Assembly: GCF_000315625.1 (NCBI RefSeq)
Contig: NW_005434460.1
Span: 5,217-69,216 of the forward strand
DNA from: Guillardia theta CCMP2712
Taxonomy: Eukaryota; Protista; Cryptophyta
Length of the DNA: 64,000 nt
Reading direction: 5' to 3'
The notes below the pieces were generated by a model. That model did not search any database. It was not told the DNA's origin and saw nothing but the letters and a program-made list of their open reading frames with translations. Shown here in pieces: positions 1 through 64,000 of the stretch. The position numbers were made by a program, and so were the translations under genes. Each line of letters opens with the position of its first letter. Within the stretch, counting starts at the first letter, position 1.

Positions 1-1895
1 GAGGGCAGCAGCGACGGCCCGGAGGAGCAAGAGTCTCGCTGCTGTCTATCTGCATGAAGGCGCAGCCAGACTACTACAAGGTGCTGGGTGTGGACAAGAA
101 AGCTGACGTGGCGACGATCAAACGGGCGTACAAGAAGCTGGCGATGAAGAATCACCCGGACGTGAACAAGGAGGCAGGAGCCAAGGACAGGTTCATCCTG
201 ATCAACGAGGCCTACGCCGTCCTCTCTGACCCGGAGAAGCGAAGGAAGTACGACTTCACCTCTTCTAACCCTTTCTCCGGCTGGTCCTCCTCCTCCTCCT
301 CCTCCTCCTCCTCCTCGTGGGGCTCTCGGAACACCGGAGGGGGATTTGATACGGACGAGTTCTGGTCGAGGTACAAGAGCAAGGAGGAGACGACCAAGGA
401 CATCGATGACAGCTTCGAGGCGATCTTCAGCGACCTCTTCAAGGGGGTGAAGGGAAGCTCGCAGAGAGCTCGAGAGAAATCCTCGCTCATCGATGACTTC
501 GGGGACTTCCTGGAGGCCCTGCTGGGGAAAGAAGGTAGTGCAACATGCACGTTGAGGGGAGGGAAGGAATGAGGGTGAGGGGGGAAGAGGGAGGGAGGAG
601 GAGGAGGGATTGGTGGTGGTGGTGGTGGAAGTGCTCTCGTGTAATCCTGGCTTTGACTCTCTCAGGCATCACCGAAGATGATCAGGATGAAGTTTTGGAT
701 GACGATGAAGAGACTCTTCGACTGGAGATAAAAGTGACGATCCCCCTCCTCTCTCCCTCCTTCGCTTCTTCCACCTTCCCCCCTTCATCTTCCCTCCTCC
801 CCTCCCTCCCTCCCTCCCTTCCTCCCTCCTTCCTCCCTCCTGTTCCATCCTCCCACATGCTTCCTTCTTCCTTCCATGCTCCTTCCTATTCGTCAATCCC
901 GCTGTTTCATTCCACTCCGATCCTTTTTGATCTCCTTTCCCTCCTCTTGCTGCACTCCTGTCTCCTCTCCCTTCGGTCGCCAGTCTCATCGTCGGATACT
1001 AGGATGCCAAGTACGTTCTTGAGCAGCTAGAGGAGAGGTCGCGCCGGCTGAGGTAAACAGACCCTCTCCTCCCCTCCTCCTCTTTTTCTCCTCCCCTCTC
1101 ATCCCGTTTGCTCGCCACCCCCTCGTCTCCTGCCCTTCTCTCCTCTCTCCTCTCTCCTCACGCTTGTCTTCAGCGAGGACGCGTCCAAGGCAGATTCCAT
1201 GGCCAGCGAGTAGGAGTTGCGAGCATGCGACCTGTGCTAACATCTAACAGGTGGAAGAAGAAATCAGATGCTCCTAGTATGGATCCTGCTGTTGCCCGAG
1301 CAGCCAAGGTCTTTTTTCTCCTCCCTTCCCCATCCTCCCACTTTCCACCCTCCCTTCTCCCTTCTCCCTTCTCCCTTCTCCCTTCTCCCTTCTCCCTTCT
1401 CCCTTCTCCCTTCTCCCTTCTCCCTCCTGCTACCTCCTTGTTCACATACCACCGTCTCCTTCGCATGTCTTGACTTCTCACATGCGGAGCAGGAGAAAGT
1501 GTCCTCCTTCACCAACAGTGCTCAGAGGTTCCGCGAGAGATCCAAGAAGGTGGCGGAGATGGCGAACAAGCAGAAAAAGAAGATCGAGAGGATGGAAGAG
1601 AAGCTGAGCGGTGGATCAGGCAAGGCAGCTGCATCAGCAGGTGAACCTCTCGTTTTCTCTTCCTCGAGCTCAGATTCATGAGCAGGAGAGAAGGACGATG
1701 GCAAGACTGTCGTCTCCTGCCCCAAGTGCTCCCAGAAACTTCGCGTACCAGCAAGGGTATCGATCATCCCCCCGTCCCTCTCCCTCTTCTACGACCTCCC
1801 CCGCTGCTACTCCTCCTGCTCCTGCTCCTGCTCTTCCCCCCTCCATCCTGGTCCTCCTCATCCTCATCCTCATCCTCATCCTCATCCTCATCCTT

Positions 1896-1935
<40 letters not shown>

Positions 1936-2794
1936 ACAACAACAACAACATCGTGCTTCCGTTATTCTCCCTCTCACTCGCTCTCTCCTCAGGTCTCTGG
2001 AATGGCCAAGTGCCCGGCTTGTTCCTACGAGTGGGAGGTGCAGAAGCGTGCGGGCAAGAGGGATAGGCAGCCTGACGTCCCTCTACAGAGAGTGGTGGAA
2101 GTGGTGGGGAGGAAAGAGGGGGGGAAGCAGGAGGCAAAGGTCAAGGAGGAGAGGAAGGGGAAGGAGGAGGTGAGCGGGAAGGAGGAGGTCAAGGCAGGAA
2201 GCAAGCAGGAGGAGGTCACTGCACGAGTTGTTGTCTCCTGCCCCTCCTGCTCGCAGAGGTTGCGAGTGCCCAAGGTGAGGCGATACATGAGGGACGGAAG
2301 AGGACGAGGACAAGGAGCGAGAGGAAGCGAGAGGGAGAGGAAGAAACGAAGAAATGTGAGAAGGGAGGAGAGGAAGGTGAGGGGCTGAGGGATGAGTTGG
2401 GGTAGGACGCGCAAGGATCACATGAAGGGAGGGAGGAGAGGAGGAGCAGCGCAGAGCAGAGGAGGGCAGAGCAAAGGAGGAGGAGGAGGAGAGGGGGATG
2501 AAACTCTTGGTAGGGGAAGAGAGGAACCGTCGCCTGCCCGTCCTGCGGGAAGAAGTTCGAGAGCGACGGGGAGGAGAAGAAGCAGCCGAGTGGCTCAGCT
2601 CCTCCTAGCGGCAGGACCTGGAGGGATGGACCTGAGGACGAGGTGATCTCCCGTTGACCCTCCTGCTGTTTGCGGGGGATTGAGCTGGGTTCTAGCTGGG
2701 CAGGTGGGCCGCGGAGCAGAAGATGAGGCAGGACCTTGCCAAGGCCAAGGTGGAGAAGGAGCTGGAGGAGCTCAAGAACAACCTGGGGCTATGA
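1..2794 (+). CDS. DnaJ (J-domain) co-chaperone with C-terminal CxxC zinc-ribbon repeats; multi-exon, probably 5'-incomplete in this window
   Basis: J-domain DYYKVLGV...[15 protein letters not shown]...[21 protein letters not shown] with HPD motif (54-260). The frame is open upstream of ATG 54. Later exons carry CPKC, CPAC, CPSC and CPSC. Last exon ends [18 protein letters not shown] at 2792-2794. Confidence 0.85.
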
Positions 2795-3806
2795 CGTCAC
2801 CAGTACCGGCTGACTGCGTGCGGCGCACGGCCCCGGGTAGTAACTTTTAGTCATCGGAGTTGACTCAGCATCAGCAGCGGCCCGGGGGCCGCTTGCCGCT
2901 TTACTCAGTGACCAGCCTCCGTTGACACTTCTATCACTAATCATAGTACCGTCACCGGGCCGGGGCGGCCGCCCGAGCAGCCTCTCACTGACCGTACAGA
3001 AACCGTCGCCGTACCGCCCGGCCGATCGGACGGTACCGGGTGACCGCGGCCGCCCGGCCGGGACCGTTCGTCTCAGCCTCAGGCTCAGTGAGCCGCGGGC
3101 GCGGCCCCACCTGAGCTTCGAAGTTTGAGCCTAGGCCGCCGCGGCCCCGGGCCAGAATATTCAAGCCTAGTAGTATCACTGATGATGTGACATGATGGGC
3201 CCCGGCCCCCGGAGTTCAGTCCGAGTTGTTACTCAGTCGGTCGTTTGTAACCGTTGCCAACGATTTCTTACATCAAATAACGGATGTAACGACATCTATC
3301 TCATCTGGTTACACCACATAACGGATGTAACGACGCCTATCTCAGTCATAGTGACATCGGTTACACTGTAACCGCAGCCAAAAAGGACAAACTTTTTTTA
3401 TTTAAAATCAGTTTTAGCCGTTACTTTACTCAATCCCATGGTCAGGTACTAAAATGCATGCGAGTCCATGGCGAGGGGAGGAGGGAGGAGGGAGGAGCTA
3501 CAAGCATGGGCGGGATTGGGGGCTGGGCTGAGCATGAGGATGGTCAGGAGGAGATACGAGAGGAGAGGAGAAGCTGAGATTAGGAGGAGATGAAGGAATG
3601 GAAAGGGATGACGAAAGAGATTTATGGCCGTTCGGGTGGCCAACATGCCTTGCCTCTTGAAATCTCTGACATGTTGCTGCACAGAAGAGCTGCAGGAGTG
3701 GTTGTTTTCCCGTGATGGTCGCTGGCAGGAATGTGTAGCATATAATTCTCGCCGGAAATCTTTCTTGTCGACTTGAGGAATCGCTGGGTATGTTGAGACA
3801 GGGCAG

Positions 3807-5864
3807 GTGCTAGTCGCTGGGAGGATGAAGATGAGTGCGATAGGAGGAAATCCTGCAAAGAATCGCAGGATCAGCCTGAAACATGTCGAGACTGTACCGC
3901 GCGTTGCGAATCGATGCTTTCGTGATCGTTGCGTCGCCATCCGCGACTACATGCGGCTGCTGGCCAGGCAGGGAAGAAATTTCGACCATCAGCTGAGGGA
4001 TTACGATGCGAATATGCACAGAGCAGCGGATTCCTCCGTCTTCTTCTGCTCGCGCCCCATTCAAACGGCGCTGAGCCGGAAGGTTTTCAACATCCTCCTC
4101 ATCTGCCTTTCCGCCATGTACCTCTCCATCACTGCGGCATGGGCGAGGAGGGTCGCGACGGGGGGCAGCCACAAGTTGCGGTGCTTCCGCTTCTCTTGCT
4201 TCGAGCTTCGCGATGGAAGCAGGTGCAACGGGCGTGTGAGCCTGCAGAGAGTTGGGATCCTGCACTACGAGAGCAGCGCCGAGCATGACGAGGCCGGGGT
4301 TGGCCCTACACTGGCGGAGGAGGGGTGGGGCAACTGCACGATAGACTTGAAGTTCCCCAAGCCCGTGAAGATGAACGGCTTCTTCTTCGTCACAGCGAGC
4401 GGGAGAGGCACAGAGAGCGAGGACCCGGTTCGCTTCCTGCTGGAGGGCTCGCAGTGCGACGGCAGGTGGAAGGTGGTTGGAGCGTCGGCATGGCGATATG
4501 ACTGGCTGAAGACGAAGAGCGAGGACTTGAGCGTGTATCGCTTCTGGAATGGCCGGTACAACACAACCAAGTCTCGAGGAGAGATGGAAGTTCTGTCGTT
4601 CCACACACCAGGGTTGGAGACGCTCCTCATCGTGCTGCTAAATCTCTTTAGGACCCTGCTGCTCGGCGTTCCCGCCATGTTCGGTCTGCTGAAGAGGGAG
4701 GAGCAGGGTAAGAAAGCGATCCAGGTTGGAATCCTCTGCCTGGTCGCCAACTTGCTGGCCTTGCTGTGCGTTGACGAGGAGAATCGGCTGGGAATGATGA
4801 CCAATGTCATTCTCTCTCTCAGCTTCTTCCTCTCCCTCCGCTACTTCGAAGACGAGACTCTCTTCTGGCTCTCTGCCTTGGTTATCTTCGGCTCCTGGTG
4901 CGTGCTCGGCTACATGATCGCTTACACCGCAATCTTCCGCGTTGGCCTGCTCGTCTCTCTCTCCAGCACGTGCGTGCTGCTGTACAGGGACCATGTGCTG
5001 TCCACGAGCTGGAACCTGGTCAACTTCGACAGGGCGAGGTATGAGGAAGGATGGAGACTCTTCCTCTCGCGCCTGGAGCAGGAGGAGGAGGTGAAGCAGC
5101 TCTCCAACTACCTCCGTCACATCGTCGGGAACGCGTCGATCCACAGCCTGCAGGCGGGGATGGTCATGCGGCGGTGGTTGAAGAAGAAGTCGTTTTCTGA
5201 TCTACTTCAGATGCGATTCTCCTCTTCTGTGTCTGATGGGGTGATGCAAGTCGACAGGGATGGAGTTCCGGTCCAATCGCTCCATCGCCTCTACTCGCAG
5301 GCTGTTTGCCTGCAGGTAGTCCTTGCGGAGAAGGTGAGGTGGTGGGCGTCGCAATCTAGAGGATACTTTGTGGTTCAGGATCAGGAGGGGAGGAACGCGT
5401 TCATAACTTGTGAGGAGGCGCTTGCTCTGCAAGACTCATCTCCGACTTCTTCGAGTATCATCCCCCTCAAGTCCATCAGCAGAACCATCGAGAAGGTGGC
5501 GCGAAGTTACGGAGGAGAAGTTTGCCGCGTCCTTGACATCTCCCGCGCTCGGATTGTGTTCGACGACATCGAGGGAGTCTCGAGATGCTTGTCAATCATC
5601 AAGAATGACAGAGACGTTGAAATCCTGCGACTCAAGGGGAGGATGGCGCAGGATCAGCGGGCAGACTGCGAGGAGAGCGACGGAGACAGCTTCGGTAGGA
5701 GGGACCTGATGATGAACATCTGCATCAGGAACGAAGAGACAATCTGCCTTGGGGTCGAGAACCACATCGCCGAGGTTCAATTGCAAGTCATCACGCTCGC
5801 TGCCCTCCAGACGAGCGAAGCGCATTCCCGTTACCTCGCAGTGAGAAACTTGAGGAGGGAATGA
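3807..5864 (+). CDS. Multi-pass membrane protein with putative extracellular discoidin/galactose-binding-like domain and C-terminal RelA/SpoT-like nucleotidyltransferase domain
   Basis: 685-aa ORF. One TM (VFNILLICLSAMYLSITAAW), then a domain with DPVRFLLEGS...W, then about 5 hydrophobic segments, then KSISRTIEK...DISRARIV...RLKGR...GRRDLMMN...HIAEVQL, matching RelA/SpoT synthetase motif order. Upstream exons are possible. Confidence 0.75.
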   Translation: MLVAGRMKMSAIGGNPAKNRRISLKHVETVPRVANRCFRDRCVAIRDYMRLLARQGRNFDHQLRDYDANMHRAADSSVFFCSRPIQTALSRKVFNILLICLSAMYLSITAAWARRVATGGSHKLRCFRFSCFELRDGSRCNGRVSLQRVGILHYESSAEHDEAGVGPTLAEEGWGNCTIDLKFPKPVKMNGFFFVTASGRGTESEDPVRFLLEGSQCDGRWKVVGASAWRYDWLKTKSEDLSVYRFWNGRYNTTKSRGEMEVLSFHTPGLETLLIVLLNLFRTLLLGVPAMFGLLKREEQGKKAIQVGILCLVANLLALLCVDEENRLGMMTNVILSLSFFLSLRYFEDETLFWLSALVIFGSWCVLGYMIAYTAIFRVGLLVSLSSTCVLLYRDHVLSTSWNLVNFDRARYEEGWRLFLSRLEQEEEVKQLSNYLRHIVGNASIHSLQAGMVMRRWLKKKSFSDLLQMRFSSSVSDGVMQVDRDGVPVQSLHRLYSQAVCLQVVLAEKVRWWASQSRGYFVVQDQEGRNAFITCEEALALQDSSPTSSSIIPLKSISRTIEKVARSYGGEVCRVLDISRARIVFDDIEGVSRCLSIIKNDRDVEILRLKGRMAQDQRADCEESDGDSFGRRDLMMNICIRNEETICLGVENHIAEVQLQVITLAALQTSEAHSRYLAVRNLRRE

Positions 5865-6391
5865 AGCTTTCCCTTACCCATCTCCTTGATTCTCCATCTT
5901 CGTCTATCCTTTACCAGATTCTCGTCGCCTGTGGCCTTCACAGTCCTCCTCCTCCTCCTCCTCCTCCTCCTCCTCCTCCTCCTCCTCCTCCTCCTCCTCC
6001 TCTCTCAGCTCGCTCAGCGCACGCGTCAAGACTCAGCCCGACGGCGATCATTCAGGAAGGAAGCCCTGAGAGCAAAGCAAGACTTACTGGCTCGCGAGCG
6101 ACAAGGCACAAGACATTTCAAGAGTAAGGGGGCTGATCAGACTGATGGCCTGCTAGAAGTATCTTGTCTTTACTTTCAAATGGTCCTGAACTACTAGACG
6201 TCAACCATAATGCGTAGAAAGCAAAGTAGCACGCAAAAGACGTAGAGCAGTCCAGCCAGAGATCACTGTACTTCTACGACTGCCACTTTACCAAGGGCTG
6301 CGTCATCGAAAACTTTTGTTGTAGCAACCTGCAGGTGAAGTCAAATCCCCACCCTCCATGAAGTGCTGGCAAATATCTTCCTCCTCTCGCT

Positions 6392-7712
6392 TCATGGCGT
6401 CCACACGCCGAAGTGCTCTCGCCAGTCTCGCTGCTTGCTCGTGGATGTGCTGAAGAACCCGATGTGCTCTATCAGGTTCGGCACCACCAGGTACGTCGGT
6501 AGCTCAGAAGCCTCCAGCTGTTTTCCTACCAGCACGTCTACAGGTTCCACGGGCTTGGTCAAGTTTGCGGCCTCCTCCAGCAGAGCCCGGCGAAGAGGCT
6601 CGACCACCTGGCGGGGGAAGAGGATGCCAACATTGGAGGCAGCGGGGGATGGGGAAACGAGCGCGTGCGCGAGGACGAGAGGCTTGCGCAGCTGGATCCA
6701 GTAGGGCCTGCCTATGGCAACGGCGACGAAGCTGATGGCGACGGCAAGGACGAAGGAGCCGAGGAGTCTGTCGCACAAGGAGCATTTCCTGAGGCGAGAG
6801 CGGCAGGCAAGGAGCAGGACGAAGCTCAGCAGGCCCGACAGGATGGAGATGAAGAAGATCTCATGGATCACGTCCAATCCGAAGCCCATCCACTCCTCCT
6901 TCATGAAGAGCTTGACCATGCCGAACCTCCGACGCGTCTCCAGCAGAGAGCCCAGGACATATCGCAAGACCTTGAGGATGAGGGAGCTGCAGAGAGCGTC
7001 GTCCTCCATCATCACACAGTAGGTGGCTCTAGAGCCCTCGCAGTCTCGCAGGAAGTTGGCGTAGTCAAGGATCTGATGTCTCAGGTACTCGTCGCTGCTC
7101 GCGGGGTCTGTCCTGTTGAAGGTGTGGTTCTTCACCGGGACAAACTCCGACAGAGTCTCGAGCTGGGCGGTGAAGTTGCCGAAGCTCGCAACTGCGAGGG
7201 AAGCGTTGTTGTCCTGCAGGAGTATCGGAAGGAGCTTGACTACCGTCCGAGACAGGTAGAGGTACCTATCTCGCTGCTCCGATGACCGCGTCATGATCAG
7301 GAACAGGAACTCGACGCAAGTGCTTGACGACAGTCTCCTCAGGATCTGACTCGCGTTGCTGCGCATGCCTGAGAGCAGGGCTCGTGTCCTACGAGCTTGC
7401 TCGCCCTGTATGGCGATCAGCAGCTCCTTGCTGTTACGATCGGAGTCGAAGAGCGGCGAATGGCCGAGGTCCTGCCAGAGGGTCAGTAGGAGGCTGCGAG
7501 CTGCGAGTACATGGACGAGAGTGGCTGACCTTGCTGATGGAATAGACCACCGACATCAAGAGCACGTAAAGCAGACTGAATCGAACAAGCGCCCTCGCAT
7601 GCTTGTTGATCTTACTGTTTGTCAACCTCGATGAGACTTTGATTGCGACAACTTTCCCGGAGATCTTATGGAACGAGATGGAGGGCAGCATCAGTTGTTG
7701 GGAGGAAGGCAT
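6392..7712 (-). CDS. PGAP4/TMEM246-like glycosyltransferase (GT-A fold with inserted TM pair)
   Basis: QILDYANFL, VMMEDDAL, VKLF..EEWMGF, two internal TMs, PNLIEHIGFFS. A 58-nt intron at about 7472-7529 joins the 7434..7712 ORF (N-terminal TM) to the 6392..7366 frame. Confidence 0.7.
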
Positions 7713-10700
7713 GTCGACAAGGGAGCCAGTGTGTCAAGGCAAGGGAGTAGAAGACCAGGAGAGGATGATGATGGTGATGCTTCTCTTGTTCACCATGGCA
7801 GCCTCACATGCCTTGTCTTCATACATGCTGTTACTGCTCAACCTTGTCAGTACCTCTCATCCCGCCTTCCGCCTTCTCCCCTCCTCCCACTCTCACCATC
7901 AAGGATTTATTACACCGGTAGGTTCCTTTTTACCGTCCAGGTATATTATCCTTATTGTCCTCCTACCGATTTAACTTAACTTTGAGTAAAAGATACGCCT
8001 GAGAAAGGTACCGGGCCCGTCTCACACAGTACCGTACCGGTGGCTATGGGCCGCGCGGCCACTGCCACCCGGACCTGACGGAATACAAGTTTGTTAGACT
8101 TGTACTAGTCCAAAGTCACGCAGATATCACATCGACCTTAATTGTAACAAGACAGTTTTTGCTCAAGACCGAGTTTAATGCACACAAAACCAGAATTGAG
8201 GAGCACATGAGAGATAGACTGTATGCTAGGATGTGAAACCCAAGCATCCAGACATGAGGGGACCTTAGCAAGACGGCTAGGAAGGCCTCCTCTTCATCAC
8301 ACGTACTACATTGCCGCCTTGACACGTAAGTCGTCTTGGTTTACAGGAGAGTTTTTGTTAACTCGGCGCTATCTGACTGGCACGGCTGGCATACGTTCCA
8401 TCAGGACCCGCTGGAACCGTTCAACGGTTCAGTTGAATTGACCGGCGACCGGTCGGACTCCGTGTCCCTGACTGCCACCCGGGCCCGGCCGGGCCCGCTG
8501 GAACTTCGGCGGAAATCGGACACTCGGACCGAGTCACTGGCAGCTTGGAGTAAGAATAAAGAGCGGCGCCTGCCACCCGGGCCGCGCGGTCCGCTCAGCT
8601 GCTGGAACTGACACTGACCGTCGCCACCCTTAACTTTGAGTAAAGAACAGCCTGAGGCTGATCGAACCGACCGTACCATCGGACTCCCGGCCCAAAGTGC
8701 GGCCGACGGTCGCCGGATCGATCGGATCAGTCCTGCCAACTTGGCATCGAGCAGCCGACTCGGCGGCATGCCCAGGCCAGTCACTGAGTGCCTCGGCAAC
8801 ATGCTCGGGCTGGCACCTGGTGACCTTTGAGGCAGAAGGCAGAAGGTTCAAGCACATGCAGCACAGGCGAAAGCTTGAGAGCACGCACATTGAAGGGCAA
8901 ATGAATGCTCCAGGGTCGTTGGAGGCAAAGGACGAGGCAGATTTGAGTGATGAAGTGCGCAAGAGCAGGTTACAAGTTACCTCCCTCTGTCTTGTCGTTG
9001 ACTTCCATACCTTGGATTGTGAACAAATTTTCAGATCAACTCGGAAAGAGAAGGGACCTTGGATCTCTCTACAAACACGAAGAATCATCCGCGTTGCGTC
9101 CTTTCTCTTATGTCTTGCCTGAAGGCTGACAATTCCTTCACAATATTTTGAGTGATTATCTTTCGGATGAATATTCGAAATATTTCAGTATCAAAGCTTG
9201 TCTTGCTGCAAAGAATATTCTAGACCATGGGGTTATCAAGAGCTCACAAATAGTAGGAATTGAATCAATAATGATAAGATTTGTCATTGGACAGTACTGT
9301 GACGTCTAATGATCAAAAATTCCTAATGAAATCACGAAATCATGGAAATAAATTGTTATCTGCAAATGTTCGAAAGACGAGCGCATCTGCTAATATATTC
9401 CATCGTTCGTGCAATTCATCAGAGAAGAAGAGATTTCGTGCAATCGAATCTAATAAATAAGACTTTTCAAGTTCATATTTTGTTCAAGTCAAACTAGATC
9501 ATCCTGATTGTGATCAAAAGGTAAATAATTCAACCAACTCTGAAATTTTCTTCATACCTTAATGCGACGGCCTTGGCTCTACACTTGGATTAATGTTAAG
9601 CAGCTGTTCCATACCTTCATGGAGGCTGATGGGCATTGCAGGTGATTCACGAGGATCTAGTTGGGAATCAAAAAAATATCTCATACACAATTCATCATGA
9701 GAATACCGTTCAAAATGTCTTCAAACCCAACATTCTGTATTCCGTCTTGCATGGTATCCAAACCCACGAACTCGCTGTGAAAACCTGGCATTCTGCGATA
9801 CTGTGCAAGGATAGTATTTTCCATATTCAACTATTGGAAGCAAGTGAGAGGATGACACCACGAACAGCAACTTCTTCGCACCCGCATTGCAGCATGAATT
9901 CCTTGTGTTCGAACTAAAGTTTGTTTGTAATCCTCGAAACTCTTCGCTGAGAACGTCTACGGACATTTTAGGAGAGCAAAGATCACAGCATCAACATACC
10001 TTGAGATGGCTCTGAAGGGAAAACTCCTCCTGCACGTCCTGTCTCACTCCCTTCCTCTCATTCTTCGCTCTCAGCTGCCATTCAGCCATTGCTGGACACC
10101 GTGTCCCTCCACCCCCCCCCATCCCCTCCCCTTTCCACTACCCCCTACTATCTCTGTCGAATGCAGGGTGGGTACAGTCAGGGGTACTTTCTTTACTCAA
10201 AGTTAAGTTAAAAAAGACAGCGAGAACTAAACCTATTCCTGCCGACTGCTGTCCCCCAAACTTAACTGATACTTTCACTTAACTGCAGGGGTACAGTGCG
10301 CTTGAACTTAATCCTGCTTTGCCTCGATTCTCACTGTCAGTATTCAATTCAAACCATCGGCTGAGTGCGAGCGGCACCGACAGGCGCCGCCGCGGACCTG
10401 AGTCGGACTAGCGCGGCCCGCTCACGCCGCGGGCCGGGGCCTCTCAGACTCCGGGGAGTCTCCACCGGGGACCGCCGTACTGACCTACCGTACCGTGGCC
10501 GCGCAGACTTTGAAAGGTCCGAGTCACGCACTGAGGCCTCTCCCCGGCAAACGTGAAAAAGTCAGTGCCCATTGGGCCGCACACGAGTTCGAAGTCCCGG
10601 TGGCAACGCCGTTGGCATCCGCGGACTCGGGAGGCTCGCAATGCCCGGCCGGGGAGCCTGGCCGGGCTGGTGCCTTTTTCAACGGTCACGGTGCAGTGCG

Positions 10701-11556
10701 GCCGGGTACTCAGCAGACGCCGGCACTCAGTGCTGACTCAGGCCGCGCCTGCCAGGGCCTCAGCCCGGCCAGGGCCTGCACTGCAGCCTGGCCTCTGGCA
10801 GGGCCTGCACCGGCATGGGTTGTCATTCCATTGGGTTCTCAACTGGATTTTATTCCGTCTCGGCGGGGTCTTTTTCTACCTGGATTTTTCTTAATGAATA
10901 GGTTTTGGATTTCAAAGTGAAAATTTTCCTTGAAATGTTTTACTTCTGTCAAACCACGCCATTTCAAATTGTGGGATCCTGCCAGCACCGTGCCATTTCT
11001 AGAATTTAAACGTTGTACAGAATGTACCAATGTTGTACACGGTGTCAGTTTGGGAGACTCACGTTCAAGCAGATCGCGCCCTGTGGGCACCATGTTGTGA
11101 GATAAATACATCATTGTGATGACAAGAACATCTTTTGATGCCAAATTTGACCAGATTTGAATGTATCATGTGGGAAAACGACTGCATTTCCTTTAAGCAG
11201 AGTGTTTTGAGGATGATGCATATCATGTTGCAATAAGAATTTTGTGGAAAGGAAATATTTGAATCTCAGTTCGTTGAGTTGCGTGTAAATGCAAATATGC
11301 TTTGAAGCATTGTGAGCATAGTTGTAACTGTGCATTGACTTGTAAGGTACGCATTCAAATTTGCATGCTCACGCTATCCAATAATTGTGTGACTTTCCTT
11401 GTCATACTTGCACTGAAACACCTCAATTCTGATGTTCCAAAGCCCTGATCAGCTGTTTTCACACTTTCAGAAGGGAAACATGAAAGGAATCGATGAGAGA
11501 GGCAACCTTCGAAGGGGGGGAGGAGGGCTCGTTCTGTTTGACGCGGGTCAACGGCC

Positions 11557-12700
11557 ATGGAAGGCGGCGAGGGCAGCAGGAGCGGCGAGGGCGGCAGGAG
11601 CGGGGTGATGGTGGAGGGCGGGGAGGGGTTGGTGGAGGACATGGTGCTGTGGCTGTGGACGAAGAACAACATGCTTCAGACCAGGTAGCGGCTCTCGCTT
11701 GCGCGCGCACAGTGCTGAAACATTTGCTCAGGTGTATGTATCACAAATGTCCTCCGGTACTGGTTCCAGACACTTTCTTGCTATCTGAGAAGCAGCCCTA
11801 CGCATGGTGGACGAGAGGATAGAGGATTCGTGTGAACTGATCTCTGACAGGTACTTCACGTCCATGAAGACTGGAAGCCTGCAGAGAAGAAGCAAAGACC
11901 TGAATGTAGATAAAGTCAGTGCTTCCGTCATACGACAGTCGCCTTTCGCTAAGCTGCATGCAGATCTGTGAGGTCATGTCAAAAAATCCAAGCGACAACA
12001 TCGACATCCGCTCGGTCTACGTTGGATCCGCAGCAGGTGCTGCATGAAAGTTCCTTGGCTCGGTGCTACTCTGACAGGGTTGGATCAGGCGACGGGCAAC
12101 CCATCACCGAGTATTTGTCAGCTGCAGGCTTGGAATACTTCCTAGCAGCGCAACCCAGCAAGTGAGAGTATAGGGGGACGGGGCAGGGGCCTGACAAGCT
12201 CTGCAGGAGGACGAAGAGAGGGCTTCTACAGAGATTCATCAGGCCCAAGGGAAGCAGCAACTTCCTGATCAGGGTGAGCTGGACTCCAGGTGAGGGTGAA
12301 GGTGCAGCTGGGCTGGAGTGAGCGACGTGCAGATGGCTGCTCGATGGACTCGTGCATCAACGTGAACAAGCTGGTGGGTCGACGGCTTGAGGAGCTTGGT
12401 TGCCTCTCACCCTGTGCGTCTGTTGCGACAGGACGACATGGATCTTGAGATTCAAGCTAGAGCCACGACCAACGACGAGGCGAACTGCGCGCTCATTCCT
12501 ATGTCAGCTCTGAAACTGTTTGCGGCCGGTCTGTGATGTGACCACTGTTCTCAGGTCAGGGAATGTTCTCTTTGCTCAGCTGGAGAAGCTGACGACATGG
12601 TGACGATAAATGCTCTCCTTGTCTTTCACGCTGATCTCTTCCTTGGTGGAGCAGCATCGTTGAGCACGTGCAGAGCATCGCAGCGAACAAGGTTGACGCG
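11557..12700 (+). CDS. Uncharacterised multi-exon protein; may continue into the 13-18.8 kb coding region
   Basis: ATG 11557 gives MEGGEG...LWLWTK. Short GT-AG introns join VLVPDT...W|YFTS...EYLSAAGLEYFL...LLQRFIRPKGSSNFLIRVSWTP. Family not named; 3' end not resolved. Confidence 0.5.
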
Positions 12701-13277
12701 AATGTCACAACATCAACCCGAACATCCTTCATGACATGTCGTGATGCGCAGCGAGATTTTGTTTTTCTTTGATATTGATGATTTCCCGATGCTGTATTCA
12801 TATTAGCTATGAGCGCTCTGAAAGGTTGCGATCAGATCGACATCATTGGCCTGGTTCTCAATTTCAGCATAGACGCCGAAGACCGAGTTTGGTTTCTCTG
12901 GTGAGTTTGTTTTGTTTTCCATGTCGATTTGTTGTGAGGGAGCGCAGTGGTCCTGTATAAACACTTGCATTCCGAATCTATTTCTGTCTTGATTGTTAAA
13001 TGTCTGAGAATTCAACATTTTTCTCTCTGTCAATGTGCAAACATCTTCTTTTCTAATGGCATTCAACCATACTTGACTCGGATGATAAATTGCTGATCGT
13101 TGTGATCACTTTGACATTCTTGTGATGGTGAGTGGTTTTGCTTCGTCAGGTGTGAACATCTCCAAGTGATGCCGACAGCGACCCATCAGTCCGACATGTC
13201 GACTCTCTGAACTCTCTATTATGTTTCTCACTTCTGCTAACAGCGAACAAGAAGAGAAAGAAAATCTAGTTCATGAG

Positions 13278-13314
<37 letters not shown>

Positions 13315-14316
13315 TCATCCTCGTCCTTCTGTCCTCCTTCTCTCCCCCTTCTCTCCCCTCCTCTTCCTCATGCTCTCCTCTCCTCCTCTCCTCTCCCTCC
13401 CCCCGGCCACGCCAATTGGCACAGCATATGTGCCGCTGACTTGTCTGTTGGTGTAGACTTTGCATGGAGGAGAGATAGAAGCGCCCGAGGTCTGGAGGAG
13501 GAGAGGAGGGGAGAGGAGAGTAGAGGAGAGGAGAGAAGTGGAGGGGAGAGAAGTGGAGGGGAAAGTAGAGGAAAGGAGAGGAGAGAAGGGGAGGGGAGGG
13601 GAGCGTAGAGGAGAGGAGAGGAGAGGAGAGGAGAGGAGAGGAGAGGAGAGGATAGAGATCCTGAAGACACACGACAGGAGGAGGAGCTTGTGGTGCTGCT
13701 TCCCACGGACAGCTCGAAGAAGAAAGAGGAGGAGAAGAAAGACAAATCAAGGTAATTGAGGAGAGGAGAGGAGCGAATAAGCGGAAGGGAGGAGGAGGAG
13801 GAGGAGGAGCAGGAGCAGGAGCAGGAGGAGCAGGAGCAGGAGCAGGAGCAGGAGGAGGCTGAATTGTATGACAGAGCCTCGTCAGCTTCGCTCTCCCATC
13901 GAAGTTGTGAGTTTGCCCCTCATCTTGTGCTCTCTTCTCATCCTGCCCTCGCAGCTTCTTCTAGTCGCTCAGGAGAAGGAGAGGAGAGGAGGAGGAGGAC
14001 TGAGGTCCCCGGTCGACAAGGCGTTCCACCGAGCGGGAAGGGGAGGGAGAGGGGGAAGGAAATTTCAGCAGAGGAGGAGCGAAGGTATGATTGGGAGGGA
14101 GGGGAAGGAGAGCTGAAAATGCGTAGGAGGAGAGAAGAGGCAGAGAGAAAGGCGGCGGAGGTTGAAGAGAAGCTGAAGATCGCAGAAGCGCGAGGTGAGT
14201 GCAGGAGATGGAGGGAGAGGAGGAGGGAGAGGAGGAGGGAGGGGGGAGGAGGGAGGGGGAGGGAGGGGAAGGGAGGGGGAGGAGGGAGGGAGGGGGGAGG
14301 GGGAGGGGGAGGGGGA

Positions 14317-14864
14317 NNNNNNNNNNNNNNNNNNNNNNNNNNNNNNNNNNNNNNNNNNNNNNNNNNNNNNNNNNNNNNNNNNNNNNNNNNNNNNNNNNNN
14401 NNNNNNNNNNNNNNNNNNNNNNNNNNNNNNNNNNNNNNNNNNNNNNNNNNNNNNNNNNNNNNNNNNNNNNNNNNNNNNNNNNNNNNNNNNNNNNNNNNNN
14501 NNNNNNNNNNNNNNNNNNNNNNNNNNNNNNNNNNNNNNNNNNNNNNNNNNNNNNNNNNNNNNNNNNNNNNNNNNNNNNNNNNNNNNNNNNNNNNNNNNNN
14601 NNNNNNNNNNNNNNNNNNNNNNNNNNNNNNNNNNNNNNNNNNNNNNNNNNNNNNNNNNNNNNNNNNNNNNNNNNNNNNNNNNNNNNNNNNNNNNNNNNNN
14701 NNNNNNNNNNNNNNNNNNNNNNNNNNNNNNNNNNNNNNNNNNNNNNNNNNNNNNNNNNNNNNNNNNNNNNNNNNNNNNNNNNNNNNNNNNNNNNNNNNNN
14801 NNNNNNNNNNNNNNNNNNNNNNNNNNNNNNNNNNNNNNNNNNNNNNNNNNNNNNNNNNNNNNNN
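14317..14864. other. Assembly gap (548 N) next to a G-rich purine tract
   Basis: Run of n directly after GGGGGA repeats. Confidence 0.99.
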
Positions 14865-15157
14865 GGGAGGGGGGGAAGGCGGCAAGGCTGACAATGTTGT
14901 CAGCCAAACAAGCAGAGGCGAAGCTGCGCATGACGATCCATCAAGGTGGAAGGAGCTGCCGACTTTGCGGGTCTGACATGATGTGCAGGTCAGGGAGGCA
15001 GCTGGAAGAGGAGGGGCAGCAGAACAGCTGGAGGAGAGGAGAGTGGGGAGAAGGAAGAGGAGACTAGTCTCCCTCCCATCCCCCTCGCGAGGCTCTCAAG
15101 GCCTCCTTCAGACCCCCAGCAGCAGCAGGGACCTTCCGCCAACTCTCCTCTGGTTAT

Positions 15158-15198
<41 letters not shown>

Positions 15199-15217
15199 CC
15201 TCCTGCTCCTACTCCTA

Positions 15218-15248
<31 letters not shown>

Positions 15249-15293
15249 TCCTCAACTTACACTCACTTTCAGATTCCTCTCACTCCAAGCTCG

Positions 15294-15765
15294 ATGTCGG
15301 CGGAGGCTCGTCTTGAGAGCATGAGCATGGCTGAAGAAATCGCAAGGAGCACGTTGGAGAAGGAAGGCGAGGGGGAGGATGAAGAAGCTGGGAAGGAGGA
15401 AGGAGCCGCAGGAGGAGAGGAGGATGAAGCTCGGAAGGAGGGAGGAGGAGAAGAAGGAGCCGCAGGAGGAGAAGAAGAAGCTCGGAGGGAGGGAGGAGGA
15501 GGAGAAGGAGCCGCAGGAGGAGGACGGCAGCGACCACTCGAGGAAGAGGGGGGGGAGGATGCGACAAGCTCTTCAGTCGAACCATTGGTGCACGAGGACG
15601 AGAGGACGGCGATGGAGCAGCAGAAAACGAATTCCCCTCCTTTCCCTGCCCCCAGTTCGGCTCCCTCAGTGTCAGGGGACGGGGAGGAGCAAGCATACGC
15701 GTCTGAGCAAGGAGCTGATGACGATGATGATGATAAGGAGGAGGAAGAGATTGTGGCGGAGGAGA

Positions 15766-15798
<33 letters not shown>

Positions 15799-18700
15799 TG
15801 CAGGTGCACAGGCAGAAAGCTGAAGAGGAGGAGGAGGAGGAGCACAGTGAGGAGTACGAGGACAAGCCGATCGGCTCAGGTCTTGTGCCGAAAATCCTGA
15901 CGGTCCCACAGAAGAAGGAGGAGACTTCTGCGCAGCTTCAGAGGGAGGAGGAGGAGGAGGAGGAGGAGGTTGTCGACAGACCGTCCCTGAAGGACCAGGA
16001 GGGGATCAGGGCCTGGAAGGTGGAGGAGGAGGAGAAATTCAGCTCTGAACCCTCGTTGCTCGAAGATGCTCGATGCTCGCACAGGGGCAGGGAGGGAGGG
16101 GAGGAGGAGGAGAACGGGTGTCTGGGCAGAGGACAGGAGGGCGACAAGATTCCGGTGGATGCTCGTCTCGTCTACCTTACCTCCTCCCTCCAGTTCCGGT
16201 CTGAGTTCAGAGTCGGGACTGGAATGAGCAAATTTCCACCCTCCTCCTCCATCCCAGGACTCTCCGGCACCCCCGCCTCCTCCTCCTCCACAGCCTTCGG
16301 AGGAGGAGAAGAAGCGATGTCTATCTCCTCGGTCTTCGACGACGACGGGCTACAACCCTCCTTCCTCCAGGCCTCCCTCTCCCTCGCCAAGACTCCTCCT
16401 CCTCCTCAGCTCGATGCTGAGCGATGCGAGACTTGCATGTTGGTCGTCAAGACGGCTCCCAACCCCCTCCCCGACTTCCACCAGCCTGTCGAGCTTGCGA
16501 GTCAGCAGGAGGAGCGAGCGGGAGGCGGGGAGGGAGGAGGAGGAGCTGAGCTGCCGCTGCGGAAGGGGAAGGGCAAGAGCGACAAGAGGAGGGAGGATGG
16601 AGTGGAGATGATCTGGACGCCGGTGGTGCAGAGCGGAGGAGGGGAGGAGGAGACGCCGATGAAAGTGCTGGAGCTACAGAAGGTGCTGGGGCTGCCTGCG
16701 TCGCTGTGGTCGGTGGAGGCGGAGAGGTCAGTGAAGTTGAAGCAGCAGGAGGAGGGGCAGGAGAGGAAGAGCCGAGAGCTCCGCCTGTGCGAGGAGAGGG
16801 AGGGGAGGAAGGGGCAGGCGGCTGGTCAGATCGATTCAGCGAGCACGCCACATGCTCTTCCTGCTGATCTCAAGGGACAGGCAGAAACTTTCTTCAAGTC
16901 CCCCGGGGCTGACGCCTCCTCCTCGCTCCTCCGCGTCAAGGATGCCTCCGTCGCCTCCGTCGTGCGCGACGCGGAGTGGGCCCTAGAGGAGTTTGTTCGA
17001 AGGGAGGAGGTGTACGTGAACGGGAAGCTCGAGACGGAGCAGGAGGAGGAGAGCAGCAGGGGACGAGCACGGGATCAGGTGGCAACAGGCAAGGGAGTGG
17101 AAGAGGCTGATGGAGGGAAGAGGGAGGAGGGAGGAGGAGGAGAGGAGGAGGAGGTGATGGAGATTAAGTTCGATCGCGCGTTCGCCAACGACGAGGAGCG
17201 TCTGGAGTTTGCAAAGCAGCAGAGGAACAAGCTGGCGAAGCTGCTGGGGGTGACGCCCGAGAGCATCGAGATTCTCGAGGTCAAGCCCGGCTCCCCGGTC
17301 ACCATGATCCGCTTCCAGATCTCCCGACAAGACGCCAGCAGGTTGTCTCCCTCCTCCCCACCTCCGGACGAGGCCCCAGCTCACAGCCCAGCTGAAGGAG
17401 GAGCTGCTGAGAGCTTCGACGCTGCTCCTCTCGGGGTTGAGATGCTCTCAGCTGGAGACAGTGACAGCCACTCGCTCCTCACCGCGAAGCTCCAGGCCTC
17501 CCTTCCTCCCCAGGTCGCCTTCACTGATCGCGCCATGCAGCGACGGCCTGTCCCGTCCGCCCCCGCGGAGGTGATGGCGGGAGGAGGGAGGAGGGAGACG
17601 GGGGGGCAGGAGGCGCCGGAGCGGAAGCTCACCGTGATCAAGAGCAAGGGATCGCACGACCAGGGGCAGCCGAACCCCTGGGACCTCAGCCCCGAGCAGG
17701 TTGAGACCGGGGAGGAAGAGAGGATGGCGGGGAGGGGAAGGAAGATGGAGAATGTGGAGGAGGCTGAAGAAGCAGAGGGGGACAGAAGGAAGAAGGCTGT
17801 TGAGGAGGAGGAGGAGAGTCAGAAGGAAAGGGGAGGAGGAAGGGGGGCGGCGGCGGGGCGGGGCGGGGGGGGGGGGGCGGAGGAGGAGAAGTAATTCTGA
17901 TGACAGATGACGTCACGGCCGGGAGAGGAGGAGGCAACAGACAAGCCAAACTTCAAGGGGAAGGGAGACAGCGTGCAGGCAGACGCGGAGGAGGTGGAGA
18001 GCAGGTTTCGACCTGGCCGCGAGCTCATGTCGGAGGAGCAGTTCTCCAGCGCCAAGGTACAGCGACGAGCCCCGTCCTCGCCGAGGAGGCTGAAGCAAGT
18101 GACGTCGGGGCTGGGGGACGTCAGCGAGCAGAAGAAGGTTGCTGTCCAGGAGTGTGACGACACGGGGAGGAGGAAGGAGGTGGAGGACGAGCTCAACTTT
18201 CTCCCTGCTCAGCGGTCAGAGCCCGGACCCAAGAGCGCGCTGCATGCCAAGAAGGCGGAGGGATTGGAGGACGAGATCCTGCTGCGGCTGGAGGAGCACG
18301 ACAGCAGGGCAGAGGAGCGGGGGAAGGAGGACCCCTGCGTTGTACCGAGCATGGACCTGCACAAGGTGGTGGAGGTGTACGACTACAACATCGCGCCCAA
18401 GAGCCTCGGGGAGGAGGAGGGGAGGACGAGAATGGCGACAGAGCCTGGAGAGGAGGAGAAGGGGGACAGGAGGCAGAAGAAGAAGGGGAAGGAGGCAGTG
18501 AAACATCAGGCTCCTGCTGTCCCCGAGGCCTACATGGCCTTCGGGATGGAGGGAGAGAGCCAGCGGCTCGTCCCCTCCGTTGTCGCTCTCGAGCGACCTG
18601 ATAAGCAGACGCTCAAGGAAAAGCCCAGCAGGGCAGCTGAGGAGGAGCCCGAGCTGCTCAAGGGCAGGGAGGTGCCCGACATCCTCCAGCTCAAGTTTGA

Positions 18701-18821
18701 CGTCTCGTTCGTCGACGATCATGCGAGGATGGAGTTCGCGGAGAAGCAGGCGGCGAAGCTCGCCGAGATGCTCCAGCTGCCTCCCGAGCTCGTCAAAGTT
18801 CGCGCGGTCGTTCCTGGTTGA
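15294..18821 (+). CDS. Large acidic low-complexity protein with two SEA-like modules (part of a larger gene)
   Basis: ORFs 15294..17894 and 17907..18821 are in the same frame, separated by a probable intron ending ctgatgacag at 17906. Repeated module MEIKFDRAF...LAKLLGVTPESIEILEVKPGS and LQLKFDVSF...LAEMLQLPPELVKVRAVVPG. Confidence 0.55.
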
Positions 18822-18944
18822 GGAAGAGGCGGCAAAGCGCTCCTAGCTTGATATTCTTTCCTTGTACAGTGCTGTTTATCTACTGCCCCTCCTGCCTCCT
18901 GCCTCCTGTCTCCTGTCTCCTGCCTCCTGCCTCTTCTTTCTTGC

Positions 18945-21379
18945 TCAGAACATCCACACTACTTCGCCCAGCAGCAGGTCAGCTACGTGCACCTGTGCCA
19001 TGGGGTTCGAGCCCGGCGACCCAAGCTTGACCTCTCCCTCTACCTCCGCATCCTCCTCCTCCTCCTCCTCCTCCTGCCGGTTCAGCACAGCCAGGTCGCC
19101 TTGCTCAGCCTCTGCCGAGCTGCTGTTGACGGTACGTGCAGCAGTCTTGCTGTCCTCCACACGGCAGGCGAGAGACGCGTCCAGCTGCTGGTTCAGCTGG
19201 AGGAGCTTGTCAAACTCCACTTGGATCCTCTGCTCCATGACTTGGTGCATGTGAAGTGATCCCAGGAACTTCATCAGTCGCCGTCGCAGGGAGAAACTCT
19301 CGATGCTCGAGCTTCTTTCCTCCGGAGGGTTCCTTCCCCCCTGCCCTGCTGAAACTTCGAGCTGTCGGCACTGAGCAGCAGAGCTGTAAGAGCTGGTGGG
19401 GTCGGATGCCTCACGATCTACGTGCTCGTAGAGGCTTGCTATCACCAGCTGCTCCTCCAACTGTCAGCAAGTGACCTGCAAGGAGGAAACGCTCTCACCT
19501 CCATCTGCTTCCTCCTCCTCAGATCCTTCGTCCAGCCGTCAAGGTCAGCCCTCAGAGCTTGTAGCTCAGCCTGAAGCTCATGCATGTGGTCACTATGGGG
19601 AGCAAGTTAGGAAGCAGAGAGTCAAGCAGGACGACGCACAGGAAGAGGGAGGAGAAGCGACAATGGTGGCACTCCAACGTCTGCGACCCAACACGTTACG
19701 AAGGCAACAGAAGAAAAGCACATTACATAGCAGGACCATCCGATGAAGACGCGGGACACCGAGACTTGAAGCCAACGCCTGACGATCCTCGACGTCTTCG
19801 CCCTCGCCTCCCTCGCCTCCTCCCCTGCCTCGCCCCACCTCCTGAACGCCACCCCTGCCAGCCCCTTCTGCCACCGCAAGATCACCTCCCTTGCCCGTGC
19901 CCGACAGCTCCTGCCCTCCGCTGCCTCCGCTGCCCACCGCCCGAAGGCTCTTCCTAGCCCATACGATCGCCATCGGCCGCACAGTCGCTGGAGGCTTGTC
20001 CGTACTCGCTTGCTCTCTGCTGTCCCTTCGGCCCAGCTTGCGAACGCTACGGCTGCCTTGACCTGCAGCATGCGTTGGACTACTCGCCTGCATCGATCCC
20101 TGGCTTCCCTCTGGCTGGTCGCGTTGCTTGCCCACCTTTCTAGCGCCGTTGCTAGCTGCATGTTCAGCATACGCCTGACGATCCTCGACGTCTTCGCCCT
20201 CGCCTCCCTCGCCTCCTCCCCTGCCTCGCCCCACCTCCTGAACGCCACCCCTGCCAGCCCCTTCTGCCACCGCAAGATCACCTCCCTTGCCCGTGCCCGA
20301 CAGCTCCTGCCCTCCGCTGCCTCCGCTGCCCACCGCCCGAAGGCTCTTCCTAGCCCATACGATCGCCATCGGCCGCACAGTCGCTGGAGGCTTGTCCGTA
20401 CTCGCTTGCTCTCTGCTGTCCCTTCGGCCCAGCTTGCGAACGCTACGGCTGCCTTGACCTGCAGCATGCGTTGGACTACTCGCCTGCATCGATCCCTGGC
20501 TTCCCTCTGGCTGGTCGCGTTGCTTTGCCATCCATCGAATGCTGATGAAATGGTTCTAATCTGAAGTTTCCTTACAACTCGTTTCGTCGTTTTCATTTGT
20601 TTTGAGACGCGTTTCCATTGGAGGAAGGTATACTGATGACAAGCGAATGAAGATTTTAACAAGAGTTGTAGAGCCTTGCTACTGAAGCTTTCCATCTGTT
20701 CAGCGTATGCTCTCCATGCAAGAAAAGCGTTCTGAGTCAGCTGATTTGAGATTCGTTGTGTTCTGTTGTCAAGTATTTTCAGCTTGAAAGTTTCAAACAT
20801 CATGGAATAAGCCTCGCGTGCAATCTCGTCTTTTGCCTCACTCAATGAGATCAATTTGCATTCCATCGTCCACTTGGAAAAGGCAAGGGCCATCTGTTGT
20901 CGGGCATTGGACCGTACAAGAAGCAGCGAAGCAGTCTCGAGCATCTTACTGACTTGCTCGTTGGGAGCTGACGGAGTCTCTACAAGCAAGGATCTTGTCA
21001 ACTGCACTGAAACATATTTCTGCGCAGGAGAGTTTGGCCGATACAACATGATCTGCACCAAAGTTCCTGGTGGTCCCAGCAAGAGCGAAGAAACATTCTC
21101 GGGGGGCAGGTTTTCAATGCTCCGCCCTTCTATCTGCAGCAAAACATCATGCAAGAGGATCTTTCCTGAGAGGTCTGCTGGGCCATTTCGAGTCATCCCC
21201 GCTACTATGATGGACCCATCTGCATGCCTCCTCAGTAACAAGCCGGTACTTCCTTTCAAAGGTCGCAATGGGCTTCTGAAGGATCTTTCCGCAGAGTTGT
21301 TCAGTTGGTGCAAGTCAAAACTGGGTGTGCTTGGATTATACAGCACGTCATCAGAGCTTTGCATGTTGGAAAAATTCAA
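18945..21379 (-). CDS. PDZ-domain protein with Sfi1-like AFxxW repeats
   Basis: PDZ: GLLLRRHADGSIIVAGMTRNGPADLSGKILLHDVLLQIEGRSIENLPPENVSSLLLGPPGTLV. Regular AFSKW/AFLAW/AFDGW/AFASW/AFGRW/AFRRW motifs follow. Joining to the 18945..19460 exon is inferred. First ATG at about 21364. Confidence 0.7.
19775..20525. repeat. Intragenic direct duplication, 396-bp period
   Basis: 19775-20129 and 20171-20525 appear identical by eye; 396 bp = 132 codons, in frame. Confidence 0.9.
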
Positions 21380-21469
21380 TTCGGCAGTTGGAAGAACGAT
21401 TGACTTTACTCTTCGATAATTCCTGCCAATCGTTTAGGTTACTTCAGAGTGGCTGAAAGTACTAGAAGG

Positions 21470-21517
<48 letters not shown>

Positions 21518-21943
21518 CCAATACCCTTAGCTACGCATATCGTCTACCGCAAACGAATCCGTGAAGACTCCAAGAATCTCCTCAAAAGACCCCTCGTGCT
21601 GTCCTCTGCTAAGGCCTCCCTCCTCTCTTCCTCTCCTTCTCCCTCCTCTCCCACGCCGCCCGTCGCATTCCTCCCCCATTCGTACGTCAATTTTGTACCT
21701 TCAAGCATGGGGGTAGGGGGTACGGAAGATTGCCGAGGGACCGATGTGAAGGGGTATTTCAGCAGTATAAGAGAGGGGTGATACGACTACCGGTCCCTTG
21801 ATCACGTCAAGGGGTCCGACAGTTGGGGGCTATCAAGTTAAGTGAATATATCAGTTAACTTGACAGCTCTTTCGACTAGCTTGTTGTCAGGGCGTTGCTT
21901 ATTCACCGTCATTGCTCGCAAGCGAAGAGGCGCGCCTTTTGGA

Positions 21944-23854
21944 ATGGCGGCGGCGAGGTATGGCTCCATCGAGGAGGAGGAAGGAGCCGGGCCGCGTTCC
22001 TCCTCCTCCTCCTCTCCTCTTGTGTGGAGACGGCTTCCTCTAGCCACCGCTGCAGCTTCGCTTCTAGTTCTGGTTGGCTGTTTGATGACACCGTTCCATT
22101 CCGTGAAGCAAACAGTCTTGGTTGACCCGGGTTATGCTAGCTGGTTGAAGACTCTTAGCGGCCCTGTCGACTATCAGACAGGGAAGGAGTATGATGACAA
22201 GTTTGAATCCCAGAGCATGTCGCATGTTGGTATCTCACACTTGCTCCCTGGAGCTCTCCCCTCGATGAAGAAGATTGGTGATATGCAGGGAGCTGACTTT
22301 GCCGCGGATGTGACGGCAAGGATTGCCACTCCTGTCGACACGGAAGAGATCAATGAACTCCCCTTGAAGTTGCAGAAAATATCCAAACTTGTGCAGAACG
22401 AGAAGACATACGTGGACGATCTTCAGAAGATTGTCGACGCCCACAGTCTGCCCGATCCAGAATCGATCGTGGTTCACGTCGGCCAACGAGGTCCGAGAGG
22501 AGCAAGAGGTCCAAGAGGTCCGCGAGGCCCAACTGGAGATCAGGGAACCAAAGGCCCCACGGGCCCTCAGGGCCCTCAGGGTGAGCAGGGCCGACGAGGA
22601 ATCCAGGGACCGCAGGGCGAACAAGGAGAAACCGGACCACCGGGTCCCAAGGGCAGGCAGGGCTTGCCAGGACTGAAGGGACCCCGAGGAACGGAGGGGA
22701 TTGAGGGGCCTGAGGGCGAGGAGGGACAACCTGGACCCAACGGAGAGGTGAAGGGATAGATGGTTGTTGTAGCGTCGCTGATATGCCTGGCAGACTGGAC
22801 CTCCCGGTCCCCAAGGTCCCAACGGCATGAACGGCATGCAGGGCAATCCAGGCCTTACGGGTCCTCAGGGTTTGCCCGGTGACGGCAAGCGTATCGGTGA
22901 TTGTCGCTGTGATGAGTTCCTTGTCTCTGCATTGACTTGTGTTGTTCGTTAGTGTGTATGAAGATCTTTGGCGATCGCTGCTTCTCGATGGTTCAGGGCT
23001 CCACTAATTATGGTACCGCCGCCAGTAATTGCAAGAACTGGGGAGGATCAGTCGCATCAGTGCGTGACCAGAGTGAATGGAATTGGATGCTAAGCATGTT
23101 CTCCACCCAATTCTGGATTGGAATGCAGCTTGTGTCGAGCCCATCAGGGGATATTTGTAAGCAATTGATTTGCCTCCTTGTTGATAGTGCTTGTTGTTGT
23201 CTTTTCCATGGAGGTCTCTTTGTACTTCTTATGACGTCTGTGACCACCATTATTGTTTTTCGTGATGTTGTGTGAAAATTGTCGCTTCTTACCGATTGTC
23301 TCTTGTAGCCAACGACTGGAAGTTTGACGACGAGACATCGAACAAGTTCGCCAATACCCTCTGGGCACCTGGAGAGCCCAACGGATGGAGGAAGTGAGAA
23401 ACAGAGACACGAAACTGGGCAACTTCGACTGAATCTTGATGTGCAGTTGCGGATACAGGTGTGAGCCGTGCGCTATTTCTACTGGGAATCGCTTGAATGA
23501 CATCACATGCAGCGCGTGAGATTCTTTTCTTGATGCTTCTCTTTCTTGATTGCTTGCACCTGTCTTCCCCTACCCTCGTCTTCTTCTTCCTGTTTCCATC
23601 CTATTCTGTTCCTGCCAACTTGCTTTCCTGTTTGTCTTGTGCAATTCTACTGCTTTTGTCTTACCTGTTGCCACTCATGTGCTACAACTCCCTCTCCCTC
23701 TTTTCCACTTCATCTTCTTCTTGCCATCTTCCTGTCTCTGTGTACGATTGTCTCCCTGATGCCTTACCGCTAACAACCCTTTCACAGATCTGCTGCATAC
23801 GTTTGCGTGCGACAGCTCGACGCAGCAGCCATGGCGTCGATCAAAAAGGATTGA
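21944..23854 (+). CDS. Type II membrane collectin-like protein (TM, stalk, collagen Gly-X-Y, C-type lectin domain)
   Basis: [20 protein letters not shown]. Gly-X-Y run at about 22481-22885. Spliced CTLD: RCFSMV...[21 protein letters not shown]...FWIGM...WAPGEPNGW...EPCA...LNDITC...AYVC. Stop TGA at 23852-23854. Confidence 0.85.
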
Positions 23855-24489
23855 GGGCGAGAACGAGCTTTTATCCCGCCTGCTTTCGATCTGTTAATAT
23901 TCTTGTTGAAATAGACGTGTTTTTCCTGCATCCCTCCACTATCTTGTTCTGACTGACCAGTAACGATTCGCCGTTGGAACCTCAAGGAGCCAGTGACTGG
24001 AGTGACTTGTCATGCTTCATTCATCCCTGCATTACATCAGCGGCTGTAGTGGGATAGGATAGATTGCACTTTGAAACTGGACCCGCTAAAAATTTGAAAT
24101 ATGAAGATTAGTATTCGAATAATTAGCAACTTTTGACTTGACCGGTGAGACAACGCGACAGGTATGTAGTGCATGAGAGGTGGAGAAGAGGGGAGGGAGG
24201 GAGGAGGAGGGAGGTTTGAGGAGGGAGGAAGGGAGGAGGGAGGTTTGAGGAGGGAGGAGAGGGAGGAGAGGAAGGGAGGAGAAAGGAGGGAGAAAGGGAG
24301 GAGAGGAAAGAGGGAGAAAGGGAGGAAGGGAGGAAGGGAGGAGAAAGGAGGGAGGAGGGAGGAGGGAGGAGGGAGGAGGAAGGAGAAAGTAGGGAGGTGA
24401 CAGGAGAAAGGATGGAGGAGGGAGGAGGGAGGAGGAGGGAGACATGAAATCTTCTGCTTCCACCCACTCGAATTCGTTGACAGCAGGTG

Positions 24490-25702
24490 CAGTTCTCCAC
24501 GAGGCTCGCAAGGAGCATGAGAGCAGGTTCCCTTGGGTCCTGTTGACTTCCCTTCCCGTCGATTCCCCGAGGCCTCACGTCATGTCCCAAGCGGACGCTT
24601 CGGGACACCTCAAGTCAGGCAGCAAGCCTTCTCGAGGAAGGAACGAGTTGGAGCTGAAGGAGGACGGAGATTGCTCCTCCACTCCTGTTGGTGCTCCCTT
24701 GCTCGACGAGGAGCTCAAAGCTACCTCAGAGTGTTTGCGGCTTGTTCGTGCTCGTGTGCAGAAGGCTGAGGCCCTGGCAAGGTGAGAAGCTGCTGGTGGG
24801 CCTGCGGCTGACAGTCTTGCAAGCTTCTATGCCACTGCTCAAGCTGAAGCTCAGGCCTTTATCGTTGCTGCTCTATGGGAGACGGACCCCCGCAGGTGCA
24901 GTGCTGCTCCCCCCTGCCCTCCCTGCACTCGTTGCCAGGCTGATGTCACTCCCTTAGGGTGCGAGCCGCGCTCAAAGAGCTCGAGGCGATCGTGTCGCAG
25001 GCCCCCTCCACCTCCCCTTACGCGACTCCGAGACATTCCGACGGGAGGTGAGGCTGAGGGGAGGCGAACGGTGCGAGGTGAAGTGGATGACGGGAAGGGT
25101 CAGGGTGCCGGTCAGACCGCATGGAGAGGACGGGAGTGACGACGAGGATGTGGAGCTGTTGCGTGCTGTCGAGATGTTGAGCCATGGGCGCGGGATCGTC
25201 CGAGACACAAGGTCAACCTTCCTCTCCTCCTCTTCCTCTCACTCTGTCGAAGCCTCTTCCTCACCGAGCAGCTCGCCAGCTTCGGTTCTCCCGCTCCTTC
25301 GCGTCCCGAAGTCGGGTGAATCTGATTCACTTGTCTCCTTCTCTCCCTCCTCACTCTTGTGGTTGCCACTTGCCAGGCACGCAGCAGAAACAGGTCCCCA
25401 TGCTAGCGAGCATACCCGGCAGGACAGTCGGGCGAGCAACGGCAGACAGGAGACAGCCGAGGGTACATGGCTGAGGTTGCGAAATTTGAAGTGAAGGGAA
25501 GGCAGGGAGCATGAGGAAGCCTCGGGTGATCCCCTACCGCATCCCCGCCTCCACTGTCGCTACTGACATCCTGTACCTTAACGATTTTTCAAGTGAGATC
25601 AAAGTTCTGACACACGACAGGCCGCCCAAGCCCCCCGACCCCCTTGCATCTCCTGCAGGTCGATTCCATGCTGCTTCTCAACCAAACAAAGCTGGTGATT
25701 AA
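24490..25702 (+). CDS. Hypothetical multi-exon protein
   Basis: Coding-like segments (24444..24785, 25048..25210) bounded by GT/AG with branch-like ctgac. No recognisable domain. Confidence 0.3.
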
Positions 25703-26338
25703 CTATCACTCCTCCACTCCCTGACACCCCCCCTTCCCCACCCCCCAACCTTCCTCCTCCTCCTCCTCCTCCTCCTCCTCTTCCTGATCTTCCTCATTCT
25801 CCTCCTCCTTCTGATCTTCCTCTATTCCCTTCTCCTTCATCGCCTTCTCACCGCCCTCCGCTTCTTCCGCTCTTCTCGCATCTCCCTGCCTCATCGGACT
25901 CACGCGCTCCTTGTTGCAGTTAATGGCTCAAGTTCTCCCATGCGCAAGCAGGTCTCTCCTCTGGTCGCTCGCTACTCGTTGAGCGTTATCGGCAGGTTGA
26001 CGATCGAGCAACAACAACAGCCAAGGGGAAGAAAACAAACACCGTGACCATGATGTTTTGATAGTGAATGATGCTTGCCAAGATACAGAAGCGAGTAGGG
26101 CAGGGGCAAAATGCAGCAGGAGCGGCGGGTTTACACATTATTCTTTGATTTTCTTACAAGTCAATAGGAAAAATACACTGAGATGATTCAACTTCTCAAC
26201 TTTTTGTGGCCTTCTCCTTACTCCTCCTCCCTCTCCTACCTCACCTCTTCTCCCTCCTCCTCCTTCGCACAACCTCCTCCTCCTCCTCCTCCTCCTCATA
26301 ACCTCCTCCTCTCATCACTTCATTCATGACGGAGCATC

Positions 26339-27380
26339 TCAGTGCGGCGGTGGTTGGCTGCTCGCCACGGCCTGTGAAGCACCCATGCTTTCAAGGCGAA
26401 TCGACTGAATCCCATACTGTCGCAAGCTCGCCGCCAGGTCTTGGGACGTGAGAACAAGCTGCAGGAGAGTTCAGGAGACAATGAGGTAAGAGGGGTGTCA
26501 GTGCAGTGAGGGAGGGGGGTAGTGCTGTGACGGAAGGGGAAGAGGTAGTGTCCAAGGGGATAAGGAGGTTAGCGGCGGGCGAGAACAGGAAGACCAGGGG
26601 GATGGAGGGGAAAGGCAGGGGAGGAGGAAGCAGGGGTATGATCTGACCCGCTGATCTTTCTTTGTCTTGTCCTTCGACATTCTCATCTTGCACTTGAGCA
26701 GCGTCAAAGGCCGTCAACCCCGTCCTCCTCCTCACAAACCTGCTGAAGAGCATCGTGCGCAACGTCTGCTATGAACTTCTGTGCTGCCACAGAGACCAAC
26801 TTTGTCCTGATGTCACAAAAGCAGGTAAGTCGTAAAACCCTACTTAGTCTCCCCCTCCTTCCTCCCCCTCCCCAGCCCCCCCCGTTTCCTGTCCCTGTTC
26901 CTTTCCTCGCCCCTAGTTCTCTTCCCCCCCTCGTTCTCGTTTCTCTCTCCTCAAGATCTTCGAACTTTACTTTCCCCCATCTTGCCAGCATCCTCGTCTT
27001 GAAAATCTTCCTCCTTCCTCCTTATCTACTCCACATCAACTGCACATTTCTTCCAACCATCCAACTTGCCCCCCCCCATCCTACTCACAGCCTCGGATCC
27101 TTGTTCGTGAACCCGACTTTCTTCAGGTAGAACTCAGTGACTGAGTCTGGGATCGTCGGGTGGAACTTGTCGAGGGTCAGGAGCAGCTGCTCGATCTCCT
27201 GGCGTTCTTGGGAGTCCTGCGAGAAGAGGGGAAGAGGAGGAGAGGAGGAGAGGAGGAGAGGAGGAGTGGAGGAGTGAAGTGAGCGATATCAGAGTTTGTA
27301 AGACAGGGGAAGAGAGGAGCAAACGATCTTAGAGCTTCACTTCAACTTACCTTCTGAGGTTCCGCTGGTTTATCTGACAT
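26339..27380 (-). CDS. TAF10: TFIID subunit 10
   Basis: Spliced minus-strand translation: MSDKPAEPQK|...EIEQLLLTLDKFHPTIPDSVTEFYLKKVGFTNKDPRL|TKLVSVAAQKFIADVAHDALQQ|CKMR...|LVLTSQDLAASLRQYGI, the TAF10 histone-fold signature. Confidence 0.9.
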
Positions 27381-27954
27381 TCCTGTAGCGCCAGCAATAG
27401 TGAATTTAGAAGATTTTCTCTTCTCTAATACTGCACTGATAGCAAGCATATTCTCTGTTCCATCCTCCCCTCCCAGAAGATGGCTGATCCGCGCAGCTTC
27501 TTTTTCAGTGGTTATCTGCATTTTTCGCTCCCTCCCATCATCTCTTCATCAACTCACTTCTCTACTTGTCGACACTGTATCCTTCCCTCTCGTTTCACCT
27601 TGTACTCCTATGGTTCATCAGCTGCTCCCTCCCTCTCCCCTCCCTCTCCCCTCCCTCCCCTCCCTCTCCCCTTCCTACCCTTCTCGACTCCCATTCCCTT
27701 CCGCTCCTCGTCTCAACTTGCTGCCCCCGATTTCACACTCTCCTGGACTAAATCCCGAATCGATCAAAGTTTCTGCCTTTCTCATCGAGGCGGACTTGGC
27801 AACTTGACCCGGCCGCCCGGCCGCCGGGTCCCGGCCCAGCCGGGGTGAAAGGTTGCAGGTGCATCAGTGATGGTTGGAAGTTGTATGCTACATGATTACA
27901 TTGGCCTCCCCCGGTATCGCTAAACTAGCCCCGATAAGTCCGATCCGATAGAAT

Positions 27955-30745
27955 TCAGGTCGCCATCCTTTGCTGTTGTGCCACTCCCATCCTCCTATTC
28001 ATCTTCGACTCCGGTTGATGCACAGGGACGTGCTTGAAGGACTCGGGGGTGGGAAACGACGTTCCCTCCCTCAGGCTTCGCTCCACAAGCGCTAGGTAGT
28101 GCTGTTGAGGCCCCACGATGCTTCCCGGACGGACGATGCGAAGCCATGAGATGCAGTCGCGTGCTGTCCAGCCATGCACCTCCATGATCCACAGAGAGAT
28201 CAGTGTCGCGCTCCTCCTGCCGCCGTTGGAGCAGTGGACAGCAACTGTCCCCTCCTCCTTGCACACATTCCAAAAGTCCTCCACGACCTTGACTGAGGGG
28301 ATGTACTCGTCCTCGAAGGGCAGGTGGACATGACGGATGCCCTCGTCCTCGAACTCGTTGGGATCGTACTTGAGCTTGTCCCCGAGCGCCACCACAACCG
28401 TCACGTCGAACCGCTTGAACAGGTTGCAGTAGTCCCGCACCACTAGCGTCTCGTGCGCCTCGTCCGGGGCCTTGAGGAGGAGAAACTTGTCGCAGGGCTG
28501 GTGGAGGAAGAAATTCTGCGGGTTGCCCAGCCAGATGTACTTGTGCACGTCAAAGTTTGCGTAGTGGAACCACCTGAGCTTGGTTGCCTTCACAAGCCCT
28601 CGCAGGCAGTCTAGCAGAGAGATGAAGTAAGAGGCGGGAAGCGAGGAGGAGTCTCTGTACATGACAAAGAGCCGGTTGCCCATGGCGGCGAAGGTGCGGG
28701 AAGTTCGTTCGGGGCTCCAGTCCTCGAACATCATGAGGTAGCAGCTGAGCAGGAAGATGGCGTTGGTGCGGAAGGGGACCTCTTTCTCTGCGTAGAAGAC
28801 CAGGTGACGGTCCAGCAGCCGTGGGTCTCCGAGCTTCGACTGCATGTACTCGCAGAAGTTGTAGATGGTCGCGAGGTCGACAGGTCCGACCTCTGTGCCC
28901 AGTTGCTGGTAGGACTCGTGCAGGGTGCTGGAGAAGTAGTAGTACTGGCGGTTCCTAATGATTTCCTGCCGTGTCTGACCCTCATTGAGGTGGACGGTGA
29001 AGGAAAGCCGGTGGGGGATCAGCTCGTAGATCTTTCCGTACTCGAAGTCGGAGGAAGCACGGTTAAAGGTGGACGCTGAGGAGGAGGCAGCGGCCGACCC
29101 TTTTCTACTCTCGCCCTTGTCCTCGCGATTGGCGGTGAATTTGAGCCTGCTGATGTTGGACTTTCTCTTCTCCGCACTCTGCATAAGCATCTTCATGACT
29201 CCATGGTTCCCCGTCAGGTTGTCTTGTATCGCATTGAGGAAGTCGACGGCACTGAGCATCCAGCAGTCGCACTTCTCCACCGCTACGACATCGCAGAACC
29301 TCAACGTGTTCGCGTCTGACTCGTCAGGCAATTTTCCCTTTTCGTCCATCAGCTTGCGGCAGGTTGTGATGAAGCTCATCTCCCCGAAGAAGTCGCCACT
29401 CTCCAGCACCTGCGCAATCCGCCCTTGCAGCACCGCCTTCGCTTCCCCATTCTCGATGAAGTAGAGGCTGTCGCCAAAGGTTCCTTTCCTGATGATTACC
29501 TCGTCCTTCTCAAACACGTGCAGTGTCATCTTCGAGAAGCACGCGTACTTGCTTCTTTCTGACATGCTCTCAAAAAGCTCGCAGCTTGCCTTGCTCCTGA
29601 CGTAACTTTGCATGATCCCAAAGTGAACCTGCGGGTTCTCTTTATGCTCAGCCTGCGAGTTGAGCATCGTCGCCTCGAGTACTTTTCCGGCTCTGATTTC
29701 ACTGTTGGCCCTCCGAAGCATTCGCTTGCGGTTGACAGAGCCGTCACCGTCATGCTTGTAACTATCAGTTTCGTTGATGCCATTCCCGTCCTCCGAACAC
29801 GGCGCCATCCTTGTTTCATGCTTCCCTTGCAGACTGCTGGGGTCGGATCGAATTTCAGTCGCAAACTTAAGGCTCCCAGGAACGCCGATGGCTCCCTCGG
29901 GCCCGTCAATCTTTCGCTTCTCTGCAGCTTCCCGCAAGTATCTGCCATTACGTGAGGGTAACAGACCTCTCCGAGGCTGGCGCACCTGACCACGGCGTTG
30001 AGACCAGGAGGATCATCGCGCAGGATCGCAAGGAAGTCCTTCACCGTGAGCTCAAGGCACCTGCACGGCTCGACTGCTTGGATCGTGGCATACCGCTGCA
30101 CTTTCATGGCGTGCTTCATCATCATTTCGCTGTCCATTCGCGATTGGCTCTCCTCGATGAAGATTTCGATACTCGCTATGAAGCAAAACTCGCCGAAGAA
30201 ATCACCTGCGTTCAGCTTCGCTTTGACCTTACCATTCTTAAACACCGTCGCTTCTCCGACATCCAAGAAATACTGCGAAAGAATCAGCCACTCGCGTCGA
30301 CCCGTCGCAAGCAGACCATAGACGTGCCGATGGTTGCCTCCTCGATGATGACCTCTCCCTTCTGGAAGCTCTTCACCTTCATACGGGAGATGCACTCGTC
30401 GCGACATCGGGCAGACATGGAGTCGAGGAGCTGGGAGGTAGCTTTGCTGCATACCTCCTCGCTTTGGAAGCAGAGGGAAGGAGAGATTTGCGGGCAAGAG
30501 ATGAGCCTCGATCGGCTTCGAGCACTAGGCGACAGCGATCTCGGCCTGTTGTCATGGTGGTCATGAGAGGTGGGCGTAGTTCCTGAGCTTTGAGTCCTAT
30601 AGTCTTGACCCCAGTGCATCTTGATAGAGAGCGAGGGGATCAAGCAGATCAATCCAGCAGCTTTCACTTGCCAACTTGTCCACTCGATCTGGTTCCCAGC
30701 GTAGACAGCGTCATCGCAAACCTGCGAAGGTGCGGAGATAAGCAA
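27955..30745 (-). CDS. Tandem cyclic-nucleotide-binding domains fused to a Cdc14-family dual-specificity phosphatase
   Basis: Two cNMP domains (GEVII...YFLDVGEA...GDFFGEF...RYATIQA; DEVIIRKGTFGDSLYFIENG...GDFFGEM). Cdc14 A-domain GPVDL...RTNAIFLLSCY...YRDSS...ISLLDCLRG. Catalytic AVHCSNGGRRS (CX5R), then WLRIVRPGSIVGPQQHYL. Start not resolved. Confidence 0.85.
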
Positions 30746-32473
30746 GATTAAAAGCTAGATTGCACGAAAGGCATTGAGTTAATCTGAATATCATTCCACC
30801 TATTCTAATCTATCCTTTGATACGGGGAGAAACGAGGAGGAAGGGAAAGATGTACGTGGAGGCATGAACGCCTTGGCGGGGACAGAAGTGTATCGTTCCA
30901 GACTACACCTTCAATCTATCTATCGCACCATTATTCCTTCTTCAGCCAAAATCTCTGTAAAATCTGAATCGTAAACCCCATGGTGCTCAACATGTCTTGC
31001 CTGGCTTGCCATATCTCCCATACCCACTCTCTCCGTCCCTCTCCTGTTGTCTTCTCTTTCCTGTTCTCACTTCCTTCCTCTTCATCTCTTTCTTAATAAT
31101 TTGTCTCTTGTTGTTCCTCTCCTGCATTTTTCATCGCTTCTCCTCCCCATCTTCGCTCACATCGCTCCTCCATCTTCTGCATGTTGAGAACGAACCAAAC
31201 CAAAGGCGATATGAAATCAAGATCCTCGAAGGGTGGGGTAGTCGATATTGAACCAGGGGGTACTGAATTCCAACAGGGCAAGGGGGTAGGGTACTTTTGA
31301 AAGGAGTATATCCTTTTAATGGGGGTGGAATACAGTCAAAACTCCATAGTCCCTGGGGGTACAATCATTGAGGGGTACTCGATATTAGTGGGTAGGGTCA
31401 GAGTTCAGAGTGTGTGTAAATGGGTGGGGTTATTCAACGCGTCCGAAGTTGGGTGGGGTCAATAAAACCAGGTTCATTTATACCACCCCATCCACTTGAT
31501 GTAAATTGAGTACCCCCTCTTTAATTATCTATAACAGGGGTACAATAGAAGGATATCCCTCCATGAGTAGGTAGGGTCATGAAACACACCGGTCCTCGAC
31601 AGTGACCAATTTACTTAACATATCACTCAACTATATTGACTATTGTATTTCTTTACTATCTCATGGGGATCAAAACTTCGTCAAGAACCGAAAAGAACTC
31701 TTTTCAATATGTGCACTTTAGGGGATTTGGCACCCTCATCCCCCCACTGCTCCGCTCTTATTGAATCCTGCATTGATGCAGCATTGATGCCAGTGCTGGC
31801 ATTCATGTGAATCCCCTTGCCAGCCCGCTCAGCAGACCCAGCAGCAGATCCAGCAGCAGACCCAGCAGCAGACCCAGCAGCAGATCCAGCAGCAGTTGCT
31901 AGCCCAGTTTCAGCCAAGTTCTGCCCAGTTCCCTCTTGCTCTTGCTCTTGCTCTTGCTCTTGCTCCTGCACTGATCAGTTGATTCCTGCTGTTCTGCCTG
32001 CTTATGCAGACCCTGTTCCTGACCTCTTTTCCGTCCTGCCCTGTGCTCTCATTACCTGTCTCGCTGTCCTCTCCTACAAGGCTGCCAACTAATCCTGCAT
32101 GCAGTCCTCTAGCCTCTCAGTGCTCTTGCACTGCCTTCGGGAGTGTCAGGTGGTCTGAAAGATCCTCTCGCTCGTTGTCTAGCTTCTGCCTTTTCACCTA
32201 GCTCCTCTCGCTCGTTGTCTAGCTTCTGCCTCTTCACCTAGCTTGCTCTAGCGCAGCCTGCGGTACTCCTGCTTTCCTGTCTGCTCACAGTCCTCCTCAT
32301 CTGAGCCCTCTTCTTCCTCTTCTTCCTCCTGCAATCACTTTCACCCTCAAGAGCATCAAGCCTGCCGTGCGACTCCCACTCTACACTCCTGTCCTGTTAG
32401 CTTCCAGTGCCTCACTCCTGCTTCAGCCTCGTCCTGAGAAACACACGCAATTTCACCAGCTGAGCAAAGCAAC

Positions 32474-34154
32474 ATGAGGGGCTCGATGAAGCTTTTGCTT
32501 CTCAGCGTTGTCCTGGTAGCATGCCCCGTTGAAAGTTGGCTCGGCAGAGGAGAGGCGTCGACCATGTTCGTTCCACACTTCGCGCTCAAGAGCCCGGGAA
32601 GCAAGCGAGTGCGACATTGCTCGCGGTATCCAGGAGTTTCGAATCGTGCAGCTTGCATATGCATGAAGGAGCGGATCCTGATAGTTGGTGGAACAGGTAA
32701 GTGTGCTTGCCCCCTCTTGATCTCATTGGGCACTGAGTGATGGAGGGCAGGAAGGATAGGGACGGCTGTGGCGTCTCACCTCATCAAGAGAGCTCAAGGC
32801 AGTCAGACAGACATCGTCCTCGCTGGTAGAGACTCGAGGAAAGGAGAGGCTGCGGTGCGTGAGGTAATGGCGGACATTGGCCGGAGTGAAACTTTTGAAC
32901 CTTGCGTCTCCTTCCAACGGCTGGACTGGCGCGACGAGATCGAACTGAACAACGTGATGCAACGCGGCTGGACGTCTGTCATCAACACGGCTGGTTGTTC
33001 TTCCTGATACCTTCGAAATCCTCATGATTTGCCTCTAGGGCCCTTTCTTGGGATCCGCCCGAGCATCCTGCAAGCTGCGATCAAGCATAAGATCCCCTCC
33101 TACGTCGATGTTGCCGATCCCACGAGCTACCTTGCGGACGCTCTTGCGCTAGATGATGCGGCTCGTTCAGCTGGCACCTGCGCGGTAGTTGCAGGAGGTG
33201 CGTTTCCTGGTCTGTCAAACTTGATTGCAATGGAAGCTGTGGAGCAGCTGCAGCTGGAAGAGAGTGGAGGACGAGTGCAGGACCTGAACTTCGACTACTT
33301 CACCGCAGGGCTGGGAGGGAGCGGAGAGGTCAATCTTTTGATCACCAACCTTGGCTTTGGAGAGGAGGTCGAGGTCTTTCAGCAAGGCGTTCTCAGCCCC
33401 ATTCTCAGAGCTGGGTTGGACCAGAAGCAGGTAGACTTCTTCTTTGACGAGGAGGACGCGAGCAAGGCCAAGATTGGGACGGTGAACACTTGGTTGTGGC
33501 CCTTCCCCGAGGGGAGGACTGTAGCCGAACAGGTGGAGGTAGCAGGAGGCTCGCGGGTAGCGATGGGAACCGCCCCTGATATATGGAATGTTGTGATGAA
33601 CCTGCTGGTCCGCCTAATCCCCCGATCTTGGTGGAAGCAGGAGAATTTCTCGCAAGCCCTTGCGACCTTCTCGAAGCCCCTCGTTGCCTTCACGGACATG
33701 TTCGTCGGAGAGACTCACGGGATCAGGGTCGAGGTATTTGCATGCATTTCAATCCTTCACTTGTTTTCAGGAGTTACAACTAGAGAAGCGGAATTTGATT
33801 CTAAATGTTTAACAGGCGACGAGCACAAGCGGGAAGACAATCGTCTGCATTCAAGCGCACGAGAGTTTTCGAACGTGTGTGGTAAGTGAACGTCAGGAGC
33901 TGAGGAGTCCAGCTGACACTCAGCAGGGTCAATCATGCGCTGAGTTTCTTCTGCACCTCAACAGGAGGAGGAGGGAGGACCCGCAGCATCAAGACGGAGT
34001 GTGAGAGCTTTCGAGCTTCCGCGTTACCTTGTTGACCGCTCGCAGGTTTCTCCCCGAGCGATTGTGCCAGAGCTCGCAGGAGCGAAAGAGCTTGCTGAAG
34101 GCGATGACGTCGACGCCGGGAACTTTGACGTACCGTTACAAACAGACGGCCTGA
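32474..34154 (+). CDS. Saccharopine-dehydrogenase-like oxidoreductase, probably plastid-targeted
   Basis: Signal peptide followed by STMF and a basic transit-like stretch. Rossmann ILIVGGTG|RIG, VINTAG|PF, YVDVAD, GAFPGLSNL, YFTAGLGGSG. Stop TGA at 34152-34154. Confidence 0.85.
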
Positions 34155-34159
34155 CCTCC

Positions 34160-35884
34160 CTAGCCTGCCTGCCTGCTCGCGCACGTGGGGAACGCGAGGC
34201 CCTGCAGCTCCACGTCATCGCCATGAGCAGCCGCACAGTCCGGTAGCCAGTGAGCGAATTTCTCGGAGTTGGCGAGGACGTAGCGAGGAAGACCATAGCA
34301 GGATGGATTGAGGTTGAGACCCCCGTGCCTCTCGTCCTTCTTCCTGTTCCCCATCCTGTCAGAGTTGAAGTAGTCAAGGCCGCTGTTGATCGCCTCCTCG
34401 ATCCTCTCAGCGTCGAGCCACTCGGCCGTGTTGAGCTCCTGGTGCGTAAAGGCCTTCACTTTCTCCATCACTCCGCTCACATTCGAGAAGAAGCTGCAGT
34501 GCCATGCACCGCTCTCGATCGCCGTGTGCTCCCTCCCCATCCTCCCCATCCTCACCTGCTGCAGACTCACCCCCTTTCCGTCCCCGAAGTCCACTTGTGC
34601 AGCCCGAACGACCTGAGGATGCTTCCACTGGCCCTGGAACTCCCACTGGAACTTGAAGTTGAAGAAGCGCGAGTACAGCCATGCAGGGCTGGAGGGCCCG
34701 TCGCATCTCCTCAGGAGGTCGAGCACGTAGGGGACGGGGATCTCGTCGACATCGGCGATGACGATCAGGTCGGTAGGATGGATGCCGTGCATCCCTCGCG
34801 TCATGGCGTTCCTCTGGAAGTTCTCCAGCACCCATGGGTCCTTGTCGTTGGGAAGGTCGTCAACGATGACGTGGCGAATCTTGTGGAGGAACTGGCGGTA
34901 CCTGTGCTTGTTCTCCTGGAAGAAGAGTTTCTTGGGCATGTTCGAGTGAGTCCTTGTGGCCTCAACAAGCACAAACATGTGCACAACATCGTTCAGCTCG
35001 TTGAGCCGCACCTCCAGCATGTCTAGCTCGTTGAAGAGCTGGAAGGCATCCCATATTCTGCGGGTTCGCTGTCTCTCACGCCATCCGACGTCCTCGCAGC
35101 TGTCGCTAGGGTCCAGCTGCTTCCATTCCACCTGCTCGTTGACAAGGAGCCACCCATCGACGACCTCCGCACGGGCAAGTTCCTCCTGGCTGAGGAAGGG
35201 GTTGTACTTCTCTACATCCTCAAGCTCCCAACTCTCAGGATCTCCGTACTCTCCTCCTCCGCTCTCAAGCCTGACCATCAACCTGGGTCCTTCTGCTGTC
35301 ACCTGTCCCTCCTCATCAACGACATCCAGTGTGAGCAAGTGCTCCTCCTGCGACAACTCGGGGATTTGCACCATGAAGACCATGTTCCCGTCATGTTCAT
35401 GAGCAAAGTAATCCACCAGCAGACCGTCGACGCCCAGCACTGATCGGCATGGCTCCCTCGCTCCAAACTCTATGATGAGCGACCCAGAGATGGCAGAAGC
35501 ATTGGCGGGAGAGATCCAGAAGAGAGGAGAGGACAAGGGTTGTGCCGCGATTTCATGCTGTCCGCTGCAAGGACAGATGCGCAGCAAGAGCACGGCAACG
35601 ATTGAGATCAAAGACGAGAAGGATAAGTCGAAGAGAAATGAGAGAAAGGAGGAGGAGCGGTAGGAGGAGCGGGAGCGGGAGGGGGAGGGGGAGCGGGAGG
35701 GGGAGCGGGAGGGGGAGCGGGAGGGAGAGGAGCGAAAGCGAGAGAAGGTGAAGTGCGAGGAGCAGGAGTGTGATGAGGGTAAGTGGAAGGACAGGGAGGA
35801 GGAGAGGTGGCGAGAGGGAGGGGGGCGGGAGGAGGAGGGGGGAGGCGAGGAAGAAGCAGGCGCCGTAACGACTTCAGACGCCAT
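34160..35884 (-). CDS. GT17 family glycosyltransferase (MGAT3/GnT-III-like)
   Basis: IWDAFQLFNELDMLEVRLNEL...FVLVEATRTHS...ENFQRN...IADVDEIP...AWHCSFF...KVKAFTHQE; N-terminal TM. Confidence 0.9.
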   Translation of the reverse strand: MASEVVTAPASSSPPPSSSRPPPSRHLSSSLSFHLPSSHSCSSHFTFSRFRSSPSRSPSRSPSRSPSPSRSRSSYRSSSFLSFLFDLSFSSLISIVAVLLLRICPCSGQHEIAAQPLSSPLFWISPANASAISGSLIIEFGAREPCRSVLGVDGLLVDYFAHEHDGNMVFMVQIPELSQEEHLLTLDVVDEEGQVTAEGPRLMVRLESGGGEYGDPESWELEDVEKYNPFLSQEELARAEVVDGWLLVNEQVEWKQLDPSDSCEDVGWRERQRTRRIWDAFQLFNELDMLEVRLNELNDVVHMFVLVEATRTHSNMPKKLFFQENKHRYRQFLHKIRHVIVDDLPNDKDPWVLENFQRNAMTRGMHGIHPTDLIVIADVDEIPVPYVLDLLRRCDGPSSPAWLYSRFFNFKFQWEFQGQWKHPQVVRAAQVDFGDGKGVSLQQVRMGRMGREHTAIESGAWHCSFFSNVSGVMEKVKAFTHQELNTAEWLDAERIEEAINSGLDYFNSDRMGNRKKDERHGGLNLNPSCYGLPRYVLANSEKFAHWLPDCAAAHGDDVELQGLAFPTCASRQAG

Positions 35885-36047
35885 GCTGCCTCATACAGCC
35901 CGCCTCAGTCGCCCGTCTTATCTACACCGGTTGATGACACCCCCGGCCTTTTCGATCCTAATTGGTACTGGGGTACCAATGGTCCCCTGCCCCTTCCACA
36001 ATTCTTCTTCCTTGCCTTCCCCCCCCCCTCCCCCCCCTCCCTACCTT

Positions 36048-36147
36048 NNNNNNNNNNNNNNNNNNNNNNNNNNNNNNNNNNNNNNNNNNNNNNNNNNNNN
36101 NNNNNNNNNNNNNNNNNNNNNNNNNNNNNNNNNNNNNNNNNNNNNNN
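36048..36147. other. Assembly gap (100 N)
   Basis: Run of n within a pyrimidine tract. Confidence 0.99.
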
Positions 36148-36375
36148 GCCCTCCCCTCCGCCTCCCTCCCTCCTTCCCGCCTCCTTCCCGCCTCCCTGCC
36201 TCCCTGCCTCCCTGCCTCCCTGCCTCCCTGCCTCCCTCCTCCTCCTTGCCTCCCTGCCTCCCCCTTCTCCTTGCCTCCTCCTCCTCCTTCTCCTCCCTCC
36301 TTCCTCATCCTCTGACAAGCCTGCATATTGCCCTCCTCCTCCCTCAAGTCGTGCTCATGGAGTATATCTGATAGT

Positions 36376-38304
36376 TCACGTCCTCATGCGGTATATTACT
36401 TTGTTCTTACCCTCGAATGGCAGCGTTTCCACTCGAATGTCCTCCGCCATGCTCGAGAGAAACTCCACGAGGCTTTCGTAGTCGCGGACCTGACGGCCAT
36501 CGCCGAGCCTGCGCGACCGAAACTGAGAGCTTGAGGTTCAGTGCACGGGTGAGAAGCAGTTAGACGCAGACCTGCGGTTGGTTGGAATACAAACAGCACG
36601 GGATGCAAGCAAAGGGTTTGTTGTTTGCTAGTGCAAACTCAATGATGGCCTGACATGTCTGTCTCACGTGGTAACAGAAAATATCTGATCGCACCTGTGC
36701 AGCCTGATCGGGATGCATGCCGACGACAACAGAGGAGTTCAACACCTTCAACATGTCAGATAGCGTTTCACTCCACGACATGCCATACAATCTCTCGAGC
36801 TGTCGCCAACTCTGTGATTTCGCTTTCACTGTACTCGTTCTCCATGCTCGCTTCCATCTCTGAAGCATCGAGCTCCTCCTCTTCCTCCTCCTGTTCGTCT
36901 TCGTGAAGGCCCTTTCGTGTCCACTTCAAGGACAAAGATCGGTCTCGAGCTGCTCGGAACGCGTCTTCGCTCCGGAGGGCGCAAGGGCACGCGGCCACCT
37001 CCCGTACTTTGCCCCCCTCCCCGGCTCCAAGCGTGTCCCGTTCCCCTCGGTTATCCCCCCAGGTCTCGAAGTGGATCCGGAGGTGCGCAGGGACGCGGAA
37101 GGGATCGAGTTGCCCGACGCCCCTGTTGTATCGATTGTGCACACTGAGACACGTTGATCAGCGACTGCACGACGAGACCTGAAGTTTGCCTGTTGCGATG
37201 ATACAAGCCCATGCGGAGACGCTTGACGAAGAGATGCAGTTGGAGAGGTCGAGGATCGACCACAGTCGAAGGGATGCTTGACAGGTTCAGCAGCTCAAAC
37301 GACAGCTCTCCCTTTCCTCCTGCGAAACTTGAGCGGTTTCAAGACTCTCTTCCACTTACCTGCCACGTCCAGGACTCCAGACCCTGATGTCAACGTGTCC
37401 AGTCCGAACTTGTCTTCTAGCCATCTCCTGAACACTCCAACTCGAAATTCGTTCTTGACCTTCACAGTGATCACAACGCCAGACAACATAGTCAAGCCCT
37501 CCAACATCAAAAACATTGCATCTCACCTTCTTTCTGCTCAAGTGAGCGAAAGAAAGTTTTACGGATTCAAACCCTGCTCTCAGTGTGGTGACTTTCACAC
37601 CGGAGCACATTCACATCGGAGAGGCCACCTTCAACTCGGCCTTGACTGAAAGCCTCCATTGCATCTTGTGCATCGGCATAGTTGAAAAACTTCACCACAC
37701 ACCATTTCTTCTCAGAATTCTTCATCTCTTTGAACTGATAAGTGTCATGTTGCTTCATAACATGCAGATGAGTTTGACCTCGACGTCTTGAGCGATTTCT
37801 CCGTACTTTCCTAGAGCATTCACCAGTTCATCTTTGTCCGCGTTTGATGGTATATTCCGTGCATGCAGAACAACTGGTTTCCCCTGTTCCGATATTGTCT
37901 GCCAAGACCTGCGCTCCTCAAAAGAATGTGCTCCCTGGTTCTTTTCAGTCGAGGGAGGGTGGGAAAACAAGCATTCACTGAAATCCAGTGATCAATATCA
38001 GGGGATGGTGCAAGTGACTTCACCTGCCGAAGATACAGACTCCACGTTGAAGCCAATGTTTGCAGACAGGAATCCGGACGCCTTGCAAGCTTGAGGCGTC
38101 TGAGCCGCATGCCCTATGAATCCAGAACATGCTTTTCCGCCGCGCGGGAATCTTTTCCTGCTCTTGTCTTTCCTTCAGAGGACCATGCCCGAGGGCATCA
38201 AGCGGCATTCTCTGATCTGCAGTCTGTTCGAGGGGGATGATAATCTCTCCAGCATGGATCGCTCCCCCGCACAGCGCGCAGGTCCCTCCCTTCCTCGCCT
38301 CCAT
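36376..38304 (-). CDS. CCCH zinc finger + RRM + SAM-methyltransferase-like protein
   Basis: CALC...H..C, then CKHWLQRGVCIFG...FSH (CCCH). RRM LHARNIPSNADKDELVNALGKYGEI...WCVVKFFNYADAQDAM. Then GSGVLDVAG, VDPR, VVGMHPDQA, IPCC and LPFEGKNKVIY. Confidence 0.7.
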
Positions 38305-38899
38305 TTTCTTGTAACCTGAGGGCGGCCGGGGCCCGCCCCTCCCCCTCCCGGAGCCTGCACGGTCCCGTCACTGAGAGTCTTTACTCAAAGTTAAGTCACT
38401 GAGTAGTTCGGTGACCGGGGTGGCAGTGACCGTACTGGGCCATGAGGTTGGTCGATGCGACTCTCAAGCAAACTTTCCATGGAATCATTGTCGGCGGCGT
38501 GAGTGAGAGTTCAGCTTTACATTTCAGTTTATTCATTTCAACTTGTTTACGGTGCGCGTCTTTGCCAAGCCGCGCTTCTATTTCCCTAGAAGAAAGTTGT
38601 AGTTTTCGCTGAGGGTGGGGCCGTAAGCAAAAGAAAAAAGCAAGATGATCAATTCCACCTGCCCATGAAGCGAGGAACATAGTAAGGCTTGCCCACGCGA
38701 TCACAACTGTTGCGAGAGAAACTGAAAGGACCGACCAGAGGTGTGCACTTGCCCAACTGGTTGGCGGCGGAAAGTTCAGCTATCCTAGCACGTCGCAGCA
38801 ATCACCAAACCTCAGCGTTCATTATCCTCTGTTTCCTTTTCCGTCTCTCTTCGAGATCGACAGAATGCAATCTGTCAAATGTCCAAACCTTGAGCAGAG

Positions 38900-39909
38900 G
38901 CTTTGATCACAATATCCTCTCACCCCTCTTTGGTTGCTCGATTCCACGACATCTCGTTGTAACCTGTGCGTTGATCACAAGCAGCAGCATGCCAGCAGGC
39001 ACACCGAGGGTCTTTGCTGCTCGCTTCTGCTTGTCGTTGAGATGCTTCCAGGTAGCATCATCCAGTTTGACATGACTCTCATCATTCCATAATCTGCGTC
39101 AATCGCAAAGTGATGAACGAGGAAGGGCACAAGGAAAGGACGTCCTACTTCTGATTGTATCCAAGTGTTTTTGCAGCGTCTTTCTGCCCGTCGCTCAAAT
39201 CTTTCTGGTTGAAAATTCAACCATGGAAAGGTGCACAAAGCAAGTGTCACCCATCGCTTATCGAAGATGTGACGGCTCTCATCCCATTCTTTTCCTGTGT
39301 ACCCCAGAGTTTCTTGGAAAATGGTCAGATGGTCAAAGTATGTTTATCATCTGAAAACCTGCAGCAGTCTTCTGTTTGCTACTCAGATGTTTCCAGTCCT
39401 TGTCATCGCTCCAAACGTGATCATCATTGTTCCACATATCCTTCTTGTACCTGCATGAAGAGTGAGAATTGAGTTTGAAGCTCACCACGTCCATACCCTA
39501 AAACTTTTGCTGCAGCTTTCTGCTCTTCAGTCAATTCATTCCATCCCCGTTCATAGATGTCAACGAAAATGTCTTCATCCCACACCTCCTTGTTAAATTT
39601 CAAGGTTTTCGCTGCTTGCCTTTGTGTCTGGAGATTACTCAGCTTGAATAGAAAATAAACAAATCAAGAAACCTCGGACAACTCCCTCCATGTCAATCGA
39701 TCGACTTTAACAATTCCATCAGAGTTCCAGCTATTTAGATCATACCCCAACTTCTTGGCAGCCTCCTGTTCTGTTGTTGTCAATTCTTCCCACTGCGGAT
39801 GGCGTCCATCTTGATCGACGATGCCTCTGGCATGCCCTGGCCAGCCTCCTACAGGATGAGCGAAGGAGACTATCGGAGTTTGAAGGAGGAGGAGAAGAGA
39901 AACCATCAT
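38900..39909 (-). CDS. Signal-peptide protein with repeated W-x2-L...AA..LG(Y/F)...W modules
   Basis: MMVSLLLLLQTPIVSFA; WEELTTTEQEAAKKLGYDLNSWN; WRELSE.QRQAAKTLKFNKEVWD; WNELTEEQKAAAKVLGY. 3' end uncertain. Confidence 0.55.
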
Positions 39910-40645
39910 CACTTTCCAGCCTACCGTAATGCTGTTCCTTTCCACGTCAACTAGCTTTCCGTGCATACAACGGTTCAATGGCAGCGACGGTCTTGATGAG
40001 GGGTAAGAGGGGCAGTGGACGTGAAAGAAAGCTGGAGGGCACGGGGAGGAGGAGGAAGGAACAAGCATGGCCTCGGATCTCTTTCAGCTTCATGCCATGA
40101 CTTCTAGCGCCCCTGCTTTTGTCTTGCCTTGGGACGCATCACGACAAGGAAGTTAACTAAAAATGTATGAGGCCGTGAGTATCCGTGAGTATCCGTGGGT
40201 ATCCGTGAGTATCCGTGAGTATCCGTCGATGTGGCACGGGATGCGAGGAAGAGGAGGGAGAGGAGCTGGGGAGAGCTGGGGAGAGGGAGCGAGCGAAGGG
40301 GAGGGAGCGAGCGAAGGGGAGGGAGCGAACGAGAGACGGACAGAGGAAATGGAGAAAAATCGAGTTGATGGGGGGTAGGAAGAGACAAGGAAGAAGAAAT
40401 CGAGAGAAGAAGAAATCGAGATGATAGGGGTTGAGGGGCAAGGCGAGGGGATGTTCGAGACGGAGAAGTCGTGAATGTTGAGTGATTGTTCCAAGAGAGT
40501 GAAACATTTGGAAGCTTGCTTGATCAGTGAGAGAACATCTCAATATATGCCAAAGCTTGATTCAGATTGGACCAGAGATGTCAAAAGCTGTTCGAATGTC
40601 GGGGTTTGACAGAACTGTCCATGAAGTCATACATGTGAGCAAGGA

Positions 40646-43600
40646 ATGGAGGAGCTTGGAATGCGGAAGACTGTGACTTTGATTAGCTTCATTGCTTTCA
40701 TCTGCACTTGTAAAGTGAAACCGTCTGACCTCATGAAATCAGAATCTCAGCTGGAGCCGAGCGACACAGCTGTCGTAATGAGTCAAGTCAGCATGCAACG
40801 ACTGTACGACCCGATGATAGTTCCTATCGATGGCTTCCTGACATGAAACTCCAGGTTGCTTGCCATGTTCTTTACATCTGCTACGGTTGTCGCACAGCAC
40901 TCCAAGCCGATTCCCGACAACTCTCATCTCACACCTAACAAGTTCAAGCAGCGAGACATTCAAGGTCCTGTCTCAGTTTCTTTCACCCTCCCCCATTTCA
41001 CATCCTCTGCTCTGCTCTGCTCTGCTCTGCTCTGCTCTGCTCTGCTCTGCTCTACTGGGGAATGAACCCCTTCTGACCTCACTTCAGGCATCGAGAACTT
41101 CATCTTCGGAATGGACGCGTCCAACTTCGCCCCGAACTCGTCGTGCCCGCAGACGATCATCCAGCAGTGGGCGATGGAGATCGAGTCTAGCTCCTACGTC
41201 ACTCCCACCATCTTCGACGTTGCCAGTGACGGAGTGAAGGACATTGTCATTCCCACCTTCGTCCGTCACATTGAAGTCATCAACGGCCCGCACGGCCATC
41301 GGTCCCCAGGCTTCCCCTTCACCTTCCCCAACAGCGCCTTCTACGCCTCTGCGCTGATCTACGACATCAACAAGGACGGGGAGCCGGACATTGGGGTAAC
41401 GACCTTCAACGGCGAGCTCATCTGGCTGACTGAGAACGGCATCCCCATCTTCGGCTGGAGCATCAAGATACCTCACCTCAGGATCAAGAAGAAGTGGTAT
41501 GAGGGGCTCAAACCTGACCCGCAGGACATGGAGCACAACGGCTTAACGCAGTTCGAGAGGGAAGCTATGAACCAGCACGTAGGGGACCCCTTCGCCCCCG
41601 GCAAGCTCCCTCGACACTATCAGGACATGTTCGACACCCGGGACGCGGGATGGGGTGACTATGGCCCACACTTCCTCGCGAATGAGTTTGTGAAGAAGGC
41701 GGACAAGAACGGAGATGGAGTGCTGAGCAAGGCTGAGTTCGTGAAGCACGCGATGTCTGAGCACCCCAACTTCCAGCGATCGGACGCAGAAACCTTGTAC
41801 GACATTGCAGACAAGGACCAGGATGACCAACTAGCAGTGAAAGAATTGACCATGTACATGGACGAGTTTGACCGCAACGAGGCTGAAGACATCTTCTATC
41901 AGACCGACAAGGATTTTAACGGCACTGTTACGCGCGAGGAGTTCTCTGAGCACGTGAAGAAGAACAAGCCTGATGTTGAAGAGGCAGAGCTGAACGAGAG
42001 GTACGAGGCCATCGATGAGAACAAGGACGGGAACCTTGACATGACGGAGATCAAGAGCCAATGGAGTCATTTCGACAAGGAGCTCGCGCATGTCAAGAAG
42101 CTCAAGAGCAAGAAGACCAAGGAGATGAACAGAGCGAGCATTCTTGACAAGGCCAAAGGCGCGTTGATGAAGGCCAAGGGGCTTGACAACTCTACTTCTG
42201 TAAGTGCGATGCGGACACTTGTACCCCTGCTGTTGCTCCATCTCAACATTTCTTGCTTCCTGTCCTCTTGATTCACAACACCATCTGTCCCCTTCAATCT
42301 CGTCTTCTGATACAATTCTCCAGTTGCTTGACAACGGCAAGCTGAGTGAAATCCTGGGAAAGATCAAGAAGTCAGGAGTGCGGACGTTGGGAGACCTGAA
42401 GCGACTGGACGAGCATCGTTTCAATGAGCTTCCGCTGACCGCAGCAGAGAAGACTGAGCTCCGAGACTTCATGAGCAAGAGGAAGATAAAGTTGCTGAGC
42501 ACCTCCCGACGTCTCCTGCAAGAGGAGGAGGCGCACAGCGACGAGGATCCGTCGGACGACACCATGCTGTCCATGGACGACATCGAGGTCCCCGAGCACG
42601 CGGAGGACATGATCGACGGCACAGAGCTGCCTCCTCAGGAGGAGATACCCGGGGAGATTGAGAGCGAGCCGGCTGAGGTCATGCCCAAGGATGGGGAGGA
42701 GCTGGTGGACGGAGAGCACTACCCGGATTATCCCGACTACCACGACCACGGCTATGGGCGCGAGCACATGGGGGAGGACTACGACTATTATGAGAACTAC
42801 TACAACTACCGGAACATGGGCAATGACCACTCCAAGGAGACCGAAGAGGAGATGACCAGCCGCATCGCACGGGAGAAGCGCGACAAGCGAGTGCAGGCAT
42901 GGCGAGATGAACCCCTCAGCGCCCCAAAGGACTCGCAGTGGAACTACATCAAGGGCTTCTTCTCTCCCGATGAGCAGGAGAACAACCAGGTGCCTGTCTG
43001 TAGGGCCTCCTTCTCCTGCTCCTGCTCCTGCCCCCTGCTCCTGCTCCTGCTCCTGCTCCTGCTTCATGCCCATACTCATCCTTTCCTCCTGCTGCTTCTG
43101 TCTGCTATATTTGATTATTTTTATGCTGTCGTGTGCGCCTGCATTTTGACATGTGTTGGGGCAGGCTGTTTCAACTTGGGGAGGAAGGGACATGAAGCAG
43201 ATGATCTTGGGCCACGATGAAATCTTCACAAGGACCTTGGCAGTCGATCGGCACATCTTCAATGGCGCTCTGCGATCCAACAGGTCTGCAGCCATCCCCG
43301 GCGACCGTCCCAAGGAGGAAGGCTACGTCTTTGTTGACGCGCACGTGCTGTGCACGCCCATCATCGCCGACCTTGACAGGGACGGGCACGACGAGATCAT
43401 CTTCGCCGTCTCCTACTACTTTGACAAGGAGCAGTACAGTGATCCCTCGGCCTACGAGGACCTGGACGTGGACGTCAACACCAAGAAGTACGTGGCTGGC
43501 GGGGTGGTGGTCTACGATGCTTTGACCAGGAAGTTGAAATGGAACATTCACCTTGACCTGACCACCGACGAGACTGCCTACCGCGCCTACATCTACTCCT

Positions 43601-44742
43601 CCCCCACTGTCGCTGACCTCGACGCGGACGGCAAGCTGGAGATCATTCTGGGAACGAGCCTGGGCTTCGTGTACGTGATCGAGCATGACGGAAGGGTGAA
43701 GGACAACTTCCCGGTGACCATGGCGGAGATTCAAGGGCAAGTGGCGGTGGCGGACGTCAACGACGACGGTCAGCTTGAGATTATCGCAACGGACACGCGA
43801 CACAACGTAGCCGTGTTCAACTCCAAGGGGAAGGAGGTCTGGGAGACTCACATCTCCGGCTTCTCCACGCAGGGCCCGGTGGTCGGGGACGTGAACGGCG
43901 ACGGGCTGGTGGATATCGTCCTCGCCACCACAAGCGGTCACATCTGGGCCCTCCAGGGCAGCAGTGGTAGGACGCTGGAGAACTTCCCGGTGAAGACCGG
44001 AGGGCCGATCATGTCGCTTCCCCTCCTGCTGCAGATGAAGGGAGGGAAGGGGCGGGCGGGGCTGCCGGTCCGCCACATCATTGTGCCCTCGCATGACGGC
44101 TTCTTGTACATCGTCAATGGAGCGACTGGCTGCTCGTTTAAGGTGGACGTGGGTGAAAACTCCTACTCCATGGTGCTGGCCGATGACATCACTGGCAACG
44201 GGAAGATGGACCTCCTGGTCACGACCATGAACGGCAACGTGATCTGCCTCGGGACAGACGTGGACTATCATCCGATGAAGGCCTGGACCTCCAAGGAGCA
44301 GGGGAACAACAACGTGGAGCTGCGGGACGGACGGCAAGGGATCTTCATCCTCGACAGATTCCGCCACTTCCACGACCACAACGGGCCGAGCATGACCTTT
44401 GGGTTCGAGATCGTGGACAAGCGACCGGTGAAGGGGCTGGGAGCGAGTGGAGGAGAGTATCACGTGCGGATATCGCTGGGAGGGAGCACGAAGCTGTTCG
44501 AGAAAACGTACACGCATCCTGGCAGGTACCTGGAGGAGATCCCCTGCCCCGATCGCCGGCAGTTCACCTCGGTGTTCGTGGAGATGACCAACGAGTACGG
44601 GCAGCACTTCGAGGATCGCGTGTCCATGAGCTTCAACATGCACTTCTACCGCGCTCTCAAGTGGCTCCTCATGGTTCCCTTCACGCTCATGAGCCTGGGG
44701 ATCGTCTTCATCAAGGAGGTCAACACCGTCCTGCCCGTGTAG
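40646..44742 (+). CDS. DEX1-like (FG-GAP repeat) membrane protein with an EF-hand insert
   Basis: Signal peptide; WAMEIESSSYVTPTIFDVASDGVKDIVIPTFV; YVFVDAHVLCTPIIADLDRDG..FAVSYYFD; FG-GAP repeats DLDADGKLEI, DVNDDGQLEI, DVNGDGLVDI; C-terminal FYRALKWLLMVP TM. Resembles plant DEX1. Confidence 0.85.
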
Positions 44743-45195
44743 CTGCCTTGCTCACCAGCACCTCTGCACAAGCACGCTACCTCCCTTCCCCCTCTCCCTC
44801 TCTTGTATTTTGTGCTCTTGTGATCGATGTACTTAGCTCGGTAAACCGCGAAAACCTCCCTGTGGCGATGCTCAGACGTTTGACGAGATAGATGACGAGG
44901 AGATGGCAGAGACTAGGGGAAGGGGAGGGCAGGACAGGTGAGACGCAGGAAACGATAAGCGAACAGGAGCAGGAACAGAAGCGGGTAGGAGCAGAGGAAC
45001 GAGGAGGGCAGAGGGGTTCACTTGAAACTCAATGTTTCACATCGTCATCGCACATCGTCCTTTATCTCTGTTGCGAGTCCGTCGAGTCTCCGACGTCCCC
45101 GTCTGCCTCTCGCTGCGCAGGACGCAAGAATGTAAAAATGCTCACCGGCGATCTTGATCAAAACTCCGTGACAGCTCTGATGTTCCCCTAGTCCA

Positions 45196-46842
45196 TTACT
45201 TCTCCTCCGCCTCCATTTCCCGAGGAACAATCCCTTGCAGCGCCTCCTCCAACACGATCGCCCAGTGGGTCCAGTGGGTCCCCCCCTGGCAGTAGGCGAC
45301 GTACGGGTCCCTCAGAGGTCCGTCCGCGCTCAGCTCCAGCGTGCTTCCGTCGATGAAGGTTCCGTCGGCAAACACGACCTCGTCCCCGTAGCCCACCTGC
45401 CATCACCTCGTCAGCTCTACCCCAGCACCCTCTTGGCTCCCTACCGTCGTTCCAGGCTCGGGCACGATGTAGGAACCCACGGGGCTGTTTCTCTGCACAG
45501 CACGGCAGAAGGCGAGCAAGTTCTCGCGGTTGAGAAGCTTGAGGGCGCAGATGATGTCAGTCTTTGGGGTTCCGATGCGAGGGTTGGTTTCATATCCCAG
45601 CTGATTCATCACGTCTGCCAGCAAGTTCGCTCCTTTGATCGCCTCTCCGACCACCATGGGAGCGTTGAAGAGCCCCTGGTAGAGAAGGCGTGTCTGACCT
45701 GCATGCCCGTCAGCTTCCTCCCCTCCCCTCAATCTTCACCAACCCAAAGTCGCCCCCCCGTCCACTCCAGGAGCGCTCAGCCTGTGTCGCGCCGCCTTGA
45801 CGTAGACGGCTTTGCCGATGACGTAGCCCCCAGAAGGTGCGAAGGTGCCACCCGGGTTCTTGATGAGAGAACCAGCCACCAGGTCTGCTCCCACGTGCGT
45901 GGGCTCGATGCCTTCGACGAACTCGCCGTAGCAGTTGTCGACGAAGACGACGACGTCAGGTCTCCTCTCTTTGATCCACGCAATCACCTTGCCGATCTTC
46001 TCCACAGGGATGGAGGGCCGCCATTGGTACCCGCAGGATCGTTGGATGTGGATGAGTCGCACGTTAGGATGGAGCTGAAGAGCCTCGTCGATCGCAGGCA
46101 AATCGAAGTCGCCGTCCTCCGTCAGATCCACTTGAGCATACGAGACGCCGAAGTCATGCAAGCTGCCCGTCATGCCATGCGGCACAAGCTCCGGGTCCTC
46201 CTTGCGAGACCCTATCACCTCCTCGAGAGTGTCGTATGGCCTGCCGCTGATAGCGAGCATGACGTCGCCCGGGCGGAGAACGGCGAAGAGAGCGCAGGAG
46301 ATGGCATGGGTGCCAGAGAAGCATTGGACTCGTACGAGAGCTTTCTCAGCACCGAACAGCTTTGCATAGATCTCGTCCAGCGTGTCTCGCCCGATGTCGC
46401 CATGCCCATACCCGTCGGTGCCTGCGAACAAGTGGGGGCCGACGCGAGCTTCACGGTACGCGTCCAAGATCCTCTTGATATTCTGCTGCGTCCTCTCGTC
46501 TATCTTGCGGAACTCTTGTTCCAACCTCAGCCTTGACTGCTTGACGATCTCCTTCGCCTCTGCTGCTGTAAACTTCTCTCCTTTCGGCTTCATCGCTGCA
46601 TCGCCGGATTTCTCAGCCATCTTAATTCGAGCATACTCGAGCCAGAACTCTTTGGAGGTTTCAACGTCACTCTGAGGTGGATGTGACGTCATTGCAAAGT
46701 ATCCACGTCTCTTGGTAGCCCCAAGGTAGTTTCGCTGTCTTGCCTTGTGCGACTGGCCTCCATTCTGGAGGGGTAGCTGAAGAAAAGCCCCTGTTTGCCC
46801 GAGGATGAAGCAGAACAAGAATCCGCGTATTAGAGCCTTCAT
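45196..46842 (-). CDS. YnbB/aluminium-resistance-type PLP enzyme (methionine gamma-lyase family), plastid-targeted
   Basis: TDGYGHGDIGRDTLDEIYA, SGTHAI, PYDTLEEVIG, IQRSCGY, FVDNCYGEF, GSLIKNPGG, GTFIDGSTLELSADGPLR. Bipartite presequence ...TGAF. Confidence 0.9.
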
Positions 46843-47250
46843 CTTCCTGCAGAAAGAGCGTCAGATACAAAGATATGACTTTGATCTCCTCTTGTCCACT
46901 ATCTTGACACAGCGGAAGCACAACACTGGGTGCGATTGAGTTTTGAGAGGATTTCATGCGATGAACATGTTCGCGCTGGTTCTTTTTCTCTTCATGCAAA
47001 CAGACATGGGAACAAAGACGAGCATGAAAACTTGTTCGGCTATCCCTACATGGCTCTTCTAGCCTTCTGATCCTACCTAGCCTCCTCCTCCTCCTCCTCC
47101 TTCACCTCCCTTGCTTGGTTCCCCTCCTTTCGGGGGCCGAGTGATCTCCAAGGAAAAAAACTTATACATGTGTTTTTAAAGCGATGGCATCGAAAGTTTG
47201 ATGTTGAACAGCATGTGACACGGAAGAAGAGAGGGCAAGATCCTTTACAT

Positions 47251-47342
47251 ACTATAAGCACATGCTGTTGAAAACTATAAGCACATGCTGTTGAATTCAA
47301 TAAGCACATGCTGTTGAAAACTATAAGCACATGCTGTTGAAA
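47251..47342. repeat. 23-bp minisatellite x4
   Basis: ACTATAAGCACATGCTGTTGAAA repeated four times with small variation. Confidence 0.9.
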
Positions 47343-47514
47343 GTACTTCAGAGATGGTTTGGGTGTAGGATTCGAGAAAACCATTCTTTGTGTATCTTTT
47401 TCCTAATGGAATCTAATGGCTGAATAAGACATTGCATGTGCAAGGGGAAAAACTCTGAGATGTGGAATAATTCGTACAGTAGCAAAAAGGGGGCAAGAGA
47501 AGAAGGTGATCAGT

Positions 47515-49852
47515 TCAGTCCAGCAGACGTTGGCGGCACTCAGGTCCTTGTGCTTGTGTTGTCCTCGTTGAATCATCAAAATCCGCTCCACTCGCATTCT
47601 GGTAGAGAGAAAAAGTTTTCTTAATGACAGAGAAGATTCACAACCTCGGGTGCATACCTGCTCTAGATCGTCCTTGTCGAGACAGTCGTTCTCTTCAGCC
47701 GCACTCGCATCATGGTGATCAGATTCCTCGCGTTGAAATGGGCCTTCCCACATCTCCTTCAGCTCTCCTCGTGACCTTGCAGGAATCGTTATTTCGATGA
47801 GGTTCAACGGCGTAGTCACCAGCTCAGAAGCAAGAAGGGCCAGAGCGTGCACGGCACGAGGTAAAGCAGTGCCGGCTGTCCCATATGCATGACCAACGAT
47901 GCCAGGATAGCAAACATCAGTCCGACGGCATAGCCGAAGCTAATGTACAAGAAATATCCTCCAAGAGCACTAATGCATGGTGAGAATGAATAAACAAAGA
48001 TATCAAAACAACCTTTTCTGCTTCAGGTTATCCACACGAAGGGCGAAGGAAACAAGAAGCCCTGGAAGAACGACGTCTCCCAGTCCTAGTAAGGTCACTC
48101 CACCCGCCCAGTCCTGAGCTCACTTGCATGAGAAATTCAAATAATCTCTCGCTAATCTTGCATACCAGAACTTTAGGAACCACCAGCAACATTGGAATCA
48201 TTTCCGGAGGAGAGTCATGGTCTGTTCCATTGGTCCAGTCATGCCCTTGCCCGGTTGCAACGCCTAGTCAAGGGACGTTCAACTTTCGTGGTCAATCGCA
48301 GGTTTACACACCTATCATCACATTCTCGGAAAAAAGGAGCGGGCTGATGAAGACCCAGAAGATGTCGTATAGAACGGCAAGAGATAGTAAAACTGTACAA
48401 ACCTGAAGACAAGCTAAGTGGCAGACAGAAATGCTCGAATTGTGAAACCTTGATATCATTGAATCGCACGATGCTGATGATATGTAAGCAGAGACTCGCT
48501 GACATGATATCTTGCAGGATCCAAACCCATGAAGATTGATGTCGATTGACAAACCAAAAAACTGGAATGCGGCGTTTAATTGGAGCTGAATGAATAGTTC
48601 GATGGCAAAGATCTCACCTGCAATTGCTATACAAAGCGGAAGGGTCACAAGGATTGACACGCTTGTTCTACCAAGTCGCCAGAGATGAACCTATTTGATC
48701 CCTCAGATCTCATAGAGATGATCGATAGCAACGCAATGGAATGAGTTCATATCATTCCTTTGCGACTATACCTTCTTCGCACATGACTGAAATGCCCTCT
48801 CTAGGAGTGGAGTTGCCACTGAGACAAAAGCAGAGATCGACGCAAAGCAGTACAAGACCACCAAGATCAAGATCAGGTCTCGGATGAAGAAAACAAAAAC
48901 ACAAGAACCCCTGTATTCGTCGGAAAACAATCTCAGCAAGATCTCAACTAAACAAGACAAGAGCACCTGATGAAACAACGATGAACCCTAACGCATGACC
49001 CATGTTCAGTTCTTGGAATGGGAGGTTCTTGTCGAAACCCTCGACTTCCCCTCGTTCGCCTACTACATTTCCTGCAGCAGTATTTCGCTCTGTGTATGCA
49101 CTCAGGTACGAGGCTATCACCACGATTGAGACGCCCATCGCCCATATAATCACTGATGCTGGATCGATCGACGGGTGCTTACGAGCATACACTTTCATCC
49201 GCAAAGTGCGAGCATCATGTGCAGCAATGATAAGCTTGAGCGCTTGATAATCTTTGGAGCTGATCATGATGCTTGGAATACTCATGTTGTTGCACAGAGA
49301 ATCGTATTCTTGAGGGCAGCCCATCGGAAAAAGAGCATTCTCAAGGTCACTCTCATCATTCCCTACGATCAGTGCAGAGGCGTTGGCTCTCCATGCATTG
49401 ATGGTCTTGTTGAAGAAGTTGCATTCCCCTCTCTGTGCTACAACGATTGCTCCCCCAACATCTTCAATGCTGTTGCATAGTTTGGAGTTGGACCCTGTGC
49501 GAAACGAAACACTCAGTTCTACATGCAATTCAAGTCCTCACTTACCCTCAGCGTCGGACAAAAACAAAACCCTGTTGAAGATAGCTGTAACATCGTCTGG
49601 AGGGCAAGCTCCGAATAAAGCAATCTTCCCTTGTATCAAAATGCTTGCATTGTTCTCTTGAGTTTCGTTGGGCAGCTTGTCGACTACCTCCACTATGGTA
49701 TCAGGTGTTGCTGCATCTGCAATTTGAACTAGAGGCCAATCGCAACCATTCACCCCAGGAAGGCATAGAGTCAAAACAACAAACACTACAGAGTAAAAGA
49801 AAATCTTGGGATCCCGCTCTCTTCTCCGTTTGGAGAAAAGGGATTTAACCAT
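47515..49852 (-). CDS. Signal peptide peptidase-like 2 (PA domain + A22B aspartyl intramembrane protease)
   Basis: PA domain [18 protein letters not shown]...IPSIMIS; catalytic YDIFWVF and [11 protein letters not shown]; [10 protein letters not shown]. Confidence 0.9.
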
Positions 49853-50284
49853 GTCACAGGAAGTTTGTCGCGGATATTCAAGCTACGTAGAATTAGAATC
49901 TGTGGATGGGGGAAGAGGGAGGTTGGGGCAGAAGGTAGGAGGGAGCGGATGGGGGAGAGAGCGGAGGAGCGAGAGGTAGGATGCAGGGATATGGGGGAAG
50001 CAACGACTGGAGTCAAGGGGAATTCAGGAGCCAGCCATAGAGCCCTCTGCTCCTCCACTGCTCTCTATTCCAGGGGGTGATGGTACTCCCACTACCCCCT
50101 TTTGACTCTCAAATTCAGTACAACAATACCTAGGTGGGTACACTATTTTAACTTTGGGTGGGGGGTCAGAAAAGTGGGGTAATGCCTCTAAAAATGATAT
50201 TTTAAATACTCCCCTGTCAACTAATAGATAAACGGAATCATGTGTATCCCTGAGGATACTTTCCTCGTAGAAGACCAATTAAAA

Positions 50285-50309
50285 CTTTACTCAAAGTTAA
50301 GTTAAAAAA
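50285..50309 (+). promoter_or_regulatory. Recurrent intergenic motif CTTTACTCAAAGTTAAG(T), representative copy
   Basis: Copies at 10191, 38379 and 50285 (+), and 7971-7990 and 8629-8645 (-); all intergenic. Function is inferred. Confidence 0.5.
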
Positions 50310-50564
50310 TACCAATTTCGAGTAGTAAAGATAACACGGCAGTGCGCGACTCGATCCGGGCGGGCCGTCGGTAGTTTTGATTGAAGGCGTGTTTACACGC
50401 AAGGGAGGACAAGGAGCAAGAGCAGGAGGAACAGGAGGAGGAGCAGGAGGAGCAGGAGGAGCAGGAGGAGCAGGAGGAGCAGGAGTGGTAAATGAGCCAT
50501 GTAAGAGTCATGTAGATGCCATTTGGCCCTGGACTTGAGGCGTATCTCGACAAGATGAGTTGCC

Positions 50565-54645
<4,081 letters not shown>

Positions 54646-54820
54646 TGCGTTTGGATGCACAACATCAGGCTGGCCTCCTTTGGGCTCGAAATGGACAATG
54701 AAAGCAAGAATTTACAAGAGAAAGCGTAGGTCGACATCAGATCACTCTCGGACAAAAGTCGTCGACCTGAAATCGTTTCAAACCAACAGAAAGATAGCAG
54801 GTGAACAGATGATGACACGT

Positions 54821-57400
54821 CTAAACGTCCTCACCGTACAGAGCGCGTCCTCCGCCCGAAGTATACAGTAAGATCTGCAGGGACCTGAACTTCCTTTTTC
54901 CAAGTCAGCAGAGAAAAGGATTCACTCCGCCTACTTGAGGACGAAGTGCTCTTCAATAGCTTGGGGCTCTTATTGCTCATCAACGATCCTGGATCGAACA
55001 TGTTGGGTGCAGGCTTGTCCAATGGTGTGATCTATGACCAGGGTATCAAAGACTGGGGACGCAAAAGTCAGGCACCTTCATGATCAGATTCGCTATCATC
55101 CTCCTGTCTCTCTCTGTTTCGACATCCTGCCTTCCTGTCAGGGAGCTCTGACTGTAAGGCATCTTACCATTAGTAGCTGATGTAGAATGCTGTGGGGATC
55201 GCGAATTTCAATGCCCAGGAGGTCCATGGCTTCCAGCTTGCTGATCAGCATCTGGATGTGGTTGAGAAGCGTATGTAGGAGTGCTTGTGTTGACACCTCG
55301 ACTCTCAACAGTCCAGGTCCTGAAAGCTGAAGAAAGAGGTTGGCAGCTTCTATCGCACCCTACTGCAAGTTATTCTGCGAGAAGGTTCAGCAGCAAGGTA
55401 TATACCTGATAGTCGTGAATGTGAAACAGACAGAGGAAGAGGCCTGAAAGAGTTTCTTGAAGGATAGCTGAGATTCTTGCGAGGCATTCTTTCAGTGCGT
55501 TTACTCTTCTGCTCTCCTTCACCCTTACCGATCTCGGATGCCATCGGGGGCAAAGGGCGAGCAAGCCAGCAGCTTGTCGACACGCATGCTGTTTGATGTC
55601 AGCGAGACACGACTAGAAGCGGATTGTTTCCTGACCCTATCGAAACAACAATCTCGTATTCTTTCGCTGCCAACATGGATTTCTTCGCGGGGACTGTCAA
55701 ATGCGAATATGTATGAGAAGAGCCGGACCTTGGATGCTCGGAGTCGATTTCCTTTGTCCTGATGCGCCTCCATTTCTTGTACCTGTTTTCGTGTCATATC
55801 CACCTCGTTTCCAAACGGACCGGACCTCGCGAATCATAAGATAGCTTGCTCTTTCTTGCAAATACCTTCTGTGATCTTGTGAGATTACATGTAGCATACT
55901 ACATGTAGCAAACTACTCACTCGCTAGCTTCCGATCTTGCTTCAGATGATTTCTGCACTTTGCTCTCCCGGTCTGAGCACACCAAAACAGCGAGGGTTGA
56001 TCCTCCGCAGCAAACGTTTATTGCGAATAAGCTCTGTTCTTCCTGCATCGCTGGCTCAGAAATGATTGCAAGATTTCCTCTCACCTTGTCTTTGAGCTGC
56101 AATCTCCTCGGCCTAAGCACAGGGCCCAGAGGTTCGTCGCTCCTCTCTCTCGTCAACAGATTGCAGTCTCCCGCCTTACAAACATTCTCAAGGCTATGAG
56201 CCAATCATCGCCTCATTACCCATCCCCACACATAGAGCTCTCCTTCGTTTGTCAAAGCTGCTGTATGGAAAGAGCCGCATGCTGCCTTGGTGATGTTCTT
56301 ATGCTTGAGATCCTTGCATGAAGTGAGAAAGGCACCAATGAGCCTCCATACCTTAACAGCAGCAGGAACATACAGGTCTGCCATCATCCCGCTACCCAGT
56401 TGGCCTTCACCTCCCTGACCTCTGCGTCATTTGTGTGCTCTTTTCCTCACAGTAGGTTTTCAACCCCAACCCCCTTCCTGCTTTCAACCTCCTTATTCTT
56501 TCATCCCCTCCCTATCTTCACCTTCCCCCACGTGTACAACTTCCCCTTCTCTCCAACGGCAGCTGAGTGGAAAAGACCAGCAGAGATCGCTGCGATCGAG
56601 TCCTCTACAGGAAGCAGATCAGAGGACTGAAGGAGTCATCTACACCTCCTACCAATATTGACTCTTGTTGGCTGATTACAGACTCGAAAAGGCTCAGGGA
56701 AGAGAAGAGAATCATCTTCTACGAAGTCTGGGTAGTTCTTTCTTGCATTTCCTGCCCCCAGACAGCCATATCCATTCAGTCCCCTGCCATGATTCGTCAC
56801 GCAAGCAGGAAGAACGCATGCGTTGCACCATGAGAACACGATCCCTTGCGAGCTGAGAGCTATCGAGTGCTTGTCACCCGCAGCCACAGACGCGATGAGG
56901 GTAGACCTCAGCAGGTCAACCTTGACGAACCTTCAGCTCTTGTGCCTCTGTGAAGTCTCACCTGATGAGGAAGCTTTAATGATTCTTGTCCGACGTCACC
57001 AAGTCCTAGCTGGCCGAATTTATGACAACCCCTGAGACAAGCGCTGTCGGCTTGACAAGCATCACTTCAACTTTACCATCCCCATAGGCCTCCATTCTCG
57101 TCCACAGCTAGACTATGCGATGAGCCGCAAGCGACTTCAACGATTCTCACTCCTCTTAAATGTCCTTCAACAACTTTCAGTGATCAGCTACCCGACCAGG
57201 TCACAAGAACCGAGCAAGCAAGGTTGATGATGGGAGATTGGCACTCCCAGCCCAAGCCTTCCGCTCTTGCCAAGGCCCCAAGCGAACGTCACTCCCTGCA
57301 ATCTAGAGTTACTGAAGCAGTTGGAGGAGAAGTCAGAGGAGCTAGACCTTGGAAGTAACCGCAAGCGTGTGACTGCGCCCTGATGCAAGCGAGATGAATG
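54821..57400 (-). CDS. RCC1-repeat protein; 5' end unresolved
   Basis: FAWGLGKSGRLGLG, ACGSSHSL, VAAGDKHSIALSSQGIVFSW, GQLGSG, AACGSFHTAALTNEGELYVWG. Confidence 0.8.
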
Positions 57401-57982
57401 TGTCGTCTACAACATCATTTTCAAGGTGGGGAAACAAGCACGGAGATGCGTTACCCTCACAAGTCGTCGAGACCTTGCGGGGTTGACGACTTGACCTTGT
57501 GTCTCCTGTTCCAAGCTACAAGGCGTCAGTATCAAATTCGCTTTTTTTCAAAGCTCATGTTTACCTGTCCATGAACATTTTCGCCCCATGCATAAAGGGC
57601 AGGTCGGGAATCTTTATCGAGCAATGTGCATACAACATGACTTTGTATGACATCAGGTCTGAGATATACAGCAAACCAACATCTTACCGCCAGCCACATG
57701 ATATAAGGGTTCTCGGTTGCCTTTCAGAGATCTCGAGAACTTCATGTTTTCCTAACCAGCCATTGCTCCATACCAGTATTTCCATATCCATCAACACCTT
57801 TCACCTTCTTCCAGCTTTTCATAAGAGATTTTTCTCATGCTTCTTAACCTATCTTCTTTTCTGCCCCTTTGCCTGTCGCAGGTCGAGCTCAACGTTATCT
57901 GAATTATCATCATGTACAACATGTTGAGGCTACATGCCCCGTTGCGGCTTGTAGAATCCATTCCATCCCCAACATTTTCTGA

Positions 57983-58190
57983 GTCGGGTTTAGGGTTTGT
58001 CGGGTTTAGGGTTTGTCGGGTTTAGGGTTTGTCGGGTTTAGGGTTTGACGGGTTTAGGGTTTGTCGGGTTTAGGGTTTGTCGGGTTTAGGGTTTGACGGG
58101 TTTAGGGTTTAGGGTTTAGGGTTTAGGGTTTAGGGTTTAGGGTTTAGGGTTTAGGGTTTAGGGTTTAGGGTTTAGGGTTTAGGGTTTAGG
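57983..58190 (+). repeat. Telomeric repeat tract: 16-bp variant units then pure TTTAGGG
   Basis: 57983-58100: about 8 units alternating G(T/A)CGGGTTT and AGGGTTT. 58101-58190: (TTTAGGG)12 plus TTTAGG. G-rich strand is on +. Confidence 0.97.
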
Positions 58191-58266
58191 CACTGAAGTA
58201 TATCAGAGGAGGGAGCAGAGCAGAAGCACGGCTGCCATAAGGGCCAGCCAAGTCGGGCCGAACTGC

Positions 58267-58468
58267 CAGGTTCCTTATTTCCTGGCAGGTTCCTTATTTC
58301 CTAGGAGGTTCCTTATTTCCTGGCATGCAGGTTCCTTATTTCCTGGCATGCAGGTTCCTTATTTCCTGGCATGCAGGTTCCTTATTTCCTGGCATGCAGG
58401 TTCCTTATTTCCTGGCATGCAGGTTCCTTATTTCCTGGCATGCAGTTTCCTTATTTCCTGGCATGCAG
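58267..58468 (+). repeat. 5' UTR tandem repeat, 9 units (19-23 bp)
   Basis: CAGGTTCCTTATTTCCTGGCATG; the first two units lack CATG. Confidence 0.95.
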
Positions 58469-58538
58469 ATTTGCGGTACCCCTGCGCTGGTGGAGTAAGA
58501 GCCGCCAGGAACGACGGAAGCTTGGGAAACCATTGAGA

Positions 58539-60686
58539 ATGCTCCGAAGCATGTGGCCAATATCTATTGTGAACCCTGACGAGATCGTGCAGTACCGTAC
58601 CTCCAGCTACCTCAAGAGGCAGACGGAAACTGGAACGATGCCGTCACCAGCTGAGCTTGTGCGACGACTGGATGACTTCGCAAGGCAGAATCCCAAAAGC
58701 AGGACGAGCAAAGCTCTGAAAGCCAAAGAGATATCCTTGGAAGCCTTAGCCGAAGCCATCAGTCACACATGCAGCTTTGCTGAACCTTCACCACTGGAGA
58801 GTCTGAAAGGTCTCGGGCAGTGGGGTGATGATGCCAGGCAGTGGTACCTGTCCGAATTTCTAGCAGACAGGCAACGGCAGATGGAGGCCAGGTCTTATGA
58901 TGACCAGGGCACGAGTGTGCAGACGATTACCATGAAGGTACTAGGGATACCTGCATACTTCTCCAGACAGGTTGAAAACTTATGCGTCAAGCTGGAAGAG
59001 CAAGGCCTGATCGTAGATCAGACGCAAGACAGCAGGAGTTTGATCTTCAAGGCTCCCCTCAAGCCTGACCTGGCGAAGGCAGAAGAGATCCCAGCAGTGA
59101 TCACCTTTGTCCGCAACGAGGCGGCAGAGAAATTCTGGAAAGGAGAAGGTACCTTTAAGGTGGCTGGAAGGAGGATCCTAGCAGTGAACCCAGCAGCCAA
59201 CCCACCGATCTCGTTCAAGATGCGACCAAAGAAGGAGAACATGGGCAGAGTCGGAATCCTAGCGGAGGTGGCCCAACTCCTTAAGCTCAATGATTCGAGT
59301 ACAGGTGATATATGTGAGATCTACAGGCAGTTGTGCTTGAAACAGGGCCTAGCAATTATCGACCTGATCCCAAACGCGGGAATGACAGTGAACCTCCCCC
59401 CCAAGAGGAACATGCCGCCAAAGAAGGTGTTTGCAGCGGTAGGAATAGACACAGTCAACCAGAACAGAGAGGTAGACTGGATCGCGACTTGTTCGAGCCT
59501 GGAAGTAGCGGACATCGTCCTCCAGGCATTCGATCGACATGGAAAAGATCGAGCAGGAGTCACTTTGGGATTGGTCTCAGAGAATGACAAAATACTGAAA
59601 TGGTTTTCAGTTCAAATGGAAGCAACGACTATGCTCAAGCATACGAAGAATGCTGTGCGACAGGAGGCGGCAACGGCAACGGGGGCAGAGATGCTGTACT
59701 CAGTGCAAATCTCCTCCCCAGTGCCATCAGGGAAGTTCTCTCGAAGTGAGATTGAAAAAATCTGCGCCAGTGACGAAACGGGCAGAGCCAAAGTCATCCG
59801 AAACATCCGGAGGTCTGTCGCATGCTGGGACCCACAGGTTGAAAAAGAGCTGCAGCGGGTACACATCCAATGTGACGCAGAGACGGGGATGTGGGATGGG
59901 TCTGGAATTATTCTCAGGCTACGAAGTGAAAGGAGTGCAAGAAAGATGATGGCTGAATTCCCCACACACCTTCTCTGCTGGCAAGGCACAGTTGAGATCC
60001 AGACGACAGCAAGTAGTCTGAACCTCAAAGTGTCGCCTCAGGCAACACAGGATCAATCTGACCAAGCCAGATCACAAACGCCGGGAACCAGAGCAGGCGG
60101 AACCGTGTGGAAAGAGATTGAACTGAACTCAATCATCAACGAAACAAACCTGCCCGACGCGGAAGCAGAGGTAGTAATTGCTGAGATCAAGACAGCTATC
60201 GCGGAAGTAGTTAACAATGACCTACAACAGCAAGGAAAGACCTTACTTCGTCTTGACGATGCTGTGCATGACATGCAGGTCGCCTTAGACAGTCCAGGCA
60301 ACGCGTCCTTCTCCACGCTGCAAGAATGGGCTGATAAAGGCACCGGAGCGACATGGGATACCCAGAGTAAGGGCTTCAAAGAGCGAGTCCAACGAATCGT
60401 TGAGAAGCATACATGGAAGGTCGCGAAGCGCAAGCAAAGCGCTTTTGCCCCCAAAGAAGAGAAGCAGTTTAAGACTGACCTGCTCTTCATTGCACTGAAT
60501 AAATTCCTAGAGGAGACAGTAATCTCTTCGGTAGGAATGCTGGGAGATAACGACGAACTAAAGTTCATGTTGAGCACTGAACTACAGATGAAAGAGGCCG
60601 GAATGGAAGAGGAACAGGAGGAAGGGAGCAAGGCGGACGACGCAGAGGGGATGTCACTAGACTCCCCCCCTGCGGCACAAGCTTAA
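58539..60686 (+). CDS. Retrotransposon ORF1 (no CCHC knuckle seen; possible RRM-like folds)
   Basis: Uninterrupted ORF. The track start at 58371 lies inside the repeat; first unique ATG is 58539. Ends with TAA at 60684-60686. Confidence 0.75.
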   Translation: MLRSMWPISIVNPDEIVQYRTSSYLKRQTETGTMPSPAELVRRLDDFARQNPKSRTSKALKAKEISLEALAEAISHTCSFAEPSPLESLKGLGQWGDDARQWYLSEFLADRQRQMEARSYDDQGTSVQTITMKVLGIPAYFSRQVENLCVKLEEQGLIVDQTQDSRSLIFKAPLKPDLAKAEEIPAVITFVRNEAAEKFWKGEGTFKVAGRRILAVNPAANPPISFKMRPKKENMGRVGILAEVAQLLKLNDSSTGDICEIYRQLCLKQGLAIIDLIPNAGMTVNLPPKRNMPPKKVFAAVGIDTVNQNREVDWIATCSSLEVADIVLQAFDRHGKDRAGVTLGLVSENDKILKWFSVQMEATTMLKHTKNAVRQEAATATGAEMLYSVQISSPVPSGKFSRSEIEKICASDETGRAKVIRNIRRSVACWDPQVEKELQRVHIQCDAETGMWDGSGIILRLRSERSARKMMAEFPTHLLCWQGTVEIQTTASSLNLKVSPQATQDQSDQARSQTPGTRAGGTVWKEIELNSIINETNLPDAEAEVVIAEIKTAIAEVVNNDLQQQGKTLLRLDDAVHDMQVALDSPGNASFSTLQEWADKGTGATWDTQSKGFKERVQRIVEKHTWKVAKRKQSAFAPKEEKQFKTDLLFIALNKFLEETVISSVGMLGDNDELKFMLSTELQMKEAGMEEEQEEGSKADDAEGMSLDSPPAAQA

Positions 60687-63600
60687 TGGACGCAGGAACA
60701 GGAGGAGACGAGGGCAGGTGGGACAATTGGCACAAGGGTGAGGTGGAAGGACAAGAAGGTGAGAAAAACAAAGACAAAGAAAATCAAAAAACGGCACAAA
60801 CATTCGACCTAGTAGGGGAGATCCCCTGGAGTCGAAGGGAACAAAACAGAGAATATGGATTAGCGGCGCTACTCAACTCGGGAGAAGCTGGCTTTCTCTC
60901 CGAAGATGTTGTGGAGGCGATAATCCTCGAGGCAAGCGAAGGTATCGAACCATTGGAAGACAGATTTCAAGTAGCATGGCTACGAGACAAGAGGTACGCG
61001 AGCGCGCAAACTAGAAACCAGGTCGAGTCGCCGAGAGGGACTATTGTCCTCCCGAGAATAGTAGCTTGTTTGAGAGATCAAGAGGGGAGGACAAAGAGAG
61101 CAAAGCGACTACTAGCCGGGGCAGCCCAGCCATTCTTATTCCCGTGCGTAGAGAATGGCAATCATTGGATTCTACTAATGGCAGATTTTGACACAAAAAG
61201 AATACGCATTGTTGATTCACTCAGCACGGCTGAGAGAGACTTGGGGATTGTCAGAAGTCAAAGGGAGGCACAGTTTCAGCTGGAGGGCGCACAACGAATG
61301 GACTTAGCCACACTCGCGGCGACGATTGTCACGGAGGCGTTCAGCGACCAGCAGGAACATGCAACGACATGGCGGGTTTACCTGTCAACTGAGCTACAAC
61401 AAACAGACAATCACAACTGTGGGATCTTCATACTGTTGCATTTGCTGTTGATCGCAAAGACAAACAGACCGACACAACGAGACATCTCAAAAACAGGTAG
61501 GCAGCAAGGCGTCCCCCCGCCCCAGCAATGGCTCGAGAGGATGAGGCACCTGCTGCTGGATGCGCTTTGGGTGGAGGATCCAGGAAAAGTGCGCATGCGA
61601 GAAACGATCAAAGGCATCTGCAGAGCTTTACAACACGCGCAAGATAAAGGGTACAAGGAATGGCAAGCAGCAGAGGTGACCCAGGCACAAGAGATGGAGC
61701 AGGGAGAGCAAGAACCGTGGCAAGCGAGAAACATGGCGGACCTGCGGACATATGAAAGGTCAGAACAGATGGACTCACTACCGCCGCAGGCCACATCGCT
61801 CCCCCCAGCGGGCAAGCACAAAGAACAAGCTTCGAACGATGTAAGGGGAACTAGGGAGGAGGAGGAGACGCACTCCCCGGCAAGAGATCGAAGGGGAGTA
61901 CCACATCAACTTCAATGGGCCAATAGGGAAGAGGAACAAATACTAACAACAGGTAGAAAACCTCACAATGCAATGCGAACAGAAAGATCAGAGCAACCAT
62001 CATGGGTGGAGATGCACAGAAAGGATAACACCCCAGGCAACATCATCTCTCAAAATGTTAATGGGTGCAGCCAGTTTGTGCTGAAACACATCTTGGGATA
62101 CCTGATTGAGACATACCAGCCGAGCGTGGTAATGCTGCAGGAGGTCTTGGTAGGGGGGAGGAGGAAAGAGATAGCTCTCCGAACGATGATCAAGAAGGAA
62201 TGGGGATGCTATCGAGTATTTATCACGAAAGGCACGGGGGGCGGGAGAAAGGGTAAGAGTGACCTACGCCTCATGACATTAGCGCATGCTGACCTTGCAC
62301 CTCGCCCCCCCCTGCCATGGCACTTCGCCATGGAAGAGGAGCGCGAGGTCTCCCAAAAAAGAATACAGGTTTTACACGTTGGCCGCAAAAAAGAAACAAT
62401 AGTGTTGGCGAACGTACATTTCCCTATCGCATCGGAGGGGAGAGACCGAGACAACATGTGGAAGGCACTGAGCCAGATGCTCAAGATGGACCCAAACATT
62501 AAGCTCAGCATCGTCGGAGGCGACTTCAACGCATCTCGAAAGCTTGCAGAGATCTGCACGAGAGTAGGGTACGGGATCAACTCGAACGTGCACCGCGCAG
62601 ATGAGGAAATGGAACGAAACTTAAATGAGCTGGGGCGATATCAGATGGTCACCTGCGAAAAGATGAGCAGAAGCAGTTCGCATTTCACCTTCTCCACATG
62701 GTACAAACAGGGCCACCACCAAGCCAAATTAGACCATGTCTTCGCTCTGCATCATTCATCTCGCACAGTAAGCCTGATATCAGAGACCGCAGAAGACTGC
62801 ATCATAGGAGCCGCAGTCGATCACAGGGCACTGGTGGTGAATGTGACTGCGCTAGATGATAAGGGCGAACAATTTATTCCAACGGTTGAAATGCTCACAC
62901 AAAGGAAGGACCGAGATGCCATTCTTCGACGAAAGAAGCGGGTGGTAGAGATAGAAAAGATATCGGGACGACTAGGCGTGGAATGGGCAATGGCTCTCGA
63001 CGAGAAGATACAAGCGGCACAAGCTCTACAGCAAGATTGCGACATTATCAATTTGATAACAACTGCCCTTCCCATTAAGGAAATCCCCCTACGAACCTCA
63101 GGTGGGAAGCGATACTCATCGAAGATTCAAATGGACCTGAAAAGGAAGATTAAGCAACTTCGCAAGGATCTGAGAAGCGCATCAGAAATCACAGACTATA
63201 TTGATCGTGCACACAGGGAGTCGAGTATCAACGCCGAACTAAGAGAGACTATGATCAAATTCAAGGAGATCTGCACCGAACAGGACCAACAAACCTTCCT
63301 GAAAGCTTGCGAGGAACGCCGACGACGACTGGGCACGATAGGGAGTAAAGAGTCCCAGAATGCAATGGGGAAGAAATCAGACTATAAGCCCAAAGCCCCA
63401 ATGAGTAGCCAACTGCCAGAGAAATGCCACCCAAATACAATTGAACTCACCTCATGGAGCGATCTCCAACCAGCGCTGCAGCGGTCAGAGCTAGAGTATT
63501 TACAGGACCTGGATCCGCTGATGGAAGCATTCCTGCAAAACAGCTCCAAAGAATCAAGCAAAACTTTTTGGAATGCAAAACATCAAACCTTACTGCACGT

Positions 63601-64000
63601 TGAGGTCCTCGGGGCGGGAAATCAAACATCAAAGAAGCTCTCCCTCACCGTGGCGCCAGCACATTTGATTGTACAAATCATTCGGAAACTGCTCCCACAA
63701 CCAGGAGGGTGGCGCCTAGAAGGATACAAGAACATCGAGCAATTTCTCCCTATGAGATTGGCTAGCGAACTCGAAGATGAAACCCACACGGCAACCTTCT
63801 TCGCAGTCAACGGCTGCACGACGAATGGAACCTGCGCAAAGGCGGAGTGTCAAACACGAGGACGACTGATCCCGCTATATGACAAAGGTCAGAAGAACGA
63901 AGAAACGACGATCCTCTTCTTCTGCAAACAGTGTCAATCATTCACCTCCGTCCAACCACCGGAATTCAACTCTCCCACGAACATTGATCAACACCCCGAC
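60686..64000 (+). CDS. Retrotransposon ORF2: Ulp1/C48 protease + APE endonuclease + Cys cluster (3'-incomplete)
   Basis: Manual translation from ATG 60686 is open to the window end (1105 codons). Protease FLSEDVVE...FPCVENGNHWILL...IVDSL...QQTDNHNCGIF. APE IISQNVNG, VMLQEV, ANVHFP, GGDFNA, LDHVF, VDHRAL. Confidence 0.9.
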   Translation, partial: MDAGTGGDEGRWDNWHKGEVEGQEGEKNKDKENQKTAQTFDLVGEIPWSRREQNREYGLAALLNSGEAGFLSEDVVEAIILEASEGIEPLEDRFQVAWLRDKRYASAQTRNQVESPRGTIVLPRIVACLRDQEGRTKRAKRLLAGAAQPFLFPCVENGNHWILLMADFDTKRIRIVDSLSTAERDLGIVRSQREAQFQLEGAQRMDLATLAATIVTEAFSDQQEHATTWRVYLSTELQQTDNHNCGIFILLHLLLIAKTNRPTQRDISKTGRQQGVPPPQQWLERMRHLLLDALWVEDPGKVRMRETIKGICRALQHAQDKGYKEWQAAEVTQAQEMEQGEQEPWQARNMADLRTYERSEQMDSLPPQATSLPPAGKHKEQASNDVRGTREEEETHSPARDRRGVPHQLQWANREEEQILTTGRKPHNAMRTERSEQPSWVEMHRKDNTPGNIISQNVNGCSQFVLKHILGYLIETYQPSVVMLQEVLVGGRRKEIALRTMIKKEWGCYRVFITKGTGGGRKGKSDLRLMTLAHADLAPRPPLPWHFAMEEEREVSQKRIQVLHVGRKKETIVLANVHFPIASEGRDRDNMWKALSQMLKMDPNIKLSIVGGDFNASRKLAEICTRVGYGINSNVHRADEEMERNLNELGRYQMVTCEKMSRSSSHFTFSTWYKQGHHQAKLDHVFALHHSSRTVSLISETAEDCIIGAAVDHRALVVNVTALDDKGEQFIPTVEMLTQRKDRDAILRRKKRVVEIEKISGRLGVEWAMALDEKIQAAQALQQDCDIINLITTALPIKEIPLRTSGGKRYSSKIQMDLKRKIKQLRKDLRSASEITDYIDRAHRESSINAELRETMIKFKEICTEQDQQTFLKACEERRRRLGTIGSKESQNAMGKKSDYKPKAPMSSQLPEKCHPNTIELTSWSDLQPALQRSELEYLQDLDPLMEAFLQNSSKESSKTFWNAKHQTLLHVEVLGAGNQTSKKLSLTVAPAHLIVQIIRKLLPQPGGWRLEGYKNIEQFLPMRLASELEDETHTATFFAVNGCTTNGTCAKAECQTRGRLIPLYDKGQKNEETTILFFCKQCQSFTSVQPPEFNSPTNIDQHPD

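Follow-up and report, generated by a model that had tools for sequence, protein, structure and literature searches.

Can a eukaryotic cell carry an alarmone-type synthetase as the inner half of a membrane receptor? The question is raised by a gene in a stretch of 64,000 nucleotides of the Guillardia theta CCMP2712 genome (contig NW_005434460.1), here called the window, for which a sequence-only reading had proposed a receptor-like membrane protein ending in a RelA/SpoT-type domain. Alarmones of the (p)ppGpp type are regarded as bacterial and plastid signals. Their presence in the eukaryotic cytosol is debated, and we know of no synthetase there. For animals, the absence of an obvious synthetase has been noted in a review (PMC10107265). 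In the literature searched, membrane-bound RSH synthetases of eukaryotes are not described.

The gene is real, transcribed in Guillardia theta and selectively constrained. It lies at 3831-5864 on the forward strand and is a single exon encoding 677 amino acids and a TGA stop. The open frame claimed at 3807-5864 was recovered when it was re-derived from the window, and its extent stands, but the GTG listed as its start came from the bacterial code of the ORF tool and is replaced by the ATG at 3831 or the ATG at 3825. The product from ATG 3831 is exactly the deposited NCBI/JGI model of Guillardia theta and is also present in UniRef. The evidence for expression is a transcriptome-derived (MMETSP) protein of 679 amino acids, counted from ATG 3825 and 100% identical to the window protein. 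A collinear metagenomic contig with 97% identity has indels only outside 3831-5864, and shows ATA at the position of the 3825 ATG. The Hanusia phi orthologue is full-length and 68% identical to the window protein. The dN/dS ratio is 0.13 for the whole gene, 0.07 for the RelA/SpoT-like domain, indicating purifying selection, and 0.04 for the cytosolic helical linker. A pseudogene reading was rejected because of the dN/dS of 0.13, the intact ORF and the presence of a transcript.

The protein is built up in the order basic N-terminal tail, TM1, CBM32/discoidin-like beta-sandwich, five TM helices, a long helix that carries on from TM6 and a C-terminal domain of the small-alarmone-synthetase fold. 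The corresponding features, with the evidence for each, are as follows.

3831..5864, + strand, complete CDS (NCBI/JGI/UniRef model match, MMETSP protein, collinear metagenome contig, dN/dS)
3831..4079, + strand, N-terminal tail of 83 amino acids, predicted cytosolic (16 K+R versus 7 D+E)
4080..4160, + strand, TM1, signal-anchor helix (Kyte-Doolittle peak 2.0; helix in the AF2 model)
4170..4598, + strand, beta-sandwich domain, CBM32 / F5/8-type-C-like, predicted extracytoplasmic (all-beta in AF2; profile match)
4611..4997, + strand, five-helix membrane block TM2-TM6 (hydropathy; AF2 helices at model residues 210-338)
4998..5264, + strand, helical linker continuing from TM6, predicted cytosolic (AF2 model)
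5265..5861, + strand, RelA/SpoT-homologue synthetase-like (small-alarmone-synthetase-fold) domain of about 200 amino acids (AF2, Foldseek, VIA, profiles)

In its AF2 model (pLDDT 90.3), the C-terminal domain has the fold of a RelA/SpoT-homologue synthetase, or small alarmone synthetase, and the RelA/SpoT-type nucleotidyltransferase fold anticipated from the motifs is thus borne out. All of the best 50 Foldseek matches are RSH synthetases. In the VIA ranking, RSH entries hold ranks 1-26, with Z from 13.7 to 8.1 for 25 of the RSH structures, among them RelQ (5ded, Z 13.7, rmsd 2.6 A over 145 residues) and RelP (6fgk, Z 12.8); the next matches are Pol lambda/mu at Z of about 6, which leaves a clear gap to other nucleotidyltransferases. 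The HMM comparison that had been suggested gave a divided answer: with Pfam PF04607 RelA_SpoT the domain alone reached E 1.6e-4 in an alignment spanning model positions 3-108 of 113, but its 22.3 bits are below the cut-off of 27. The whole window protein gave a sub-threshold 18.6 bits, and RelA_SpoT was found in 16 of 111 family domains at E <= 0.01. An NCBIfam scan of the window protein assigned it to no family and a single-sequence search against PDB sequences gave no match; a profile of the 111 family sequences matched Tas1 (E 3e-5) and RelP (YwaC, E 3e-3) in PDB. The domain is larger than proposed, because the conserved part begins at about 5265 and not at 5463, and includes an N-terminal helix and a hairpin. 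A chance occurrence of the motifs was rejected, as fold, profile and family conservation all speak against it.

Among the structures compared, RelQ/SAS1 and RelP/SAS2 (5ded, 6fgk, 6ewz) have the same fold as the window domain across some 150 residues, with Z 12-14 and an rmsd of 2.6-3.2 A. They also have in common with it a basic donor helix, an Asp for Mg2+, a G-x-R loop, an ExQ strand and an H-x2-Y motif. However, sequence identity is only 15-19%, the window family has D-x-x-R where RelP has D-x-x-G-x-R, and the guanine-stacking Tyr is replaced by Arg in the window protein. RelQ and RelP are small soluble synthetases that act as oligomers (tetramers), whereas the window domain belongs to a eukaryotic protein and is joined to a membrane module of six helices.

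The active-site motifs occur in the order in which they had been reported, namely K555/R559/K563/R566, D577/R580/R582, G630-R-R-D, E656-V-Q-L and H673-x2-Y676. Residue numbers follow the ORF from 3807 and were checked by translating the coordinates.

5469..5504, + strand, donor (ATP) basic helix K555-x3-R559-x3-K563-x2-R566, KSISRTIEKVAR (family conservation)
5535..5552, + strand, predicted Mg2+-binding Asp motif D577-I-S-R580-A-R582 (family alignment; start of a beta-strand in the model)
5694..5705, + strand, G-loop G630-R631-R632-D633 (family column counts)
5772..5783, + strand, predicted catalytic Glu strand E656-V-Q-L (strand 180-187 of the model)
5823..5834, + strand, C-terminal H673-x2-Y676 motif (H 105/111, Y 104/111)

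Conservation in the family is high at these positions. In the donor helix, K555 and K563 are found in 111/111 sequences, R559 in 108/111 and R566 in 96/111. The proposed check on the catalytic acidic residues gave D577 in 111/111 and E656 in 110/111, with R580 in 110/111 and Q658 in 96/111; R559, R566, R580, G630, R632, E656, Q658, H673 and Y676 are all 85-99% conserved over the 111 domains. In the alignments, D577 falls on the D of DIaGvR in YwaC and on that of D..aR in Tas1, and the donor-helix spacing equals that of K66/S70/K74/R77 in FaRel2 (PMC11782079). Judged by these alignments, the ATP-donor site and the Mg2+/catalytic acidic residues are intact in the window protein.

The G-loop departs from the G-Y-R pattern in that the Tyr, which stacks on the acceptor base, is Arg (R631) in the window protein. 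This replacement had been remarked on correctly, and the remark can be sharpened: Tyr is the family norm (93 of 111 domains, with F in 11 and R in 3) and Arg marks one small clade, in which it is conserved. The Arg is common to the Hanusia orthologue and to the Guillardia theta paralogues P0002 and P0003, and the four Arg-type proteins form a single small cryptophyte clade (SH support 0.94). Because it is common to a supported clade whose members are 39-68% identical to each other, the Arg does not look like decay. A second replacement concerns the KNR motif of the family, whose conserved Asn is Gly611 here. Both this and the G-loop change are among the 6 columns, out of 38 with strong conservation, at which the window protein does not follow the consensus. 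Since the Arg is conserved in the window protein and its three closest relatives, the acceptor or the acceptor affinity would be expected to differ from that of the Tyr-type paralogues and of the GDP/GTP-using enzymes. The Arg-for-Tyr clade may be regarded as a natural experiment on the acceptor specificity of the RSH fold.

Hydropathy and the AF2 model agree on the membrane part as it had been described, with one TM helix, a beta-sandwich with DPVRFLLEGSQCDGRW and about five further TMs. An N-terminal signal peptide is absent, and the first hydrophobic stretch starts at CDS residue 84. TM1 comprises ORF residues 92-118 and TM2-TM6 comprise residues 269-397; in the model, TM6 extends unbroken as a long helix into the linker and is followed by a second helix. 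The loop between TM2 and TM3 is basic (KREEQGKK, inside) and that between TM3 and TM4 acidic (DEEN, outside), which fits an N-in/C-in topology. Six TM helices and the positive-inside rule, that is hydropathy and charge only, agree with the placement given earlier: the beta-sandwich is predicted to face outside and the C-terminal domain to lie in the cytosol. The sequons and Cys residues of the sandwich speak for the same orientation. The N-terminal tail contains a juxtamembrane motif, HR..DSSVFFCSRP, which shows no change between the window protein, the metagenome homologue and P0002. Neither the tail nor the helical linker has a match in Pfam, and the N-terminal model has no Foldseek match in PDB at E <= 0.001. 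The helix bundle was also considered as a relative of a known channel or receptor. This was rejected, as a wide VIA search gave only generic helical-bundle matches (ORAI, NuoK and BAR domains) with Z 8-10, below a meaningful level for helical proteins.

The beta-sandwich of about 145 amino acids (ORF residues 122-264) contains 5 Cys and two N-x-S/T sequons (N168 and N244 in CDS numbering). Its pLDDT in the AF2 model is about 95, with most blocks at 89-97 and one loop falling to 62-72. Its relation to F5/8-type-C/CBM32 domains had been put forward as a point to check, and the kinship was found at the profile level but not with Pfam F5_F8_type_C, which has no match in the window protein and matched 1 of 30 family members at E 0.065. 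The family profile of the sandwich (A5) matches both CBM32 domains of the GH92 enzyme in PDB 7nsn (E 1e-7; domain limits from PMC10167667). The similarity to these NnGH92 modules, which are beta-sandwiches of comparable size, centres on D-P-x-x-[WF]-x-L-x-G-S-x-D-G-x-x-W and does not extend beyond profile positions 46-102, which form a single strand-loop region. The structural matches are weak, with Foldseek E of about 0.5 for neuropilin b1 and CBM32 and 0.18 for 7nsn, and one VIA match, to BT0290, at Z 7.5.

The window gene is one of many. A count of paralogues, as had been called for, gave at least 112 matches to the synthetase-like domain in the Guillardia theta genome, many of them in open frames with two modules, and paralogues also occur as 12-TM chains with two catalytic domains. 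Sandwich, bundle and enzyme domain form one conserved module that recurs in dozens of paralogues and also in tandemly duplicated form. Pfam found no match at all in P0002, nor any at one low-scoring locus (C4). All named family members that were found are from cryptophytes, and the cluster look-ups otherwise returned mostly unnamed metagenome proteins. Family members in ciliates and diatoms are hinted at in the Atlas by 2-3 records, which were not relied on.

The plant and algal long RSH enzymes (RSH1-4) have a synthetase fold of the same superfamily. They carry an HD_4 hydrolase domain, are targeted to plastids and are soluble (in part after PMC10107265). By contrast, the window protein has no HD_4 in Pfam, no N-terminal targeting signal and six TM helices; its N-terminal stretch of 83 residues, hydrophilic and basic, leads into a TM anchor, which is not the pattern of a plastid-targeted protein. 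Guillardia theta has two canonical long RSH genes, on C47 and C24, which carry HD_4 and RelA_SpoT, unlike the window protein, and a six-frame search of the genome found HD_4 in these two genes only. A cytosolic alarmone would therefore be left without an obvious RSH-type degrading enzyme.

The reading that we prefer, at a probability of about one half, is that of a receptor-type pyrophosphokinase with an outward sandwich sensor, a cytosolic enzyme of the synthetase fold and a non-canonical acceptor. The sandwich, facing outward or into a lumen, would bind a ligand, probably a glycan, and the binding would be signalled to the cytosolic domain by way of the helix bundle and the helix that continues TM6. 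This domain would then move the beta-gamma pyrophosphate of ATP onto the 3'-OH of an acceptor. The outcome would resemble in its logic the receptor guanylyl cyclases and the half-size (6-TM) class III adenylyl cyclases, in which a sensor and helices are likewise coupled to a cytosolic nucleotide-transforming domain. The resemblance is one of analogy only, as the window protein has no cyclase-fold domain and no Pfam cyclase match.

The changed G-loop bears on whether there is an enzyme at all. RSH enzymes are routinely disabled by replacing this Tyr, be it only with Phe, and the Tyr-to-Phe exchange already impairs the accommodation of the acceptor (PMC11782079). The Arg may for this reason abolish nucleotide acceptor binding, and the Arg-type domain could then be a pseudoenzyme or regulatory subunit that binds ATP/Mg2+ and serves in nucleotide sensing or as a scaffold. 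It might pair with Tyr-type paralogues, as degenerate and active halves do in other signalling enzymes, and the oligomeric nature of small alarmone synthetases, the many paralogues with two modules per chain and the 6/38 deviating columns are in keeping with this. We nevertheless regard it as rather unlikely, because all donor-site and metal/catalytic residues are kept, which a pure scaffold would not need, and dN/dS in the domain is 0.07. Moreover, F-G-R-R-D is conserved between proteins that are only 39-47% identical, which suggests that the loop was selected for a new function and not that constraint was relaxed. A function without ligand gating concerns the other end of the protein: the sandwich would be a structural or glycan-tethering element in the lumen of an endomembrane compartment, and the C-terminal domain of this enzyme or anchor would be regulated from the cytosol only. 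The restriction of the CBM32 similarity to positions 46-102 would agree with such a role, but sandwich, bundle and enzyme domain have been kept together across dozens of paralogues and tandem duplications, and the unbroken TM6-linker helix is the usual design for transmembrane coupling, which makes this explanation very unlikely.

A further possibility is that the acceptor is a macromolecule. The enzyme could pyrophosphorylate an RNA 3' end (e.g. tRNA CCA) in the manner of CapRel, FaRel2 and PhRel2, or deplete ATP like Tas1, and the growth arrest that follows receptor activation would act in defence or in a self/non-self response with no diffusible messenger. Tas1 (6ox6), the (p)ppApp-synthesising type VI effector of Pseudomonas aeruginosa, is indeed the best sequence-level match of the family profile in PDB, with K-S-x-E-R-A-x-x-K...Y-x-G-D...D-x-x-R-x-x-I as a common pattern, including the Tas1-like D-x-x-R, and a structural Z of 10.9. 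The toxSAS proteins CapRel and FaRel2 (7ztb, 8pu4) share the fold (CapRel Z 11.4), and FaRel2 has an identical donor-helix spacing. A large, fast-diversifying receptor family is also typical of immune and recognition systems, and the six-frame HD_4 search showed no dedicated small hydrolase. On the other hand, the Tas1 sequence match spans only 44 residues, RelQ and RelP are structurally equal or higher (Z 12-14), and the G-loop Tyr is retained in the toxSAS that target tRNA and in most paralogues, in contrast to the window protein. Tas1 is moreover a bacterial toxin that is secreted and comes with an immunity protein, and the window protein is an integral membrane protein; CapRel and FaRel2 are tRNA pyrophosphokinases of toxin-antitoxin systems without a membrane or extracellular part. 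A macromolecular acceptor thus seems quite unlikely.

The receptor-type pyrophosphokinase can be extended, tentatively and with more doubt than confidence, to the family as a whole. Dozens of surface receptors in cryptophytes might drive cytosolic RSH-type pyrophosphokinases that make 3'-pyrophosphorylated nucleotides (ppGpp-, ppApp- or of a new kind) as second messengers in the eukaryotic cytosol, and the Arg-type clade would have a different product or acceptor than the Tyr-type majority. The window gene is nuclear-encoded, expressed and non-plastid, and appears to join an intact-looking synthetase active site to a membrane sensor, within an expansion of roughly a hundred domains in one alga. 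If the family is active, its members would be receptor enzymes of a new class, and a second messenger new to eukaryotes might come with them. The variant at the window locus is a single six-helix module with an Arg-type loop, and the small soluble domain would make the question of activity directly testable.

The gene is of the eukaryotic, monocistronic kind. Rfam gave no match over the whole window, and a convergent neighbour gene at 6392-7366 has a sub-threshold MGAT4-like match in Pfam.

Window 3831-5864 (+) is a genuine gene, expressed and under constraint, which encodes a membrane protein with six helices. An ORF scan finds a single frame without interruption at window 3807-5864 (+), in which GTG 3807 is a start under the bacterial code of the ORF tool only; residues are numbered here from that codon. 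The 677-amino-acid product from ATG 3831 is an exact match to the deposited NCBI/JGI/UniRef protein. A 679-amino-acid MMETSP transcriptome-derived protein, beginning at ATG 3825, has 100% identity, and the gene is therefore transcribed and its coding part intron-free. L001, a marine metagenome contig of 2.8 kb, runs collinear with the gene (protein identity 97%), has ATA in place of ATG at 3825, and differs from the window by indels that all lie outside 3831-5864. The dN/dS ratio between the two sequences is 0.13 overall; the linker (0.04) and the C-terminal domain (0.07) lie below that value and the N-tail (0.64) above it.

Hydropathy indicates one transmembrane segment at residues 93-113 followed by a hydrophobic block at 268-393. 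An AlphaFold model of residues 60-470, built with 46 homologous segments as input (mean pLDDT 86), resolves this part as follows:

Residues 92-118, TM1 helix
Residues 122-264, all-beta sandwich
Residues 269-397, five helices

In the model TM6 runs unbroken into a long cytosolic helix, which is followed by a second helix. The N-tail has 16 Lys and Arg against 7 Asp and Glu, the TM2-3 and TM3-4 loops read KREEQGKK and DEEN, and the sandwich contains five Cys and two N-x-S/T sequons. By the charge rule, this distribution fits a topology in which the N-terminus and C-terminus would be inside and the sandwich outside. A structure search with VIA gave no specific relative of the five-helix bundle.

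The sequence-only reading described the sandwich as F5/F8-like, which is reasonable with moderate support, but Pfam finds no domain in this region and a Foldseek search with the sandwich-bearing model gave nothing at E <= 0.001. With a profile of 30 sandwich sequences (A5), a single PDB protein is matched at E 1e-7: 7nsn, a GH92 mannosidase of five domains. The two matched stretches, residues 122-171 and 1212-1268, fall within the two CBM32 modules of this enzyme, at residues 86-222 and 1182-1316 (PMC10167667). Weak matches point in the same direction, with Foldseek (7nsn, neuropilin b1 and one CBM32) as well as with VIA (the BT0290 C-terminal domain, Z 7.5).

The C-terminal domain was proposed from the sequence to be a RelA/SpoT-type synthetase, and the predicted fold agrees. 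Pfam RelA_SpoT covers model positions 3-108 of 113 at 22.3 bits, which is below its 27-bit cut-off, and neither an NCBIfam scan nor a single-sequence search of PDB sequences gave a match. A profile of 111 family domains (A2) finds Tas1 (E 3e-5) and YwaC/RelP (E 3e-3) among PDB sequences. The structure model built on A2 has pLDDT 90.3 and pTM 0.87, and its best 50 Foldseek matches in the PDB are all RSH synthetases (RelQ, RelP, CapRel, Tas1, FaRel2, Rel and an exported Streptomyces enzyme). Re-alignment gives Z 13.7 for Bacillus subtilis SAS1 (rmsd 2.6 A over 145 residues), 12.8 for SAS2, 11.4 for CapRel, 10.9 for Tas1 and 8-11 for long Rel/RelA/SpoT. These are followed, at Z ~6, by DNA polymerases lambda and mu, a different fold class. 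On these results the RSH-type nucleotidyltransferase fold is as firmly established as prediction allows.

Conservation over the 111 domains, with window coordinates checked, bears out the expected catalytic Asp and Glu. K555, K563 and D577 are invariant, R580, R632 and E656 are each found in 110, R559 and G630 in 108, H673 in 105, Y676 in 104, and R566 and Q658 in 96. The spacing K-x3-R-x3-K-x2-R is identical to that of K66/S70/K74/R77 in FaRel2, which grip the ATP phosphates, while an Asp further downstream binds Mg2+ (PMC11782079). The predicted donor and metal sites are intact. Like Tas1, the family carries D-x-x-R at the place where RelP has D-x-x-G-x-R.

The window protein departs from one canonical element, the G-loop Tyr, whose replacement by Arg had already been remarked and holds: the loop reads G-R-R-D, in a column with Tyr in 93, Phe in 11 and Arg in 3 of the 111 domains. 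Most sampled paralogues retain G-Y-R-D. Arg is also found in the Hanusia phi orthologue (690 amino acids, 68% identical) and in the G. theta paralogues GUITHDRAFT_147320 (47% identity) and GUITHDRAFT_110926 (39%). The four Arg-bearing domains form one clade (SH-like support 0.94), which has Gly at 611 where the family keeps a conserved Asn. In RSH enzymes Tyr-to-Phe is the standard crippling substitution (PMC11782079) because this Tyr holds the acceptor base, and Arg is therefore a substantial substitution. That it has been kept under strong constraint favours an altered acceptor site over decay.

The protein may be a receptor with the sandwich outside and the RSH-like domain inside. It would sense a ligand, probably a glycan, and the helices would couple sensing to the enzyme domain, which would move pyrophosphate from ATP onto an acceptor other than that of the Tyr-type paralogues. 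A pseudoenzyme that still binds ATP but has lost acceptor binding is less likely, in view of the constraint on the Arg. A toxin-like output, RNA-directed or ATP-depleting, is somewhat less likely still, and a non-receptor role is the least probable of these alternatives.

With E <= 1e-3 as the limit, an exhaustive phmmer search of 1.8 billion representatives yielded 951 proteins, of which 389 reach E <= 1e-10; residues 487-685 are common to nearly all. Many proteins contain the complete module, from the tail and first TM through the sandwich and five further TM to the enzyme, and often it is doubled within one chain of 1,000-1,500 amino acids. Named relatives are all from cryptophytes (Guillardia, Hanusia, Cryptomonas, Hemiselmis and Proteomonas), one Hemiselmis entry being auto-named 'RelA/SpoT domain-containing protein', and the ciliate or diatom members hinted at in Atlas amount to a handful of records.

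The number of paralogues is large: a six-frame A2 search of the G. theta assembly (87,145,349 bases, 669 contigs) gives at least 112 domain matches, ~80 of them reaching E <= 1e-20, and a good number stand in pairs ~2.1 kb apart in the same open frame. Most high-scoring paralogues are two-domain frames (for example C30:526782-529490, C206:54295-57045 and C1:833989-842931), in which the entire six-helix module is duplicated in tandem, so that the chain has twelve helices and two enzyme domains; several of them form local clusters on these three contigs. A second tier of ~25 loci has weak A2 matches (E 1e-8 to 1e-11) at profile positions ~60-130 only, the donor helix and Asp motif, in open frames of 800-1,080 amino acids:

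C4:1071678-1071890, weak A2 match
C37:146496-151219, weak A2 match
C117:82745-89231, weak A2 match

RSH-like receptors of a more divergent type may be encoded here; the one locus sampled, on C4, has no Pfam match. Ordinary long RSH, with HD_4 followed by canonical RelA_SpoT, is found at two loci (C47:131263-132737 and C24:131220-132315), which presumably encode the long RSH enzymes of the plastid. The G. theta genome showed no other HD_4 and no stand-alone Mesh1-type hydrolase.

The 2011 RSH survey (PMC3153485) has no membrane forms, just single-domain synthetases of a few eukaryotes, divergent and unplaced. Eukaryotes are absent from the 2020 toxSAS survey, and a review of 2022 regards the RSH of eukaryotes as plastid enzymes and points out that animals have no obvious synthetase (PMC10107265). 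The literature search found no paper on this RSH-like membrane-protein family.

A 1,236-amino-acid two-domain member (P0010) on a 17.5-kb ENA metagenome scaffold, in gene-sparse DNA that is presumably eukaryotic, has Cys at the G-loop Tyr position of its first domain. It is near-unchanged on 15 metagenome contigs and adjoins a DUF8234 protein.

The convergent neighbour of the gene, window 6392-7366 (-), is a 324-amino-acid ORF with one hydrophobic segment, and its sole match is a sub-threshold MGAT4-like glycosyltransferase (E 0.009; 15.5 bits against a cut-off of 51.5). Upstream of the gene, at 3440-3600, lies a purine-rich low-complexity tract of GGAGG/GAGGAG type containing a 14-base indel relative to L001. 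Just 3' of the stop codon, at 5950-6010, a (CCT)n microsatellite yields poly-Pro or poly-Leu in spurious ORFs; in L001 it has ~29 bases fewer.

Follow-up and report, generated by a model that had tools for sequence, protein, structure and literature searches.

The window, by which we mean the whole stretch of 64,000 nucleotides of Guillardia theta CCMP2712 DNA that was analysed, ends at position 64000 together with its contig (C214, 69216 bp), and its last part holds a telomeric tract followed by a LINE, all on the forward strand. The centromere-side edge of the tract, which adjoins unique DNA, is made of a variant 16-nt telomere-associated repeat with the unit GTCGGGTTTAGGGTTT (57983..58097; read directly and by TRF); it is followed by a perfect (TTTAGGG) tract of 93 nt (58098..58190), whose G strand runs toward the contig end and which ends in phase TTTAGG, this being the target DNA upstream of the insertion. 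By direct reading, the element begins at 58191 with CACTGAAG, flush against TTTAGG. Its first 81 nt (58191..58271) correspond to an interior segment of a partner family's 3' UTR, after which come a family-specific tandem-repeat leader of 19 to 23 nt units with the core GGTTCCTTATTTCCTGGCA (58272..58468; TRF gives a 23-nt unit repeated 9.1 times at 58267-58468), which may act as a promoter, and the unique portion of the 5' UTR, likewise read directly (58469..58538). ORF1, of 715 aa (58539..60686), is followed by the first 1105 codons of ORF2 (60686..64000), whose start overlaps the ORF1 stop as TAATG, a stop-start overlap that is also found, as UAAUG, between ORF1 and ORF2 of SART1. Within ORF2 we recognise a Ulp1/C48 cysteine protease domain (aa 152-264; 61139..61477), an APE-type endonuclease domain (62030..62833) and, between the APE and the RT, a Cys-rich motif identified by inspection (CTTNGTC ... 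CKQCQSF; 63815..63943).

Re-reading of the sequence bore out the initial annotation as regards the spacer-free junction between TTTAGG and the element, ORF1, and an ORF2 of at least 1105 open codons, a figure that reflects assembly truncation, since the contig ends at 64000. Two of its descriptions hold in part: the repeats at 58272-58468 are indeed leader, whereas 58191-58271 are foreign to the leader of the family; and the element it called apparently intact is open throughout its in-window part, but the contig end cuts the copy and its first 81 nt come from elsewhere. Purifying selection acts on ORF1 (dN/dS 0.14 in comparison with a sister family), and its paralogues are annotated as hypothetical GUITHDRAFT proteins of Guillardia theta CCMP2712, which bears out the cryptophyte-like host suggested by the initial annotation; ORF1 has no known domain, Pfam returning no match in the window copy or in the intact metagenome relative, and an Atlas feature search with it stayed below any meaningful score (0.77).

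Domain content and relatives of ORF2

In sister copies and metagenome relatives ORF2 runs on to about 2530-2575 aa and encodes the RT that had been expected downstream of 64000, a CCHC knuckle and an R2-like RLE. The protease domain matches Peptidase_C48 at E 2.7e-5 in the window ORF2 (above the Pfam cut-off) and at 2.8e-9 in the intact metagenome relative L062, and the window ORF2 carries the catalytic His, Asp and Cys motifs NHW, VDS and NHNCG; it is of the cryptophyte type (cf. PMC5029228), as opposed to the Josephin-like protease of Chlamydomonas Dualen (cf. PMC8557442). The APE region gives a Pfam match to Exo_endo_phos under the cut-off (E 0.0067), a profile built with its relatives matches the L1 ORF2p endonuclease (E 3.4e-5), and the motifs SQNVNG, LQEV, GGDFNAS, LDHVF and VDH are all present in the window ORF2. 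RVT_1 is matched at E 2.4e-17 in the sister copy C141, where zf-RVT is also found, and at 1.2e-28 in L062; among solved relatives of the RT, R2 scores best (E 1.3e-12), followed by L1 (E 1e-7).

The window copy ends before the CCHC/RLE region, which was therefore examined in C141 and L062. Its profile matches R2 proteins across the zinc knuckle and the RLE (E 2e-21), with conserved CCHC, PD, E-x-R and K..Y columns; the AlphaFold model of the C-terminal domain reached a pLDDT of 94 with an alignment (33 from the single sequence), and the top seven Foldseek matches to that model are all R2 (best E 2.7e-9, TMq 0.68). Profiles were needed for these assignments, single-sequence PDB searches with the APE region and the C-terminal half having returned nothing significant. 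Between RT and RLE no Pfam match to RNase H appeared even at E 10, nor was there one in L062; the domain is present in the more distant relatives P0011, P0015 and P0024, and it has probably been lost from the window family or has become very diverged. Pfam likewise detected no SET domain in the window ORF2 or in the intact relative. Between families, ORF1 and every part of ORF2 show dN/dS values of 0.11-0.28.

As ORF2 comprises both an APE and an RLE, the element is classed by domain content as a dual-endonuclease Dualen LINE; the combination is given as unique to Dualen by Kojima and Fujiwara (2005), as cited in PMC9977147 and PMC8557442. The presence of the RLE and the (TAA)n or (CTA)n tails set it apart from the R1 clade (SART/TRAS), as the APE and the opposite orientation do from the CRE clade (MoTeR). 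The view that no example with this domain set had been described did not survive the literature search, since cryptophyte Dualens with C48 peptidase, APE, RT, RNase H, CCHC and RLE were published by Lescot et al. in 2016 (PMC5029228). Dualen-1_GCr of Geminigera cryophila and Dualen-5_CCu resemble the window family in having C48, APE, RT, CCHC and RLE in a very long ORF2; the window family, in contrast, has no SET, no detectable RNase H and a separate ORF1. The published elements were reconstructed out of transcriptome data with no insertion target reported, whereas the target of the window family is (TTTAGGG)n. The protein layout is thus already published for other cryptophytes, and it is the telomere targeting that appears to be new. 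In the sequence collections, SET+C48+RT proteins (MMETSP) and C48+RT+RNase H proteins match the RT-to-RLE half of ORF2, and the nearest named match outside Guillardia is from Hanusia phi.

Telomere repeats as the insertion target

TTTAGGG is the telomere repeat of Guillardia theta: a 4-unit pattern has 1775 matches in the genome against 0 in the control, with the C strand at contig starts and the G strand at contig ends. The 3' end motif common to the families, CTAATAAACTCA, occurs 175 times genome-wide and 3 times in the control, and 61 of the first 76 distinct sites are followed by AGGGTTTAGGG within 4-34 nt, about 20% of the motifs being without an adjacent telomere repeat under the search pattern used. 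The register of the 3' junction is fixed, the 3' UTR motif being followed by a (TAA)n or (CTA)n tail and then by TA/GGGTTTAGGG. Among the retrieved loci, counted apart from the window and from the loci that hold 58150-58191, 17 of 21 canonical 3' ends continue in phase TAGGG; where a tract leads up to a further 5' end, its last letters are TTTAG or TTTAGG in 31 of 46 cases. Within the window family, other copies start inside the tandem-repeat leader, directly after TTTAG or TTTAGG, and copies 5'-truncated at differing points (C260, C2 and C74) are each joined to telomere repeats.

Orientation is equally constant. Among the matches listed, 39 of 49 minus-strand motifs are found no more than 32 kb from a contig start, as against 2 of 51 on the plus strand, and the 3' ends of the copies face the contig ends, where several families form head-to-tail arrays with short telomere tracts in between. 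The same junctions recur in the metagenome contigs L061, L062 and L064, which carry complete 10.4 kb relatives with TTTAGGG on both sides and an uninterrupted ORF2 of 2575 aa. Most copies, 5'-truncated ones included, are thus flanked by telomere repeats in fixed position and orientation, as is the rule for telomere-repeat-specific LINEs, and the tabulated flanks are for the most part telomeric instead of random. There is strong support for exclusive insertion into (TTTAGGG)n by the window family and by at least four sister families; their sense strand is always on the G strand with the 3' end toward the tip, so that transcription runs toward the chromosome tip, as the initial annotation proposed for the case of a chromosome end. 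Not every member of the clade targets telomeres, since the distant metagenomic relatives L057-L060 carry no telomere repeats.

Copies are 97-99.4% identical, with open frames of up to 2504 aa; one of them, at C181, is a mosaic with 99% identity in its 5' half and 88% in its 3' half, and the high identity of copies could in part stem from recombination between chromosome ends and not from recent transposition. Some 3'-truncated copies (L037, L039 and L012) are capped by telomere repeats, which is healing, and a Telomerase_RBD match is present in the genome. Folding of the 3' UTR yields, in all three 3'-end types, a stem that closes on the conserved motif, with z-scores of only -3.0, -1.6 and -0.7. 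At least 58% of the element's words are contained in 20 sequencing runs from 12 studies, several of them only guessed to be RNA, a faint hint that the element is transcribed.

Proposed insertion mechanism and competing explanations

Taken as a whole, the locus is very probably the innermost element of a chromosome-end array of G. theta, formed by a telomere-specific retrotransposon of the cryptophyte Dualen type of about 10.5 kb. We infer that insertion would proceed by target-primed reverse transcription that starts at a C-strand nick (between CCC^TAAA and CCCTA^AA), with a UA-containing 3' tail of the RNA pairing with the TA at the primer end, which could account for the variable tail lengths; the second cut would fall on the G strand after TTTAG(G). 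Incomplete reverse transcription may give rise to the 5'-truncated copies, repeated insertion into the distal tract may build the head-to-tail arrays, and erosion together with telomerase healing may trim them. In the window copy, a template switch would have appended the 81 nt of partner RNA: 58191-58271 recurs in about 40 other places, all of them inside the 3' UTR of an ORF1-only, (CTA)n-tailed partner family, and it meets the leader repeat at the microhomology CAGGT (5-6 nt); the addition is probably the outcome of a switch onto partner RNA at the end of reverse transcription.

For the window copy itself, the junctions at 58190/58191 and 58271/58272 might be an assembly or cloning chimera in a family that is otherwise real, as the join of partner fragment and leader is seen in the window only and the region is rich in repeats; we nevertheless regard this as improbable, given that similar telomere-to-element joins occur at dozens of loci and in independent assemblies, and that a microhomology of 5-6 nt is what RT template switching typically leaves and is not long enough to mislead an assembler. 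It is possible, if doubtful, that recognition and nicking of TTTAGGG fall to the APE by itself, in the manner of TRAS1 and SART1, with the RLE serving as an accessory or for the second strand only: the endonuclease is the main target determinant in APE-type site-specific LINEs (PMC7265360), all APE catalytic motifs are intact and the region is under purifying selection (dN/dS 0.28), and Pfam found in the window neither of the N-terminal DNA-binding domains seen in R2, zinc finger or Myb. The RLE, however, is just as intact and shows the stronger conservation (dN/dS 0.16), almost every clade that bears an RLE is site-specific (PMC4640811), and distant relatives with the same APE layout have (CAG)n tails and no telomere flanks. 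Because ORF2 also has an R2-type restriction-like endonuclease, the specificity may lie with either nuclease, and the initial claim that its APE cuts TTTAGGG is unproven.

Two further explanations were weighed. A non-specific LINE might pile up in subtelomeres under relaxed selection and through recombination, breakage and telomerase healing supplying the repeats between copies; the telomere-capped 3'-truncated copies and the mosaics speak for it, but it is already disfavoured, and in our view very improbable, in the face of a 3' register that is fixed in 17 of 21 ends and at about 80% of sites, an orientation that is uniform everywhere, and telomere repeats on both sides of 5'-truncated copies and of complete relatives in independent assemblies. 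Scarcely credible is Drosophila-like end addition, whereby reverse transcription from the 3' OH at the terminus would stand in for telomerase. Despite the resemblance of the terminal head-to-tail arrays and the ORF1-only partner to HeT-A with TART, this explanation is contradicted by orientation: priming at the end of the G strand would place the 3' tails centromere-ward, and here the 3' ends face the tip. Telomere repeats distal to each element, a gene with the telomerase RBD and two intact endonucleases under selection argue against it as well.

Relation to known elements

The known telomere-specific LINEs belong to the R1 clade in insects (APE only) and are CRE-like in fungi (RLE only). The Drosophila elements HeT-A, TART and TAHRE, which take the place of telomerase and are joined to the terminus by their 3' ends, are comparable in their multi-family terminal arrays including a Gag/ORF1-only partner; the window family differs in its opposite orientation, the presence of telomerase and insertion into repeats, and on the first two counts the parallel fails mechanistically. 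SART1 and TRAS1 of Bombyx mori share with it an endonuclease-dependent insertion at fixed position and orientation in telomere repeats and the coexistence of telomerase repeats, and in SART1, as in the window family, the G strand is the sense strand and the junction falls near the T/A step (PMC7265360); these R1-clade insect elements, however, carry the APE as their sole endonuclease, end in poly(A) and differ in RT clade, and the window element is not one of their members. MoTeR1 and MoTeR2 of Magnaporthe oryzae (CRE-like) have an RLE and no APE, and their 5' ends point toward the chromosome tip (PMC7367193), in contrast to the APE plus RLE and the tip-facing 3' ends described here. Chlamydomonas Dualen/RandI elements likewise combine APE and RLE and have microsatellite 3' tails in place of poly(A) (PMC3747384), their (ATT)n corresponding to (TAA)n or (CTA)n in the window family; insertions of the active Dualen-4b_cRei are spread over the whole genome and come with very long target duplications (PMC9977147), unlike the window family, which enters telomeres.

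Since telomerase is present, the telomere most likely serves the elements as a safe niche, and telomerase is not replaced by them. A bolder proposal, which we consider speculative and on balance rather unlikely, is that a community of autonomous dual-endonuclease Dualen families and ORF1-only partners with a common 3' end builds and buffers cryptophyte chromosome ends, telomere-repeat targeting having evolved independently of insects and fungi, one nuclease nicking the C strand for priming and the other cutting the G strand, and arrays and telomerase sharing end protection or length buffering in a manner akin to HeT-A/TART. Literature searches, Repbase itself lying outside their scope, retrieved no account of Dualen elements that target telomeres, nor of telomere targeting in cryptophytes. 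If the telomere-specific reading is true, it adds a further independent origin of telomere targeting, in another LINE group (Dualen) and another eukaryotic supergroup. The simple, defined target and the precise junctions would turn the question of which nuclease cuts which strand into one of oligonucleotide nicking, and the ORF1-only partners, together with erosion and healing, would offer a compact model of how telomerase and retrotransposons share chromosome ends. The finding also corrects a published, RepeatMasker-based statement according to which Guillardia theta is without LINE/Dualen (PMC12747079).

The contig-end element and its complete form

Direct reading of the window (contig C214:5217-69216) from 57700 to 64000, the latter position being the end of the contig in an assembly of 87.1 Mb and 669 contigs, bears out the initial annotation as regards the join between telomere tract and element, the repeat leader, ORF1 and a long open ORF2. 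Unique DNA on the centromere side of 57983 gives way to a 16-nt variant repeat (unit GTCGGGTTTAGGGTTT plus GAC variants; 57983-58097), which borders a perfect (TTTAGGG) tract (58098-58190) whose last bases, TTTAGG, join without a spacer to CACTGAAG, beginning at 58191. A leader of nine 23-nt tandem repeats (58267-58468) precedes ORF1 (58539-60686; 715 aa), paralogues of which carry GUITHDRAFT annotation in Guillardia theta CCMP2712, which confirms the cryptophyte suggested in the initial annotation; ORF2 begins at 60686 in a TAATG overlap with the ORF1 stop and remains open for 1105 codons up to the contig end. Degenerate tract borders at other ends differ from the 16-nt repeat seen here (e.g., L035:1009-1164).

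Sister copies with 97 to 99.4% identity (contigs C141, C181, C133, C28, C486, C260 and C2) carried the element past 64000, where the initial annotation had proposed looking, and provided a reverse transcriptase (RT), a restriction-like endonuclease (RLE), a tail and downstream telomere repeats. In C141, ORF2 continues with the RT (RVT_1, E 2.4e-17), which holds one frame break, and a zf-RVT knuckle; the 3' end itself is present in C181, where the 3' UTR motif CTAATAAACTCA is followed by a (TAA)n tail, TA/GGG and five telomere units, and then the 5' repeat leader of another family. The full-length element spans approximately 10.6 kb. Complete 10.4-kb relatives occur on three independent metagenome contigs (L061, L062 and L064; ENA ERZ930064, JGI 3300013126 and 3300014720), with ORF1 88-89% identical, the same one-base ORF1/ORF2 overlap and an uninterrupted ORF2 of 2575 aa that shares 70-83% identity with, and the order of, the window piece and both pieces from C141; TTTAGGG tracts lie at both flanks, with junctions as in Guillardia, and sister families adjoin.

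In its 5' 5 kb the C181 copy (C181:1-10000) shares 99% identity with the window copy, whereas its 3' 4.4 kb match C141 at only 88%, and it contains several frame breaks; it is a mosaic, which implies recombination between families at chromosome ends. A run labelled as freshwater metagenome contains 84% of the 31-mers of the window element, suggesting that the samples concerned hold either the same alga or a very close relative.

Telomere repeats as the target

TTTAGGG is the telomere repeat of the Guillardia theta genome: a four-unit pattern matched 1775 times genome-wide against 0 in the control, with C-strand matches at the starts of contigs and G-strand matches at their ends. A 12-nt motif from the 3' end of the element occurs 175 times against 3 in the control, and among the first 76 distinct sites AGGGTTTAGGG lies within 4 to 34 nt after the motif in 61 (80%). 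The register of the junctions is likewise constrained. The 3' join is always tail-TA/GGG, the tail being (TAA)n, (CTA)n or absent, and at the loci examined the phase TAGGG follows 17 of 21 canonical 3' ends, and 31 of 46 telomere tracts end in TTTAG or TTTAGG ahead of the next 5' end, against roughly 2 in 7 expected by chance.

All elements have the G strand as their sense strand, and the proposal of a G-rich sense strand running toward the tip holds accordingly: among the matches listed, 39 of 49 minus-strand motifs lie within 32 kb of a contig start, as against 2 of 51 plus-strand motifs, and all copies on contigs of known extent point outward and lie no more than about 25 kb from an end. 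Telomere repeats also adjoin each of the copies in C260, C2 and C74 that are 5'-truncated at different points, including an 85-nt stub in C260, a pattern characteristic of independent target-primed events and not of the duplication of a single junction. The element is a real retrotransposon, and its specificity for telomere repeats is well supported.

The head-to-tail arrays contain at least five families in alternation, distinguished by leader repeats of 19-23 nt, with 2 to 13 telomere units between neighbors. At the end of C72 (413473-438506) 3' motifs face both ways (plus, 413473 and 431441; minus, 435830 and 438495), as might be seen if the array were inverted, if two ends had fused or if the region were misassembled.

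Coding content and place among known elements

The ORF2 of the window has a Ulp1/C48 domain above cut-off (E 2.7e-5) and a weak match to apurinic-type endonuclease (APE; E 0.0067), the catalytic motifs of which are complete on inspection; a small profile that includes relatives matches the L1 ORF2p endonuclease (E 3.4e-5). An alignment of 26 diverse homologues reveals conserved CCHC, AHN, PDG, E-x-R and K..Y at the C-terminus, and the profile derived from it matches the zinc-knuckle and RLE region of R2 (E 2e-21). The AlphaFold model from the same alignment (pLDDT 94) retrieves R2 in all top seven Foldseek matches (best E 2.7e-9, TMq 0.68), and the RT, too, scores higher against R2 (E 1.3e-12) than against L1 (E 1e-7). 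Domain searches detected no RNase H in the Guillardia family or the intact metagenome relative; more distant relatives have one. Searching the genome for the RLE gave at least 66 matches, with open frames of up to 2504 aa. Inter-family dN/dS values of 0.14 (ORF1), 0.28 (Ulp1 and APE), 0.11 (middle) and 0.16 (RT to RLE) indicate purifying selection on all parts, both nucleases included.

This layout (C48, APE, RT, CCHC, RLE) is that of Dualen, the only group that combines RLE and APE (PMC9977147). The initial annotation knew of no described example with this domain set; the set is not new, because cryptophyte Dualens with SET, C48, APE, RT, RNase H, CCHC and RLE were described by Lescot et al. 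in 2016 (PMC5029228). A report that LINE/Dualen is absent from G. theta (PMC12747079) is contradicted by the at least 66 RLE-bearing copies, and probably reflects the lack of these families in the library used. On the targeting of telomeres by Dualen or in cryptophytes, the full-text literature yielded nothing; Repbase lay outside this search and may hold a curated entry.

The element is a new targeting variant among known cryptophyte Dualens and works like SART1, which also inserts at the T/A step of its repeat, (TTAGG)n, in G-strand orientation (PMC7265360); MoTeR differs in that its 5' ends face the tip (PMC7367193). In distant metagenome relatives, unlike the Guillardia element, the tails are (CAG)n and the flanks lack telomere repeats, so that targeting seems to be a trait derived within the Guillardia lineage. 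Two of these (L057 and L058; C48, RT and RNase H; 2837 aa) combine an 8-nt tandem-repeat 5' end with a (CAG)n 3' end on contigs in which telomere repeats were not found, and may carry microsatellite tails or target microsatellites. In the Guillardia element ORF2 carries two endonucleases, so that the APE, which the initial annotation took to cut TTTAGGG, is one of two candidates for the telomere nuclease; the part played by each is directly testable.

Proposed insertion mechanism, an ORF1-only partner and probable terminal healing

Target, orientation and junction registers are established by these observations. With the G strand as sense strand and the 3' end distal, the cDNA would have been primed at a C-strand nick lying between CCC^TAAA and CCCTA^AA, and Drosophila-type priming at the chromosome terminus is ruled out. 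All tails contain UA, which could pair with the TA that terminates the primer; slippage between tail repeats would generate the variable tail lengths, and the G strand would be cut next, after TTTAG(G).

The first 81 nt of the window element (58191-58271) recur about 40 times in the genome, always inside the 3' UTR of a (CTA)n-tailed family and with the sequence of that family on both sides. The family to which the window copy belongs has other copies that start inside the leader repeat, right after TTTAG(G), and the segment meets the leader at the microhomology CAGGT; it is a foreign piece of (CTA)n-family 3' UTR and not part of the leader. In that family (L046-L056; e.g., L046:2979-1430, minus strand) an ORF1-like gene, 26% identical to aa 387-684 of the window ORF1, leads straight into the 3' UTR without an ORF2 between them, and this UTR is followed by the common motif CTAATAAACTCA, the (CTA)n tail and then telomere repeats. 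The family is an ORF1-only partner sharing the 3' motif of the LINE, probably mobilized in trans in the manner of HeT-A or MoTeR2. The 81-nt addition is most simply read as a template switch, made as reverse transcription ended, from the LINE RNA to a partner RNA; a chimera of the assembly at the joins of this segment is a minor alternative to that switch.

Some 3'-truncated elements, broken within ORF1, ORF2 or the 3' UTR, are capped directly by telomere repeats (L037:7158-7108, L039:4444-4407 and L012:1856-1878), as would fit erosion of a terminal element and subsequent healing by telomerase. A Telomerase_RBD match above cut-off (51 bits; C21:562211-562372) indicates that a TERT gene is present in the genome, and hence that the elements coexist with telomerase and do not replace it.

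Follow-up and report, generated by a model that had tools for sequence, protein, structure and literature searches.

A Ulp1/SENP-type protease domain in a two-ORF, probably Dualen/RandI-type LINE of a cryptophyte-like genome, probably active on ubiquitin-like modifiers

The window, that is, the whole stretch of 64,000 nucleotides analysed here, ends where its contig ends, and a retrotransposon is truncated at that point. The features of the element and of its 5' boundary are the following:

57983..58190, + strand: telomere-type 7-bp repeat tract (TRF and sequence), which begins with a 16-bp variant unit
58191..58538, + strand: 5' untranslated region of the element, with ~9 tandem units of 23 bp (58267-58468)
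58539..60686, + strand: ORF1, ~715 aa, start set by homology to other copies (Met57)
60686..64000, + strand: ORF2, first 1104 of ~2,570 codons, ended by the contig end
60803..61555, + strand: Ulp1/SENP-like protease domain (Peptidase_C48, clan CE), ORF2 residues 40-290, from Pfam, fold and dN/dS
60893..60916, + strand: FLSEDVVE motif, ORF2 residues 70-77, from the alignment with 27 C48 sequences (A3)
61139-61480, + strand: Pfam core of the C48 domain, ORF2 residues 152-265
61163..61165, + strand: catalytic His160 (CAT), motif NGNHW, invariant in the alignment of eight copies (A1) and in A3, aligned with the His of Ulp1 chain 1euv
61214..61216, + strand: catalytic Asp177 (GAT), motif VDSL, invariant in A1, aligned with VDSL of Ulp1
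61397..61420, + strand: oxyanion Gln238/Gln239 (61397-61402) and catalytic Cys245 (TGT 61418), motif QQTDNHNC, in frame and invariant in A1
61556..62047, + strand: Gln/Glu-rich linker from the protease to the APE, fast-evolving (dN/dS 0.42-0.57)
62048..62746, + strand: APE (apurinic/apyrimidinic-type endonuclease) domain, ORF2 residues 455-687, Pfam Exo_endo_phos
62747..64000, + strand: conserved APE-to-RT region (dN/dS 0.16-0.18)

The repeat tract at 57983..58190 is the boundary between unique chromosomal DNA and the 5' end of the element, and its G-rich strand is the + strand, which is also the sense strand of the element. The 23-bp array that follows is comparable in the complete metagenome copy L036. 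Regarding ORF1, the ORF listing gave 58371-60686; the first 56 codons of that frame fall inside the tandem repeat, and from Met57 onward the product presents 84% identity to ORF1 of L036. Neither a Pfam family nor a lead among the Atlas features was found for ORF1. Both frames overlap by one base in a TAATG, formed by the ORF1 stop and the ORF2 ATG at 60686, and the same overlap is present in copies L011 and L036. There is no stop codon in ORF2 from this ATG to the end of the window.

The RT domain starts ~230 codons past the contig end, its first residue being 1178 in L011 and 1213 in P0026. In full copies, the ORF2 product of ~2,570 aa carries C48, APE, RT, a CCHC finger and a restriction-like endonuclease motif. 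C48, APE and RT share a single open frame in L019 and in the intact P0026 (2,573 aa) and P0027 (2,575 aa), so the protease is indeed fused ahead of the APE in one ORF of a two-ORF element, as had been read from the window. The APE lies N-terminal to the RT within one ORF in P0026 (Exo_endo_phos at residues 491-723, RVT_1 at 1213-1470) as well as in L019. Furthermore, a second family of the same genome presents C48, APE and RT in shared frames of 2,482-2,504 aa, with an RT that is 58% identical. The homologous-protein search with P0026 returned P0026 and P0027 only. The same search with the L019 ORF, limited to its C48 region, gave no match within a length band of 0.55-1.75 times the query; the intact relatives of 2,573-2,575 aa lie slightly beyond that band. 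Sequencing runs that were only guessed to be RNA contained 50-70% of the query words.

The Pfam family Peptidase_C48 (PF02902) matched the window copy with 24.6-26.6 bits (E 6.5e-6), above its gathering cut-off of 20.7 bits, and reached about 30 bits in other copies (24.6-30.1 over the window copy, L014, L019 and P0026). A profile of the eight copies searched against 1.84 billion proteins gave 25 matches at E<=0.001, and the non-kin matches were all Pfam Peptidase_C48. The His, Asp, Gln and Cys of ORF2 align with the catalytic columns of the 27 C48 sequences and of Ulp1 chain 1euv, and the Gln and Cys are kept in at least 90% of the 27. FLSEDVVE, which had been likened to WLNDxII from its letters, lines up with WLND..I of the cellular C48 proteases but has Phe at the place of their Trp, and it is found in the Rhodomonas fragments P0003 and P0044 too. 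The positions that the first-pass annotation gave for this motif and for the His, Asp, Gln and Cys were all correct and in frame.

Structure prediction agreed with this assignment. The AlphaFold2 model of the domain had a pLDDT of 79.6 when the eight copies were supplied together with distant C48 homologues (35 with the eight copies alone), and the top 50 Foldseek matches of the model were all clan CE. In the structure comparison (VIA), Z was 15.4 for SENP7 and 14.3 for Ulp1, with an rmsd of 3.5 A over 175-193 residues, and the predicted fold is close to SENP7, XopD, NEDP1 and Ulp1 (Z 14-15; 13-15 as the range of the group). Hence, the stretch encodes a Ulp1/SENP-type (C48, clan CE) cysteine protease domain at the ORF2 N-terminus, and a chance match is excluded; the first-pass annotation, which had proposed such a protease with an intact triad, was right. 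The domain shares with cellular Ulp1/SENP/NEDP1 and XopD (MEROPS C48, clan CE) the fold, the order His-Asp-Gln-Cys and the HW, DS and QQ..G..CG motifs. It differs from them in its identity of only 10-21%, in a long insert between the Asp and Gln motifs, in the Phe for Trp and in its place within a retrotransposon polyprotein.

This protease domain is under clear constraint. H160, D177, Q238/Q239 and C245 are invariant in all eight copies of A1, which come from several subfamilies, so the triad is conserved among copies (8/8). The Rhodomonas fragment P0044 likewise has the catalytic triad, and the Hanusia fragment P0002 has all of His, Asp, Gln and Cys; the Hanusia and Rhodomonas fragments are ~35-42% identical and keep the catalytic residues. 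At a dS of 0.7-0.9, dN/dS across copies was 0.16-0.19 for C48 and 0.14-0.19 for APE, compared with 0.42-0.57 for the linker, and the DNA matches between subfamilies are interrupted at that linker (61556..62047). The C48 domain is therefore constrained as strongly as the APE domain.

Concerning the other domains, Pfam Exo_endo_phos scored 16.7 bits in the window copy, below its cut-off, and 29 bits in the sister copy L014, above it; the APE region of P0026 (72% identical) gave weak PDB matches to exonuclease III and the L1 endonuclease. The best PDB matches of the RT were R2 proteins (4e-21), with L1 ORF2p lower (6e-11). At the C-terminus, a CCHC finger is followed by PD, 14 residues, E and a K-rich ..KY motif, invariant in four copies. 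The nearest Atlas feature clusters of this region include an R2-type 'PO24 protein (Fragment)', which is a lead only; a phmmer search of PDB with the last 273 aa of the protein found no match, and hhalign against the C-terminus of a Haematococcus Dualen aligned only the CCHC-HN part. An RNase_H match was absent from Pfam even at E<=10, and hhalign of the post-RT region against the Haematococcus RNase H was negative (E 0.55), so the RNase H domain may be lost or degenerate in the present element. Pfam did not find a SET domain in the ORF1 and ORF2 copies searched.

The closest named relatives are Hanusia phi and Rhodomonas salina. After the cryptophyte matches, the next relatives of ORF2 come from Haematococcus, in proteins that combine Josephin, APE, RT, PHD and RNase H; P0029 and P0030 are the best non-cryptophyte matches. 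A cysteine protease upstream of the APE is present in the element too, of the C48 family. Judged from its sequence, the element thus has the Dualen/RandI layout (C48-APE-RT-CCHC-PD..E..K), with a putative restriction-like nuclease. The first-pass annotation had contrasted the element with Dualen/RandI; in fact its own layout, including the C-terminal CCHC finger and PD..E..K motif, is that of Dualen, and this was not visible from the window because the window ends before the RT. Green-algal Dualen/RandI elements (Chlamydomonas; Haematococcus P0029 and P0030) likewise place a cysteine protease directly before the APE, followed by RT, CCHC and a restriction-like endonuclease, which is putative in the present element. 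The Chlamydomonas Dualen is reportedly that of Kojima and Fujiwara, from 2005. The protease of the green-algal elements is of the Josephin type, unrelated to C48, although both act on ubiquitin-like modifiers. Their RNase H and PHD domains are clear, whereas neither was detected in the present element, and they insert in a dispersed manner with long target duplications instead of into telomere repeats. The Chlamydomonas layout with Josephin, APE, RT, PHD and RNase H is described for Dualen-4b_cRei (PMC9977147).

The protease and endonuclease layout of Dualen was already in print for cryptophytes in 2015-16 (PMC5029228). Dualen-1_GCr, from the cryptophyte Geminigera cryophila, combines a C48 peptidase with APE, RT, RNase H, CCHC and RLE (Lescot et al., ISME J 2016, PMC5029228), and both this element and Dualen-5_CCu have C48 before APE and RT and a C-terminal CCHC with a restriction-like endonuclease (PMC5029228), an order that the present element shares, its restriction-like endonuclease being putative. 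A Ulp1 domain directly before the APE had been called unusual at first; this claim fails because the same order had been described for the cryptophyte Dualen-1_GCr (PMC5029228), and for this lineage such an arrangement holds no novelty. The likeness to Dualen-1_GCr, whose host lineage is cryptophyte as here, is one of described layouts. Dualen-1_GCr differs in being a single 5,287-aa protein that also holds a SET methyltransferase and RNase H, compared with two ORFs (~715 and ~2,570 aa) and neither of these domains by Pfam in the present element. In addition, the paper on Dualen-1_GCr (PMC5029228) is without telomere targeting, whereas the present element lies at telomere repeats. What looks less described is the combination of two ORFs, telomere-type repeats on both sides in one orientation and a location at chromosome ends; telomere insertion of such elements in a fixed orientation was unreported among the open papers searched. 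NeSL-1 and Utopia-1_TSP of nematodes differ from the present element, with a restriction-like endonuclease only, no APE, a single ORF and spliced-leader or U2 snRNA genes as targets (PMC4640811).

The position of the copies in the genome was consistent. Among placed copies on contigs of known length, 25 of 26 are found no further than ~30 kb from the end of their contig and have the 3' end facing outward, and some fragments are internal (for instance, on contig C17 near 952 kb). The 3' junction consists of an (AAT)n tail followed by telomere-type repeats, and the complete copy L036 has both flanks in such repeats. In 13/13 loci that have repeats, the repeat strand is the element strand, the G-rich strand being the sense strand in every case, and the 3' end is directed toward the chromosome end. 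The link to telomeres guessed by the first-pass annotation thus held as to location. Moreover, the array of a relative contains an ORF1-only partner element.

LINEs of telomere repeats include SART1 and TRAS1 (Bombyx, R1 clade), Zepp (Chlorella) and HeT-A/TART/TAHRE (Drosophila). They resemble the present element in forming head-to-tail arrays at chromosome ends, in one orientation within telomere repeats; the G-strand-sense orientation is that of SART1, and the ORF1-only partner recalls HeT-A. However, these elements fall into other RT clades and are not known to carry a protease or a second endonuclease, and those of Drosophila present the opposite orientation and are primed at the chromosome end, whereas the orientation of the present element calls for a nick in the C-rich strand and rules out the G-strand overhang as primer. 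Integration would proceed by target-primed reverse transcription after such a nick in double-stranded telomere repeats, and the second cut would probably be made by the restriction-like nuclease.

Taken as a whole, we consider it moderately probable that the window holds the C48 domain of an autonomous two-ORF Dualen/RandI-type LINE of ~10.8 kb, in a cryptophyte-like genome, and that this domain is active on ubiquitin-like modifiers. C48 is most likely catalytically active, cutting behind the C-terminal tail of SUMO, NEDD8, ubiquitin or a similar modifier of this ubiquitin-like group, and during integration it would strip the modifiers off proteins of the element itself or off those of telomeres and chromatin. 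The Josephin deubiquitinase-type domain in that slot of the green-algal Dualens may do the same job. Clan CE also holds true polyprotein-processing proteases, and the fold alone cannot tell the two functions apart. The role of C48 may be the removal of ubiquitin-like modifiers or the cleavage of the ORF2 protein, and the first-pass annotation had put forward both, with SUMO as the modifier.

This second role is a possible, rather doubtful alternative, in which C48 would cut the ~2,570-aa ORF2 product in cis or trans into protease, APE, RT and nuclease pieces. The unusual length of ORF2, its many domains and the poorly conserved linkers between them would fit such processing. Viral clan CE proteases are known to process polyproteins, and a processing role has reportedly been suggested for the Ulp1-like domain of NeSL-1 too. 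Two of these viral enzymes, I7L and pS273R, are among the fold matches of the C48 model; their Z is only ~9, however, and the domain is clearly nearer to the deconjugating SENP/Ulp1/NEDP1/XopD group. When ORF2 was scanned for Gly-Gly pairs that are conserved and could serve as cleavage sites, the fast-evolving C48-APE linker had none. Such pairs do occur from APE to RT (position 1042 of P0026) and directly after the RT (1476, also in Hanusia); these sites elsewhere are ambiguous, one being the usual RT-thumb GGL motif, and they neither support nor exclude self-processing. The Josephin domain in the same slot of green-algal Dualens also speaks against it, as members of this family are known to remove ubiquitin but are not known to cleave polyproteins. 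Finally, self-processing and deconjugation are mutually compatible.

It is improbable that the domain has lost its activity and persists as a relic, or that it is a purely structural or binding module, which would, for example, hold on to SUMO or to SUMOylated telomere proteins and leave them uncut. The change of Trp to Phe in the motif and the strong divergence of the domain, reflected in so few database matches, could point in this direction. Nevertheless, the four catalytic residues are invariant across subfamilies at the dS given above and are kept in the distant Hanusia and Rhodomonas fragments, and their loss would be expected in a dead enzyme. That the protease is foreign to the element, as part of a Ulp1 gene of the host or as a motif that fell beside a LINE by chance, could be suggested by the modest Pfam score alone and was rejected as highly improbable. 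Many copies, among them independent metagenome contigs, have the protease in one open frame with APE and RT; telomere repeats enclose the unit as a whole, and the fold match reaches Z 15.

The sister Dualen lineages carry two unrelated proteases for ubiquitin-like modifiers in the same slot, which raises the question of the role of proteases in LINEs, and, given that the C48 domain is constrained to the level of the endonuclease, the choice between deconjugation and self-cleavage is well posed. A LINE with two endonucleases also raises a question of target specificity, as the family lies in telomere repeats at most assembled chromosome ends in one orientation. A broader idea, which we regard as speculative and on the unlikely side, is that Dualen elements cannot retrotranspose unless ubiquitin-like modifiers are taken off, that unrelated enzymes were recruited for this step, one of the Josephin type in green algae and one of the C48 family in cryptophytes, and that SUMO is stripped at telomeres, where the family and its ORF1-only partners would keep up arrays alongside telomerase. 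If this is true, the stripping of SUMO from telomere-bound or silencing proteins would give both nucleases access to the repeats, and the family together with its ORF1-only partners would build and maintain the arrays at the chromosome ends.

In the assembly (87.1 Mb, 669 contigs), the window (contig C214:5217-69216) reaches the contig end, and its last part is occupied by one element on the plus strand. The features of this region are:

57983-58190: telomere-type 7-bp repeat tract, between unique DNA and the element
~58191 to the window end, plus strand: the element
5' region of the element: 23-bp repeat, about 9 copies
58371-60686: ORF1 as listed, with homology to the other copies from Met57 (position 58539)
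60686 onwards: ORF2, whose ATG lies one base into the ORF1 stop codon (TAATG), open for all 1104 remaining codons

The Pfam scan assigned ORF1 to no family, and the window covers only the first 43% of ORF2. In the first 39 codons of ORF2 (60686-60802), dS between subfamilies is ~0.10 versus 0.7-0.9 elsewhere, and dN/dS is >1. This low dS beside the stop-start overlap points to a constraint at the nucleotide level, perhaps a reinitiation signal. In the part of the telomere tract nearest the chromosome body (57983-58099) there is a 16-bp variant unit, consisting of the telomere unit plus extra bases, which is replaced by the pure 7-bp repeat nearer the element. Just inside the tract, short ORFs on the minus strand (56205-57699) carry motifs that look RCC1-like (..GELYVWG.., ..YAWGENVHGQ..); they would represent the final host gene ahead of the array.

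ORF2 opens with a domain that the first-pass annotation had read as a C48 (Ulp1/SENP-type) protease with an intact catalytic triad. Its positions all proved accurate and lie in frame (FLSEDVVE at residues 70-77, H160 at 61163, D177 at 61214, Q238/Q239 and C245 at 61418), and the family assignment was borne out: five lines of evidence (Pfam, reverse search, alignment, fold and conservation) establish that the domain is a C48 protease. Peptidase_C48 scores 24.6-26.6 bits in the window copy, above the Pfam gathering cut-off of 20.7, and 30 bits in sister copies. An exhaustive search of 1.84 billion representative proteins with a profile built from eight genomic copies recovered only 25 proteins at E<=0.001. 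Pfam calls Peptidase_C48 in 9/9 of the distant matches scanned, with which the WLND-like, HW, DS and QQ..G..CG columns match up in the alignment. Concerning the fold, prediction from a shallow alignment was unusable (pLDDT 35), whereas a deeper alignment gave a pLDDT of 79.6 and a pTM of 0.81, and the 50 top Foldseek matches in the PDB are all clan CE proteases. A second structural aligner gave Z scores of 15.4 for SENP7, 14.8 for XopD and NEDP1, and 14.3 for Ulp1 (rmsd ~3.5 Å over 175-193 residues); Z was only ~9 for two viral polyprotein-processing enzymes, poxvirus I7L and ASFV pS273R.

The four catalytic residues are invariant in 8/8 copies from several subfamilies (65-78% protein identity), and they are also present in transcript fragments of Hanusia phi and Rhodomonas salina (~35-42% identity). 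Between subfamilies (dS 0.7-0.9), dN/dS is 0.16-0.19 for the protease, 0.14-0.19 for the APE, 0.16-0.18 for the region after the APE and 0.42-0.57 for the protease-APE linker. The protease is thus kept as strictly as the endonuclease and is under purifying selection. The C48 domain is real and conserved, and the predicted enzyme is probably active.

The remainder of the element was found in other copies. One genomic copy (L011) runs through the RT, with a frameshift within it, into a C-terminal part of ~1,000 aa, and in another (L019) a single open frame holds C48, APE and RT. Intact ORF2 products on metagenome contigs measure 2,573 and 2,575 aa (83-86% identical). One of these contigs, L036, from a close relative, contains the whole element (~10.8 kb), in this order from 5' to 3':

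telomere repeats
23-bp repeat array
ORF1, 712 aa
ORF2, 2,573 aa, overlapping ORF1 by one base as in the window
3' UTR of ~740 bp with (AAT)n at its end
telomere repeats, then the next element

The ORF2 C-terminus has a CCHC finger and, after it, PD, 14 residues, E and a K-rich ..KY motif; this pattern does not vary among copies and was reportedly identified by Yang, Malik and Eickbush (1999) as the signature of the R2-type restriction-like endonuclease (RLE). By its Atlas features, the C-terminal part falls beside R2-type C-terminal fragments, and in a profile-profile comparison with a green-algal Dualen only the finger aligned. Judging by these motifs, ORF2 likely carries a C-terminal RLE. 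RNase H was not detectable in the element by Pfam or by hhalign against Haematococcus RNase H, and no SET domain was found in it. A conserved block between RT and CCHC (P0026:2130-2290, a metagenome protein, and P0028:1040-1200, from Hanusia) looks by eye like an RNase H in which other residues stand at the catalytic positions, without support from Pfam or hhalign. In a further copy, at L014:100-330 (G000:C4, minus strand), the usual ORF2 stop is not reached: ~430 codons short of it, the frame passes into an (ATA)n tail and telomere repeats. This copy therefore lacks the finger and the predicted RLE, through either a 3' deletion or a break that telomere addition healed.

Regarding its relatives, ORF2 is closest to a Hanusia phi transcript (46% identity), followed by Haematococcus proteins that combine Josephin, APE, RT, PHD and RNase H. 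This is the published layout of green-algal Dualen, whose protease, termed a Josephin-related cysteine protease (PMC9977147), fills the slot held here by C48. Against the PDB, the RT matched R2 proteins (4e-21) better than L1 ORF2p (6e-11). In the cryptophyte Dualen-1_GCr, a single protein of 5,287 aa joins SET, C48 peptidase, APE, RT, RNase H, CCHC and RLE, a configuration described by Lescot et al. as unique to cryptophyte Dualen (PMC5029228), and a 2025 study lists Dualen LINEs in cryptophyte genomes (PMC12747079). The present element shares with Dualen-1_GCr the C48-APE-RT-CCHC order, and likely also the RLE, but has two ORFs, with neither SET nor RNase H detected. Ulp1-like domains have also been published in NeSL and Utopia elements (PMC4640811), which are RLE-only, whereas the present element has an APE. 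C48 ahead of APE, initially considered unusual, is therefore an already known feature of exactly the cryptophyte Dualen lineage. The contrast drawn with Dualen/RandI is not supported either, as the full element has a Dualen layout; this contrast is explained by the window stopping short of the RT and the likely second nuclease.

A second Dualen family is found in the same genome, with an RT 58% identical and a deeper split. Its C48-like and RT matches lie within uninterrupted frames of 2,482-2,504 aa, mostly near contig starts (G000):

C15:1038626-1042837
C64:6196-10404
C176:12430-16644
C7:13857-18005

In fold and residues the domain matches a ubiquitin-like-protein protease; it is under purifying selection and sits in the slot of the green-algal Josephin domain. 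Tentatively, we prefer the reading in which it would deconjugate SUMO, ubiquitin or NEDD8 from proteins of the element or of the host as the element integrates, because SENP, Ulp1 and NEDP1 resemble its fold more closely than the viral processing enzymes do, because Josephin domains are known only as deubiquitinases, and because no Gly-Gly site is conserved in the variable C48-APE linker. The main rival, somewhat less likely, is self-processing of the very long ORF2 product, which could also take place alongside deconjugation. A domain that is dead or serves only for binding is improbable, since the catalytic set is invariant in the copies.

Concerning the genomic location, 25 of the 26 matches on contigs of known length lie no more than ~30 kb from a contig end and have the 3' end facing outward, and telomere repeats (TTTAGGG-type) flank the copies on the element's strand in 13/13 loci with such repeats. 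This telomere type, the relatives in Hanusia and Rhodomonas and the size of the assembly point to a cryptophyte host. The elements are arranged head to tail with short repeat tracts between them, and some internal fragments are also present. No report of telomere targeting by Dualen was found in the open papers searched. The sense strand runs on into the G-rich strand, which places priming of the cDNA on the C-rich strand, and insertion would then need an endonuclease nick in double-stranded telomere repeats. In Drosophila telomeric elements insertion starts from the G-overhang, a route that would not be open to this element.

Other units occur in these arrays. At L036:612-3298, telomere repeats enclose a ~2.7-kb unit that lacks ORF2. 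Its sole contents are a 76-bp tandem repeat and an ORF1 homologue of 713 aa, which shares 31% identity with ORF1 of the neighbouring element; the unit may be a non-autonomous partner, much as HeT-A accompanies TART. A Ty3/gypsy-type pol ORF with RT-RNase H, integrase zinc finger and integrase core (L025:6285-9746; G000:C90, minus strand) adjoins a 5'-truncated Dualen copy, so LTR elements are also present in the terminal arrays.

With the C48-APE architecture already published, the novelty lies in the combination of two ORFs with telomere-restricted arrays, which is the less described part of this element.
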